Shown: positions 1-64,000 of the stretch, piece after piece
Position numbering within the stretch: position 1 is the first letter of the stretch
Layout: every line of letters starts with the position of its first letter
Assembly: GCF_041146345.1 (NCBI RefSeq)
Contig: NW_027191405.1
Span: forward strand, 682,001-746,000
DNA from: Neodothiora populina
Lineage: Eukaryota
Length of the DNA: 64,000 nt
Reading direction: 5' to 3'
The notes under the pieces: generated by a model
Told to the model about the DNA's origin: nothing
Seen by the model: only the letters and a program-made list of their open reading frames with translations
Databases searched by the model: none
Program-made: the position numbers and the translations under genes

Positions 1-342
1 CTTGCACGAGGCCTTGAACTCATTGCTTATTTGATATCTTTCGAGTGTTGACTTATTCGAAAACATCAATACGCGGCGAAAGCGGAGGCTTAGAGGTCCT
101 TAATGGGAGACGCGACTTTACGCGTGACGTGACAAATTGGCGACCGGGTCTAAGCTTCACTTGGTACTCAGGACTCAGGACAAACAGTTCTGTCGCATCA
201 AAACAGTCCATCGCAAAACCATAATCTGCTTCTCACAACTCGATAAGTCATACTTTTTTGTTACATAAACGACCGCATCAACAGATCGCCATATATCCTC
301 ATTCCCACGAAAGCTACTCAACCATTGCATATCTATAACAAG

Positions 343-741
343 ATGAGCGACGAGATCAAGAACACCGAGGCCTCTGCCGCCGAGCAACAAGAGGTTCAGA
401 GCAAGGGCAAGGGCAAGGCTCCTGCTACTGAGGATCTCAGCATGGATGAGGAGAGCTCATCAGAAGAGGAAGATCAGGTTGGTATTGTCTGAGACTTCAC
501 GAATCTTGAGATCTGAACTGATAGAATGATTTGGCAGGGCCGTCAAGATGAGCAGCCACTCGAAGAGGCTGATGAGGACAACATGGAGGAGATCGATGAG
601 AGCAACATCATTACCGGCGGTAGACGTACCCGTGGCAAGAACATTGACTTCGCCAAGGCTGCGCAAGAGCTCGGTGATGACGAGGAAGACGAGGACGACG
701 ATGGTGATTTCGAGGATCCTGATGACGAGATGAAGGAGTAA
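343..741 (+). CDS. CHZ1: Histone H2A.Z chaperone Chz1-like protein (2 coding exons: 343-477, 538-741)
   Basis: ATG at 343 (MSDEIKNTEASAAEQQEVQSKGKGKA...). A GTTGGT...CAG intron at 478-537 joins in frame to an acidic exon with the CHZ-type motif EEIDESNIITGGRRTRGKNIDFAKA. Confidence 0.85.
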
Positions 742-1463
742 TCATCCCCCGTTCACAGTAAGCTGCACAAGAATGGATTGAATGTGAAAATGGCGACAAG
801 AACTAACATGGCTTGCCAGATCGACTTCTTCGTTACATTCACAGAGTCTCAACTCGCGCAACAGCATTGGGCATCGCATGATGACGAGGCAAAAAGGCGT
901 CCTGGGGAATGATATTTAATTGGGGACATAGGAATATAGCAGGATGGACAAGGCCGTATAACGCTTACACGATATGCGAAAGCGATGAGGCACGGTTTCT
1001 AAGTCACGTCAAAAGTAAAGACAATCACTCTCAATGATCATCAACATTATCAAAATCCGGTAGAGCCAATGCACCTGCCATTTCGAAGAGGAATAGGTAG
1101 ACACGAGACGACATGAGAAAATGAAGAAGCATATACAGTACAGTGTGCCTGATGTTCGTGGAATGTGGACCGGCGACAGAGGCCATAAGTTAATTGAATT
1201 TCGTTGCTAAGGAACAGGTATATCAAACAACAAAAGAATTCAGCGTCACTACAGTAGTCATTGACGATTATAGAACTAGCAGCGGTCCTCGGTTCTCGGT
1301 TCGTATTCGAGGTCCTCGCTATGGACGTGGTGATCGTTTAATTAAAATTGTCGGCGCATTCCGATACCGGCCAAGGGCTTATTACCTATGATTATCATGT
1401 TGCCTGCCCGGGTCCAAAAAAACCCATTTCGAGTCATTAAACATTCACCGGGTAATCATCAAA

Positions 1464-1573
1464 AACTCATTGACTGTTCAGTATAATCTCATTGACTGTT
1501 TATTATAAATTCCTTGACTGTTCATTTAAAAATCATTGACTGTTTACTATGAACTCATTGACTGTTCATTATA
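1464..1573. repeat. AT-rich tandem repeat, 5 x 22 bp, invariant core TTGACTGTT
   Basis: Units start at 1464, 1486, 1508, 1530 and 1552 (consensus aactcattgactgttcattata). Degenerate related copies flank it to about 1430 and 1685. Confidence 0.9.
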
Positions 1574-3632
1574 AATTTATTACTCATTGCCCCTTCACAA
1601 GACTCTTCCCTGCCTGTCTGTCGGAATTTCAGTGACTTTTTATTGGAAACTCATCGACCATTCATTAGGAAGTCATTGACTCCGAGCTCCTGTGTACATT
1701 GTATTGGGTTATGTACAGGCAAGTTGCGGCAGGATTCAACATGCATCCATCACCGCATACAAGTACTTGATCAACGTCAACTAGGAAGGTAGGCCGGTGC
1801 TATGTGCACCTTAGGTAAATTTGTCAATCTTCCGAAAATTCCCGACCAAGAGCATATTTACTATCTTTCGACAATAATTGGTGACTTGCACGTGTCACTC
1901 GTGCGCTGATGATATTCGACTGATATGCGATTGATGTTCGACTGATCATCAGCAAGGGTGTGTATGAAGCCAATAGTCTGGCAACACAGAATCGTACCCT
2001 ATCGCGCACACACGGAAATCAACTTCAATGCTGAGGTTGTAGGCGTTCGGCGGATTATTCATGACAGCTTGACTGCCAACGAAGAATAAATTGCGCATAT
2101 AGTAGTCGTCCCGTACAAGTAAGTCTTGTCAATTCTTAGCACAGACGCGGCAATAATGTTGCGGCGAATGGATCATCTTGGAGGCACGAGCCCCACGTGT
2201 ACAAAGGAGGGGGTTGAGTGTGGAATAGGCTGGTAATCACTGCTTGAGTCTGGATATTTCGACGGTACGCCCGGCCGATAAGATGCTCTGGAGTGATAAG
2301 ACGGGGGAACAGTTTTCTGACATCTACCAATTACTCGATCTCAAAGCCAATGACCCAGCGCAGCCAATAGAGATTCAGCTAGGTCTGCTTAGTCCCGGTA
2401 AGATGGCCGGCAGCACAGACGTCCATGACCACGGGTGGTCAGCTTCTGAGCTGTGACTGGCTGCTTGGATCTATGGTCAAGCAAAGTTGTCTGGGGTAGC
2501 TCTTCGCTTTGTGGATGTGCTGCAGCGTGATGCAAATGCACCTGGGACAAAAAAATCCCGTATACTTGGGAATTTGTAGAATAAATTAAAATGGGAGCGC
2601 TTGCGCATGAGTTCGCACGAGGGGCTAGAGTATCTCAAGCGACAAGCGAGGGCTGCTGCCATGTCTTGCACACGCAAATTAGAGAGGTGTCCTGAGTGCA
2701 TAGGCACGTTGAGATATGGAGTGGCTCAAAAGAAATTATGGCAGCACCAGGTCCGAGTGAATTTCAAGGCTCGGTAGCACAAAGAAGCTCCATGGGGTGT
2801 GACATGCTACTTGATGCTGGATAGGACTATGACATATCTTAAGAGAGTGGCAAGTGCCATGACTACCTTAGACTGCGAGTACTTTGTAGGGATGGATAAT
2901 GACAGAATGCGCCGAGTTCGCAAGATGATAACCTGCGCTAATGGGGAGTGGGGTGTTCTGTTGGTTAGGTCGCTTCGGCTGGCGCGCCTCGTTCAATAAG
3001 AGACTCTGTCCTGCTTCATTTTCCGCGTCTCCCACCTCTTTTCTCCATACTGTATCTCTGCGCTCCCTGATCCCATATCGAGCGACTCCAGGATAATCAA
3101 GTGTAAGTTATTTCTCGGCTGCCCTCTCCCATACCGTGTGTGACTGCGACGCCCCCCACTCGTCGGACCTTATCGACGGCCATTTTCTGCTTTTGCCTCA
3201 CCCCGCAGGCCCAACAGAGCAACTTCATCATAGATTACAGCACTGGCGCGGAGATCCTGAGGAAAACGGCAAAGGAAGATCGCTGCTCTAGTATTTGCTT
3301 TACCTCTGCAGTCGTCTTTTTGGGGCTGCTTCCTCTTTCTGACAACTTCCTGTCCTATCATTCCCTATTCGGTCTACAATTCGCCTCATTCACGCCTCAT
3401 TCACCAATCAACTATCTCTCGTTCTCTATTCAGTCTACCGCTTGTCTCTCATTCGCTATTCAGTCTTCCTTCACTGATCTTTCACACTTTGATTAATTCA
3501 TCCATTGAAGAACACCGAGCTTATAACTACGCAATAGGCTTATTATCGCCATTGAGGCTACCTTCTGGACCTGAATTTCCAAAGTAATCGCCACCTCCCC
3601 AAGAAACAAACACTCGGCTCCAGGCCGGAAGA

Positions 3633-6600
3633 ATGGGTCGAGTGTCTTTCGCAGACGAAGTCGAACAGGTCAACATCATCGAAGAGAATGAGCCAGTAAA
3701 CATCTACACGTATGAAAATACGCCAGAGAACAAATCATGGGCTGGTGCACTTCCCATGAAGCAGGGTCTTTATGACCCAGAGCTTGAGAAGGATGCCTGT
3801 GGTGTCGGTTTTGCTGCGTAAGTGTGGCGTGGCGAAGAGGACCAACAAGGAGATGGCTGACCGAATTCTAGGCACATTAAGGGCAAGGCGAGCCACAAGA
3901 TTGTCAGCGATGCAAAGAGTCTCCTTTGCAACATGACGCACAGAGGTGCTGTCGGATCCGACGCACGCGATGGTGACGGAGCAGGTGTAATGACCTCGAT
4001 CCCTCACAAGTTTTTCGTCAAAGAGTTTGGAAAGATGCAAGGCTTTACGCTGCCAAAGCAAGGACAATACGCTGCAGGAAACTTGTTCTTCAAGCCCGAC
4101 ACTGAGGTGTTGAAAGAGACCCTCGACACTTTTGAGGAAATCGCCACAAGCCTCGACCTGCGAGTACTGGGATGGCGAGAGGTCCCTCGCGACTCCACTC
4201 TGCTGGGTCCTGCTGCTGCTTCAAGAGAGCCCATCATTCTCCAGCCCTTCGTTGTCCTGAGATCCGCTTTCGGCGAAGGCAAGGAGCCCAAGGAGTCATT
4301 CGATGAGGAATTTGACGAGCAGCACTTCGAGCGACAGCTGTATGTACTTCGCAAACGTGCAACCCACACCATTGGTCTGCACAACTGGTTCTACCTCTGC
4401 TCTCTGAGCAACAAGAACATCGTCTACAAGGGCCAGCTCTCTCCTGTCCAGGTTTACGATTACTACTTTGATCTGGTCAATGTCGACTACGAAGGTCACT
4501 TTGCTCTTGTACACTCGCGGTTCTCCACAAACACATTCCCGTCTTGGGACAGAGCCCAGCCCCTGCGATGGGCTGCTCACAACGGTGAGATCAACACTCT
4601 GCGTGGTAACAAGAACTGGATGCGCGCAAGAGAGGGCGTTCTCAAGTCAGACCTCTTCGGTGATGATCTCGAGTCACTCTACCCTATCATTGAGGATGGT
4701 GGTTCCGACTCTGCCGCCTTTGACAACGTGCTCGAACTTCTCACCATCAACGGTGTACTGTCTCTCCCCGAGGCTGTCATGCTGATGGTCCCCGAGGCCT
4801 GGCAGGGTAACCAGTCTATCGATCCTGCTAAGCAGGCCTTTTACGAGTGGGCAGCTTGTATGATGGAGCCATGGGACGGTCCAGCTCTTTTCACTTTTGC
4901 TGATGGCAGATACTGCGGTGCGAACCTAGATCGCAATGGTCTTAGACCTTGCAGATACTACATCACCGACGATGACCGTATTGTGTGCGCCTCGGAAGTT
5001 GGTACTATTGCCATTGAGCCCGAGCGTGTCGTGCAGAAGGGGCGTCTCCAGCCTGGTAGAATGCTCTTGGTCGACACAGTCGCTGGTCGCATTGTCGATG
5101 ACACTGAGCTCAAGGCTACCGTGTCTAAGCGCCAGAACTTCCAGTCATGGGTGGAGAACCAGGTCGTCACCCTTCCCGGCATTCACAGCCGCCTCGCCGA
5201 CAAGGGCACTCAGCTCGCCCTCACCTTGGGCGAGACGAAGATCCAGGAGGACCCTAGACTCAAGGCCTTCGGTTATTCTCTGGAGCAAGTCAGTCTGATT
5301 CTTGGGCCCATGGCAGCAGACTCCAAGGAAGCCCTTGGTTCCATGGGTAACGATGCTCCTTTGGCATGTCTCGCTCAGCAGCCTCGTCTCCTGTACGAGT
5401 ACTTCCGCCAGCTGTTCGCTCAGGTCACCAATCCTCCTATTGACCCTATCCGTGAAGCTGTTGTCATGTCCTTGGAGGCGTATGTCGGTCCTCAAGGCAA
5501 TCTTCTCGAGATGAGTCAGGACCAGTGCCATCGCCTGCTACTGCCTTCTCCCATACTCGGCATCGAAGAGTTCAACGCATTGATCAACGCTGCTAGCGTC
5601 TACCGCACTTGGTCGAACACCACTGTCGACATCACCTTCCCCAAGGCCGACGGTATTCAAGGCTACGTTGATGCATTGGACAGAATCTGCGACGCAGCAT
5701 CCGAGGCTATCCAGAACAATGACAAGATCCTCGTCCTCTCTGACCGTGCAGTTTCTGCTGACCGTGTGGCCGTATCCGCCTTACTCGCTACTGGTATGGT
5801 CCATCACCACTTGGTCCGCAACAAGTGGAGATCTCAGGTCGCTCTCGTCGTTGATACCGCCGAGGCTCGCGAGGTCCACCACATGTGTGTGCTCATCGGC
5901 TACGGTGCTGATGCTATTTGCCCATACCTGGCGATCGAGTGCATCATGAAGATGAACCGCGAGGGTCTCATCAGAAAGAAGCTCAGCCACGATCAACTCA
6001 TTGACAACTACAAGCATTCCGTCGATGGAGGTATCTTGAAGGTCATGAGTAAGATGGGCATTTCCACGCTCTCATCCTACAAGGGTGCTCAAATCTTCGA
6101 GGCCCTCGGTATCGACGACACCGTCGTCGACCGATGCTTCACAGGTACTGCTACTCGTATCAAGGGTATGACCTTCGAGCTTATCGCCCAGGATGCATTT
6201 GCTCTGCACGAGAAGGGTTACCCTTCGCGTAACATCATTGAGATCCCCGGTCTGACCGAGACCGGCGAGTACCATTGGCGTGACGGCGGTGAGCCTCACA
6301 TCAACGACCCGACTTCCATCGCCAACATCCAGGATGCCGTCCGCACCAAGAACGACAAGTCGTACGAGGCTTACTCCAGATCTGAGTACGAGCAAATCAA
6401 GAATTGTACCCTACGTGGTATGTTAGACTTTGATTTCGAGGACCGCAACCCAGTTCCCATCGATCAGGTCGAGCCATGGACCGAGATCGTGCGCAGATTT
6501 GTTACTGGCGCCATGTCATACGGCTCCATCTCCATGGAGTCTCACTCAACTCTCGCTGTCGCCATGAACAGACTTGGTGGAAAGTCCAACACTGGTGAGG

Positions 6601-9600
6601 GTGGTGAAGATCCCGAGCGCAGTCTGCGTATGGACAACGGAGACACCATGCGTTCTGCCATCAAGCAGATCGCCTCAGGACGTTTCGGTGTTACCAGCGC
6701 CTATCTCGCCGATGCAGATGAGCTACAGATCAAGATGGCTCAGGGAGCAAAACCTGGTGAGGGTGGTGAGCTGCCTGGCCACAAGGTCTCTGGCCCCATC
6801 GCCCGCACTCGTCACTCCACTCCTGGTGTTGGTCTCATTTCACCACCTCCTCATCACGACATCTACTCCATCGAAGATCTCAAGCAACTTATCTACGATC
6901 TCAAGTGCTCCAACCCACGCTCTCGCGTTTCTGTGAAGCTCGTGTCTGAGACTGGTGTCGGTATCGTTGCTTCAGGTGTCGCCAAAGCCAGAGCTGACCA
7001 TATTCTGATTTCGGGCCACGACGGTGGTACTGGTGCCTCTCGATGGACTGGTATCAAGTACGCCGGTCTCCCCTGGGAACTTGGTCTTGCTGAAACCCAT
7101 CAAACTCTGGTGCTCAACGACCTCCGTGGCCGCGTTATCGTCCAGACTGATGGCCAGCTTCGTACCGGAAGGGATGTAGCAATCGCCTGTCTTCTTGGTG
7201 CTGAAGAGTGGGGCTTTGCCACAACTCCTCTCATCGCCATGGGCTGTATCATGATGAGAAAATGTCATCTTAACACTTGCCCTGTGGGCATTGCAACTCA
7301 AGATCCGGAGCTCAGGAAAAAATTTAAGGGTACGCCCGAGCATGTGATAAACTTTTTCTATTATATTGCAAATGAGCTCCGAGCCATTATGGCTAAGCTT
7401 GGATTCCGCACCATCAACGAGATGGTTGGACACACCGAAGTCCTGCGAGTACGCGAGGACCTCCGCAATCCTAAGACCGAGAACATTGATTTGTCTCTGA
7501 TTTTGACTCCAGCCCACAGCTTGCGATCTGGTGTTGCGACTTATAATGTTCGCAAACAAGACCACAAGCTCCATGTGCGTCTTGACAACAAGCTCATCTC
7601 GGAATCCGAGCTGGCGCTGGAGAAGGGTCTACCCTGCAGGATCGAGTGCGATGTCGTGAACACCGATCGTGCGCTCGGTGCCACTCTTTCTTATCAAGTC
7701 AGCAAACGCTACGGCGAACAAGGTCTGCCAAACGATACCATTCATGCCAACATTCGTGGATCGGCTGGTCAGTCCTTTGGAGCTTTCCTCGCTCCTGGTA
7801 TCACCCTTGAGCTTGAGGGTGATTCCAACGACTACGTTGGTAAGGGTCTTTCTGGCGGTCGCCTTATCATTTACCCACCCCGTTCCGCCGTCTACAAGGC
7901 CGAGGAGAACGTCATTGTTGGAAACACTTGTCTTTACGGTGCTACCAATGGTCACGCGTTCTTCCGTGGTATGGGTGCTGAGCGATTCGCCGTAAGAAAC
8001 TCCGGCGCAATCGCTGTCGTTGAGGGAGTCGGTGACCATGGTTGTGAGTACATGACTGGTGGTCGTGTGGTCGTGCTGGGTCAGACCGGTAGGAACTTCG
8101 CCGCTGGTATGTCCGGTGGTATTGCCTACGTCCTTGACATGCAGCGCGATTTCGCTGGTAAGGTGAACCAGGAGATGGTTGAGCTCAGCTCTCTCGAAGA
8201 TCCTTCCGAGATTGCTTACCTCCGCGGTCTCATCGAGGACCACCACCATTACACTGGATCTGAGCTTGCTGCTCGCATCCTGCTCGACTTTTCCCGCGCC
8301 TTGCCTCGCTTCGTCAAGGTTCTTCCTACCGATTACAAGAGGGTTATGGAAGAAGAGGCAAAGAAGGCAGCCGAGGCCAAGAAGGCCATGTACCCTCTCC
8401 CCATGCTCCCTGGAAACCCAGTGCGCACTTTGCACGAAGATTCCACGAAGAAGCAACTGGAGCAAGAGAAGCGCGAGAAGAAGAAGGACGACCTTCTCGA
8501 TATCGAGGAGAGCGTTCAAGACGGCAAGGCTGAGAAGAAGCGGTCTGCCCTGGTCCTTGACAAGACCCGTGGTTTCATGAAGTACCAGCGTCGCTCAGAG
8601 AAGTACCGCAGCTCGAAGACTCGCACTCGTGACTGGCAGGAACTTTCTCAGCGTCTCAATGAGGACGAGCTGAAGTACCAGACAGCCCGATGCATGGACT
8701 GCGGTGTTCCTTTCTGCCAGTCTGATACCGGATGCCCCATCTCCAACATCATCCCTAAGTGGAACGAGCTTGTCTTCCAGAACCAATGGCAGGATGCTCT
8801 CAACAGGCTCCTTATGACCAACAACTTCCCAGAGTTCACTGGTCGTGTCTGCCCTGCTCCTTGCGAGGGTGCTTGCGTTCTTGGCATCAACGAAGACCCG
8901 GTTGGCATCAAGTCGATCGAGTGCGCCATCATTGACAGAGGTTTCGAGATGGGATGGATGGTCCCTAAGCCTCCTCAAACCCGCAGCGGAAAGACGGTTG
9001 CCATCATCGGCTCAGGCCCGGCAGGCCTTGCTTGTGCAGATCAGCTGAACAAGGCTGGTCATACCGTCACCGTCTACGAGCGTGCCGACCGTGTGGGTGG
9101 TCTCCTCATGTACGGTATTCCCAACATGAAGTTGGACAAGAACGTCGTCCAGCGTCGTGTTGACTTCATGGCATCCGAGGGCATCAACTTCGTCACTGGT
9201 GTACACGTCGGTGAAGGCGACATCACTCTCGAGTCGCTGAGGGCTGAGAATGACGCTGTTGTTCTTGCTACTGGTGCAACTGTTCCTCGTGACTTGCCCA
9301 TCACTGGCCGCAATCTCGAGGGCGTTCACTTCGCCATGCAGTTTTTGCACAAGAACACCAAGTCGCTGCTCGACTCCGGTCTTTCTGACGGCGAGTACAT
9401 CTCCGCCAAGGACAAGCACGTCGTCGTCATTGGTGGTGGTGATACCGGTAATGACTGCATTGGTACTTCTGTTCGTCACGGTGCCAAGTCTGTTGTGAAC
9501 TTCGAGCTCCTTCCACAGCCTCCGGTCGAGCGTGCGCGTGACAACCCATGGCCTCAGTGGCCTCGCATTTACCGCGTTGACTACGGTCACTCTGAGGTCA

Positions 9601-10109
9601 AGACTCACATGGGTAAGGACCCCAGAGAGTACTGCGTCATGTCCAAGGAGTTTGTGGACGATGGCAATGGCAACGTCAAGGGCATCAAGACTGTGCGCGT
9701 TGAGTGGACTAAGTCCGGTGCAGGCTGGAACATGCAGCAGGTTGATGGAAGTGAGGAGTTCTTCCCTGCAGATCTCGTTCTGTTGTCCATGGGATTCCTG
9801 GGCCCACAGCAGAAGGTGCTCGGCAGTGAGATGGAGCTTGACGCTCGCAAGAACGTCAAGACACCACCAGGCAAGTACAGCACAAACCTCGCTGGTGTTT
9901 TCGCCGCTGGTGATTGCCGTCGCGGCCAATCTCTGATTGTCTGGGGCATCAACGAGGGACGCATGTCCGCACGTGAGGTTGACGCCTACCTGACTGGAAC
10001 TGGATCTCAGCTGCCAGTGACTGGTGGTATTGTGAAGAGACCTCCTTATGAGCTCATGGGCAAGGCTACAGGCAACGGACCTCACGAACTGATCACCGCG
10101 GCTGCTTAA
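3633..10109 (+). CDS. GLT1: NADH-dependent glutamate synthase (fused alpha+beta GOGAT); exons 3633-3817 and 3872-10109
   Basis: Ntn-amidotransferase start DA|CGVGF and HSRFSTNT. FMN-domain motifs GGKSNTGEGGE and KMAQGAKPGEGGELPGHKV. [3Fe-4S] motif GCIMMRKCHLNTCPVG. Beta-subunit Fe-S motifs CMDCGVPFC and GRVCPAPCEGAC. FAD/NAD motifs GSGPAG and GGGDTG. Confidence 0.98.
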
Positions 10110-10597
10110 GTGAAGCTGGCTTCTCTCAGTTTATTGAATGAGAAGTGAAGAAAGTCTTTCTCACTGCAGCCGTCACGTAACTTCATGTCATCTTTCATTA
10201 TATACCCAATCACGCAGCGATACACGGACAATGACAGGCGCAGCAGACGAGTCCGGTGACGAGGAAGATCACAAACTCGAAAATCGAGAGGGAAGTGAAG
10301 AGACAGAGAAGAGAGAGGGAGCGATAGGCGAAGAAGAAGAGGTGAAAAAGAAGTGATAGACGAGTGAAAGACGTCAGAAAGAAGACGGCTACGATGATAC
10401 TCACTGTTGAAATGTTTTTCTGGTTCTTGTGTTATAAAATCCACTGCTTGTACTCTTTCGTGTTGATTTGAGTTGCGATTCAAGTTTTGCGTTTTCACTT
10501 TCGTTTTCTTATGACATTATTCTCACCCTTAGTTCAGTATATAAAGCTCTTCAAAACTCGACTTCGTCTCACTTGTTCTTCACTACCTACCGCTCGC

Positions 10598-10750
10598 CCT
10601 GGGGATGGAGAACTGCCATCTACTACATCGAAGATCTCAAGCAACTCGTCTACGATCTCAAAGTGCTCTAACCCACGCTTTCGCGTTTCTGTGAAGCTCG
10701 TGTCCGAAACTGGTGTCGGTATCGTTGCTTCAAGTGTGGCTAAAGCTAGA
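10598..10750 (+). pseudogene. Degenerate, frameshifted duplicated fragment of the GLT1 FMN domain
   Basis: 10617-10750 aligns to GLT1 6860-6992 (IYSIEDLKQL...VASGVAKAR) with about 11 substitutions and a 1-nt insertion (ctcaag>ctcaaag). It is preceded by a PGDGELP-like remnant of PGEGGELP. Confidence 0.85.
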
Positions 10751-11268
10751 ATCGGACCCCTCATCACCCCGGGGCACGCCTTGAAGGAAGCTGTTCGATC
10801 TCGATTGTCATATTTCTCAATACATTGTTCTGTGAAGCATGCCACACAGTCATATACGGAGTAGAGTGATAAATAATCTTCGAGATCACGAATGGGGTTG
10901 GGCGTGTGCCTGTCCGTTGTATGCGGTGTCTCTGGATGCAAGGAAATCGTAGTATGTCTGGGATATCTAGGACTGACGCAGGGATGGAGGAAAAGCCCCC
11001 ACTATATACTGGTGGTTGTGCCGGTGTTGTGTTGTAGAGTGGTGACTGACCTTCGTAGTCAACTCTCTTGGATAAACAGTAGTTGGGTGTGGAGATAAGG
11101 GGCGTATCTCCGCCAGTCGATAAACAGTGGATTAGGTATCATACAAACAATGGTATTTACTTGAATCCACACGTGCTGTATACAGTCTTTTCTGTATTGG
11201 GCATTGCAAGTTGACAGCAGGAAGAAGATATAATTGAACCAAGGGACTAGTATAGTCCAGACGCAAAA

Positions 11269-12786
11269 ATGTTGTCTCTACCACTCATAGCTCCACAGAA
11301 TGTAAGATCCACCCCATCCATCAATATCACTGTCTCTTTCCAGCACGAGATGGATAGACCAAGAGACGATGATTAACACGAGACGCAACAGGAATACACA
11401 CTCTTCCTCTCACCCCACCTCCGCTCTCTATCCTCGACAAACGACGCCCACAACCACAACCAAAGACGACCAAACTCGTCCTCATCAGCCACGGGCAACA
11501 ACTCATCAGCAAACAACCACCAGCAGCGCAATGGACAGCACAATCACAACCGCCATGGAGCCGGACCAGGGATGCCCGCGCGCCACACTCTCCACCAGCT
11601 CGCAGCAGACGAGGCGAGCATCGCGCAGCGCAAACACAACATCTCCCATTTCGGCGCCGGGTGGGTAAAGCCGCCGGGAGTGGGCAAGACGCTGGCTGCT
11701 GAATTGGAGGAGAGAGCCGAGCGAGAGGAGCAGGCTGCGTTGGAGCGTAGGGAGCAGATGATGGCAGATTTGGCGGCGAGGCAGGAGCTGGAGGAGGCCA
11801 GGGCGAGGGCGGAACAGACCGCTGCTGCTGCTGCTGCTGCTGATGCTGCTGGTGGTACTGCTGAGGGAGAGGATGGTGGAGAGGGAGAGAGGGATTTGGA
11901 CGATGAGATTCCGGACGCGGATGAGGAGGGTGGAGAGTATGATGATGATGAGGATGAAGATGAGGACGAGGACGAGGACGACGAGGAAGAAGACATGTCC
12001 GACATGGACGTCCACGCTCACGAAAATGACCAATCCTACTCCGCCCACGAAAACGCACACGCGGCTGCGGCAGCTTCAGCAATCGGCGAAGTCACATTCA
12101 ATGACCAAAGCAGTCTACTAGAAGGCAGTTTCCTGCCCGCCGACGAAGATGACGACGAACAACAGCTGGCCGACCAAGAAGCCAAAGAGGAAGAAGAATT
12201 GCAAAGACAGCTCCAACAGCGATACGCGCGCCTCGAAGAAGCCGAACTGACGGGCGTGGCGCGAGACGAAGCAGATCTGGGCATCGAACGTGATCTAGAC
12301 GACAGCGTGCCCGAAGCAGGCGAGTATCAACATACGGACACCGAGCTCGACGAGACCACCACCATTAGTAGCAGCGAAGACGATGGGTCAGCAAGAGGCT
12401 CAGAGAACGGAGACGATGACGGGGATGTTTCACGGAACATGAATGACGATGATGGCGATAGCGAGCTCCAGGCTATGCGCTTGTCGAATGCTTCCTCAAG
12501 AAGACGCTCTAGTGGACGAGGACCACTCGGTCGCGCGGGTAGATCTACAGCTGCTTCTACGCGACGCCAGCAGCGAATGTTGTTTGCGGCTGCATCGCAA
12601 CAGCAGCAGCAGCAGCAGCACTCCGGGGGTAGACACAGTCTGGCGCGCTTCTCTGGCAGCGATAGGAGTCTGAGGAGCAGAGACATTAGTTCGTTGCTCG
12701 AGAGCTCGTTCATGGACAGTAGTCCCATTATGGGCAGGCGCCTGAGGTCGGCGAACAACAGGAGTCAGGGCGGTGGACATCGCTGA
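11269..12786 (+). CDS. Apc15/Mnd2-family anaphase-promoting complex subunit (exons 11269-11301, 11392-12786)
   Basis: MLSLPLIAPQN exon spliced in frame. Motif LAADEASIAQRKHNISHFGAGWVKPPGVGKTL is followed by a long acidic tail with ERDLDD repeats. Confidence 0.75.
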
Positions 12787-13150
12787 TTCTGTTTTCGGGT
12801 CTCAATCCCGGCAGTCTTTGCGCTGGGTAGGAAAGTCGATCAGAAGAGGAAGGGACAGAGATACCTGCCACGGTGAAAAGTCACATTCTTCAAGCAGTCG
12901 CCAAAATGATACCCAATGCCATTTGTACATGTTTCATCTGTTCTTTACAATCCATCGTGTTTGCCTTCATTGAGAACTCGAAAGAGTAGGACAAAAAAAG
13001 GCAAAATCCTCGAAAAACGCCTTCGCTATGCATGCGACACGAAAACAATCAAAGTACAGAGTCAGACCCCACTCATCAACCCCTCTTCCCTTCCTCCCTC
13101 TTCTCTCTCTTCGAAAGAGAAACCTCGAATCATTCTCTTGTTGTTGCGCC

Positions 13151-14008
13151 TCAAAACAACCACACATAGCAAAAAAGCACAATGACAGCGGCGAAAAACC
13201 CAAGCCACACCTTCCAGCCCACGCCGGTGCGCTCAGCCATTCTGAGCATTCTGTTCATCGTGCCCTTGAGCCGCGCACTGGTGTTTCCAAACTGATCATT
13301 CATTTTCTCCGCGAAGGCCGTCGAGTCGCGGATTTCGTCGCCTATGCGTAGCGTGATCTTTGGGTGTCGATTAGCCAACGAGTAGCCTTAGTCTTTGAAC
13401 TTGCTCGAGCAGTGGAAGAAGCGATGTGGCAGGGGAAAACTCACATCTTTCAACATAGCCACCTTGCCACTCAACACCGAGACCTGCTCGTCGTTCTGCG
13501 ACTCCAGCCCACTCAACACAGCATCCGAATACTGGCCTCTGGAGTTCGGCGTCGCGCTCCTCACTTGCCCTCCTCCGGGCTCGCGGCCTCCTGCTCCATA
13601 CCCTCCGTTCGCATAACTACTGCCACCGCTGACACCATACCCCGACGAGGCCTGGCCGGGATAAGCTCCGAATGAAGGGTTGTGAAGTCCGCTGTTAGCA
13701 GGCGATGCGCGAAAGGATGACGGGGGAGCGGGAGAGACAGATGTCGGGCGCGAGCGCGTCTGCTGCTGGTCGTAGCCTGAGAACAAGGAGGAGCGCGCTG
13801 CGGCTGCTGACGAGGCGGCGTCACGTTGTTGGTGGAATCTGGGAGCAGAGGTTAGGCTGGGCTTGTGGATTGGGAGGGGGTTTTTTGGGTTGCAGGCGGG
13901 CAGGTGGGTGAGTGCAAGAGGTGTTGCGAAGAGATATAGAACCACAAAAGGAGCGATTCGTGGATTGAGTGTCTGTAGAGAGTGTGTTCATCCATACCTT
14001 GACGCCAT
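13151..14008 (-). CDS. BET1: ER-Golgi Qc-SNARE Bet1 (3 exons)
   Basis: MASR micro-exon, then RSATPNSRGQYSDAVLSGLESQNDEQV, SNARE coil ITLRIGDEIRDS..., and a C-terminal TM segment WKVWLGFFAAVIVLFCYVWLF. Confidence 0.85.
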
Positions 14009-14719
14009 GATTACTATGGACTGCTTCTATAGACTAATGGCTCGCAAGCGGTGTATAGCCATCCAGGACTAGGAGTGTGCGCAACTCCGTTGTTGTCTTA
14101 TCAGACCAAGATCGCGAAGAAGAAGGCTCTGTTTCTTTCTTTGCGACCTTTGAGGGTTGGTTGCGCGCCGTCTATTGTCGTGGTTGTTTTGGCTATTGTT
14201 GCCGTTGATGATGTTGGTTAAAAGTATCAATAATAATGACGATGCGCTGGCCACCTTTTCCCCACTAAACGTAGGTTACCCCAGTTCCGGTGACAAAGGT
14301 GCCCGTGGTATACAGATGGCGACAGGTGTTTCCTTTATATTTCTTATGACGTCTCTTCGCTACCTAGATACATTGCTCAAAATAACTTCTGCTGCTCTCA
14401 AAAAGGTTACTACTACAATGCCTCTGTTAACCAATCGAAGCAATTACTGCGGTAAGGATATAGATATGGACATGGAGAAGCAGTCATATCTCGAGGGTGA
14501 CTGACCACTTGAGCACGCCAAAGTGTTTGTTCAGATGAATAGAGCAATCACGATCAGGCGATAGAGAGAGACGGATACAGTGGCACTCAGCGCATTTGCT
14601 CTTTTCATTGTTTCCTTCCAACCGGGAAAGCGAGCCTAGCTATACCGTCAACATAGCGCCCACAGCAGCGCAAACATCTACAGCATGCACAAACCAATGG
14701 CTCAACTTGACTGCATGCA

Positions 14720-16995
14720 TCACCACGCATATCTAACGTCCTCGACTTCAGCCCCTTCTGTCCAGTCCTCGTCGCCGCTCGCCTCCGAGTCGATAAAGTC
14801 ACTCTCCCTCAATTGCTGATCTTTCGGCCTCTGGTTGTCGATGCGGATATCGACAACATCACAGAGACCTTGTACGGATTTTTCCGGCGTGGCCCGCCAC
14901 TCGCTACCCTCCAAATCATTTTCGCCTGACTTGACAGAAATAGCATCGGACTTTCTGCGCCCTTTTGCGCGTCTACCTTTGCTTTTCGGCATCTCAGGCT
15001 TCGGCTCTTCTGGTGGGGGCATCGACTCCAGAATCATTTGCTGGTCCGATATTCTCTTGCTACGGCGTTTAGTCTCTCCTTCGGTCTGAGAGGCTTGGTC
15101 TTCTTCATGCGTGTTCATCGACCCAGGCTTGACTGGGGTTATCGATACCTGGCTCAGAGCTCGGCCGTGCTGGATTGGTGACACCGCTTTCACCGGTTGT
15201 TGAGACTCCTTCCACAAGCGCCAGCTCTTGAGTGAGGCGAGTCTCGGGTCAGGGTCAGCAGATTGACGAAGATAGACGCGCTGCAAACGCTCTATCCACT
15301 GGTCTCTAAATGCTGCTCGATCACGCCACGGTATGTTGATGTGCGCTTGTAATACTAAATTACGTAGGTCAGACAGTGAATCTGCTGATTCTACAAGAGA
15401 CCTGAAGAGATTTTGAGCGGAGCCAGCGCCCCTGTCGCATGTCAGCTCTCGTCAGCGTCTACTAACTCAACAAAAACTTACCATTTCGAGAGATGCACAA
15501 GCTCTAGTGTTCTGAGAGTTGTCGGCCAGGCAGGCACCTCATCCTCGAGCAATAGCTGCTCGTACTTTGGTTCGGCAAAATGTCGATATTGATTCTCTCG
15601 ATAATCAAAGAGGTCCATCTTGAGTATCTCGAGCTTGGGACATAGCATGCGCAAGTCCCTCAGAAAAGCAAGATCCATGAATGGATTGTAGTTCAGAATG
15701 AGTTCTCGCAAGGTTGACGAACCGTTTCGTGATAGACATCCGTGGAGCATATCTGAAGACAAAGTCGCGCAATTGACAAACTTTAGCCGTTCCAGATTTT
15801 CAGGTAGGCCTTGCAAAAGCTGATCGGTCAAGCAATCGCAGCTTTCAAACGACAACGAAACAAGGCTCGGCAGCGCGCAGATGGCTCTTCCGAGGATGAC
15901 GCCTGCCGGGTCCTCTTGCTCTTCTATAAGCTCAGGAAATGGAGGGACAGATGGTAGATGACTGATTTCAAGATGCCGTAAATTTTGAAACGAAGGTCTG
16001 GTGTGGACTGTGTGGATGTTCTCGCCAAAGGAAGACTCATGCCAAGGTTGGCTGTTGACAGACTCAGCCATGCAATGCCAGTTCCATCGCCAACTCTCCA
16101 GGTGTATGCCAGCTTGGTCAAGCGCGTCAAACAGCGCATCCGAATACCTCCATCTAGTCGTCCGGGCTTGCAACCAGAACGGAGGTTCATCTTGAGGATG
16201 TGAGATGATGAATTCAGTTAATTGCGGAAGATGAGAGACGAGTTCGGTAATGACATGCTTTACATCTCGCTCTCGCGGACTCTCGAGGTGGCGAACGGGC
16301 ACTTTCAAAGACTTGACCTTCATTTTATACCTAAATCCTACTCTATCATCAGGCTGCTTGACCAGCGCACACAATTCTTCTAGCCACCGATGGGCAAGCA
16401 GAGCAGGTGAGTGGTAGTAAGCGGTCAGAGCAGGCTCAGCAAAGGCGTGGCATACTTTTCGCGAAGTACGCATGATCCAAGTATTGGGGTGATGCGCTCT
16501 TCTGCTCGCAGGTGCGCCTTCCTCAATTTCAAGTTCTGCGGCAAAGGCATACTCGAATATTTGCTGAAGAATCTCATACGGAAGCTGTTGCCACTTTGGT
16601 ATTATGCCATCACTTGGTATAGTAGGCGCGATAGGAGCATTGTCCTTCGGTGCATGCTTGGAGTTTGACTTTCGCCCAGGTGCATTTCGCGGCGGCCGAC
16701 CTGAACCAGCAGAGGCGGTTTTTCTAGCAGCCTCTGATCGAGTTTCACGTTGGAGTGGTTGTTGTCTCCTGCGACTATTTGCTGATTGTCTCACTCGTTT
16801 GCGAGCGGGTTGTTCATCCAGTGCTTCGGTATCCACATGTTCTGCACCGTCTACATGGTCGCCTGTTGATGATTCGGCGTCGTCGGAAAAAGCAAAGTCA
16901 TCGTCGGTGTCCGGGTCTACGTATTTGGACCGCTTATGCTTACGGGTGACCGCCTGTCGCACCGACCTCCGTTTGTTCGAACCCTCTCCCGCCAT
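14720..16995 (-). CDS. Hypothetical F-box-like / leucine-rich-repeat (RNI-like) protein (2 exons)
   Basis: F-box-like WQQLPYEILQQIFEYA and LRR-like LPSLVSLSFESC / LRELILNYN / LEILKMDL. A GTAAGT...CAG intron near 15433-15481 joins the two ORFs in frame. Confidence 0.65.
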
Positions 16996-17985
16996 TATTT
17001 TCTTTACAGTAGAGTCATCGATCTCGGACTAGTACCAAGTCATTTGCGCACACCAAGTAAAAGAGGCAGTCCCTATAAGTTCTCTGGTTCTGTCCACGAG
17101 ATCTGGGAAGCAGCGCACGTGAATCTTGCTGTATAGTGAACGAGAGAGTAGTAGTGTGGCTAGACTTTGGGGTTCGAAGGGCAAAAAGAGGCAGATAGAT
17201 GTCGATGACGAACCCCTGCACGGCAATTGGCATTTGATTGCGTGCAGTGGAGAGAGATTTGCGGGAGAGCGGCCGCTAGAGCAGCGGAGCGCACCCTTGT
17301 TAGGGCCGCTTTCGGGTCCACCACGAGATGTTCTCTTGGCATCAGACTGACTGCTCGCCTCATACCTTATATATATTGGAGTTATGGAAATCATTGTATA
17401 CACAATGGTGTCTGCAATCTTCCCTCGAGATGTTGAACAGTCGTTGCTCTGAATAGATACATGACCGCACGTCAATATCTGCTTTCCAACCTCGTTCCTT
17501 ATTACCACATGCATTGTGCGTTGCGAAAGCCCATGGCAGCCACTATATCGTTTCTAGTCTTCAAGAAGACACTCATTTGGATCGCTACGTTGCGGCTTTG
17601 TTTTCATGGTCTAAAGTGGTCTAGACTTGTCGCTCAGTATCACTCTTTATTAACATCCTTTGTGCTCGTATGAGACCTAAGTGAACATACCATTTCTCCA
17701 GCTGAAGAATCATGCATATGCACGTCAAGAGCAATATATACACGGACATTTGACAGAACTTGCAGCTATATACATGCTGTGTTCATAAAAACAGTAACAG
17801 TAAACGAAGACAAGAAGCAAAACCCAGCGTGATGCAGTGAGCGCAAAAGACAACAAGTAAAGAATCAATGCACCAGACAATCAAAGGGGAAAGGAAAAAA
17901 AAAGGATACAGCCAAATGCCACAACGTCTCTCGCTCTGCTTTCAACAGGTCAAAATCTCGTTGAAACACAGACTCACACAAATTT

Positions 17986-18927
17986 TCAACGTCCCTTCCG
18001 ATAGGTAGCCCACATGTCTGCAATCCTCGCCTGCTGTAACGGCGTGAAGTTCGTATAACAAGCATCGGTGGAATAGTCCATATAATTATGAACAGCATCG
18101 ACGCCAGTAGCAGCCGGACAGCTATCCTTGGCAGGCTTAGTGGGACACCCATCAGTGCTGGTCGACTGCATGGGAGTATCGGCTATGAAGTCGCCGTCGC
18201 CGGTACAGCTGTAGCCTTCAAAGACATGCAGAAGTCCCAGCCAGTGACCTGTCTCGTGCACGGCGGTCTTGCCGAGATTGTAGCCTTGGATCACGCCGCC
18301 CGGCATGGTGCCTGCTTGCACATTGCAGCCGTCTTGGAAGTAGGTCTTGGGGTCGACGGGGGCGGCGCCGATGTCTGAGGGCAGAGAACATGTTCCGAGT
18401 ATGCTGCCGTAGAGGTCGGTCTGGAAGTAGATGTTGAGGGTCGAGTAGGAGCCCTGGCGCAGGGACGACTTCATGGCGTCGTTGTCGCTGCCTTGGCCGA
18501 CGGCCCATGCATCGTTGACGGTGAAAGTGGCGTTGACAAGGATGAAGTTCACGTTGTAGGGATTGTAGACTTCGTTCATGACGGCGATTTGTTTGTCTGC
18601 CATGGCTTGCGTTATGCTTCCTGCCGAAGACGTCTTGGTGACGACGTGAAAGACTGCGTTGGCGTCGATCATGCTGGTGTCGCGCGAGTGTAAGCCTGGT
18701 TTGTGCAACAGACTCCCTGGTTTGAATATGCCATGGTGCATGGCGCGAACGGTGTCGTTGAAGTGATCGCTCCCATGCTTCGCGCTGACACCGCAGTCGA
18801 AATGCTTGTAACTTGTGTCGTAGTCAGTGGTGGTACCATTAGGTGCAGTTATATCAGCATGCTGCTTGGTCGCACTAGCAGAAGTGGCAAGGGCTGTCAT
18901 GCCATTGAGCATGAGATAGGTACGCAT
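17986..18927 (-). CDS. Secreted M43 (pappalysin/Mep1-like) zinc metalloprotease
   Basis: Zinc motif HETGHWLGLLHVF, Met-turn HNYMDYS, and an N-terminal signal-like segment from MRTYLML. Confidence 0.9.
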   Translation of the reverse strand: MRTYLMLNGMTALATSASATKQHADITAPNGTTTDYDTSYKHFDCGVSAKHGSDHFNDTVRAMHHGIFKPGSLLHKPGLHSRDTSMIDANAVFHVVTKTSSAGSITQAMADKQIAVMNEVYNPYNVNFILVNATFTVNDAWAVGQGSDNDAMKSSLRQGSYSTLNIYFQTDLYGSILGTCSLPSDIGAAPVDPKTYFQDGCNVQAGTMPGGVIQGYNLGKTAVHETGHWLGLLHVFEGYSCTGDGDFIADTPMQSTSTDGCPTKPAKDSCPAATGVDAVHNYMDYSTDACYTNFTPLQQARIADMWATYRKGR

Positions 18928-19677
18928 ATTGATAAGACCCAGATGATATGGAGTATGAAAATGAAAAAGGTATGTACAGTGAAGGCAATGCAATATCAAC
19001 AATATCAATCAAACAGCAGCGGCTCCCGGAAAGAAGTATGTTCGCAGCGCAGAACCTTGTCCGGCAAACTGAAGGTGTACCAATGTGATGTGGATATGGA
19101 ATGGATCCGAGTCCATGGGATGCAGGCTGTCTTTTTATGTAGCTACCGGACTGCTGGACTTGTATCAAAGGCAACTCTTACCTATCTTGCGATATGGTCA
19201 AGGGAGTGAAGAGACGTTTGCAGGTGCTTTAAAACACGAGTACATAAAAACAAAGAAAGCGCTCACCACGAGGCGTTGCATTTCGGCCAGCCCAGATCCA
19301 AGGTGGCGTGATATTCGAGTGCAGAGATCAATGTGTTTCGAGGAATCAAGAAATGGAGACCTGAAAAGAGAACGGACGGATTTCAAAGGAAAGCATACTT
19401 ACTGACAGCGGACAGCATCGACACGCCTAGTACGATCACTCTCGCTTATGCGTCTGCAAGGGCGCGAAGGAAAAGCAATGACTTGACAATATCACCTTCG
19501 ATGGCAAAGACAATAATTGGAGTGAATGACTGCGGTCGTTGCATTTTCGGAAATAAAAGATAAAAACCCCATATATGACAAATATCCAGCCTGCCTTACT
19601 GCTCAAACGCCTGAGAAACTTCCTGGTGAACGGTATCGAAACGTGCAAATCATGAAGGGAAGGCAAAGGAGCTAGAC

Positions 19678-21345
19678 TCAAGCTGGTGGTCGGGATGACC
19701 TTCCTGTGGTGGTGGCGACGCTCGGCTGGTCGTTGTTCCAGCTCAAGTAGGTATGGTCGCCGAGTTTCCTGGAGGGAGCGTGTGAGTCGGCAAGCTTTGT
19801 CAAGCAAATTGCAAAAAGAAAAGACTAACCTGGGCTTGATCAGGTGTGTTACGGTGAACAAAGCACCCAGACCAATGCAGACACCAGCGACTACGATGTA
19901 GGCTATGCCGAGGAAAGGGTTGCGGCCACCCATGACTGTACGAGTACTGATCAGGATTGACTTGGTACCGTCGTAGATGGTGACAGGGAAATCTGTATTG
20001 AGATGATCAGCGTAAGCTCAGAATGATTCGTGCTTCATCGCAAACTCACAGTCGTAAATGTCGAGCTGGTATTGACCACTGGTCATGACATCATGATCGT
20101 TCCTCAGAGCCAGTTTGCTGAATGTAGGGAGACCGGCGGTGCGCATCCAGACCTGGAACTCTTCCCATGTGTGCAGGGAAGGAATGGGAAAGTCGGCGTT
20201 GTAGGTAGGGAACTTCTTCCTCCAGTTGCGTGGGGGCACGACATCGTTGACAGTGTATGCAGTTGGCTTGTACAGATCTTTGTCGCTGTCCCAGGCGATT
20301 CCTTTGTTGCTCATCTGGTAGGTCTGGTTCTGTTCATTGGACGACGGGTTGAGGAGGACAGGGCTGAAGAAAGTATCGTTGAAAAGCGAGTTTGCAATCA
20401 GACCGCAAGGATAGTAAGTCTTGTTGGTCTCGGGATCGAGCTTCAAAGGATCGCAATCACTGCTGTCGATGGTATCGTTGGTGCGGAAGTCACCCTTGAG
20501 CTGGTCCTGGTCGAAAGACTTGACGTATCTACGGTGGTTTTGGAAGAAGTTTGTGAGGCGATAATAGAGAAAGACGGGAGCCTTGAGATCATCTGGGATA
20601 TTGAATTGAAGCTTGCAGACATCAGTCAAGACATCAGCGCCGGGACCATAGTTGACAGTGGTCTGGTTGCGCGACCACTGGGGAGGAGTCGTCGAGACAG
20701 GAGTGCTGTTTTTGAAATAAGTCGTGATATGATCCGAAGGGATGTTGGCCCATCTGGGATATAAGGGAGCGTCGCGTATACAGTCTTGATACTCGATGGA
20801 CAGTTCTTGTACCTGTAGATGCCGAATAAAAGGCAGGAATGTTAGATTACAGCCGTTTGTGGATTCTGCCTCGTCGCTCCTTCCTCTTCTGAATAACGCA
20901 CCTGAGCACTAGCATACAGCAGCAGGCCGCCTATGGGCGCAAAGATGATTCCGACGGCGAAGAACAATGGCAGCACCGTCTTGGGGGTGAGAATTGGTCT
21001 ATTTCACAAATATCACAAGTCAGCCATGAATTCTTGTCCGTACGGGTACGCGCGGGGCGACGCGCAATGCGTAATGGAAGTGGAAGATGGTGTTACTGAC
21101 TGCCATGCCTTGAGTCGCTGTTGCCGGAAAGCGGTATCTACAACAGTATCATGTCAGCCGCCTCCATGCAAGTCGTCCTCGATGTATCAAGATATTATAG
21201 ATTGTCGGCGTTTATTGTAGACGACAACAACAACGTTTCCCAGGCTGGCGAGGGGTTTGGCCTTACTTGCTGGTCTTCGGCTCTTGTTCTTCTTCTCGCC
21301 CTCATCCATGTGCGGGTCTTGGTCGTCTATAGATGAATTGTCCAT
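19678..21345 (-). CDS. CDC50: CDC50/LEM3 family P4-ATPase flippase beta subunit (multi-exon)
   Basis: Motifs [68 protein letters not shown] and [11 protein letters not shown]. Confidence 0.92.
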
Positions 21346-22318
21346 GTTTACTTGCGCTCCTGTTGTCTATGCTGCTCGCAGATCGAAAGTAGTAGGTGGA
21401 AGTGGCTGTGCAACAGATGTAGACGGGTGTTCGAGGTAAAAGCAATGTACAGTATCAGACAGGTTAATGTACGAGCAGCATTACGAAGCCGCTACCGTCG
21501 GGTGTTGCGCCAAGCTCTGATTTGCATACTATAAACGTCCGCAAGTAACTCAGATAACCCCGGCTGGAGAGTATCCGCATTTCCCTTATTGTATCTACAG
21601 TACCTAGTTACATATATACACTCGCAGATACTGCTGCGGATGCTCACCTTGCACCAAGAAGCACATTGAAGAACGCGATGGAGCTATGTGCAGCAAGGCG
21701 CGACGCCACGAATCCCATGTCCTGTTCTTTGCCACAAAAGACGACCAAAACGGGGTATGCCAATAATAAGATCTTATCAGATGCAGGGGCAGCATATACC
21801 TCGAGCTGAACTATCTGAGATACCCTTTGACAATCCGTGGCAGTAAAAATAATGGCAAGTCCGCCGTGTGCACTACGCAGTATTTCTTCATAAAGAAAAA
21901 TTGCATTCTCAATGGTGCTGGGGGAGCTAAGCTACCTAACCGGGGGTATCATGCTATGGCCTGATGTGCAAACCGAAAAAAAGGGTAAGAGTAAAGAGAG
22001 CCAAATTATCCTCGCTATCCCAAATTGATCAAACGCCTGAGCCGAAGTTGTATACCGAGAGTGGAAAAGGAAAGAGTATGAGCATTCGTGACATGAGTCT
22101 GAAATGTGCACCTTGATGCAACACTCTCCCTGCTCGAAGTAGAGGGTTCGTATGTGTGTTCATGAGTCGTAAATTCAAAAGCGCATAAAATGAAGATATT
22201 GATGTATCATCGTAAGTTATGTGTGGGATCAGGATTTCGCTGGTGACCTGGCAGAAGCTTCAAGCCCATCGTCTTCATGGTGCTCAACTTCAAACGATGT
22301 GAAGAGATATAAGCATGC

Positions 22319-23698
22319 TCACACCACACGGGTGAGATAGGGTTGCATATGAGACGACTCAAGCCATCCGACGCTGTTGAAAGCTTTCCACATACTGCTG
22401 GTTTTGTTGACGTCTGCGCCAACCACACCATGCACGTCAGGGCCCTTGCACTGTTGCTGTGCGGCATTGATGTTGTACGTCTGCTTACGACCCTCAAATT
22501 CGAGTCGTCCGGCGAAGAATCGACGCTTGAGATAGAGGTAACGAGAGCAGGTCAGTGCAAGTTTCGTTGCCAGTTTGACTTCTTTGTCATGCAAGAGACC
22601 TCGGTCGGGGTCGCTGTCGAGATTCAAGGGTTTGCCACCCCAACTCGCTACAAAGTTCACCTTTGGGTCGTCCAACGAGCGTACATTAGGCGTGTAGTCC
22701 TTGTACAAGTTGTAGTGAACATCTGGCTCATCTGACGTTGGCTTAGTCTTCTTGACATGCGGCGCTGGCGTAGCCCGTTTGGCAGTCGGTTTGCGCTCGG
22801 GTTTTGGAGTGGTGTGCACAAAAGGCATGTCGAAAGCTGTCAATGGAGCTTCGCGTGGAGTGGTACGAGTACCCGCGACGCTGGTATCCTGGCCTTCTCT
22901 TCTTCTCTGACGCTTTGCAGAAAGCCCTTGTGCAGCGCTATCCCGCCTGTCTGCTGTCCGCTTGCCAAGTCTTGGTGACAGATCATTGCCCTGGGATGAT
23001 CCTTTGCGAACCATTTCTGTCCCCTGCGAGCCCGTCTTCTTGACTGATGGCCAATAATTCTCGTCTTCCTCTCTCCTGTCTTGGTACCACTTTACCGGGT
23101 TGGCAATGGCCATAGCCCATATACTTGACTGTGCGGGCCGTGCTGGTTCGCTGGGATGTGATTCGGGAGCCTGGAAGGGAACGCATTTTCTCTGCCGCGG
23201 CGTGATTTTCGTAACCAAGTCGGCTTTTGGCAAATACTGCTGGGTTGGGGGAGGGAAAAGCGGTGGATGGTGCTCATCTGCGGTCGCACGTGCGCGCGTC
23301 TGCTCTGGGAAAAGTTGTGGATCGTTGTAGAAATTTCCATTCTGTATGAGAACAGGGCTGCCTAGGAATCCGTTGTAGGAGCCAGCAGGCATATGCGGAG
23401 ACGTCGAAGGTGACATCGGGTGCTGCAAAGCCTCATGGAGAGGGGGTAGGGTTAGGCCTGCATTATTCGGCGACTTATGTTGATATCGAGACACTGGTGA
23501 AGAGGGTATGATCGAATCATTCATTTCATCGATCGGCGAAGGATAAGCGCTCTCGGCTTGAACCTTGCCTCCTGACTTCTTTGCGTCCATGTTCTGAGGA
23601 TCAAATGTCGGGGGCTGGCTCGAGTGTTGATCGAGTACCTGATGATAGTCGTTGTGTGGTGTTTTGTATTGAGGCGTTTTGAGAGGCTGGAAATCCAT
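22319..23698 (-). CDS. SWIRM-domain protein (Fun19/Laf1-like)
   Basis: C-terminal SWIRM-like segment WGGKPLNLDSDPDRGLLHDKEVKLATKLALTCSRYLYLKRRFF...AAQQQC...DVNKTSSMWKAFNSVGWL, with a disordered Pro/Ser-rich N-terminus. The first ATG is at 23698. Confidence 0.8.
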   Translation of the reverse strand: MDFQPLKTPQYKTPHNDYHQVLDQHSSQPPTFDPQNMDAKKSGGKVQAESAYPSPIDEMNDSIIPSSPVSRYQHKSPNNAGLTLPPLHEALQHPMSPSTSPHMPAGSYNGFLGSPVLIQNGNFYNDPQLFPEQTRARATADEHHPPLFPPPTQQYLPKADLVTKITPRQRKCVPFQAPESHPSEPARPAQSSIWAMAIANPVKWYQDRREEDENYWPSVKKTGSQGTEMVRKGSSQGNDLSPRLGKRTADRRDSAAQGLSAKRQRRREGQDTSVAGTRTTPREAPLTAFDMPFVHTTPKPERKPTAKRATPAPHVKKTKPTSDEPDVHYNLYKDYTPNVRSLDDPKVNFVASWGGKPLNLDSDPDRGLLHDKEVKLATKLALTCSRYLYLKRRFFAGRLEFEGRKQTYNINAAQQQCKGPDVHGVVGADVNKTSSMWKAFNSVGWLESSHMQPYLTRVV

Positions 23699-26600
23699 TG
23701 AAATTGGCAGCAGCACTGAACTCTCGATGGACTTGATGGCAATCAATTTCCTGATAGAAATTCGATTGGAAAATAACTCCCTATCTTATACCGGAGGTGG
23801 GAGTGGCAAAGGCGGACTGATTATATGACCTTCGGGGCAACACCCACTTATCTCCGCTATAATTGGCTTTCACACGTGCCAAGACTCCGGTGTTGGGCAG
23901 GATGACTCAATGAGCCGGTTTGAGACGTAGATGTCGTGGCCTGTCTTGTGAGGGGTAGGAAAGGAGTTTGAGGAGGTATTGTGAGGTAATTGTTGAAGAG
24001 AGGCGAAGCAGAATGGCAAACGAAAGAGAAAAGGGGTCGCAAAAGGCGTGTCCAAGGGATGGATGTAGAACCTGTTTTTATCACTGACATTGTGTTGCAC
24101 CACGTGTGGCCCTTACCAATCACTTGACCGGGTGGATAGATGCAAGAAACGCTACAGTACCTCTAAGGCAGCACCAATATCTAACCTACGTTAGGCCCGG
24201 ATCTGGTCGCTGACGAATTGAGATGCTCGGGCGGCGAAAGGAACGCTACCGAATTGATTCGAACATGAGTGGCAGCAGAGGTGGGTGAAGTAAGCCATTG
24301 GCCAATAAAACATGCGGCTAGGCGGTCAGTAAACTCCACCATTAGAGTCCGACGCATTGCAAATCGAGTGACCTGCTGCCTGCTGCTGCCTGTCATGCGT
24401 TGGTGGATGTTACTCTGAGTCAATGAAGACTGATGGCACAGAGTGGCGCACCCAGAATGGCGACTTGGAGAGCGCTTTGACCGCACTTTGTTTGCGGCTC
24501 TGCTGCTACGAATCCAGTCGTCATGATGCAGTACCTTTGTACACACATTATCACTTTCCCATCCTGTGCTTAATCGTCGCTATGATAATACAGAGACTTG
24601 GGACCATGTCTGTTTAATTTAATTTGCTGTCCCTTTACCTCGATGAGTTTGACACCCATGCCTCCCGCCTTTCGGTCAGAAGGGAGTGTGCAGCCCTCGT
24701 CTCGCGAGTGGAATTGATAACCCCGTGAACGTGTTTCTGCTTCTTGGCCCGGGCGAATAATTGCCGCCGAAAGCACTGCCCTCCGACCCTTACCTTACTT
24801 TACAAGGACTGGCTCATGACAGCTCACCACGCCTTGTCGTCTCTCCATTGATGGATGTTCTGTCCGCTGCTGATCTCGGAAGCACCAAGAGACCATATGA
24901 TCAACTTTGACGCTCGAACATGATTGTAGCTATCGCATAGATGGGATCAGTAGACCATTGGTGGCCGCGGCTAAGCGACCGGTCTATCATACGTGCTGGC
25001 TGGCTCTTGCTTGTTGTTCCTCCTGCGTAATGATGCATTACCCCATCAAGTCCTACTATAATCTCGGACCTTAGGGGTCTGAATAGGTCCGTTGAGGTTG
25101 CTCACCCCCCACCCGTCAGCTGTCGAGCCGAGCTGTATCACCTCACACTCCGGGCTCTCATGCTTTCAGACTGTGCAAGCAAGGGCTAATGACCTGTCAA
25201 TTGCATTCAATAGCCCGAAGAGGACCCATTGACACCGCACAAAGTCCAAGCAGAGACTTCAAGTGACTTGATGCATGGCTCCGGTTGAAAGCTATGGGGA
25301 GTGGTCTGTCGGAGGTTGAGTTTGGCACCACTTTCATGTGAAAGCCGTACGATGTGCGTCTTCCTGCATCTGTGCATCGGCGGCTGCACCCTGAACCCCA
25401 CGCGTCCCTCGCTTTGCCGCCTAAACGGGGACTGATCACACGGGCGCATCTGTTTCGATTCGTGCATCGCAGGTACTATGTAGATGCGCCCAAGCCGACT
25501 CCATCACAGCCTCGACTCATCATCTGCCCGCCTGATTGTCGATGAGTGTTTGCGAGAAAAGAGGCATTCGAAGTGTCTGCATGCATGGGCTTGAGGCGTA
25601 CAGCCCGTTTTGATGTATGACATGCTTTCTGATCTGAAATGATAACAAATCAACGTCCATTGACCCAACACCAAAGCGCCTCGTTAGAAGGATCTCAAGA
25701 ATGTGTGCCTTGTATGTGTGTGAGAAGGCCGACTGCAGATGGATGAGTAGCTTATCCCGAACGTGTCATCTGCTGCAACGCAGATCTAGCGGATTCCCTG
25801 CGTAGACCCGCCTGAAGACATTCACAACATTCAAAACGTCTGCCTCCATGCAAACAGGAGTCTGTTGGTACTACTGCTGCATCATGCATTCGAGCGCGAA
25901 GAATTGGTTGTGTCCGCCAACCCCTGGTCATGAATTGGGGGGTTTTCTTGTGCCACATGTCACTGTCCTTAAGGTCTCTCCGAATGCGCGGGTGAATCTT
26001 CTTTTGACCTGACCATCGATATAATCTTGCGACGCAGGTGCAACACAATGGCGGCAACCGCGCGCTGCTTGCCGAGCTACCTCACCTTGGCTGCCTCGCA
26101 TCAGCAATCAACGGCCGGATGCCCCTCCTGCTTGTCATGCATAGATCGTGAAAGTGGAACACATACGGTCCCTTGCCGCAGAGAAGAGGAAAGTATATTA
26201 TACAACCGCTTCTGAGCGAAGACAGAGATAGGTGGAGTCGGACAATGTACATTGTTATCTATCTGCCTTTTTGCGCCATGCCTGTCTCTCTGCACACACG
26301 ACCTCGCTCCACACCTTGCTATATTAGGAGGCGCATGTACGATGTTGCTCAATCTCGATTCAAACAGTACAGAGCGGCGATACATGCAGCCGCTATTGCG
26401 TTTACTTTTGTTATCATGAGAGTCGCGAGGCAAAGAATAGCACACTATATATTACACGGTTCACACTTGTCTGAGCCATACCTAAAGACAGACCACATGT
26501 GCAAAGTGCGAAATACAAGTGCAAGTACAACGCAGACGCAATAAGCCGTAGATGCAACAGTCGCTGTCCTGGATGTTTCTGATAATGACATAGCTGTACA

Positions 26601-27297
26601 TGCCACGATTCGAGCCTGAAGTAATTGCCCAAATGACTAAACATATAGTAGCGTACAGAACCAAAAGTACCAGTAAAGCAGCACCCCATTGTTCGCCACC
26701 ATGATCACCACCACCACCATCACCAGCCAGCCGGCCAGCCGCATAGTTATGCTAATCCAAGTACTCTGCCTCAAAGTGCCATCTTTCCATTATGTATTCC
26801 ACACTTCGGATAGCAAATCTCATTGGTCAATCTCGAATCGGGGATCGCTCCGATCCATCGCTTCTGCTGTTCTATTTGCATACCTTAATATATCATATGT
26901 AGCTGTACTGTGATTGTGTGTTTCAGAGTTTCTTTGTGCGCTTATTGGCTGGGAGGGAGGAAAGGAGGGGGCTTTTGTCTTTTGGAGCAGAGATGGAGAT
27001 ACTGTAGCTACTGTGGGATGGGGAAATTACTCTTGAGGTATTTAGTCGTTGTTTGTGCGAGAACACTACAGTGGTCGAGGGACGATATTGTGGATGCATG
27101 GAGTTGTGTGCTATCTGAATGGTCTTAGTAGACTCGGCTTTGTGATGCCGTGAAGCCATTGCCAATTCTACCTTACTGTGGATATTCCCCAATCACGATG
27201 ACTCGAAACATGTACATGTGAATGAACGATCGGTCGCATGTCCCTACAGATTCACAGATTGGATAAAGATCCAAGACGAGAAGAGCAGAAGTAGCGA

Positions 27298-28275
27298 ATG
27301 GATGCAACAATGGCGGGACCACCGCCTCGGTCCTCTCGCGCTTTCATCACATCTCTCATAACGTCTCTATCCTCGAAACCATCGAGCGCAGCCGAGTCCG
27401 GAGCAGATGGTACAAAAGGACAAGAAACAGTAATCCAACAAAACCCCTCATCGACCACAGCAAGAAACCCCGACCCTCTGAAAACCCTATCCGAAAACCA
27501 AAGAAATATCCTCCTAACCCTGCACGTACTCTTCCCCCACGAACTCCTCCCAGCTCTAGATCTTCTAGACAGAGATCTCGTCACTCGATTCACAGTAGTC
27601 GACGATCCAGCAACAGCAACGGTGTCATCTACACGAAAAAGAAACATATACTATGTGCGCTCCGCCCAACAGCAACAAGGGTCGTCGTCATACTACTCCT
27701 CGAAACGATACCGTGATGCCACTGCTAGCAATACTGCTAGTTTGAGCAACAGTAGTGGTAACAACGCAGCATCGAGCGGACCTGGACAGAAGACGTCTAC
27801 AGATCACTCCTCGAAGCACTATGAAGTCAGACCCGTAGCGTGGAGTTGTTCGTGTCCGGCGTTTGCGTTTTCTGCTTTTCCGTCGAGATTGACGACGGCA
27901 AGAACGACGGTTTGGAATGGTGGTGGCGCTGGTTCTTACGTTTGCAAAGGGACTGCTGATGTAGGTGATGAGGATGACGTTCAAGCATTCATCAACGAGG
28001 AAGGGGACGAGGCAGACGAAGAAGAGGCATGGACTGTGGGCGGACTGTCCCTCTCGCCAACAATAGCTACCAGAGGAGGAAATGGCGGCGGTGCAGCTGG
28101 GTCAGGAATCTCTGAATCAGGTGGTGGAGGAGGAGGGGCCGGAGGGGTCCCGATCTGTAAACACCTACTTGCTTGCACATTGGTTGAAAATTCAGAGCTG
28201 TTCAGCGGCTTTGTCAGGACCGAAGTGGTCGGTATTGATGATATTGTTGGGTGGGGAGCTGGGTGGGGCGGATGA
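27298..28275 (+). CDS. SWIM zinc-finger protein, Sws1/ZSWIM7 (Shu complex)-like
   Basis: LLTLHVLFPHELLPALDLLD, YEVRPVAWSCSCPAF and PICKHLLAC (CxC...CxH). Confidence 0.7.
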   Translation: MDATMAGPPPRSSRAFITSLITSLSSKPSSAAESGADGTKGQETVIQQNPSSTTARNPDPLKTLSENQRNILLTLHVLFPHELLPALDLLDRDLVTRFTVVDDPATATVSSTRKRNIYYVRSAQQQQGSSSYYSSKRYRDATASNTASLSNSSGNNAASSGPGQKTSTDHSSKHYEVRPVAWSCSCPAFAFSAFPSRLTTARTTVWNGGGAGSYVCKGTADVGDEDDVQAFINEEGDEADEEEAWTVGGLSLSPTIATRGGNGGGAAGSGISESGGGGGGAGGVPICKHLLACTLVENSELFSGFVRTEVVGIDDIVGWGAGWGG

Positions 28276-28786
28276 TGGATCAATGTTACATGAGAATTGG
28301 CGTGAAAGATTTATGATAATGTGCTTATAGGAGATGAAGGGATCAGCGACTGGATGACAATTGCACGACACGATGCTTAAAAGTTGAGGATCGTAGTCAC
28401 ATAGGCACGACGGATGTAGAGTGTGGATGCGATGTAACAACCATGTATCGAGCCGAGAACATTTGACCAAGCGCTTTTCTGACAAGTCATGGGACCGTTT
28501 GTTATGCGTGCATTTCGTGGCATCTGGATGAACAAGAGGGAGAGAAAGCCATGAGAAGCGTATCTCGACGACTCCCCGATGTTCTTCCTTTCCCTCAAGA
28601 CTCAAGAATACCCGTTCTTTTTCCTGTACATTACAATTGCACGATGTGGATCTACCTTGTTCGTTCTCATCTATGCAAGGCGCGCGCATCACGCGGGCTC
28701 CGATGGTTATAGCCCGAAGCAGCTCCAGGGGTTTGCACATGCAAGCGCAATCATGCGTCTCCCTGCGACTACAAAGATTGCCCCTT

Positions 28787-29973
28787 TCAGCCCTTCTTCT
28801 TGTCGGCGGAATCCTTGGACTTGCTCTTGTCGTCCTTGGCTTGCTCAGTAGACGAAGTACCGTTGAGGGCGAGGCTGTCCTCCTTCTTGATCCTGTCGAC
28901 CTGCTTGTCCTCCTCCTTCTTGGCCTCAATGTCATCTGCCTGCTGCTTGTTCTGGATCTTGTTCTCGATGAGATCGTGGAATGCGGTGATGGCGCGGATG
29001 AGACTGCTGAGGTAGATCGACATGAGCTGGTCGTTTGTCTTGATGCTCATTGCTCTCGAGAGCTCGGACTCTCCGTTGGTGGCGCCGTCGGCCTTTGGTG
29101 TTGATAGGTTGGGTAGCAAATTGAAGATGTCTTGGAGATTGCCTAGAATGGCGTGATTGACGGGCAGCTCTTCATCGATGACTTTCTGGAGGTATTTGCC
29201 AATGTCCTGTAATCGGAGGTGCAGCCCTTGCAATGACTGGAGTTGAGACGTTATCCGGGTAGAGAGAGTTCCAACAGCAACATCTCGAATGTCGCGCAGG
29301 AGATGCTCGACACCAATCTCTTCTGCCTCTTCGGCCTCGATTATCGATGGCGTGTGTACAAATGTCTTTGCCGTCGTGGATCCATCCTGAAATCATCATG
29401 TCAGCAAACTCAATTATCGTGAGCTCTCTCAGACACCGCCTTCTCACATCTCGAATTTCCTCGACCGCAAAGTATGCGTCTGTCGGGACGCCCACATCAC
29501 GAGGCTGGACGTCGATGATGACGAGTAGCGGGTTTGGGGTGTATCTCTTGAACAACTCGTTGACTTCCAGATCCGAGGCGCGCAACTTGGGGCCGGTGTG
29601 ATACCATCCTATCAGCTTTTCCCGCGCGTTGACTTTCTTGAACATGTCGTTCATCCCCTCGACGTAGTTGTGATCCAGAAACCATACTGATGGGTCTTTC
29701 TCGTCCTCCTCAAACGGTACTGTGCGCGGCGCCATCTCGTCAGTCTCAAAGTCGCCTCACGGTCACAGAAACCACTCAGACAAACAAACCTGCAAAACTG
29801 TTCGACACCCTCACGTTCTTTCCATCGTTCTGGCCGAGAAGCACACCGACCACTCGCTTCTTCATGCCCTTTGGCGATCGAGCATAGTGATCTGTGGCGG
29901 AGAGAAGGACTAGCGGAGCGACTGAGACGGTTCTGTTCACCAGAGAGAGAGTTTCTGCAGTGGTGGAAGGCAT
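28787..29973 (-). CDS. RPN8: 26S proteasome lid subunit Rpn8 (MPN domain, multi-exon)
   Basis: [57 protein letters not shown] and [28 protein letters not shown]. Confidence 0.95.
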
Positions 29974-30511
29974 GGCCGCCCTGTGATGCTAGATTCGATG
30001 AGAGTGATGGATCAGAGGGTGATGTGTGGACAAGTTGTGATGATTGTGGATGTCAAGTTGATACAATTGTGATTGTGAATGATGAAGCTGTTCGTTGGTT
30101 TGGCCGAGCTGTGCCTGTGACGCTGATGGCTCCGTCTTTAGTCCGTGCACTCGTCTTCCGTCTTACTGTACAACCAATACTACTAGTATTCTTTCACTTT
30201 ACAGTAAACCGGACAACATTACAAGAGGGCTATACATTCGTTTGCACATTGGAAAAATGAACAGATACATAAGGAGCAATGTAGGATTCTCTCAGCCATA
30301 TGATCCGTCATGTCTTGTCGTAAAGCGTGTCTAGTAACTACTACTGTATGTAGACAAACAAAGCAGCGACTGCAGGGCGTTAGTTCGTCAGATGGGGGGT
30401 ATCAATGAACAGCAATCAATGGGGGTGAAACGCCAATAGCTATGCATCGCTTCCCAGAAAAGAAAAGACAAGGTAAGAAATTTGAAATGTCGAGTCGGTC
30501 GGCGTCTCTGC

Positions 30512-32546
30512 CTACACCTGCAGAGCGTTCTCTTCTTCCCACCACTGTCGAAAGATCTGCAACCTGTTGGTGCGTTCTCTTGCATAACGACGTCCTGTGT
30601 CCGTCTGGAATTATGTCAGTGTGACCTTGAAATCAAACGCCGTCCGACACGCGTCTCAACACACCTTCATCATCGTCTCGAGTCTCTCGAGCTTCTCGGA
30701 GAAATGGTTGATGGCGCCCTCAAGGTCTCGGTCAGGCTGCTTTGCGCCACCAAACGCGAAACACCTACCGATGCCGATCGCACCTATTGCATCTAGTCGG
30801 TCTGCATCCTGGACGATGGCGAGCTCGGGATGCTGTTCAAGCACAGCCCGCATCATGCGCGGGTTCTTGATCTCGTTCGAGAAGGATACATTCTTGACGA
30901 TGAGCTGCACCTTCATGGCCAGCGTGGCATCGGCTCCTTGCTCGAGAAGGAACTCTGCGATTTGATTCTCCGGATTCTCACCAGGCCGAGCATACTTGTG
31001 ATCCCCAACATCATGCAGAAGTCTAGCAACGTAAGCTGGCGAAACTCTTGTTTAGCAAACACATGTACTTACGCAGCAAGCAGTACGGCTTGTGCATCAT
31101 ACTGCACACTCTGAAATTGATGCATCTGCTGCGTTTGCAATTCTTGTTGCAGGATCTGCCTGCTCAAGGCGAAGACCCTTGTGACGTGCTTGAAATCATG
31201 AGAAGCATCGTAGCGGGACATATATTCCTGTACAAATTGCTTCGTGGGATAGAAGAGATTGCTGTCTGGTGGGAATAGTCCATCCAGATCAGAGAATGCA
31301 GCAGGCTCTGTAGTCAACGAAGTCTGATCATCGACAGGTGCCGTGTAGGGCTCTGACAAAGCAGGCACCCTGGGTCGCTGCACTTTGCCGGGCAACTTAT
31401 AACGAAGGCGATACTGATCAAGCCATTCACGGTCAAGATCTGGCGGCGGTTTGCCACGATACTGCGGCATTTCTGCGTACAGGGCAAGGGCTCGTGCCTT
31501 GAGTGTGTTTCCATGTACGATCTCACCCTTGGCGATCTCGGCCATGTGCCACTCATGGAGTGCGGCCTCTAGTTCTGGCATCTTTGACGGCACCACTGCC
31601 ATCTTTGTCCTGAACGGGCCATGATTGTGATGGAACTCTTTGATCACAATGACCCATTCATCAGAAAAACGCTTCTTCTGCACGAGTATCTTCATGGGAC
31701 ATCCAGTCTTTCGGCTCATACGATTGCGGACTCTCGCTTCTGGATTGGTTTTGTGATGATCGCGCCATTTGCCACCGAGCTCACATGTCAGCAGAACCCT
31801 ATTGGTCACGTTATGCTTCAAGTAATGGTCAGCATCAATGTCACAATTGCACCATAATAAAATCCATGCAGATAAGGAAATCGCCACGGCAGGCCTCAGG
31901 GCATCCTATCGTTTTTCACTTGTGGTATAGGTCGGCACGGTATGAAAAGTCGAAGAACGACAGCTTACCTTGTCTTTGTACGAGTGGCCTACAACAAGGA
32001 CATAGCTGTTCAGCTTTGCAAAGACCTTGGCGCCGTCGATGGCTGCTTGCTTCGACTCGAAGGCCTGTGGAGGCGGAGGAGGCATTGGCAGATGGCTCAG
32101 TTCTTCATCCCACCTGGAGCGAAGCTCGGCAATACCGTCGGGAGCATTGTTGAAGGCTCTCTGCCACTCAGCCTCGGTCCAGGCAGACTTGGTGTTCCCC
32201 CCAGGTGTGAGACCTGGCTGCATGCCGGGGCTTTCAGACGTGTCATGATCCTGACTGTTCGAAGGACTATATCATGTCAACTACCAGATTCCGCCTACGC
32301 TAGATGATCAAGTACCAACGCTGGTGCAAGCGCTCTGTGAGTAGTCGGTAAAGCTGTCTGGGGCGTCACCTGTGGAGCAACAGCTACAGCTGGTGGCGCT
32401 GGAGTTGCGGCAACCAGAGTTGGGTACGTGCTGTACATATACTGAGCAAAGGGTGAGGGAGTAGCATGTTGAGCCTGCAGAGCCTGTTGACCTGGGACCT
32501 GACTCGTTGGATCACTGTTTAGCGATGGATATAACGTGTACTCCAT
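30512..32546 (-). CDS. FAR1/WRKY-GCM1 DNA-binding domain + CENP-B-type HTH + HD phosphohydrolase fusion protein (5 exons, 572 aa)
   Basis: Exons 32546-32320, 32266-31969, 31815-31073, 31022-30665 and 30604-30512 sum to 1719 nt, in frame, and every intron is GT..AG. FAR1-like C...SRKTGCPM...W...HNH; CENP-B-like [12 protein letters not shown]...LKARA...[11 protein letters not shown] motifs [17 protein letters not shown] and [11 protein letters not shown]. Confidence 0.85.
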
Positions 32547-32774
32547 GTCGACCTATAGCAAGTCCACGAAAAGTGGCGGTCGTTACCTTAACCAGTCTTG
32601 AAGCCTTCCATTTCGGACAGAGTGTAGAAAGTCAACGCAGCTCCGCCAAGAAATGTTTAATCCCCTTGGCCGAGGTCCGACTGCTTGCTCGGAGTTTGTT
32701 TAACGTCAACTCCGTAGAGCGAACATGATCGTCCCCGAAGCTCCTGTGGTATTGCGACAATAGTGAATGCTACC

Positions 32775-34077
32775 ATGGAGTTCTGCAGACAGGCGTCTCG
32801 TACGACACAGGAGATCATCTCTCTGCCTCCGAAGTGCTTGGAGAAATACAGCGACTTTGTCACGAAGAATTCAAGTGCTGTTGGGCAGATAGAAGGGGCA
32901 CTGAGGTCGCTAACATATATCATCCCTGGTATGTATGCTTTATGATCAAGAAAGATATCGCTTTACTCACATCCATCAGGTCGCTTCAGAGATACAGAAA
33001 TCGCATCCGAGTCTGGTGAGTCTGGCTTTTATACTCTGCATTTGACATGCTGCTAACGTTTTACCAGTTCACTCGGGCGTGCAACTAATCTCCCTTTATC
33101 ATGACTCTTTACTTGCGCGCGCAGTGGCCAATTTGCCGGCTCTGCAGAACCGACACCAGTCCCCTCATACTCGCTATACCCGTTTCTGGTCTCAAAACTC
33201 CTCAGCATATAAGCGAGTAGCGCTCACACTGCAAGTCATACAATATGTCGAGCTACTGTGTGAGATGGCTGCGAAACGGCGCGGCGAGAAGGCCCGCTGG
33301 CGCGCAGTCGTACTGCTGGAAGGCATCAAGGCGCTGTGTAGACTACTCCTGATGCGTCTCACACACTCACGGCCCCTTTCAAGTCCTCCCTTGCCGCAGC
33401 GTGAAGTCGATCCTAGCACCCTGGAGGAGAAGCAAGATGATGATGAGGACTCTTCGCCATCCGAGCAATCGGACGAGGCTCACTGGACAATGCCGCGCAC
33501 CGGTCTCACTCTACCAACCTTGCCTTCATCATCTGACATATCATCATATCTCCTCTCCAAGGTTCTCACCGCCGACGACGTAAAGCCTCCCAAAGCGCTG
33601 ATGCACCGAGTGAGTGGAATGGGCGAGCTTGCAGAGGTTCTTTATATTCTGCGCCCACTCATATATGCTGCTGCGATGCAATACTGGGCAAGCAAGAACA
33701 GAAAGAGCTGGCAGCCCTGGGTCCTCGGAGTCGCAGTTGAGTATGGCGCGCGTCAACTTGCGAAGAGAGATTTGCAAGAAAGGAGAGCTGGAGGCATGAG
33801 AGGTCTTACAGCACTCGAGAAGGAAGAGTTGAAGAAGAGAGGATGGGAAATGGGTTGGTGGATGATGAGAGGCGCATTCTACGAAACTTTCACCAAGTAA
33901 GTCACCCTACTGTGATGATCACGTAATTTCACTCTGCTAACTCAACTCATCAGAGCTCTAATCCATTCACTCTCGGCCAAGTTGAGGAAGAAGCCATTGC
34001 TCGACATGGTCGGAGGTATCATTGAGGACTACGAATTTCTTTGGGATCAATACTACTTCCCAACTGCGACGCTATAG
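32775..34077 (+). CDS. PEX16: Peroxisomal membrane protein Pex16 (4 exons)
   Basis: YSDFVTKNSSAVGQIEGALRSLTYIIPG|RFRDTEIASES, HTRYTRFW, WTMPRTG, LYILRPLIYA and WWMMRGAFYETFT. Confidence 0.9.
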
Positions 34078-34596
34078 ACGCGTCTATGTGAGTCAGTCTA
34101 TTTAGTGTGGTGTTTTCGGATAATGATGCTCGGTACGAAACGAACGATATCCCTGGGAGGCGGGCAGTGTATTATGCAATCAACAGGATCTAGTGACATC
34201 AGGCCATATTCGCTTCTGAACTAGCTGTGAGATCGTGTTGGGTGTCAAGTCTCTGAGTCATCACCCTGGCCACTGTGATCATTCCTCCCCTCGTACACTT
34301 CAGTCCAAATCAACAAAGGAGCGGATGATGCGATGATGTATCCGCTTTGTGATGCTCCAGGCAGATAAGACAGCCAAGCCACCGGTGTTATCAGCTTGAG
34401 GTCAAGTCCGTGCACGCTTCCCCGCCGAGTGGTCATCACTGGTGCCTGCCTTGTGACTGCCCTGTCTCCGCCGACCACCTGCGTCCGTCATCCCTACCAT
34501 TACAGACACCTACCTATACTTCACTGCCCGACTTTTGACCTCTTTCGCTTTCATCACTCCGTAGAAGCAGCCAAGACACATATCAAATCATACATC

Positions 34597-35223
<627 letters not shown>

Positions 35224-36056
35224 GTGCCCATCGAGGCATACTTCACTTCACGATGCACCATGTTCTTTGTGCGTTCAGGCGTTCGATGGGGTTCTTTGGG
35301 GATTTGATAATTGGGGATGGCAAGAAGATGCGCCGGATGCAGCTACTGCGAGTGGAGCGTCAGACAAAGCAACACAAATCAGTAGTGCTCCGAATATAAT
35401 CATCAAACTCAGACATGGATAGCTGCGTAGTCGGAATTGTTTGTCAGATTGAACTGCTTCAGTATGTCCTTATCTAGGCAATAGTAGACCTGTTGCCCCT
35501 TGCACGTGCATCATCACCGGTCAGTCTGTTCTACCTGTGCGACTCGTGGCGGTATGGCAGCCTGATGTGCAACACGCTTCGCTGCTGCTTGCCACATCCT
35601 TGAATTAGCTAAGCACTGCCTCAAGCAAGGTACAATACAGTAATATGAACCTTCCAAACACAGTATCCTTGCCCCCTAAGGTATCCTAGCTGCTTAGGTA
35701 TTATCGTAGGCTTATCTCCGTCTGAGCCGTTGCTTATTGTACTAGGGCCCGCAGAAGGTTCGGACGGGCCATACCCTTGTGGGGGGCGCCTCGGAGCTTT
35801 CGAGTACTCGACTTCCGACGCCGTCCACTTCACCTCTTGGCTGTGGCTTCTAGTTGTAGTGATTGAATATCACAAAAAGCAGCTATTAGCTGAAGACTCG
35901 AGACTCGACCAGCGCGACTACCATCTCTTTTTGAGTCTTGTATCCACGTGCTTGACAAGTCTGTATTCGAAGCATATCTACCTGCGATTCAGGCTTTAGA
36001 CACGGATACATTATTTCCAATCGCCCATTTCTTTCTCGGCTTTGCAAGAGTCCATC

Positions 36057-36347
36057 ATGTCGGCTCCTCGCTACGCCTATATCATCTCCAGGTAAGACGC
36101 CATGTGTTTGTCCTGATACTTCGACTCCGAGTCCGATCGTCACTCGTGTGATTGCAAGACAACTATGCTAACCTGTTACCGCTCACTCAGGAATCTGGAC
36201 CCAGTCTTCGCAATCTTCATCGGTATCTCCGCTACCGCTGTGCGCGTCAACAGGGACGAAAAGGACAAGGGCAAGACGCCTGCCGTCATGCTTGAAGATA
36301 TCAAGAGGAGGGTCGGCAAGGCTTTTGCTTCGGTTGGCTCTTCGTAA
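36057..36347 (+). CDS. NCE101: Non-classical export protein Nce101-like small protein (2 exons)
   Basis: MSAPRYAYIISR|NLDPVFAIFIGISATAVRVNRDE, which resembles the YLISR.LDP.FA...G signature. Confidence 0.75.
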
Positions 36348-37608
36348 GGGAGCTGCGTGGACTTTTCTGAGGTCGAGCGCTGGTTCTGGCCACCTGTGTA
36401 CTGGATCTGCTGGGTCCTGTCGTACTGGTTGTGCTTGAGCCAGGATCTCGCTTCGAGTCCAACCGAACATTGCTGGCAGCATCCCATGTATCTGGAGAAT
36501 GGGTGTCGCTCTTATTGCCTGTCGCTCCCGTGGCCATCCTTACGAAAATTGTAAGATCAAAAAAAGAAACCTGAAGTCCGAAGAGTACTGGAAGAACACC
36601 GCTCAAAAGGATATCCGGCCGCTGGAAGAGATGGCACGACGACAATCCGGAATAATCGACCTGGATCATTGGCCTTTGGTGCATGTAGACTCGTACAGGC
36701 GAATAAAGAAACCGGTCTACTGAAGGCATGAAGGAGGACCAGATGAGTCTCAGAAATGTATGCTTCCCGCGCCGTTACTGCGACTGGTGTTGCATTCAGC
36801 GGTTGACCAATGTGCGCGTGGGAGACTGTCTGTCGCAAGATGGACATGTATGCATGTTGAGCGGATCACCATGTCGCAAAGAACGCGCTTGAAAACATCA
36901 TACGTTGATGCGGCGTGGTGCACATTGTCAGAAGAACGACTGGTGGGCGGCGACAGAATCGCTGAAGGCTTATGGTATAGGCCATTTGCAAAACATTGGC
37001 GACGATGACAGCGGTGGCTACATCACTAACAGTAGTGGAGATGCTCTCGACGACAGACACAGCGACGACAACGACTCAAGATGGTGGCAGTGTCAGGAGC
37101 AGACGAACCATCACGACAACAGATGCATTGGGGACAGGAGGCGACTCATCATTACCACTGAGTTGGCTGCAGTAATCTCAAGGCCCCTTATCGCCAAGAG
37201 AACAAGCTGCCAGAAGTAAAGGTATATAAGTAATCAACTATGTTCAGGATCTTGTAATCGCGCGGCAACTGGTCAGCGTTTGCCATCTAAGGCGTCTAAT
37301 CCATTTGGCTCTACCACCAGGGGAGTTAGCGCGTCACCTCGTGAGTTGCCTATTACGGATCTCTCAGAGATCCCCCTGGTTCCTGGTTCAATTCCGTCTG
37401 GTGTTGATTCATGAGCCCCCCCCTCTTTTTTGTCATTTTGCGAGTCTCTCTATATTTGCTGCGTACAAACACATGTGCTCATTCTTTAGCATACATGGCT
37501 AGAGATAGTCACTCCATCAGGAATTATCCATCGTTCCACACCATCTTTCAAGAAGCGCTAGATCTTGTTTCGTCAACTTTGAGGAAAGACAAGTCTTAGG
37601 CCAGACAG

Positions 37609-38182
37609 CTATTCCTTTGCACCTTCAACTTTTGCACCCCATTTCTCCCGCCTCTCCTCAGCAAGAAAATCATCGAATGCCCCTGCGGCTCTCTCCCCAC
37701 TCGCCTGTCTGGCCTCGTTTCGCCACTTGAGCGTATTGCGGCCTTCGATTAGGTCCGTCTGCCATTCATGTAGGAAATGCTTGATGTAGGGTGCGTATTC
37801 ATTTCTCAAAGGATGGACTCTGTGGTCCAATGGTGCAGCACGAGTGTCTTGAGGTTGCGGAAGCATACTGTACAGGGCACGCTGCTTATCCTCTGGTAAA
37901 GTAGACCATGCTTCTTCATTTGAGAGGAGTCTCTTGTGTTGATTGTTAGGTTTGCCAGAACAGGAAAGCTTGAGCTACACATTCAGTGCTTAGTACTTAC
38001 TATCACATCTGCTTTGGCAAGCCTTGAATTTGGCTGCGTGAGCAGTCGCGTGTTTCGGTTCATCCTAAGGTCAGAATGTAGAATATTGATGTTATTTGGT
38101 AGTGTGATCGTAGTATATCATGCATATAGTTGTTTTACTGGTCGGCATAAGCTTCGCGCGGGCGCCCGCCGACTATCATCAT
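37609..38182 (-). CDS. Small stand-alone ASX-homology (DEUBAD/ASXH) domain protein; first exon uncertain (alternative start 38063)
   Basis: Spliced product RLLTQPNSRLAKADVI|RLLSNEEAWSTLPEDKQRALYSMLP...FLHEWQTDLIEGR...WRNEARQASGERAAGAFDDF. Confidence 0.7.
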
Positions 38183-38726
38183 ATATATAGGTATTCAAAG
38201 TGCTGCGACTACAGGACAAGATAATTGTTATCTCTTTTCCCTGCTATTTGGCAATGATGATACAAGAACAGGATAAGCAATACCTAGCCGATATACTCCC
38301 ACATTGGCTCATGAGAATTGGCCTTTAGTATCTCCAAAATCATACCACACGATGTTTATGTGAGTTGAGGTACTGTAAGGAAGATTTAAGACATGATTAC
38401 TTGGCCCAAGCGTAGGCATTCTACAGCAGGCAAGCGCGTCTTCCCCCAAAGCACTTCCGCGACACGCATATTGCAGCAAATGCACAGCAATATAAGTGGT
38501 GTGCTTCCGACTTTCACTTGTACATCTCGGCCAATCAGAGTGAAGGATGTCTGCAGAGACTCGACTTCACTCCACTTGTACTCCCAATGCAATCTTCGAG
38601 ACTGATTTAAACATGTGGTGTTGTAATCCCACTCACTCGTGTTGTCCGAACTTTTTTGTCTTTGCCCTTGCAGTCTAATCATACGCTGATGGGGAATCTC
38701 GTGTCTTCGAGCATAGTCCAGAGAAA

Positions 38727-41700
38727 ATGTCTAGGCGCGGGGATGTGATGACCATCTCCTCTGACTCTGATGACTCCGAACCTCAAAAGTCGTATAGTCG
38801 TCTCGGCAGCCTCTTTGCCTCTTCTGCGGAACCAAGATCTCAGAGACCGGCATGGGTGAGTCCTCGTGCGGCTCACATCAAGCAACCCACAGCAAATTCG
38901 AATGCGCGCTACACCACACTTGTTACTGGAAACAGAAGTGATGACTCGGACGTGGAGGAAGTTGCGCCGACAGCATTCAATTTCAGGAAAAGCAGGGACG
39001 ACCACGAGGGTCATGGCATTGGCGCAAAGGGGACACAGCCCAGTAGCACTCTCAGATCCGCCGCGCCGCTGGACAGACGCGACGGCACTTTAGTCTCGAA
39101 TAACGGAGCGGACCTGAATGGTCGTGTGAACCCGAGTGTATCACAGGTTTCCCATACTACAGATACTACTGGACCTCTGTTGCATGTATCCACCCAAGCA
39201 GTGATCAGTGGCGCCGTTCCGACCATGCCTTCCGAGCAAGTTACAGTCAAAAGTGTTCAGAAAGCAAGGCGGACAGGACCTTCTAGTAGACCTCAATACC
39301 GTTCCCCTTATGATCCTCATACAAAGACTCCGAGAAGGACTTCCCAAGCAGTGGCTACAGCCGAAAGCGAGAGTGCAGTGGCAGGTCCCTCTCTACGACA
39401 AGATTTGAAGACGATTCTACCCTCTGGTCCTCCGGTGGTTTCCCATCAAAATTCATCGATTGCGCCTCAACAATCCGTAGCGAAACGCAGAGCAAGCCCA
39501 GATGAAACGCTTGCCGCGCCAGCTGACAACACGAAGCGTGTCAGACTTTCTACGGACGCGAGCCACTCGGATGCACTCGTTCACTCGCCAACACTGTCGC
39601 TGGATCAACACAGCAAGGATATCTCCGTACCTAGCACAGCCTTGAAAACAGAAAAACCGCACCTTCACCATGACCCGAGTCCTGGTGACAAGTTTCCGTC
39701 TCTTGCTGCCCTCTTGCAGCGACTACATCCTGGCGCTTCCCAACCAGAGTCTGCTAAGGTTGAGCAAGCTCCTATGACATCTCTTCTCGAAGGAGTTCCA
39801 AAGGCCATCTCATCAGAGAAGAAAATACCCAGCACAATGTCACAGGAGCAGGCTCCGCCGGTTGTACAGTCCATCGAGTCTGCTTCTCTACCAGCGCCCA
39901 CTAAAGTAAGTGTCACGCCAAAGCTTTCAGAGGATCGTGAGATCACAGGAAACTTGATCAATGAACACAGTGTCTCGGAGGGCGATTCTCTAGAACCATC
40001 GGCCCCAAGCGTGACAGGGAATTCACTTCCACTTCCTGAAGTTCAGCTACGCCCAAGGCCACCTGTAATTAAGGGACAACTTTACACTGAGGACGATGAT
40101 AAGCTCCTACTCCACTTGAAGGAGGTGTTGCACTTGCCGTGGCAACGTGTGGCGACGTATTTTCCTGGTCGGCAGGGTGCTTCACTGGCTGTAAGATATT
40201 CGACGAAGCTGAAAGACCGCTCAGCTGGAGCACCCGCAAGCACAGGCACTGTGCCCGAATCAGGCGACATGCAGTCCACACGCCGTGGCAGACCACGGAG
40301 ATCCGTCATGATTGATATGTCTACTGAGTCGGTTGATCTGACAGACACGGATACAGCAACAGAGCCCCAAGGTGAAATACATCGAAGGATAACCCGACGG
40401 TCACATTTAGGTCCTTCCTCATTACTTAGAGCTAGTGCTGATGTGTTGCCGACACCTCGACCTACCTTTCACACTAGCGAGATGAAACGGGTCCTCGGAC
40501 GGCTTCGCCAGCAAGTGTCGAAATTCTCGTGCGATCGCAGCCTACGAGACAGAGAGCTTGGCCTTACAAGCTACCGCACGCACCCTCATATGTTGCACTC
40601 TTGTCTCAGAGATTATGCATACGCCACGCTTAGTCCCATAATGTACATAGAAGACACATCTGGAGATGTCGCTACCGCAGCTTGGTCGCCGAACGGCCGA
40701 CACTTTGCTGCAGGTTGTGTAGCTACCTCGGATGTCGATTCCATGCAATACAACAAAAGAGGGAATCTCCTGATCGGTGATGCATCCAGGAGGCTTGCCA
40801 AAGAGCTGCCTTATCATCAAGTGTCTCGCCCTATCGTCAACCAAGGCGTCAACGCGACTGAGGAGATGCGAGCGACCCAAGACAAATGCGTATACACGAC
40901 GGTCCAGTCTGTTGCCTTCTCGCCGAGCGCCCGTCGTATGTTTTCTGTGTCGATTGACGGTACAATGAAAGTCTACAAAGTCACTAGAAGCGACGTTCTC
41001 AGAACAGAATTGACCGATACTTCGATACATGATGGGCCTGTAGACCTCCTTTCAGTCAGTCCCAACGGACATGTAGCTACCGGGTGCAGAGTCTCAGGCT
41101 TGAATAACATCATGTTGTTCAGAAAGGGTGGCGAAAAGATCGGTTTCTCCGCAAGCAAGATCACAAGCGCCATGAAAAAATACCCATCTGCGCTACGGTT
41201 TGGGACACATCCTTCACATGATCGGTATCTACTTGCCGGCTTTGCGTGTGAAGCTGAGAGAGTCTACGAAGAGGATGAGATTCACGACAAGGGTGGTGAG
41301 ACGTGTCTGTGGGACATCGAGACGCAAAAGTCAATTGAGCTAGGTGCGACTAATCGCAATGTTTTCGATCTGACATGGAACCCGAACCCAAGTGTTGGCT
41401 CTACTGCGTTTGCTGTCGCCAGCGGAGTATCAGGACGAGTCAACAGGGGAATGCATTCCGTGGTCCGCCTCTACAGCCCCAGCCAGAGCCGAGCTAGAGC
41501 CGGTGTAGAGCTTGAATGCCCAGCTTGGGATATCAACGACGTTGTCTACTCCCCTTACGATGATAATATCATCGCAGCGGGCAGCACTGATGGCAAAGTG
41601 TATATATGGGACACCAGACAAGTGAGGGATTACCAAGGCCCTATGCAAATTCTGGAACACGGGATTCCGCTTAGCGTACTTCCGCATGAAAAGCCACGCT

Positions 41701-42773
41701 GGGAGACAGACACGGGTATTCGATTTCTGTCTTGGGGCGCGGACCATAACCGTCTGTACTCTGGCTCCTCTGACGGCATTGTCAAGTGCTGGGATCCATA
41801 CAGAGCCGACGAGGACAGACATGTTCGAGATGTTGCCTACTTCGATTCTGCTGTCATGTCAGGTGCTTTTAGCCCGGACTACGACAACCTTTTGATTGGT
41901 GAAGACAGGTGTCGCTTGAACGTTCTCTCCGTGGGTCAGGAGAAGGGAATCCCACAGCGAATCACTGTACGCAAGTCTCCAGCCAAATCGAAGTCAAAAT
42001 CAGAATCCGCGAATGCACCTGCAGCCCACATGAATTCACACGAGCTTGTGCAATCAGGCCAAATTATGTTCATGCCCATGGGCGCTTTCCCAGGCAAGAA
42101 AGCAGCAGTACAAGGACCAAACTTCAGAGGTCCCTACAATAACGATCTGGACGCGTCTGAGCTCCGCCAGCAAGCCGCCCAATTCCAAGAAAGTCTTATA
42201 CTCGAACCACTTGCCACGAAATCCTCATCCGAAGATGGATCGCCCAAACAGTTACGACCGGACGAAGTAGATGCTGCGATCGCCGCCGTCGACAAGCTTG
42301 GACGATTCACCGACCGTATGCCGGACGCCTTGCGCAAAGATGAACCACTGTCACCAACGACGGCTCAGAGACGCGGTCTTGTCGTGAAATGCGCCACTTG
42401 TGGCAGTCCTGCGCGCAATGTCGAAGAAGTGGCCGGCGACAGGGAGTATCGTGCGCTGTGCGAGAAGTGCTCTTTCGCTTGCTTCAGATGCTCGAAACCT
42501 ATGCATATCTCCAGAAGAATGCACGCCGTCGAGTGCGAAAGTTGCAGAATTAGTTGGAGGATGAATGTTTTAGGGTATGAAATGATAGACGAAGGAAACA
42601 AGCCAGTCGAAGGCTCTTACAGAGCATTCCCCAGCACCAAGGTGGAGGAGGGTGTAACGGAGATAGAGCCTGAGGTGTGGGACATGGGCGAGGAAGAAAC
42701 CACACGTCAATTCCAAGCTGCAGACTTGGTGAAGATCGAGTCGTTGAAAGTCAAGCAACGCGAAGGGGAGTAA
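38727..42773 (+). CDS. WD40 DCAF, Raf1/Dos1/DIM-9-like, with Myb/SANT-like repeat and C-terminal Cys cluster
   Basis: 1348-aa ORF. Myb-like YTEDDDKLLLHLKE..LPWQRVATYFPGR; SGDVATAAWSPNG...SMQYNKRGNLLIGD; WDxR motif VYIWDTR; CxxC motifs CATC, CEKC, CFRC and CESC. Confidence 0.7.
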   Translation: MSRRGDVMTISSDSDDSEPQKSYSRLGSLFASSAEPRSQRPAWVSPRAAHIKQPTANSNARYTTLVTGNRSDDSDVEEVAPTAFNFRKSRDDHEGHGIGAKGTQPSSTLRSAAPLDRRDGTLVSNNGADLNGRVNPSVSQVSHTTDTTGPLLHVSTQAVISGAVPTMPSEQVTVKSVQKARRTGPSSRPQYRSPYDPHTKTPRRTSQAVATAESESAVAGPSLRQDLKTILPSGPPVVSHQNSSIAPQQSVAKRRASPDETLAAPADNTKRVRLSTDASHSDALVHSPTLSLDQHSKDISVPSTALKTEKPHLHHDPSPGDKFPSLAALLQRLHPGASQPESAKVEQAPMTSLLEGVPKAISSEKKIPSTMSQEQAPPVVQSIESASLPAPTKVSVTPKLSEDREITGNLINEHSVSEGDSLEPSAPSVTGNSLPLPEVQLRPRPPVIKGQLYTEDDDKLLLHLKEVLHLPWQRVATYFPGRQGASLAVRYSTKLKDRSAGAPASTGTVPESGDMQSTRRGRPRRSVMIDMSTESVDLTDTDTATEPQGEIHRRITRRSHLGPSSLLRASADVLPTPRPTFHTSEMKRVLGRLRQQVSKFSCDRSLRDRELGLTSYRTHPHMLHSCLRDYAYATLSPIMYIEDTSGDVATAAWSPNGRHFAAGCVATSDVDSMQYNKRGNLLIGDASRRLAKELPYHQVSRPIVNQGVNATEEMRATQDKCVYTTVQSVAFSPSARRMFSVSIDGTMKVYKVTRSDVLRTELTDTSIHDGPVDLLSVSPNGHVATGCRVSGLNNIMLFRKGGEKIGFSASKITSAMKKYPSALRFGTHPSHDRYLLAGFACEAERVYEEDEIHDKGGETCLWDIETQKSIELGATNRNVFDLTWNPNPSVGSTAFAVASGVSGRVNRGMHSVVRLYSPSQSRARAGVELECPAWDINDVVYSPYDDNIIAAGSTDGKVYIWDTRQVRDYQGPMQILEHGIPLSVLPHEKPRWETDTGIRFLSWGADHNRLYSGSSDGIVKCWDPYRADEDRHVRDVAYFDSAVMSGAFSPDYDNLLIGEDRCRLNVLSVGQEKGIPQRITVRKSPAKSKSKSESANAPAAHMNSHELVQSGQIMFMPMGAFPGKKAAVQGPNFRGPYNNDLDASELRQQAAQFQESLILEPLATKSSSEDGSPKQLRPDEVDAAIAAVDKLGRFTDRMPDALRKDEPLSPTTAQRRGLVVKCATCGSPARNVEEVAGDREYRALCEKCSFACFRCSKPMHISRRMHAVECESCRISWRMNVLGYEMIDEGNKPVEGSYRAFPSTKVEEGVTEIEPEVWDMGEEETTRQFQAADLVKIESLKVKQREGE

Positions 42774-43099
42774 AATGTTCTTCCGATTCAAGTAATGCAT
42801 GTCATAATTCAGATCTCCAATGATGAAGTGGAAGAGTGCAGGTTTCTGGTAGACCTGTCGACTCAGCCACCTAAAGCACCTCTGTAAACGTAGTCAAAGG
42901 GCCTCAAAAACACTTCTTACAGATACAAATCGAAAATTCGTGACTAAGATTATGGATTCATTTTTATGTTGCGGTCCCTGCCAGACATGATTTTCGATCC
43001 TAATGAATCAAGGGCAACAATGGCGACACTTCTGAGACCAGCATCATGCGCACTAGTAGCTTTCAAACAGGTATCCTACTCAGGCCAAGGTACACAAGA

Positions 43100-45408
43100 T
43101 CAATAAATCGTCAAGCCCACAAAATCAGCTCCAAAAGACTGCACGCCCTCATCTCCCCCGACATTACTAATGACTATCTCATCGTATCCTCCCTCATCAT
43201 CTTCGCTTTCATCGCCATCATGATCTGTCCCCCAACCCCCGATCAAAATCCCCAACTCGGCACCATCCCCCCACCCGCGCATCTCCGAGAAGAGCTCACT
43301 GCTGCGTCCGCTCAGGGGCACTTCCAGCCGTTTCGTGTCCGTCTCAGCGGAAGAATCAGAAGAATTAGAAGAGCCGGAGAAAGAAGTGACGGAGACGGTG
43401 ATATTCCGCGCATTGCGGCCGTCCGTCCACGCTGAGTCGAGCGCGACTTCGTTGTTGATGTAGATCAGAGAGACGTATCTCTGTTTCGTCTGCAGACTCG
43501 TCCCGGGACTTCTGTCTCCGTCATTGCTCGACTGCGAGGGCGCGTGAGGGATGCGTAGACTTGCGGAGCCCGAGGGGGTTATGTTCCCTATTTTGGCGCC
43601 GACGGGCGCGCAGAGATTGCTTGTGCAGTTTACGTGTTGCGCGCTGCCGGAGGTGACGAATGAAGTGCTTGGGTGGAAAGTCCCGTTCGGAGAGGAGATT
43701 GTGAGGGAGATTGGGGTAGGTTGGTCGGATGAGCGGGTGAGGGTTATGCTGTTGTTGTTTGCTGCGAGCAGGGATATGGGGATTGTAAGGGATGTGGCAT
43801 GGGCTGGGAGAATGTGTCTTGCTTTTTGTTGGGATGCTGATGTTGAGATCTTGATGGTCGTTTCGCTGGCTGAGGATGTTGCGAAGTTGATGGTCATAGA
43901 GTAGGTGGTACTGTCCGTGAAGCCGTACACTTTGTTAATGGTGAATGTCCTGTACATATGCAAGTCAGTCTTCGCTGTTCATGACACAGTCTAAATATGC
44001 GGGGACCAGTCACTTACGAGTTACCGTTACTTGCTTCATCAATCGCATAGAAACCTGCTGGAGACGTGTCGCCCAGCTCTAGCAGTAGCGTACCATGAGG
44101 CGGAACAGTCTGGCTGTATGAGGTCTGTACATTACGAGTCGTAACATTGTTCCAGATATCCTTGACATATCCTGCGCTCTGCAGACCCACATCAGGAAGA
44201 TCAAGCGTAGCATTCAGAGTTGTTTCATTCCAGTTCACAAGAGCAACGATGGTGCGATCACCACTTGCATGACCTGACCAGATGTCATAGCCTTCTTCTG
44301 TCCATCTACGTGTGAGATTGGCCGACACACCAAGACTGTCTTGGTTGAAAGCAATGACATCCTCGTTCTTGAGTATCGCTAGAGATTCAGGACTGATACT
44401 TGTCAGAGTGTCATTCAGCGCTGCGCCAATGACCAATGGACTCTTCAATATCGCCCAGAGAGAAAAGTGCGTTTGTTCTTCAGGGATGGTGAAGAGGTTG
44501 TTCCCTACCTCGAGCATATCCAGATCGAGCCATTGGTGAGGACCAGCGTAGGAAGTCTGAGGGACAACTTGATTAACAATCCGATAGATTGTTTTCCACT
44601 GTGGGATTATGTCGTTTGTCACACGCCATGTGTTACCTAGAGCTGGTGCCCACGCCGAAGGGAAATCCACTCCCCAGTCGCATATCTGGTAAACAACGGA
44701 GCGGTTGGTTGCGATCAGAGCATTATGCATTGCGACATAATGCGACTGGGGTGATTCGGATGGCTCGTAGCTTGTGTTGGGGAAGTCAAGGTCTGCATCC
44801 GAGTAGCAATTGTCGTCTATACCTTCGTCAGGTGACTGGTTGGATATGATCAGGAAGACAAGACTCACACTTCAGCAGATCAGCTCCCCAGCTGGCAAAA
44901 GTAGCTGCGTCCAATTGTTCGTGGTCTTGTGTTGATCAGCTTGGATCTCTCATGGCAGGCCAATAGTGATTCAGATCTCACATAAACTTCCGGTCTGATT
45001 GACACCGCCAGTCATACACATCTGCACACCACCGTCCGAGTAGACTCCGAAATGAAGACCAATACCATGTATGAATTCACCCAATGCCGGGAATCCGCTC
45101 GGAAACAACGTCTCATTCCATGTCAGAGTACCGTCAGGAGCTCTCTGTGGTAGAGTCCACCCGCAATCAGTGGTCACATAATCGTAGCCTAAGTCTGCAA
45201 GACCAAGCTCCACAAGAGCCTGAGCATTGGATGTGATGATTGACTCATTAGGGGAACAGCTGTAGTGATTGTAGGAATTCCAGCCCATAGGCGGAGTCTG
45301 AGCTAGACCATTATCCCATCGACGTTCGAGTCTTGAGGTATGTTTGCTGGAGGAGAGCGAGAGAGCAGAGCCTAAGGGACCGCCGAGCAGGAGAGCGAGT
45401 GAGATCAT
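43100..45408 (-). CDS. Secreted GH27 alpha-galactosidase with C-terminal CBM35-like region (4 exons)
   Basis: Signal peptide, NGLAQTPPMGWNSYN, TDCGW, spliced LLK|YDNC nucleophile motif, WRVTND, and WLDLDMLEVGN. Confidence 0.9.
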
Positions 45409-46396
45409 TGTAGATAGGCGGTTGACATACAATGCCGTGAATAGAGATTGAGACGATCATACATGTTTGCGTACCTTGAGTTCACTATATGCCATCTGTT
45501 CTCGATCTACTATACTTACTGCGTCAAGCGAAGATAGTCACTAGGGTGCCTGCCTATCCATCGGAGTAAACAACATATACCCCTCACATGCTAGGGGGAC
45601 ATTAGGGCGAGTGTGATATGCACTTTGATACGCGCGAGATTACTTGCTCTTCGCATTCCCCCGCATAGGTCCTTCCGACACTGGTCAAGTAAGACTGAGT
45701 AGGCGAGATGTGACCCCTCACCTAGGTGTTGCAGTGCGATTCTGCTGTAGCCAAGCGGTTGCAGATCGCAGATGTAGGTCTCCAGGATTCACTTCCGATG
45801 GTTAATTATGAACTATCTGCGAGTAAGTCGGCTAATAAAGCCCTCTCGCCCTCTCGGTATAAATCCGGCGGGGACATGTCTATCTAGCAACATTCAATAG
45901 AACATGTGGGTATACATATGTGGGACTATGCAAGAATCAATCATACAGCGAAGGAGGCTGATCATGTCTTGAGAATCTGAGCATTTGCGTTGTTGACCGG
46001 CTTCATGGCCAAGGATTGCAGGTCAGCCTTTGTTTTGAAAAACGACTGATGCGAGAGCACGAAAATAGAGTTACGATTATATGAACAGAAGTCGTGCTGC
46101 AGACGTGGTTGCTTGTTCGAAACTCTTATGCTAGATGATGTCAAGTAAATACAATGGATATCAGTAATATTTCACCCTAGTATATAAGTAGGAAGAGTAA
46201 GAATAGAACAATGACCCCCTAGTCCATCAAGTATCAATGCTCATGCCAATGCCAATGTTACCGTATGCAATGGAAAAGGGGACGACCCTATCATGCCTTG
46301 TGTCGTCGTACCCAGCAAATAATTTTCCAGCAAACGCCTATCCATGCAAGAGATCCACAACGCCAATATATGGAAATGGGTGTCACGAGGCTTCTC

Positions 46397-48604
46397 TCAA
46401 GAGACAACTTCTCGCTTGAGCTTCGTCTTCAGATTAGACATGTCCCCTTCCGCCTTCCGCTTTCCGAGTATTGACATCTCAGGTGTCGCACTTCTCGCTC
46501 TATCTTGACCTAACACGAAACCTGTAGGCCCGGCACTAGCTTTGCTGACTTCGTCATGGCAACTGGCGTGATAGATCCGGCCGCCGGCTCTAGTAGCGTC
46601 CATCCACACCCATTCCTGCGCTTCCTCGTGCCAGACAGTCTCGAATTTCTCTTGACAAATGGGGCAGGCGGCGTTCTGCACTGCGGCGGCACCAGTAGGT
46701 GCGGGAATGTAGTTGTCCTTGATGTTTTTCTTCTTGGCATCCTTTGCAGGACTTGTAGAACTGGTAGAATCATCGACGGGTGCGGAGCTCGTGTCGATAT
46801 CACGCAACTGTATCCACTCCATCTCGTCCAGATACCAGCTGCGGTTCTGGCCTTTGTGGACTGCCTCTGCAATGCGCTGATTCGTTCGGAAGTGCCAATC
46901 CAAGTGACGAGCTTTCTTTGCACGACCTTCCTCCGTAGCTTGGAAACGTCGACCGCAAGTGGTGCATTGATTCGGCTGAGCTTCATAGAGGCTGTGGACA
47001 AGCTCCGGTCGAAAAGTTTTCAGATTCGGTGCGGAGAGTGATATGTAAGGTGTTCCACGAGTCTGGGCTGGGGCATTCGGGTTCTTGCCGATCAATCCTT
47101 GGAGCTGTTGTAGAAGAGAAGGTGTTGGCACTACCTGTGGTGGTGGCGGTGGTGGCGGAAGGGGTGCTTGTGCCGGAGCACCCGTGCCTTGTACCAGTCC
47201 GGCTGCACGAAGAGCGTCCATCAGGGCATTGCCAGACGGTGCTGGTGCAGATGTAGCCGCGGCAGGCCGAGGAGATGGGTTCGCAACCGGTAATGTTAGA
47301 TTCGCAAGGTTAGGGATTGCATTCGGCAAAGTTGGGGTTACCGTGTGCTGAGGTTGAGCAGTAGACTTTAAAAGTTGCTCCAGCGCTCCTGGTGCGAAGT
47401 ATGGTAGTGCGGGTGCTGGGGGTTGCGTTGAAGAGGGTCGAGCGAACCCTTGGGGGAGCTGTGATGGAGGCTGGAAAGGCGCAGGGTTTAACGGTGTCGG
47501 TGGTTGCCACTGGGACGATGTCTGAGGCGGGGCAGCAGAGGGAGTGCCCGCAGCAGACGCTGTTTGTGATTGAGCTGCTTGGAGTGCACCCACTTGAGCC
47601 TTGATGGCGTTTATAGCCTGTGGCGGAAGTGTCTGCGTGTTCACGACCGTCTGGAGATCTAGCAGAGCCTTCAATTTGGACTGCACGGTCGTGTCAAATG
47701 GACTTCGAGCGAACTCGGTGCGAAACGAGGCAATCAAGCCCTCTATGTCGCCCTTGAGCTTTTGTAGCTCCTGTGTAGGACCATTCAAAAGAGCAGACAA
47801 GGATCGAACAGTATCCGTGGGTAGAACCGGGGGAAACGGTGGCTGTGGTGTTGGCTGGGAGAGGTCAGCGAGATTGCTTAGCAAGTTTCGTTCATAAGCA
47901 CCAACATTTTGGCTAGTATAGCCATTCTGGTATGGCACTTGTCCAGGCAATGCAAATTGAGAATCATGCTGGGGCGGCGTCGGAGTATTTCTGAAAGCAT
48001 TTGATATCGGTCTTTGAGGAAGACCAAGTGGCGGTCTCTGATTACGGGAATGCTGTTGCTGTTGTTGCACAGCGACAGTCCGAAACTTGATGAGAGCATT
48101 TTCAATAGGCCTAGTGGTATCAGGAAGAAAAACAGGGGTAGGATCCGAAGAACCAGGCACAGGCTCCTTCCAAGTCTTCAACATGGCATCCATTGCTTTT
48201 CTAACATCATTTCCTACAAGAGTATACGCATCCATGAAGGTAGAGAAGAGGTTTCTACTAAGATAGATTGTGTACGGAGAACCAACATTCTTGACGATAG
48301 AGTCGAGCACGTATAGTGCAGGAAGTTTCCGGGTCGGTGCGGTCTGGATCAGGTGTCAGTTCTTCGAACATGTGTGCCAGCATAGAGAAAATGAAGAATG
48401 TTGTCAGAGGAGCAATAGTAATCATGTCATTCATACCGTTCTGATGTGCTTCTCCAAGACCTGCGAGATGGCCTGCGCATGCTCTGTGTTCTCCTTGGCA
48501 ATGATTGTCAGGTTGCTGATTTCATAACGATTGTTATTCTGGAGATCTTGCAACGAGTCTTGGAAATCCAAGGCCACTTCATCCGAGGGCAAAGCAGCGG
48601 ACAT
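46397..48604 (-). CDS. PCF11: mRNA cleavage factor Pcf11
   Basis: CID domain (ISNLTIIAKEN..., KLPALYVLDSIVKNVG). Zinc fingers QCTTCGRRF...HLDWHF...RSWY and CPICQEKF...W...YHASC. Confidence 0.93.
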
Positions 48605-49598
48605 GATTGACTCAAATAGTGGCAAAAGACGATGACGAATAGTTCTATGGTAATCAGATGCTACGGGTCACGGATAGCTTCAAGGCTCGCGCAAAGATTG
48701 GCAGGTCAAAGGCTATCCGTCCGTAATGCGGACAAGTCTTCAAAAGACTGCAGACAGTAACAGACTGCGAAGATCGTGAAAAGGGTAAGCTTGATAGCTT
48801 GGACGAACTCCCTCTTCAAGGAGATGATGGAGAAGAGTGATGAATCAATGCTAGCTATTGTCTTCTTTGCCCTCAATAAGCCCAAATGGCTACGCCCAGC
48901 GAATGTGTCGCGACACGTTCACGAATAGCTCTTATTTTATTCCCTGACCCCTCACTAAGTAATTTGCAGGACAGCGACTCCAAATCTGACCCAAGACTCC
49001 TTGTCTCTTTTTTCTGGATGAATTTTTTCTCAAGTGTTGGGGCACTTTGGTTGTATGACAATAAGACAGGCTTCTCGATTGAGTGTGCTCTGGCTACACA
49101 ATTCAGGCTGTGCGCCTCTGTTTGTTAGATTATATATTTTTCTCGTTTCTCAAGGTAGCGAAGCGGCTTAGATGAAGAGCGCGCAGGTGATGATTGTCGG
49201 AGGTTGCAGTGGGGTGATGAAGTTGCGCAGCAAGTGCAGTATAGAAGGTGATATGGATGCAAGAAGGATGTGGCTGGGGCTGAACGTGAAAGCTGCAGTT
49301 GCTGTTGCTTTGCAATAAACTTCCGCAAGTCTTGGCGGCAAATGCAAGTACAAGTACAATGGGGTTCCGGACCCTTGAAGCGCACGTGCCAATGACACCA
49401 TCCACGCTCCAGCTGATCCGGATGCCTTTAGTCCCTTTGTCCCTCTTTCTCCAGACTACCTGTTGCCTGTCACTCGCTCCCATACAGTAAATTATACTCA
49501 CCCAACTTATAATACACATAGCATATATCTGTGCTTGTACACGCTCATAAGCACATCAACAATCAAATAATTCCAGATCAGCAACTCCTCTTGCCATT

Positions 49599-49981
49599 AT
49601 GAAGTTCTCTCTGAGCCTCCTTTTGATCGCGCTGTTCGTCGCATTCGCCCTCGCTGCTGCACCCAACAAGCAGGTTATTGTCAGCTATCCCAAGGGTACT
49701 CCAGACTCGGTCATTGAAAAGGCAAAGCATGCCATCAAGGAAGCTGTAAGTTTGTCCTTGCATTCATATGCAAGAGGCTGCATGGACTGGCTGCAAGACT
49801 ACGAGCAGAAGTGCTGACTACTATCTAGGGAGGCATCATCACCCACGAGTACAACCTCATCAAGGCCTTCGCAGCATCTGCGCCAGCCAAGGTCCTAGAC
49901 ACCGTGCAGACCATGGGTGCCGAATATAATGCCGTTGTTGAGGAGGACCAGATGGTCTCCATCAATGGCCCTGCACACTAG
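49599..49981 (+). CDS. Small secreted subtilisin-propeptide-like peptidase inhibitor (I9), 2 exons
   Basis: Signal peptide MKFSLSLLLIALFVAFALA, then VIVSYPKGTP...KEA|GGIITHEYNLIKAFAASAP...VEEDQMVSI. Confidence 0.8.
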
Positions 49982-50632
49982 GTCATGTCATGATGCTAGA
50001 AAATGATACATGCATACATGGAACGGATGAATACGACGATCTTTGGGAAATTCACTGGTGTTACAAAGTGGAGGGTCTGGTTTCTGTTATCAGGGCGCAC
50101 ATGGGGTATAAATGGACTGGATATGAGAGGTGTTATACTTCACGGGACAGGGGCAGAGTAATAATCAAGTTCAATAACCGAGTGACTACGCCACTGCGAA
50201 GTGAACGTCATTACGGAGCAAAGAGGTCAGAGCCACAGACATTGATATAGTACAAGTCAATACTGGACTAACCAATATGGGCTCTATTTGTCACGTGACA
50301 TATCATGCAAGAAAGTTAACTACTTGTACTTGACACATATCGTGCAGTATCTCTAACCTCGACAATTCACGCATCCCTCTCCCTGCTGAGAGACATCTCG
50401 TGCAGTATCTTATGCAAGGGTTTGGAACCGTAGACAGTAACTTGTGATGATTCCGAAACCACTGAAGCGCTACTTCCGTGCCAGGCGCCCATGTGCGAGT
50501 GAACTTCATTGGGCGGACCTCGAGACATTTGTACCATTGCACTCATCTTGCGTATCACAATTACCTTATCATTCACCTTTTTGATTGGTAGACATTCCCA
50601 GCGGACGGGTGTACGACGGAGACTCACGAATA

Positions 50633-52396
50633 ATGGTGAATGACCCTACACCAAAATCCTCGTCAGAGGACACAACAAAGGTTGGTACCAATTTGATTTC
50701 TTATTTACATGTTTCATCATGCAAATGAATGATGATGAAATGGTCTGTCTGGCACCGTCCAATCTCACTCATCTTCACCTACTATCTCAAATCTCGTTTC
50801 ATGATTCTACAGAAAGAAAGACAATAAACCAAATTTCGAGAGAAGGTGGCAGTTAAGAAGAGATTACCCTACTAACGTAATATGTGCTCGTTATCACAAA
50901 GGCCCTCATGGCTACCGCCATTATGCTTCCAGTCACTGATTGGGACCCACGAAAGTCCATGGATGAGTTTGGGGTCATGGGCGAAAAGGATAAGATTGCT
51001 GCGATCATGAAGAATATGGACCGGCATCACAGGACAGTACGGTGAGTAAAGTCTGTGTAAGAAGGAACCTTGGACTACACAAAGTCGAAGGTGAAGGCAT
51101 CGTGAAAGTTCGGGACTGTGTATAGCACATTCGTCAAGCATGCACAAGTGGGGCAACATATCGGTGCGCTACGACTGATATCGAAACCAATATAGGAACA
51201 ACATCCTTGCTGTCAAACGGAGTTCACAAGACACCAAATTTCCCGATGAACACGACCGCCTCGAAGATGAGAGATCCCGACTCACTCTTTATCTATCGTC
51301 AGAAGCAGGGACGGCGCAGAGGAGTGCTCTCGCAAAGTCTCAAAAGGCCAGACCCGAACATGCATATGCAGCGCTCCAAACGAAAGTTCCACCTAACCAA
51401 GCGGGCGGGCTCAGTATCAGGCCAAGCAATACAAACTACCAACAGAAACTCATTGCTGCCCTCGACAAGGCGCCTCTGCCTCAGACTATTGACTTTGATG
51501 CTATTTCAGCACCAGCCGCCTCGGTATCGTTTGGACCAGAGGTCCCAGCATCGGGAGTGGTTTCAGACGCAACAGACGAAGCGATCGCGAATCAAGCCAT
51601 TGCTCTTGCGCTGTCACAGTATCAGAGTCTAAAAGTGTACGAACGCCACATGGCCCAGAGCCGTGAACACTATGCTCAATTGCAGCAAAAGTACAACAGC
51701 GGCGCCAGTAACAGCAAATTCACTCCGGGATCTGCATTTGCGGCAGGGCTTTCTTCTACAATTACCGCGTCCTCTATCTCCGCCGATGCTCGTCTCGCTC
51801 GTCGGCCAAGTCTCAATCCTCGTGCATCATCTGGCTTCCATTTTCTCCCGCCGATCCAGACCTCGGCGTCTTCCACCTCTGACAACGCCCTACCATCAAA
51901 AGTCGCGCGCACTCCAACCGTTACCTCTCCTTCATTCAAGACCAGCAACAAGACCAACCAAGACCCTCGACTAGCACTACAAAGAAGAAACTCAGCAATA
52001 TCCCCATCAACCCAGACCGTCAATGACCCATCCTATTCTCCAATGCAAGGAATAGAGCGCACAGTCTCGTCCATGGGGATCGGAAGCGGCGCTCCATATC
52101 CGGCTTCTTCGACCTCTGCGTCCGTTGTTCCGGCTCCTGCTGCTGTTCCTGCTCTGATGACTGGTGCTTCTTCTTCGTTTCCTGCGGCGGCGCGTGATGG
52201 GTCGTTTTCGGGATCCAGATCCGGGTCGCTCAGTGCGGCTGCTACTCCTGTTGCTCCTGTGGCGCCGATGTGGTGTTCTGGTGGTGCTGGGGAGACAGAT
52301 GATTTGTCGAGCAGGAGGTCGTCATCTGCTGCTGCTGCTGGTGGGGCGGGGTCTATGGTCGATGTGAGTCGGGATCCGAGACGGAGGAGGGGGTGA
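50633..52396 (+). CDS. Hypothetical low-complexity protein (exons 50633-50680, 50902-51041, 51196-52396)
   Basis: GTTGGT..TACTAAC..AAG and GTGAGT..TAG introns join the exons in frame. The protein ends in DVSRDPRRRRG. No family recognised. Confidence 0.6.
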
Positions 52397-52793
52397 TTTG
52401 AATGCGGAGAAGGGAGGAAGGGAGGAGGAGGAGGAGGCTAGAGGCTGTGTCTCAGCATAGGAATTGAGCGCAGGGTTTGAAAGCTGGAAAGTGTCTCTCT
52501 GTTCTTTATCTTCTCGGGTCCTTTTACAAGAGGAAGGGTCGCGGGTTTTAGCATGGAAGTAAAGGTCTTGCGTGACTTGTCTTTAATCCATGGAATAAGC
52601 CACTATTTAATCGTCTTATTTGATTCATTGTGTCTACCATAAGAAAGCATATGCTGGAGCTTTCTTCTTTCCGGTTCCTGTCAAGCTCTTTCGCCACTTG
52701 ATCTCTCTCCTTTCCCCCTTCTCTAAACCCGCACTCGGACTGCTATATCTCAAGCTCAAGCAAAGAAAAAGAAGAAGAAAAAGACTCTACTCT

Positions 52794-55663
52794 CTACCCC
52801 CCGGCAGCCCCACCACTCGAAGCCCCAGCCATGCCCTCCGACGCCATACTCAGCCTCGCACAAAGACTCAGGAAGACCACCGTCTCCGTGGCGGCGAGAT
52901 AGTTCAACGCGTCCAACAAAATCTTCAAATGCCGACTGAAATTCTCCTCGAAGCGCTTGAGGTTGTCGAGGAGTTTGTCGAGGCGGGCTTCTTGGTCTTT
53001 TCGTTGGGAGTCGGGGGTGGTGGCTGTGGAGGAAGAGGATAGAGAGGATAGGTCCGGGTCGCTGGCGGCTAGGTTGCGGCTGAGCGATGAGGTGTAGTTT
53101 GCGAACATTGTGCAGGTCGCCATTACTTTCGAATTTATCTTTGCGGGGTGTCAGTCTTTCTTTCGCGTGCTTTCTTGTGGGTGAGGGTGGGATGTGACGC
53201 GGTGGGAGGAAGGGTAAGGAGGAGAGAAAGGAAGAGAAAAGGGAAACATACGCGTAGGAGCTTCGAGTTCGTCAACATGCATTCTTTCAGGCACGTGGCG
53301 AGGAAATCGACGTGGTCTTGCATCAGTTCGTCGACTGTTCGCTTGACTTTAGTGGCTTTTCTTCCACTGCCATTGCTCGTGTCGTTCGCGACGGCTGTAG
53401 CAGCATCGTCTTCATCGGCGGCGTTATTATTGTTGTTGTTAGCGGCTGCGGGTTTGGCGTCACTGCCACCCACGCCACCACTGCTTTCTTCCTCTGCAGA
53501 GCCGAGTCGAGACATGAAAGCGATCCAATTGGGCTCAATGACCTCGTTCGTGCAGAAATACAAGAGCTGCTGCACGAAACACAGCATTCTGCTCCTCAGA
53601 CACCACGCTCTGCGTTTCCAGACTTCTATTCTGCGGTCCGAGGACTTGCGGTGCCAGGTGGTGACTTTGCTGTGTTCCGTCCATGAGCTGACCAGCAGCG
53701 TTTCCAGATGGCGCAGTGACAGGATGTATCTGTACAAAAGTTGGTATCTTGTCAGAGTGACTCGGGAGACGACTAGCGATAGAGGAAAAGGCACGGCGTA
53801 GTCAAAGGTCAGGGCCTCGAAGCCACTGATGTCTTTGTCGTCACCCATGACGCTCGCGGCAGCCGGCGCGTAGCTCGTGAGGCTACCGCCGTCGGCGTCT
53901 AGTCCCTTGACATTGACGACTTGCATCAGCCAGCCTGTCAGAGAGATGTCGCTCATTGTCACTTTGATGTCTTCTTTGAAAGGATCTTCGGCCGCCACAC
54001 TGCCCGGCTGACGCAAAACGATGTCCAGAAGAGACTGCAGCTTGCCGGTGTTGACTGATTTTGCGGGCTTCTTAAGCTCGGAATTGCTTAGCTCGAGGAA
54101 ATATGACAAGAAATCCGATCGGTCGAGGAAGAAGTAGTGTTTTAGACTTCGCAGGCGAGCGGGCAGGGCATGGGTTGTCAGAAGCAAAGTGAGTAGAGAT
54201 GAGTTGGCGAAAGCGTATGCACGATTGACATTGTCGAGAAAGCGCGGGTCGTCAAAGGTGTGAGGGAGGTTGGCGTCCTTGCCCATGTCCTTGCCGATGT
54301 CGACGCCACCGCACTCACGCACCACGTTAAGGTACTTGCCAGCGAGCAGGACCTTTTCCTTGACCGCTTCGAGTTGCGGAGGAACAACGTCGCCGCGGAT
54401 GGTGTAGCGCTTTTCCCAGTACTCGTCGGTGTAGTCCTGCTCGAGCCCTTCTCTTCGTATGCTCTTCTGTTCTTTGATGAGAAATTCAGAGTGTGGGTCT
54501 CGCACGTTGCCGTGATGCAGCCATTCATTCAACATGGCCATATAGGGCTTGGATGATTCGCGTAGTAATTTAGACAGCAATTCTCGGGCGGCTGGGTCTC
54601 CGGACATTGTGGCGAGACGCTTGGTGAGCAGACTCAGGACACTGCCACCTTTGCAGACCTTTTTGCCGACACTCGCAGCGTCCTTGGCCTCGCGCAGGCT
54701 CTCGAGGATGTTTTCGAAATCGTCCGACTTGTCCAGGTCGTCATCGTCATCTTCCAGCATCGAATTCGCTTTCAGGATCTCGTGGGCGACGCTGTACAGC
54801 TGGAACATCATGTGGCTGGTCTGCTTGGTGTGTAGACTCAGGAGGTGGAGTGTGAAGGCGGTGCTGGTCAACATCTGATGTTCCAGCTGAGCGATCAGGA
54901 TCAAATAGTCTTTGAGCAGCTTGCGCATGGCGGCGCAAAGGGCGTGGTTCACGGAACCAAACTCCTCTCTGCTCTGAACCTCGACAAAGGCCTCGATTGC
55001 GGCGTAGTGAGTGGCCATCTTCAGCATTGACGTGGTGAGGTCTCGCAGACTGGGATCCAGACCTGAGGATATGCGATACTGAGGACCGGCGAGTCGGCTC
55101 TTCTCCTTGAGCGGTTGGTAGGTGTCTGTGTAACGGACGTATTGGCCTTCGAAGCCCATAAAGACAAAGAGCATGTCGTCAATGACGGCGGCCTCTTGCT
55201 CGTCCAGAGACAGCTCGTGCAATGGCTTGGGCTGCAATGCGACAGGGGCATGCGCGGCCATTGGAGGAACAGAGACTCTCGAGGCCAGTGGAGCAGAAGT
55301 GTGCGGCATGAGAGAAGCTGTAGGCGTCCATGACGGCGCAGCTTCCTTTTTGGTCGCGGGCGCAGAGCTGCTGGCCCTGGATGGTCTCGCAGAGTCCCTG
55401 GATGATCGATCATTTGGGTTTAATGCGCCGCGCACACGAGTTGTGGTAGTGGTCGTGTTCCGTCTGAGGTAGTCATGTTGTTCGGTAGCAGTAGTAGTAG
55501 AGGCACGATAGTTGGGGGTCTTGCCGGCTGCCCGAGCCGAGTTTTCACGCTGAGCATCTTCTGAGGTTCCAATAGTGTTCGCGCGCGGGACTCGTTGGCG
55601 CACGCTGGCCGTCGTCCTCCGTTCAGCCGTGGTTGATGCGCGGGGTGGAGGATGAGATGACAT
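52794..55663 (-). CDS. SPC97: Gamma-tubulin complex component Spc97/GCP2 (2 exons)
   Basis: QEAAVIDDMLFVFMGFEGQY, DYTDEYWEKRYT, KVLLAGKYLNVVRECG, RSLKHYFFLDRSDF and YAVPFPLSLVVSR. Confidence 0.93.
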
Positions 55664-55969
55664 GGCAATCCGCAGTCATCTTCGCAGTGCCTTCAATTGA
55701 GATATATTCCGACTTTGTCTTCTTCCAGATAATCAAGAAGAAAGTGTTGTTATACTCCACTGCGGTGGTGCTGTAAATGCTGTAAACACGCAGGGCGACA
55801 ACGCGCGCAGCTCTTTTGATGCTGTGCTGTGTTGTACTGCTGGAGACTGCAATATCCCGAGGGTAACAGCAGGTCTCGAAGAGGAAGAAGCGATAAGATG
55901 AGATGTGGCTGTCCTGAAACGCTCTAGTAATCATGACATCTTGTCGTACAGTAATTACGAAGCTACTAG

Positions 55970-55995
55970 TTACTGTACAGTACAGTAAGGTACCG
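55970..55995. promoter_or_regulatory. TACAGTA-based motif in the SPC97/PUP2 divergent promoter
   Basis: TTACTGTACAGTACAGTAAGGTA (55970-55992) is repeated exactly at 58417-58439. Confidence 0.5.
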
Positions 55996-56216
55996 CAGGC
56001 AAACACCCAAGTGCGCAAGCTCGCCCATCATCATCATCATCATCATCACCCATTCACTCATACATCATATTGTCCATCAACCCACACCTTCTCGACTCAT
56101 CTCTTCCCGCTTCACCCACCATCCACTGGACTGGTTACCGCTAAAAACAATCACGACCAATCTTTGGAGAATCAACATTCAGAGTCGCTCTTCACGGCAC
56201 CAGCACAACCGCCATC

Positions 56217-57194
56217 ATGTTTATTGCGCGATCCGAATATGGTATTTGACTGACACGCTTTTCATTTGTTACAAAGATCCAGCAGTAGCTAACAAGCAAT
56301 ACAGACCGTGGCATCAAGTAAGACTGTTTCAATCGACTAACTCACCCTCCTCCTGCTCACATGATACCTCCAGCACCTTCTCTCCCGAGGGCCGTCTCTT
56401 CCAAGTGGAATACTCGCTCGAAGCCATCAAGCTCGGATCAACAGCAATAGGAGTACGCGAATATTTTCATGCCGACAGCAAAAAGAGCCATTCGTTGACG
56501 TAACCCTCTCAAACAGGTAGCGACATCAGAAGGTGTGATCCTAGGAGTGGAGAAGCGTGTGACGTCCAGCCTCCTCGAGACCAGCTCGGTAGAGAAAATC
56601 GTCGAGATCGACAGACATGTGGGAGCAGCCATGTCGGGACTCCAGGCCGACGCCAGAAGCATGATCGAGCACGCCAGAGTGACATCGCAGAACCACGCAT
56701 TCCACTACAACGAGCCCTTGAGGGTCGAGAGCTGCACCCAGGCCATTTGTGACTTGGCTCTGAGATTCGGAGAGGGCGCCGAGGGTGAGGAGAGCATCAT
56801 GAGCAGACCTTTCGGTGTGGCTCTGTTGATTGCCGGATTCGACGAGGATGGCCCCTCACTGTATGTCTTCTTTGCTTTTCGTATATGTCAGAGAGATATA
56901 CTAACGAGATGACCCAGTTACCACGCCGAGCCGTCAGGCACCTTTTACCGCTACGACGCCAAAGCCATCGGATCGGGTTCCGAGGGCGCGCAAGCAGAGC
57001 TGCAAAACGAATTCCACAAGTCGCTGACCCTGGCCGAGGCCGAGGTGCTGGTTCTCAAGACGCTGAAGCAGGTCATGGAGGAGAAGCTGGACTCGAAGAA
57101 CGTGCAGCTGGCCAGCGTGACCAAGGACAAGGGCTTCAGGATATACAAGGACGACGAGATGGCCGGAGTGGTGAGCAGACTCGACTCCAATTAG
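56217..57194 (+). CDS. PUP2: 20S proteasome subunit alpha-5 (5 exons)
   Basis: [50 protein letters not shown]..., [13 protein letters not shown] and [12 protein letters not shown]. Confidence 0.97.
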
Positions 57195-57582
57195 AGGGAG
57201 GGTGGACAGCAAAAAACAGAGTTTCTTTCCTGTTTCTGCTTTGTGTAGAAGCAGAAGAACGAAAATCACAGCACCCGACAAGCAGTAAACAATGTGTACC
57301 ATGCATTTGGGTGAACGGCAACACAGGAAGCATTCCCAGAGAGAGTAAAATCTCCGTCTTCTCACTCCCACCCTCTTATTCCAACTCGACTCTCAGATAC
57401 ACACCGTTCTTCTCATATGAATGTTTGTCCTTTGAAGAAAGCTGGCTGGCATAGAATGACCTCTCTAAGCGTACATGCACGTAGTGTATAAACGTCTCCC
57501 CCTCCCCTTCTCTACTTTTCCTCTCCTCTCAGTCCCTGATAATGTACAAATCAAACGGCATGTAGAGACGGCAGAGAAACAT

Positions 57583-58040
57583 CTAAAAGGGGTTGTCCTC
57601 GGGAGCAATCTCCTTGACCCAGTGATCACCGATGACGGGGATCTTCTGCATGATATCCTTGCGCACGCGGGGGATGTCGGCGAAGAAGAAGAGGGCGAAG
57701 ATGCCGGCCGCGACGCCGAATCCTGCTGCGGTCGTGCCGCTGTTGTTTTTGGTCCGTCTGTCAGCAATCTATAGAAACGAGAGTGGTGGAGAAGGGAAGT
57801 GGAAAAGAGAAAAAAAGACATACAATCCGAATGCGCGCTTGACGCTGATGCCGTGGAAGTTGGGCGCGATCTTGTAGTTGGGGCCGAACTTGCTCTTGTA
57901 TGTCTCGTAGTCGGGCAGTTGCTTCCACGGCTGCATGCCGTGGTGGCCGTCGTGCTGGGTGCCGAAGGCGGCCTGTAGTTGTTGCGCTTTTGTGTTAACC
58001 CTCTCTGTCTTTCTTTCTGTTCTGTTCTGGACGGGTGGAT

Positions 58041-58074
<34 letters not shown>

Positions 58075-58133
58075 GGTGGGAGGGAGGCGAGGAGAAGAGA
58101 AGGGCGTACCTGACGGGCTAGTGTCGACTGCAT
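57583..58133 (-). CDS. QCR10: Cytochrome bc1 complex subunit 10 (3 exons)
   Basis: YKSKFGPNYKIAPNFHGIS...AAGFGVAAGIFALFFFADIPRVRKDIMQKIP...EIAPEDNPF. Confidence 0.88.
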
Positions 58134-58372
58134 CTTGAGGACTGTGTTGTGTAGGAGAGGGCGACGAGGATGCGAGAGCAAGAGAGAATTGGGTTTTTGG
58201 CAGCGGGATACAGTGGTCTGGTCGGCGTCGACGTCGATTGTCGATTGTCGTTGCGTTTGGCTGGACGGAAACGGAATCGGATTCGCGGAAGAGGCCGTGA
58301 GAGGTGCAGGTGGTCAGCAATGTTTGCCTGAGGCTGCCTCGTCATTGAGCTAGGGCTGAAGATTACAATACC

Positions 58373-58439
58373 GTACAGTAAGGTACCGTACGGGCGCAGG
58401 GCCAGCATCTCCAAGTTTACTGTACAGTACAGTAAGGTA
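58373..58439. promoter_or_regulatory. Two TACAGTAAGGTA motif copies in the QCR10/CWC22 divergent promoter
   Basis: GTACAGTAAGGTACCG at 58373-58388 and the 23-mer at 58417-58439 both match 55970-55995. Confidence 0.5.
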
Positions 58440-58544
58440 TCTCACTGTATCATACACTGGACCTACTATACTGTATCGTAATAATACACCACTGTCACTG
58501 CAGCCTGCGCTGCTCCTTCCCTCACTGTGACCTTTGAGCTCTGA

Positions 58545-58575
<31 letters not shown>
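58545..58575. repeat. (CTG)n microsatellite upstream of CWC22
   Basis: About 10 perfect CTG units. Similar tracts: (CAT)n at about 56026-56049 and (GAT)n(GGT)n at about 58040-58079. Confidence 0.9.
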
Positions 58576-58577
<2 letters not shown>

Positions 58578-58715
58578 TAACGCTGCCACACCTTGACTCG
58601 TCCACAGTAATCCTAATCCAGAGATACTCCTGCTGCAGTAACTTCTGTTCATCCAGCACCACCACCATCACCACCGTCGTCTTCTTCACCTGAAGCAACA
58701 GAGAACCCTCCCGCA

Positions 58716-61673
58716 ATGGCGACGGCTCTGCAATCAGCAGTCCGTCTGCCCACACCAGAGCCCGCCGATGCTCACTCTCATTCTGCAAAGAAGCGCTCGC
58801 CCTCTTCGCGCTCTCCATCGCCCCAGCGACGCGCCCCTCCGCTGCGACGACGCTCCTTGTCGACATCTCCACCTCCCAGACACAATGGAAACGGAAACGG
58901 AAACGGAAACGGCAACGGCAACGGCCCTCTGCCGCGCGATGTCGACCGCGCACGCGCTCTCGAGAGACAGCGCCAGGCCGGCGCACGTCGCAACGATGCC
59001 CCCGCCGAACCCCCCAAAGTCCTGACCCCCGCCGAGAAGCAGGCCGCCGCCAAAGCAGAGTACGAGCGACTCTTGACCATGCGCTCCGGCGGCACCTACG
59101 TGCCCCCTGCGCGTCTGCGAGCCCTGCAGGCTGACATCGGCACCGACACAAACTCAAAGGAGTTCCAGCGCATGGCCTGGGAAGCCCTCAAGAAGTCCAT
59201 CAACGGTCTCATCAACAAGGTCAACGTGTCCAACATCAAACACATCGCTCCCGAACTCTTTGCCGAGAACCTCGTCAGAGGCCGCGGCCTGTTCTGTCGC
59301 AGCGTCATGAAGGCCCAGGCTGCCAGTTTGCCCTTCACCCCCATCTACGCCGCCATGGTCGCCATCGTCAACACCAAGCTGCCTCAGGTCGGAGAGCTGC
59401 TGGTGCATCGTCTGGTTGTGCAGTTCAGAAAGGCATACAAGAGAAACGACAAGGCTGTGTGTCTGAGCAGCACCACCTTCATCGCGCACCTGATCAATCA
59501 GCAGGTCGTCCACGAGATGCTTGCCGCTCAGGTGCTTCTGTTGCTGCTGAACAAGCCCACAGACGACAGCGTCGAGATCGCCGTGGGTTTGATGAAAGAA
59601 GTCGGCCAGCACATCGAAGAATTCAACTCCCAGATTGCCCTTGCCGTCTTCGACCAGTTCCGCAGCATTCTCCACGAGGCCGACATAGACAAGCGAGTCC
59701 AGTACATGATTGAGGTTCTGTTCCAGATCAGAAAAGACAAATACAAGGACAATCCCGCCGTCAAGGAAGACTTGGATCTGGTGGAAGAAGAGGATCAGAT
59801 CACCCACAACACCTCGCTAGATGACCAGGTCGAGGTTCAGGACGGTCTCAACATCTTCAAATTCGACCCTGACTGGGAAAGCAACGAGGAAGCTTACAAG
59901 AAACTCAAGGCAGAGATCCTGGGCGAGGCCGACGGTGGTGACGACGACGACGACGAAGACGACTCGGATGCCTCCAGCAGTGAAGACGAGGGAGATACAA
60001 AAGAAAGAGAAATGGAAATCAAGGACGCCTCCAACACCGATCTCGTCAATCTCCGGCGTACCATCTACCTGACCATCATGTCCTCTGGCGGCTTCGAAGA
60101 ATGCACCCACAAGCTCCTGCGCATCAACCTGCCGCCTGGCCTGGAGAAGGAGATGCCTTCGATGATCATCGAGTGCGCTTCTCAAACCCGAACCTACAAC
60201 AAGTTCTTCGGTCTCATCGGTGAACGTCTGTGCAAGCTGAACCGCATGTGGCAAGAACTGTTCGAGGACGCATTCGCCGGATACTACGACACCATCCACA
60301 GATACGAGACTCATCGCCTGCGCATTATCGCACAGTTCTTCGGTCATCTCATGGCTTCGGATGCTATCGGCTGGCACGTCTTGAGTTCCGTCCACCTCAA
60401 CGAAGAAGAAACCACCTCGTCTTCGCGTATCTTCATCAAGATCATGATTGAGGAACTCGCTCAGGGCATCGGTCTTAAAAAGGTCGCCGAGAGAATGAAA
60501 GACGAGACGCTGCTGCCTTCCTTGGCCGGCATCTTCCCTATCGACGAGCCCCGCAATACTCGCTTCAGCATTAATTTCTTCACCGCAATCGGTATGGGTG
60601 TCTTGACCGAGCCCATGAGAGAGTACCTGAAGAACATGCCCAAGCCTACTTTGCCTGCTCTGCCCGCTCGAGCTGCAAGCCCTAGCGACAGATCGTCGAG
60701 CGTGTCATCCTACTCGAGCTATTCAAGCCGTTCGCGCTCGCCTTCCCGCACCCGCGGACGCGCCAGAAGCTACACTCGTTCGCCAACACCACCGCGGCAC
60801 AGAGGACGCGCGAGATCGGATTCCTACTCTCGCTCACCTTCTCCGCCGAGACGAGGAGCGCGCGGGGCATCCACATCCATCTCTCGCTCGCCTCCTCGCC
60901 GCCGTCGCCGAAGCAGCGCTTCAGTGTCTGTCTCTCGTTCTCGTTCCAGAGTCAGATCGTCAAGACGAGGCCATGGACGCACGTCATCTCTCTCCCCGTC
61001 TCGATCGCCATCTATAAGTCGCTCACCTTCGTATTCACGCTCACGATCCCCCGCGCCCGGAAAGCGACGCACCTACTCCGACTCTCTCTCTCATTCTCCC
61101 TCTCGTTCTCGATCTCCAGCCTCGCCACCACCGAAGGCTAGATCAACAAAGGGCACAAGCGCAGCAGGAAGCAGCAAACGCCACGACCACGACCACCAGC
61201 GACACAGTCTCTCGAGGTCGAGATCGAGATCGAAATCAACCCCGCGCATCAGGGGCCGAGAAAGAAGCTACAGCGCATCCCTATCGCGCTCGCCCTCACC
61301 GCCGCCTCGTCGCCATCGTCCCGCCGCGACGAAACGCAGAGGCTCCATTTCACCCTCGGTGTCGCGATCACCATCCCCCGCGCCCGCCTCTCGCCGAGCA
61401 GGAGGAAGAAGAAGAAGTGGCAGAGGAGGCAGAAGACCCTCTGCATCTCTCTCTCCCTCGCGATCCCCCTCCCCTCGCAGAAACCGACGATACAGCAACA
61501 ACGCGCAAAGAAGACCATCACCTCCCGCGCCGAGACCCGGCAACAGCAGAAACGGAGCAGCAGCTGCTGCAACCAGTGGAGGCGCAGATGATCTAGATGG
61601 CATTCACCCCGCTAGACGGGCTCTGCTGTCGGGTGGTCAGGGACCGAGACCGCGCGCCGGAGACTTTATCTAG
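58716..61673 (+). CDS. CWC22: Pre-mRNA splicing factor Cwc22 (MIF4G + MI domains, long RS tail)
   Basis: RSGGTYVPPARLR, FQRMAWEALKKSINGLINKVN, LVNLRRTIYLTIMSS and RNTRFSINFFTAIGMG. Confidence 0.97.
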   Translation: MATALQSAVRLPTPEPADAHSHSAKKRSPSSRSPSPQRRAPPLRRRSLSTSPPPRHNGNGNGNGNGNGNGPLPRDVDRARALERQRQAGARRNDAPAEPPKVLTPAEKQAAAKAEYERLLTMRSGGTYVPPARLRALQADIGTDTNSKEFQRMAWEALKKSINGLINKVNVSNIKHIAPELFAENLVRGRGLFCRSVMKAQAASLPFTPIYAAMVAIVNTKLPQVGELLVHRLVVQFRKAYKRNDKAVCLSSTTFIAHLINQQVVHEMLAAQVLLLLLNKPTDDSVEIAVGLMKEVGQHIEEFNSQIALAVFDQFRSILHEADIDKRVQYMIEVLFQIRKDKYKDNPAVKEDLDLVEEEDQITHNTSLDDQVEVQDGLNIFKFDPDWESNEEAYKKLKAEILGEADGGDDDDDEDDSDASSSEDEGDTKEREMEIKDASNTDLVNLRRTIYLTIMSSGGFEECTHKLLRINLPPGLEKEMPSMIIECASQTRTYNKFFGLIGERLCKLNRMWQELFEDAFAGYYDTIHRYETHRLRIIAQFFGHLMASDAIGWHVLSSVHLNEEETTSSSRIFIKIMIEELAQGIGLKKVAERMKDETLLPSLAGIFPIDEPRNTRFSINFFTAIGMGVLTEPMREYLKNMPKPTLPALPARAASPSDRSSSVSSYSSYSSRSRSPSRTRGRARSYTRSPTPPRHRGRARSDSYSRSPSPPRRGARGASTSISRSPPRRRRRSSASVSVSRSRSRVRSSRRGHGRTSSLSPSRSPSISRSPSYSRSRSPAPGKRRTYSDSLSHSPSRSRSPASPPPKARSTKGTSAAGSSKRHDHDHQRHSLSRSRSRSKSTPRIRGRERSYSASLSRSPSPPPRRHRPAATKRRGSISPSVSRSPSPAPASRRAGGRRRSGRGGRRPSASLSPSRSPSPRRNRRYSNNAQRRPSPPAPRPGNSRNGAAAAATSGGADDLDGIHPARRALLSGGQGPRPRAGDFI

Positions 61674-62612
61674 GAGGAACATAGATCACAGGATGGAGGG
61701 AGTGTGTGAAGAAGGAATGAACTGAAATCGCAAAGAAAACGGTGGAGTGATGAGATGGGCATCATCGCGCATTCTTTCGGTGTATTGAAGAAGAAGGCTA
61801 TGTAACAAAACCCTTGCAACCCTTTTCTTTGCATGTCTTTCTCGGCTCGAAGTCCGTGATGGTCGAAAAGTACCAAGAAGAAGAAGAGACGACAGGAATG
61901 GGGCGAGTCTTTGGTGGTTAGTCTTGACGCTGAACAGAAGGTACAGTAGGGTGGAAAACAACTCACTCCCTATCAGAGACGAATGATCAAAGAAAAAGGA
62001 GGGAGATGCAGTGTATCGAAGCGGAAGAAGAAGTCTATTTCCCATCAACATCCAGAATCTTGAATTCCCAGACAGATAGATTCCCTCCATTTCGCAAAAT
62101 CGTTTTTCTATCAATGTCCAGTCTACCAATTTGCTGTTCGGTATTTATATCGCGAGACACGCACGAACGAACCTCTCTGTTGCTCTTTTACGAGGAACTC
62201 TGGGTGGTCGATCTCGAATTCGCTTATCTTTGTCACTTTTGCATGATGGACGAATGGATGGATAGGTGACATCTTGTCATGAAAAGGAGTTGGTGGGAGG
62301 AAGGGGCTGTAATATGCGGATTGCTTGAATGAAAAACTAGAAAAGGGAAGTAAAACAATACTCTCATCTGGTCTCTCTCTCTTTCTCCACGTTCTCTACT
62401 TTCTCCCTCTTCTTCTATGCGTCAAAATTGGCGAGTCTCGGTGACTGTCATGTCAAGTCAAAAATGCAACCACCAACGACAGCGATAGCGTTTTCCTTCG
62501 AGTCCAGGTTCCTTGTCTCTTTTGTCTCGGGCTTTGCTCATCATATCTTTCTCTCGTCTCTCTCTTTCGAGTAAATTTCATCTCGGCTTATTCGCGGTCG
62601 TCCGTCGGTCGC

Positions 62613-63851
62613 TTAGACGTATTGCGACAACCAGCGGATACCCTCGCCGTAGCCCTGTCTCATGACCACAGAGCACATGAAGACCTCGATGGGGCGGATA
62701 TTCTCGAGTTGGACCTTGCCCTTGCCGGTGGTCGAGTAGAGACCGAGCTCGTGTCTGAGTTGGTCCTCGGAGACGGCGTTGGGGTCTGTGGACGATGTCC
62801 ATCAGCGAATATTTCTCTTTTGATAGGAACCAGAGAATACTTACGGTCGATCTTGTTGCCCAGGATGAGGAATGGGGTCTTGGCTAGATCTTCCATTGAC
62901 AGAACTGTGGATATATCATCAGTAAGACATTGTGATGCCAACCAAGTCGGCAAAAACATACGAGCGTCGAGCTCAGCCTTGCTCTCGGCGAATCGCTCGG
63001 GGTCCTTTGCGTCGACAAGGAACACGATTCCAGAGACCTCGGGGAAGTACTGCATGACCTGTCAGTTCCAAGCGTCATAAAGTCAACAAAATCCGGGCTC
63101 CGGGTGCGTCACTGACATCCTTCCACAATCGTCGTGCCTGCTGATGACCTGTCCGACTCTTAGCTACACATGCCGATAGCAAATGGTTATTGCTGCTGCC
63201 ATACCGCCCAAGTCAAAGGTTGTGAAACGGACAGAGCCAATGCTGAGCTCCTCGGAGGCTGAAAGTAGTCAGCTAGTGCACTTGAGCATCGTCTTTCGTA
63301 TACACATACTAGGGTGAAGGGTGGGATTCAAGACGGCACTAGGTTACTGTTAGTCTACGACGCTTGATGTCGTCGAGCGCTGGAGGATTCGCGTACACTC
63401 TGTCGTTCTAAAAGTGGAAAATGTCAGCTCAGATGTGGCCAACGAGGCAACATTCGAGAATAATTCCGACATACCTTGAGCATGTGAAGAAGCTAACGGA
63501 GAAGGTCAGCATTCCGATTCGACTACCATTCGTGTGTCCATGAAACAAAAACGCACAGTGGTCTTTCCTGCATTGTCCAGACCCAGGAACAAGAGTTTCT
63601 GTGCAACCGCATTCCGTTAGCCTCACTCCCTCTTTTTGTTATAGACGGATGCTCATCGGTTTGGCTCGTACTGCGTGCTTATTCAGGAGGCCAAGACTGG
63701 CGAGAGTGTCCCAGACTGTTTTGGATCTGCTGTCAGCGCACGTGGTCCATTTGTAGAGGGGTGGCTCCTCTCGTGTTTTGGTATTTCCAAGGGCGCGGGA
63801 GGGGACGAGAAAGCCGATGAGAGTTCACGTACACCAGTCGATAATCCACAT
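62613..63851 (-). CDS. SAR1: COPII small GTPase Sar1 (11 exons)
   Basis: Manually spliced [44 protein letters not shown]...[17 protein letters not shown]...GNKID...RWLSQYV. Confidence 0.96.
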
Positions 63852-64000
63852 GTTGAAGGTTGTCTATTGATTGCTTTTGTTTTCTGTTGTGAGTTGACTG
63901 TGTCTTTTAGTTGTTGGGATGGGATTTCGTAGGTTGTTGTGATAGTGTTGGTGGCTGTATTGGTATGAGCTGATATGGCTTTGGGATGGGATGCTATGGG

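Follow-up and report, generated by a model that had tools for sequence, protein, structure and literature searches.

A predicted Dothideomycete protein that joins a FAR1 zinc finger and a CENP-B-type helix-turn-helix to an HD nucleotide hydrolase

DNA-binding domains of transposons are known to become host factors, and the domain families concerned here are all well known. The question raised by a minus-strand locus in 64,000 nucleotides of Neodothiora populina DNA (the whole stretch analysed, hereafter the window) is whether DNA-binding domains from two transposon superfamilies have been joined to an intact enzyme in a single host protein, as the original prediction proposed, and what such a protein might do. 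The predicted gene model (Table 1) has a spliced coding sequence of 1707 nt including the stop, which encodes 568 aa with a single terminal stop, so that the proposed single spliced frame stands, while its proposed length of 572 aa does not. Four introns are predicted (65, 153, 50 and 60 nt), all of them GT..AG, and the junctions named earlier, 31969/31815 and 31073/31022, agree exactly with the predicted ones. The motifs likewise lie where they had been placed, namely LTCELGG (31791-31771), TGCPMK (31707-31690) and HNHGP (31629-31615) in the finger, WLDQYRLRY (31425-31399) in the helix-turn-helix (HTH), and SHDFKH (31203-31186), LLHDVGD (31021-31001) and VQDADRLD (30814-30791) in the HD domain. 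Annotated orthologues can be aligned to the spliced protein over its entire length (P0002, 554 aa, 75% identity over 555 columns; P0003, 63%). Intron 2 is missing from the more distant P0008 and P0010-P0012, which read through this point as single open reading frames (ORFs), intron 3 is missing in L003-L008, in which exon 3 continues directly into exon 4, and intron 4 is missing in L001, L010, L012 and L013. The short exon 5 is conserved in orthologues and forms part of a predicted dimer interface.

Table 1. Predicted features of the locus and its two neighbours, in window coordinates.
Feature	Residues	Position	Strand	Remarks
Whole gene, 5 coding exons	1-568	32546-30512	minus	ATG 32546-32544, stop 30514-30512; 568 aa
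Exon 1	1-77	32316-32546	minus	Low-complexity N-terminus rich in Pro/Ala/Thr/Gln (composition)
Intron 1		32251-32315	minus	65 nt, GT..AG; in our reading the sole frame-keeping GT..AG option
Exon 2	78-171	31969-32250	minus	Tail end, conserved helical part, MPPPPP motif, first third of FAR1
Conserved helical part	97-132	32193-32086	minus	Inside exon 2
FAR1/WRKY-GCM1 zinc-finger domain	133-240	31609-32085	minus	Pfam FAR1 matches; split by intron 2
Intron 2		31816-31968	minus	153 nt, GT..AG; interrupts FAR1 domain
Exon 3		31073-31815	minus	One frame: second FAR1 part, HTH, linker, HD start (SHDFKH...LLAA)
CENP-B/Tc5 (pogo-type) HTH	246-316	31381-31593	minus	Pfam, PDB profile, predicted fold; recognition helix WLDQYRLRY
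Variable linker	317-357	31258-31380	minus	Model pLDDT < 50; fastest-evolving part
HD phosphohydrolase, YpgQ/YedJ/CN-PDE1 type	358-568	30515-31257	minus	Interrupted by introns 3 and 4; PDB profiles, fold
Intron 3		31023-31072	minus	50 nt, GTAAGT..AG, phase 2; within HD domain
Exon 4		30665-31022	minus	Middle of HD domain
Intron 4		30605-30664	minus	60 nt, GT..AG
Exon 5	last 30 + stop	30512-30604	minus	C-terminal helix of HD domain
RPN8-like gene		28790-29756	minus	JAB/MPN + MitMem_reg; downstream neighbour
PEX16		33046-33897	+	Divergently transcribed neighbour; Pex16 match 1.2e-96

As far as sequence can tell, the fusion of FAR1 finger, HTH and HD domain is real and independent of splicing, because a single exon spans the region from the finger to the HD domain and because a close relative is nearly all one frame. 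Exon 3 on its own, which is contained in the ORF 31069-31905, runs from half of the FAR1 domain through the HTH to the HD motif SHDFKH with no stop; in L006 (83% aa identity), the C-terminal part of FAR1, HTH, linker and the HD domain as far as MMK lie in one stretch of 450 stop-free codons. In four ORFs from metagenomes (P0008, P0010-P0012), the frame is unbroken from a complete FAR1 domain to the start of the HD domain, and the same three domains are also present in annotated proteins from other genomes. The fusion could instead be an annotation artefact, with the HD enzyme being produced alone from an internal start, e.g. M370, and the upstream part belonging to a separate or decaying gene. 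A methionine just upstream of the HD motif is indeed conserved, and a public Delphinella model of 282 aa comprises the C-terminal part only; however, this model begins within the HTH and its first 34 residues are 97% identical to the window, hence it is a truncated model. Moreover, a stop between HTH and HD is found neither in any of the 13 loci nor in exon 3 of the window, the poorly conserved linker is nonetheless kept in frame across lineages, and purifying selection on the upstream domains is very strong. In the product of a Logan contig (P0001, 83% identical), exons 2, 3 and 4 follow one another with no intron between them, which is suggestive of a spliced transcript, although the contig is perhaps not RNA. 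Split products are therefore considered very improbable.

The FAR1-HTH-HD gene is a genuine host gene at a fixed chromosomal place and not a transposon, because its synteny with PEX16 and RPN8 is kept and because transposase domains and terminal inverted repeats (TIRs) were not found. The original prediction had pointed to the position between RPN8 and PEX16 as the place to look for the same architecture in related fungi, and it was found there in related metagenome loci: the order PEX16, gene, RPN8 is retained in six (L003, L004, L005, L008, L010 and L013), while four others (L006, L007, L009 and L012) show the RPN8 side only, as their contigs stop short of PEX16, so that RPN8 is syntenic in 10 loci. 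One Zalaria gene model even fuses the gene with RPN8. The earlier remark that DDE domain and TIRs are lacking was borne out in three ways. A transposase domain is absent from the gene and from the 17 flanking ORFs scanned, a tblastn search of the 64-kb window with MULE and pogo transposases matched only the two DNA-binding segments of the gene itself, and no TIRs were found, as none of the six inverted pairs of 14-26 nt detected in 29800-33100 (five 73-87% complementary, one 14-nt pair exact) brackets the gene. The window holds one copy of the gene. In an alignment of the upstream intergenic region (window, L006, L004 and L003), only the first exon of PEX16 on the opposite strand aligned and no conserved regulatory footprint was seen.

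The N-terminal half of the protein can be divided into a weakly conserved tail (residues 1-96, 57% aa identity between window and L006, pN 0.22 vs pS 0.78), a helical part (92% identity between window and L006; omega 0.02 for L003 vs L004) and the two DNA-binding domains, both of which were recognized correctly in the original prediction. The zinc ligands of the finger, C182, C210, H234 and H236 (C...C...HxH), are the same in all 19 aligned proteins and at all 13 loci. Against Pfam FAR1 (PF03101), the exon-3 piece of the window, which is the C-terminal half of the domain only, scores 22.6 bits with a cut-off of 28.1, and among 14 family members scanned four reach the cut-off (28.2-31.1), eight stay below it (21.2-27.3) and two have no match. 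The model of P0008 predicts the FAR1 part with a pLDDT of 94-97 as a helix followed by four strands, i.e., a four-stranded sheet as in WRKY, GCM1 and Aft2. Against Pfam HTH_Tnp_Tc5 (PF03221), the HTH in the exon piece of the window scores 32.2 bits with a cut-off of 22.2, which is reached by 13 of 14 family members, the remaining one (P0007, 17.7 bits) having a deletion in the HTH; PDB profiles match Abp1 (1iuf, residues 75-143) at 3e-16 and also CENP-B (1hlv). In structure comparison, the predicted FAR1 fold resembles Aft2-DNA (Z 8.0, rmsd 2.3, 73 residues; rank 2 of 48,161 chains) and the three predicted helices of the HTH resemble CENP-B residues 70-131 (Z 8.5, rmsd 2.0, 62 residues, 31% identity; rank 1 of 48,161 chains), scores that lie near the stated typical best of the tool for models without a clear Foldseek match and 3 units above the next row. 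Foldseek gave no match for the N-terminal part at E <= 0.001, its best matches being Aft2 and WRKY18 at only E 0.014-0.04, and the ESM Atlas returned nothing usable for the DNA-binding part of P0002. The finger precedes the HTH by about ten residues and stands where the first HTH of a CENP-B-type protein would be; this first, psq-type HTH (CENP-B_N or HTH_ABP1_N) was matched neither in the window pieces nor in the orthologues, and a pair of HTHs occurs only in P0021 (discussed below).

The HD enzyme of the C-terminal part looks intact and, as was originally suggested, resembles YpgQ and YedJ. PDB profiles match 3b57 at 6e-34, 3dto at 1e-31, 5dqv (YpgQ) at 2e-28 and 3gw7 (YedJ) at 8e-19, and the predicted fold superposes on YpgQ with a TM of 0.73. 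The putative metal ligands are H381, H422, D423 and D493, with H377, R505, F509 and H525 nearby, so that all eight of the YpgQ active-site residues named in a review (PMC8177086) are matched (H29, H58, D59 and D124 for the metal; H25, R136, F140 and H158). The metal ligands are retained at 13 of 13 loci, and the equivalent of H158 is a leucine in L001 and L002. Against Pfam HD, the exon piece of the window, half a domain, scores 21.1 bits with a cut-off of 22, which is exceeded in 9 of 9 orthologues holding the domain. Compared with the NCBIfam YedJ equivalog cut-off of 286 bits, the orthologue P0002 scores 51 and a stand-alone fungal member 62.9, and both are homologues, not equivalogs, of E. 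coli YedJ. A homodimer of the HD domain was predicted with a score of 0.69 (best control 0.00). Among 30 proteins solved as same-chain pairs 20 attain this value, and among 23 solved as single chains one does, although the predictor may have learned this pairing, as YpgQ was solved as a homodimer; contact agreement between runs was >= 97% and partner pLDDT >= 83. Bacterial YpgQ is described as a (d)NTP pyrophosphohydrolase with a homodimeric structure (PMC8177086), and has been proposed to contribute to DNA repair or to the fidelity of replication (PMC8177086; PMC6692503). According to the sources consulted, HD relatives vary in substrate, as Arabidopsis CN-PDE1 is a cGMP phosphodiesterase and a related Streptomyces enzyme a nucleoside monophosphatase.

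All parts of the protein are intact and under purifying selection, which is stronger on the DNA-binding domains than on the HD domain. Between L003 and L004, the FAR1 domain has a dN of 0 over 103 codons with a dS of 0.60, and omega rises from 0.009 in the HTH to 0.054 in the HD domain and 0.32 in the linker; between the window and L006, pN is lowest in the HTH (0.012), followed by FAR1 (0.047), the HD domain (0.076) and the linker (0.24). An in-frame stop is found at none of the 13 loci, all of which keep the CCHH zinc ligands and the HD metal ligands. Neutral evolution of the N-terminal domains, or stops in them, had been named as findings that would speak against the fusion; the orthologues instead have open domains, invariant zinc ligands and a constraint exceeding that of the HD domain.

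The architecture was detected in 12 named Dothideomycete species, as unnamed database proteins, and relatives include one from Aureobasidium (P0003); the protein is conserved across several orders of this class and the family is old. For neither this architecture nor the Clr5-HD proteins described below was a description found in the literature searched (the term 'phosphohydrolase' is absent from Babu et al. 2006, PMC1702500). The original prediction, which knew of no characterised protein of this kind, holds insofar as no paper describing one was found, but the architecture is not unique to this genome, as unnamed Dothideomycete orthologues are public. Elsewhere, the same HD enzyme is stand-alone. 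In Leotiomycetes, a Clr5 domain (PF14420) stands ahead of the same enzyme (45 of 120 matches listed, confirmed for three proteins), and since the Clr5-HD proteins group in a clade of their own in the HD tree, with 100% support, and carry another head domain, they represent an independent fusion. P0021 has a pogo-type double HTH ahead of the HD enzyme. The same enzyme has acquired DNA-binding or chromatin-type heads more than once. P0021 was considered as the ancestor of the family and rejected: its two HTHs are 37-43% identical to pogo-type proteins and about 26-39% to the HTH of the family, and the HTH of the window is 40-42% identical to pogo transposases vs 31% to P0021. P0021 seems to represent a capture of its own, unless it is a chimeric model, its contig being 3.3 kb long.

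Capture from two transposon superfamilies, as originally proposed, holds at the family level. Outside the family, a MULE transposase (P0019) and the pogo DDE_1 transposases P0032 and P0037 are among the closest relatives of the two domains, with 31-42% identity to the transposase domains; the transposon origin of finger and HTH is shown at this level only, and the immediate donors could be factors that were already domesticated. In a quick HD tree (LG+G4, 51 rows), fused and stand-alone Dothideomycete forms are mixed, with four changes, at least two of which are forced by well-supported branches. Constraining the 17 fused rows together cost 20.4 log-likelihood units with a p-AU of 0.055, hence neither a single gain of the N-terminal module nor a gain followed by losses can be rejected.

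The protein is the Dothideomycete version of a widely conserved HD hydrolase of the YpgQ/YedJ/CN-PDE1 type, to which a low-complexity tail and a DNA-binding module of two parts have been added at the N-terminus. A DNA-linked role becomes more likely because, in another class of fungi, a different nuclear domain was joined to the same enzyme independently. The function that we infer as the most likely one, with belief and doubt in about equal measure, is that of a dimeric, DNA-bound and nucleotide-responsive regulator. HD domains would pair as in bacterial YpgQ and thereby offer two modules of finger and HTH to the DNA, so that specific sites could be bound; the HD domain would bind and hydrolyse a nucleotide, e.g., a (d)NTP or a cyclic nucleotide, and the nucleotide state would be coupled to the action of the protein at the bound sites. 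This would amount to a nucleotide-responsive transcription regulator following the logic of bacterial 'trigger enzymes', rather than to local depletion of a diffusible pool.

Rather unlikely, in our estimate, is a working enzyme that the module only delivers to chromatin, with no regulatory role, where it might remove (d)NTPs that are damaged or in excess close to sites of replication or repair, or act on a nucleotide group at DNA or RNA ends. Such an enzyme would suit the fully conserved active site, the purifying selection on the HD domain (omega 0.054), the repeated gain of DNA-binding or chromatin-type heads, and the hydrolysis of (d)NTPs by YpgQ with its suggested role in repair or fidelity (PMC8177086; PMC6692503), but by our own reasoning tethering would bring little benefit for small substrates that diffuse freely, which makes 'local dNTP depletion' physically weak. 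The greater constraint on the DNA-binding domains than on the enzyme and the Pro/Gln-rich tail are both more typical of a sequence-specific regulator, and activity on nucleic-acid ends was not found reported for the subfamily in the sections of the sources consulted. An intact active site under constraint is compatible with a working enzyme and a sensor alike and does not separate the two.

Improbable, in turn, is a role in transposon defence, in which finger and HTH would still recognise Mutator-like or pogo-like ends and bring the hydrolase or silencing partners to them, comparable to the S. pombe CENP-B homologues at retrotransposons. The transposases among the nearest outside relatives (P0019, P0032 and P0037) would fit this role, as would the use of a Clr5 domain, which is named after a silencing factor, in the parallel Leotiomycete fusion. 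However, the transposase identity of 31-42%, the age of the family and the almost frozen DNA-binding domains point to a fixed host target and not to fast-changing elements, and no transposon lies within the window.

Returning to the nucleotide-responsive regulator, a wider reading can be put forward tentatively and with more doubt than belief: a housekeeping nucleotide hydrolase, present as a single copy in most of life, may have been made DNA-binding at least twice, perhaps three times, in filamentous ascomycetes, with FAR1 plus Tc5 HTH, Clr5 and the pogo double HTH of P0021 as heads. Its native fungal role would then lie on DNA, and the Dothideomycete form might act as a 'trigger enzyme' of eukaryotes, a transcription regulator whose activity on DNA depends on the nucleotide (dNTP or cGMP-like) bound and destroyed by its catalytic domain.

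What appears to be new, within the literature searched, is the combination of DNA-binding domains from two transposon superfamilies with an intact small-molecule enzyme, and strong selection has maintained this fusion in several fungal orders. It can serve as a compact model for the assembly of new regulators out of mobile-element parts and provides a handle on the cellular role of YpgQ/CN-PDE1 enzymes in eukaryotes. As Aureobasidium, which is cultivable and transformable, has a relative of the protein, the idea is directly testable.

Among known systems, the stand-alone members of the YpgQ/YedJ/CN-PDE1 family (about 200-240 aa) are homologous to the C-terminal 210 residues over the full domain, with the H..HD..D site and four further residues kept and a homodimer likewise predicted as for YpgQ, whereas the protein described here is extended at the N-terminus by about 357 residues that include two DNA-binding domains. 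Its HTH corresponds to the second DNA-binding domain of human CENP-B and S. pombe Abp1/Cbh1/Cbh2 (matched to CENP-B and Abp1), including the W-L-D-x-[FY]-R-x-R helix, but the first HTH of these proteins is replaced by a zinc finger, a DDE_1 domain is lacking and the C-terminus is an enzyme. The zinc-finger family (Pfam FAR1/AFT) is shared with Aft1/Aft2, Candida Rbf1 and plant FHY3/FAR1, and the predicted fold with Aft2; FHY3/FAR1 retain a dead transposase core. These proteins are, however, pure transcription factors, and in the sections of the sources consulted none was found described as being joined to an HD enzyme or a CENP-B HTH. The same route from transposase domain to host protein was described for WRKY-GCM1 factors by Babu et al. 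(2006; PMC1702500), who also reported a fungal WRKY-GCM1 finger fused to isochorismatase, with the enzyme being proposed as a small-molecule sensor, which is a precedent for the regulator proposed here. Such fusions, of which P0062 was found as an example, likewise combine a transposon-type finger with an enzyme in filamentous fungi, but have another enzyme fold and no second DNA-binding domain. The Clr5-HD proteins of Leotiomycetes, finally, share the same HD orthologue behind an N-terminal nuclear-type domain and differ in the head itself (PF14420).

The gene model, rebuilt by script from the minus strand of 30200-32900 and from stop-to-stop frames, comprises five exons (see table) and four introns of 65, 153, 50 and 60 nt, all four with GT..AG borders. 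The two junctions named in the original prediction (31969/31815 and 31073/31022) recur exactly, and the spliced coding sequence of 1707 nt, with a single terminal stop, encodes 568 residues rather than the 572 aa first proposed. Alignments with P0002 (554 aa; 75% identity over 555 columns) and P0003 (63% identity), annotated orthologues in other fungi, span the whole of the spliced product. The fusion is independent of splicing predictions: exon 3 by itself takes in the latter part of the finger, the HTH and the linker and reaches the HD motif; the metagenome locus L006 (83% amino acid identity), which is without intron 3, holds 450 stop-free codons covering the FAR1 C-terminal part, HTH, linker and HD up to MMK; and four metagenome ORFs (P0008, P0010-P0012) are unbroken from upstream of the complete finger as far as '..LAA', the site of intron 3.

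Features of the gene and of the surrounding window
Feature	Position	Strand
Exon 1	32546-32316	-
Exon 2	32250-31969	-
Exon 3	31815-31073	-
Exon 4	31022-30665	-
Exon 5	30604-30512	-
JAB/MPN + MitMem_reg gene, RPN8 type	28790-29756	-
Probable PEX16 first exon	32718-32945	+
Pex16	33046-33897	+
ORF with SWIRM domain	22322-23785	-
ORF with ASXH domain	37612-37974	-
1364-codon open frame with WD40 repeats	38679-42770	+

Family members differ in their intron positions: the metagenome loci L003-L008 lack intron 3; L001, L010, L012 and L013 lack intron 4; and the more distant ORFs P0008 and P0010-P0012 lack intron 2. Two public models look wrong, namely P0095 from Zalaria obscura (878 aa), which is merged with the downstream RPN8 (FAR1+HTH+HD+JAB+MitMem_reg), and P0212 from Delphinella strobiligena (282 aa), a 'stand-alone' model that starts inside the HTH and is therefore a truncation.

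All three domain assignments of the original prediction are borne out by profile and fold comparisons. When the exon translations were run separately against Pfam, HTH_Tnp_Tc5, which lies whole within exon 3, scored 32.2 bits (cut-off 22.2), FAR1, cut by intron 2 and matched in its C-terminal half only, 22.6 bits (cut-off 28.1), and HD, cut by intron 3, 21.1 bits (cut-off 22). Scanned whole, 13 of 14 family members reach the cut-off for HTH_Tnp_Tc5 and all nine that hold the domain do so for HD, while FAR1 is at or above cut-off in four of the 14, below it in eight and unmatched in two. A profile of 11 family members, searched against PDB sequences, matches the YpgQ/YedJ group across the whole HD domain (3b57, 6e-34; 5dqv, 2e-28; 3gw7, 8e-19), and its HTH part matches Schizosaccharomyces pombe Abp1 residues 75-143 (3e-16) and CENP-B (0.005). 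Fold models were built from P0002 and P0008, standing in for the window protein. The full P0002 model (mean pLDDT 69.8) is disordered in residues 1-89 and in the linker, and its HD domain resembles YpgQ (TM 0.73, E 6e-6). The N-terminal half of P0008 was modeled at a mean pLDDT of 80, with 94-97 in both domains; Foldseek gave no match for it at E <= 0.001, its top families being the same but weak (Aft2, E 0.014; WRKY18, E 0.04; CENP-B, probability 0.97). Compared with 48,161 PDB representatives without the Foldseek prefilter, this model ranked CENP-B residues 70-131 first (Z 8.5, rmsd 2.0, 62 residues, 31% identity) and DNA-bound Aft2 second (Z 8.0, rmsd 2.3, 73 residues), and although best scores of Z 7-8 are typical of models lacking a clear Foldseek match, these two are given weight for their agreement with the sequence profiles and their distance from the remaining rows (third-ranked row, Z 5.2).

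YpgQ is described as a Mn-dependent homodimer that hydrolyses (d)NTPs, with H29, H58, D59 and D124 as Mn ligands and R136, H158, F140 and H25 as further active-site residues (PMC8177086). In the HMMER alignment to 5dqv, whose chain numbering is offset by six, the window equivalents are H381, H422, D423 and D493, and R505, H525, F509 and H377, respectively; all eight are present, in keeping with the claim of an intact domain. A putative tethered working enzyme is the main rival to the regulator favoured below. Among relatives, plant CN-PDE1 is a phosphodiesterase stimulated by cGMP, its family being described as present in single copy throughout life except in animals (PMC6692503), and nucleoside monophosphatase activity is reported for a Streptomyces relative (PMC11592144). 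For P0002, pairing of the HD domain is predicted: the homodimer run scored 0.69 against 0.00 for the best control, with contact agreement of at least 97% and partner pLDDT of at least 83. Of 30 proteins solved as one-chain pairs, 20 attain this score mark, as does one of 23 solved as single chains, and the pass may reflect likeness only, because YpgQ was solved as a dimer.

A metagenome scan returned whole-protein relatives at 13 loci (L001-L013, including the near-duplicates L001=L002, L003~L005, L004~L008, L006=L007 and L010~L012) and weaker ones at nine more. In all 13, the zinc ligands are CCHH, the HD metal ligands are retained and the aligned parts hold no in-frame stop; at the position equivalent to H158, L001 and L002 have L. 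Across 19 aligned proteins, neither the four zinc ligands nor the W..R.R residues of the HTH vary. By Nei-Gojobori counts on codons anchored to window residues, the least saturated pair, L003 versus L004, gave omega 0 for FAR1 (dN 0 over 103 codons, dS 0.60), 0.009 for the HTH, 0.02 for the helical part, 0.054 for HD and 0.32 for the linker, so that the N-terminal domains show no neutral evolution. Between the window and L006, a pair saturated at synonymous sites (pS about 0.8), pN was 0.047 for FAR1, 0.012 for the HTH, 0.076 for HD, 0.24 for the linker and 0.22 for the N-terminal tail.

The order PEX16, gene, RPN8 is kept in six of the 13 loci, and RPN8 alone adjoins the gene in four more, whose contigs end before PEX16; the L011 contig is too short to judge. 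The 48%-identical relative in L001 and L002, whose contigs measure 198 and 254 kb, has neither neighbor within 5 kb, and synteny is therefore not universal. As the probable first exon of PEX16 lies only ~230 bp from the gene's ATG on the other strand, a bidirectional promoter is probably shared. Consistent with the original prediction, which saw no DDE domain or TIRs, the 17 flanking ORFs scanned hold no transposase domain, tblastn of the whole 64 kb with MULE and pogo transposases matched only the two DNA-binding segments of the gene, and the inverted repeats near the gene are short and do not bracket it.

The proposed capture from two transposon superfamilies is supported at the level of families. 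The finger's best non-family match among representatives is P0019 (727 aa, FAR1 plus MULE transposase domains, E 1e-10), and DDE_1 (pogo-type) transposases share 40-42% identity with the HTH, thus supporting a transposon origin of both DNA-binding parts at this level, in agreement with the account of Babu et al. 2006 (PMC1702500); many other finger and HTH matches are proteins without a transposase. P0062 (241 aa) joins a FAR1-like N-terminus to an isochorismatase domain, a fusion type reported in the same account (PMC1702500). The short metagenome contigs L014-L020 match the FAR1 part only (31-33% identity) and probably represent Mutator-like elements or finger proteins unrelated to this family.

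An exhaustive search of exon 3 against 1.84 billion cluster representatives found 84 proteins at E <= 0.001, only nine of them at E <= 1e-30; weaker matches covered single domains. Among database proteins, named sources of the full architecture are without exception Dothideomycetes: Dothideales (Aureobasidium, Zalaria, Taxawa and the truncated Delphinella model), Myriangiales (Elsinoe, Myriangium), Trypetheliales (Viridothelium), Acrospermales (Pseudovirgaria), two Cryomyces species and two unclassified isolates. P0020 (289 aa) shows a Pro/Gln-rich tail, the PPPPP motif, a finger of FAR1 type sharing 40% identity with that of the window protein, and an HTH start, after which it diverges; this fragment probably comes from a more distant family member, interrupted by an intron or by the end of its contig. 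Stand-alone HD relatives (~215-260 aa, 55-63% identity) occur across Pezizomycotina, many in Mycosphaerellales and Botryosphaeriales. In Leotiomycetes, a Clr5 domain (PF14420) precedes the same HD in 45 of 120 among the matches listed, confirmed in three proteins, and this looks like an independent fusion, of which no description was found in the literature; examples are P0197, P0134 and P0120, with Botrytis, Monilinia, Cadophora, Hymenoscyphus and others as sources. A quick HD tree of 51 rows places the Dothideomycete sequences in a single group (98% support), with fused and stand-alone forms mixed inside, and the Clr5 forms in a clade of their own (100% support); when the 17 fused rows were constrained to group, p-AU was 0.055. 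P0021 (423 aa, NCBI source, a singleton on a 3.3-kb contig) carries HTH_ABP1_N, HTH_Tnp_Tc5 and HD; here a full double HTH of pogo type sits on the same enzyme, whose HD domain has a long insert. It may be a chimeric model or else a further capture, the third to have occurred independently.

No description of the FAR1+HTH+HD architecture was found in the literature, and the available text of the WRKY-GCM1 survey by Babu et al. 2006 (PMC1702500) makes no mention of a phosphohydrolase fusion. Family proteins from several Dothideomycetes are already in public databases without a name, some labeled in UniProt merely 'HTH CENPB-type domain-containing protein', and we rate the architecture as interesting, not categorically new, with parts of known kinds.

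A dimer of the HD domain would present two finger+HTH modules, and two DNA-binding modules per dimer are the usual design of a site-specific regulator. A putative nucleotide-responsive regulator is favoured over the tethered enzyme because constraint is stronger on the DNA-binding domains than on the enzyme, because a Pro/Gln-rich tail is present, because a diffusible substrate would gain little by tethering, and because the same enzyme independently acquired nuclear heads. Such a regulator would follow the logic of the bacterial trigger enzymes, such as BirA, NadR and PutA.
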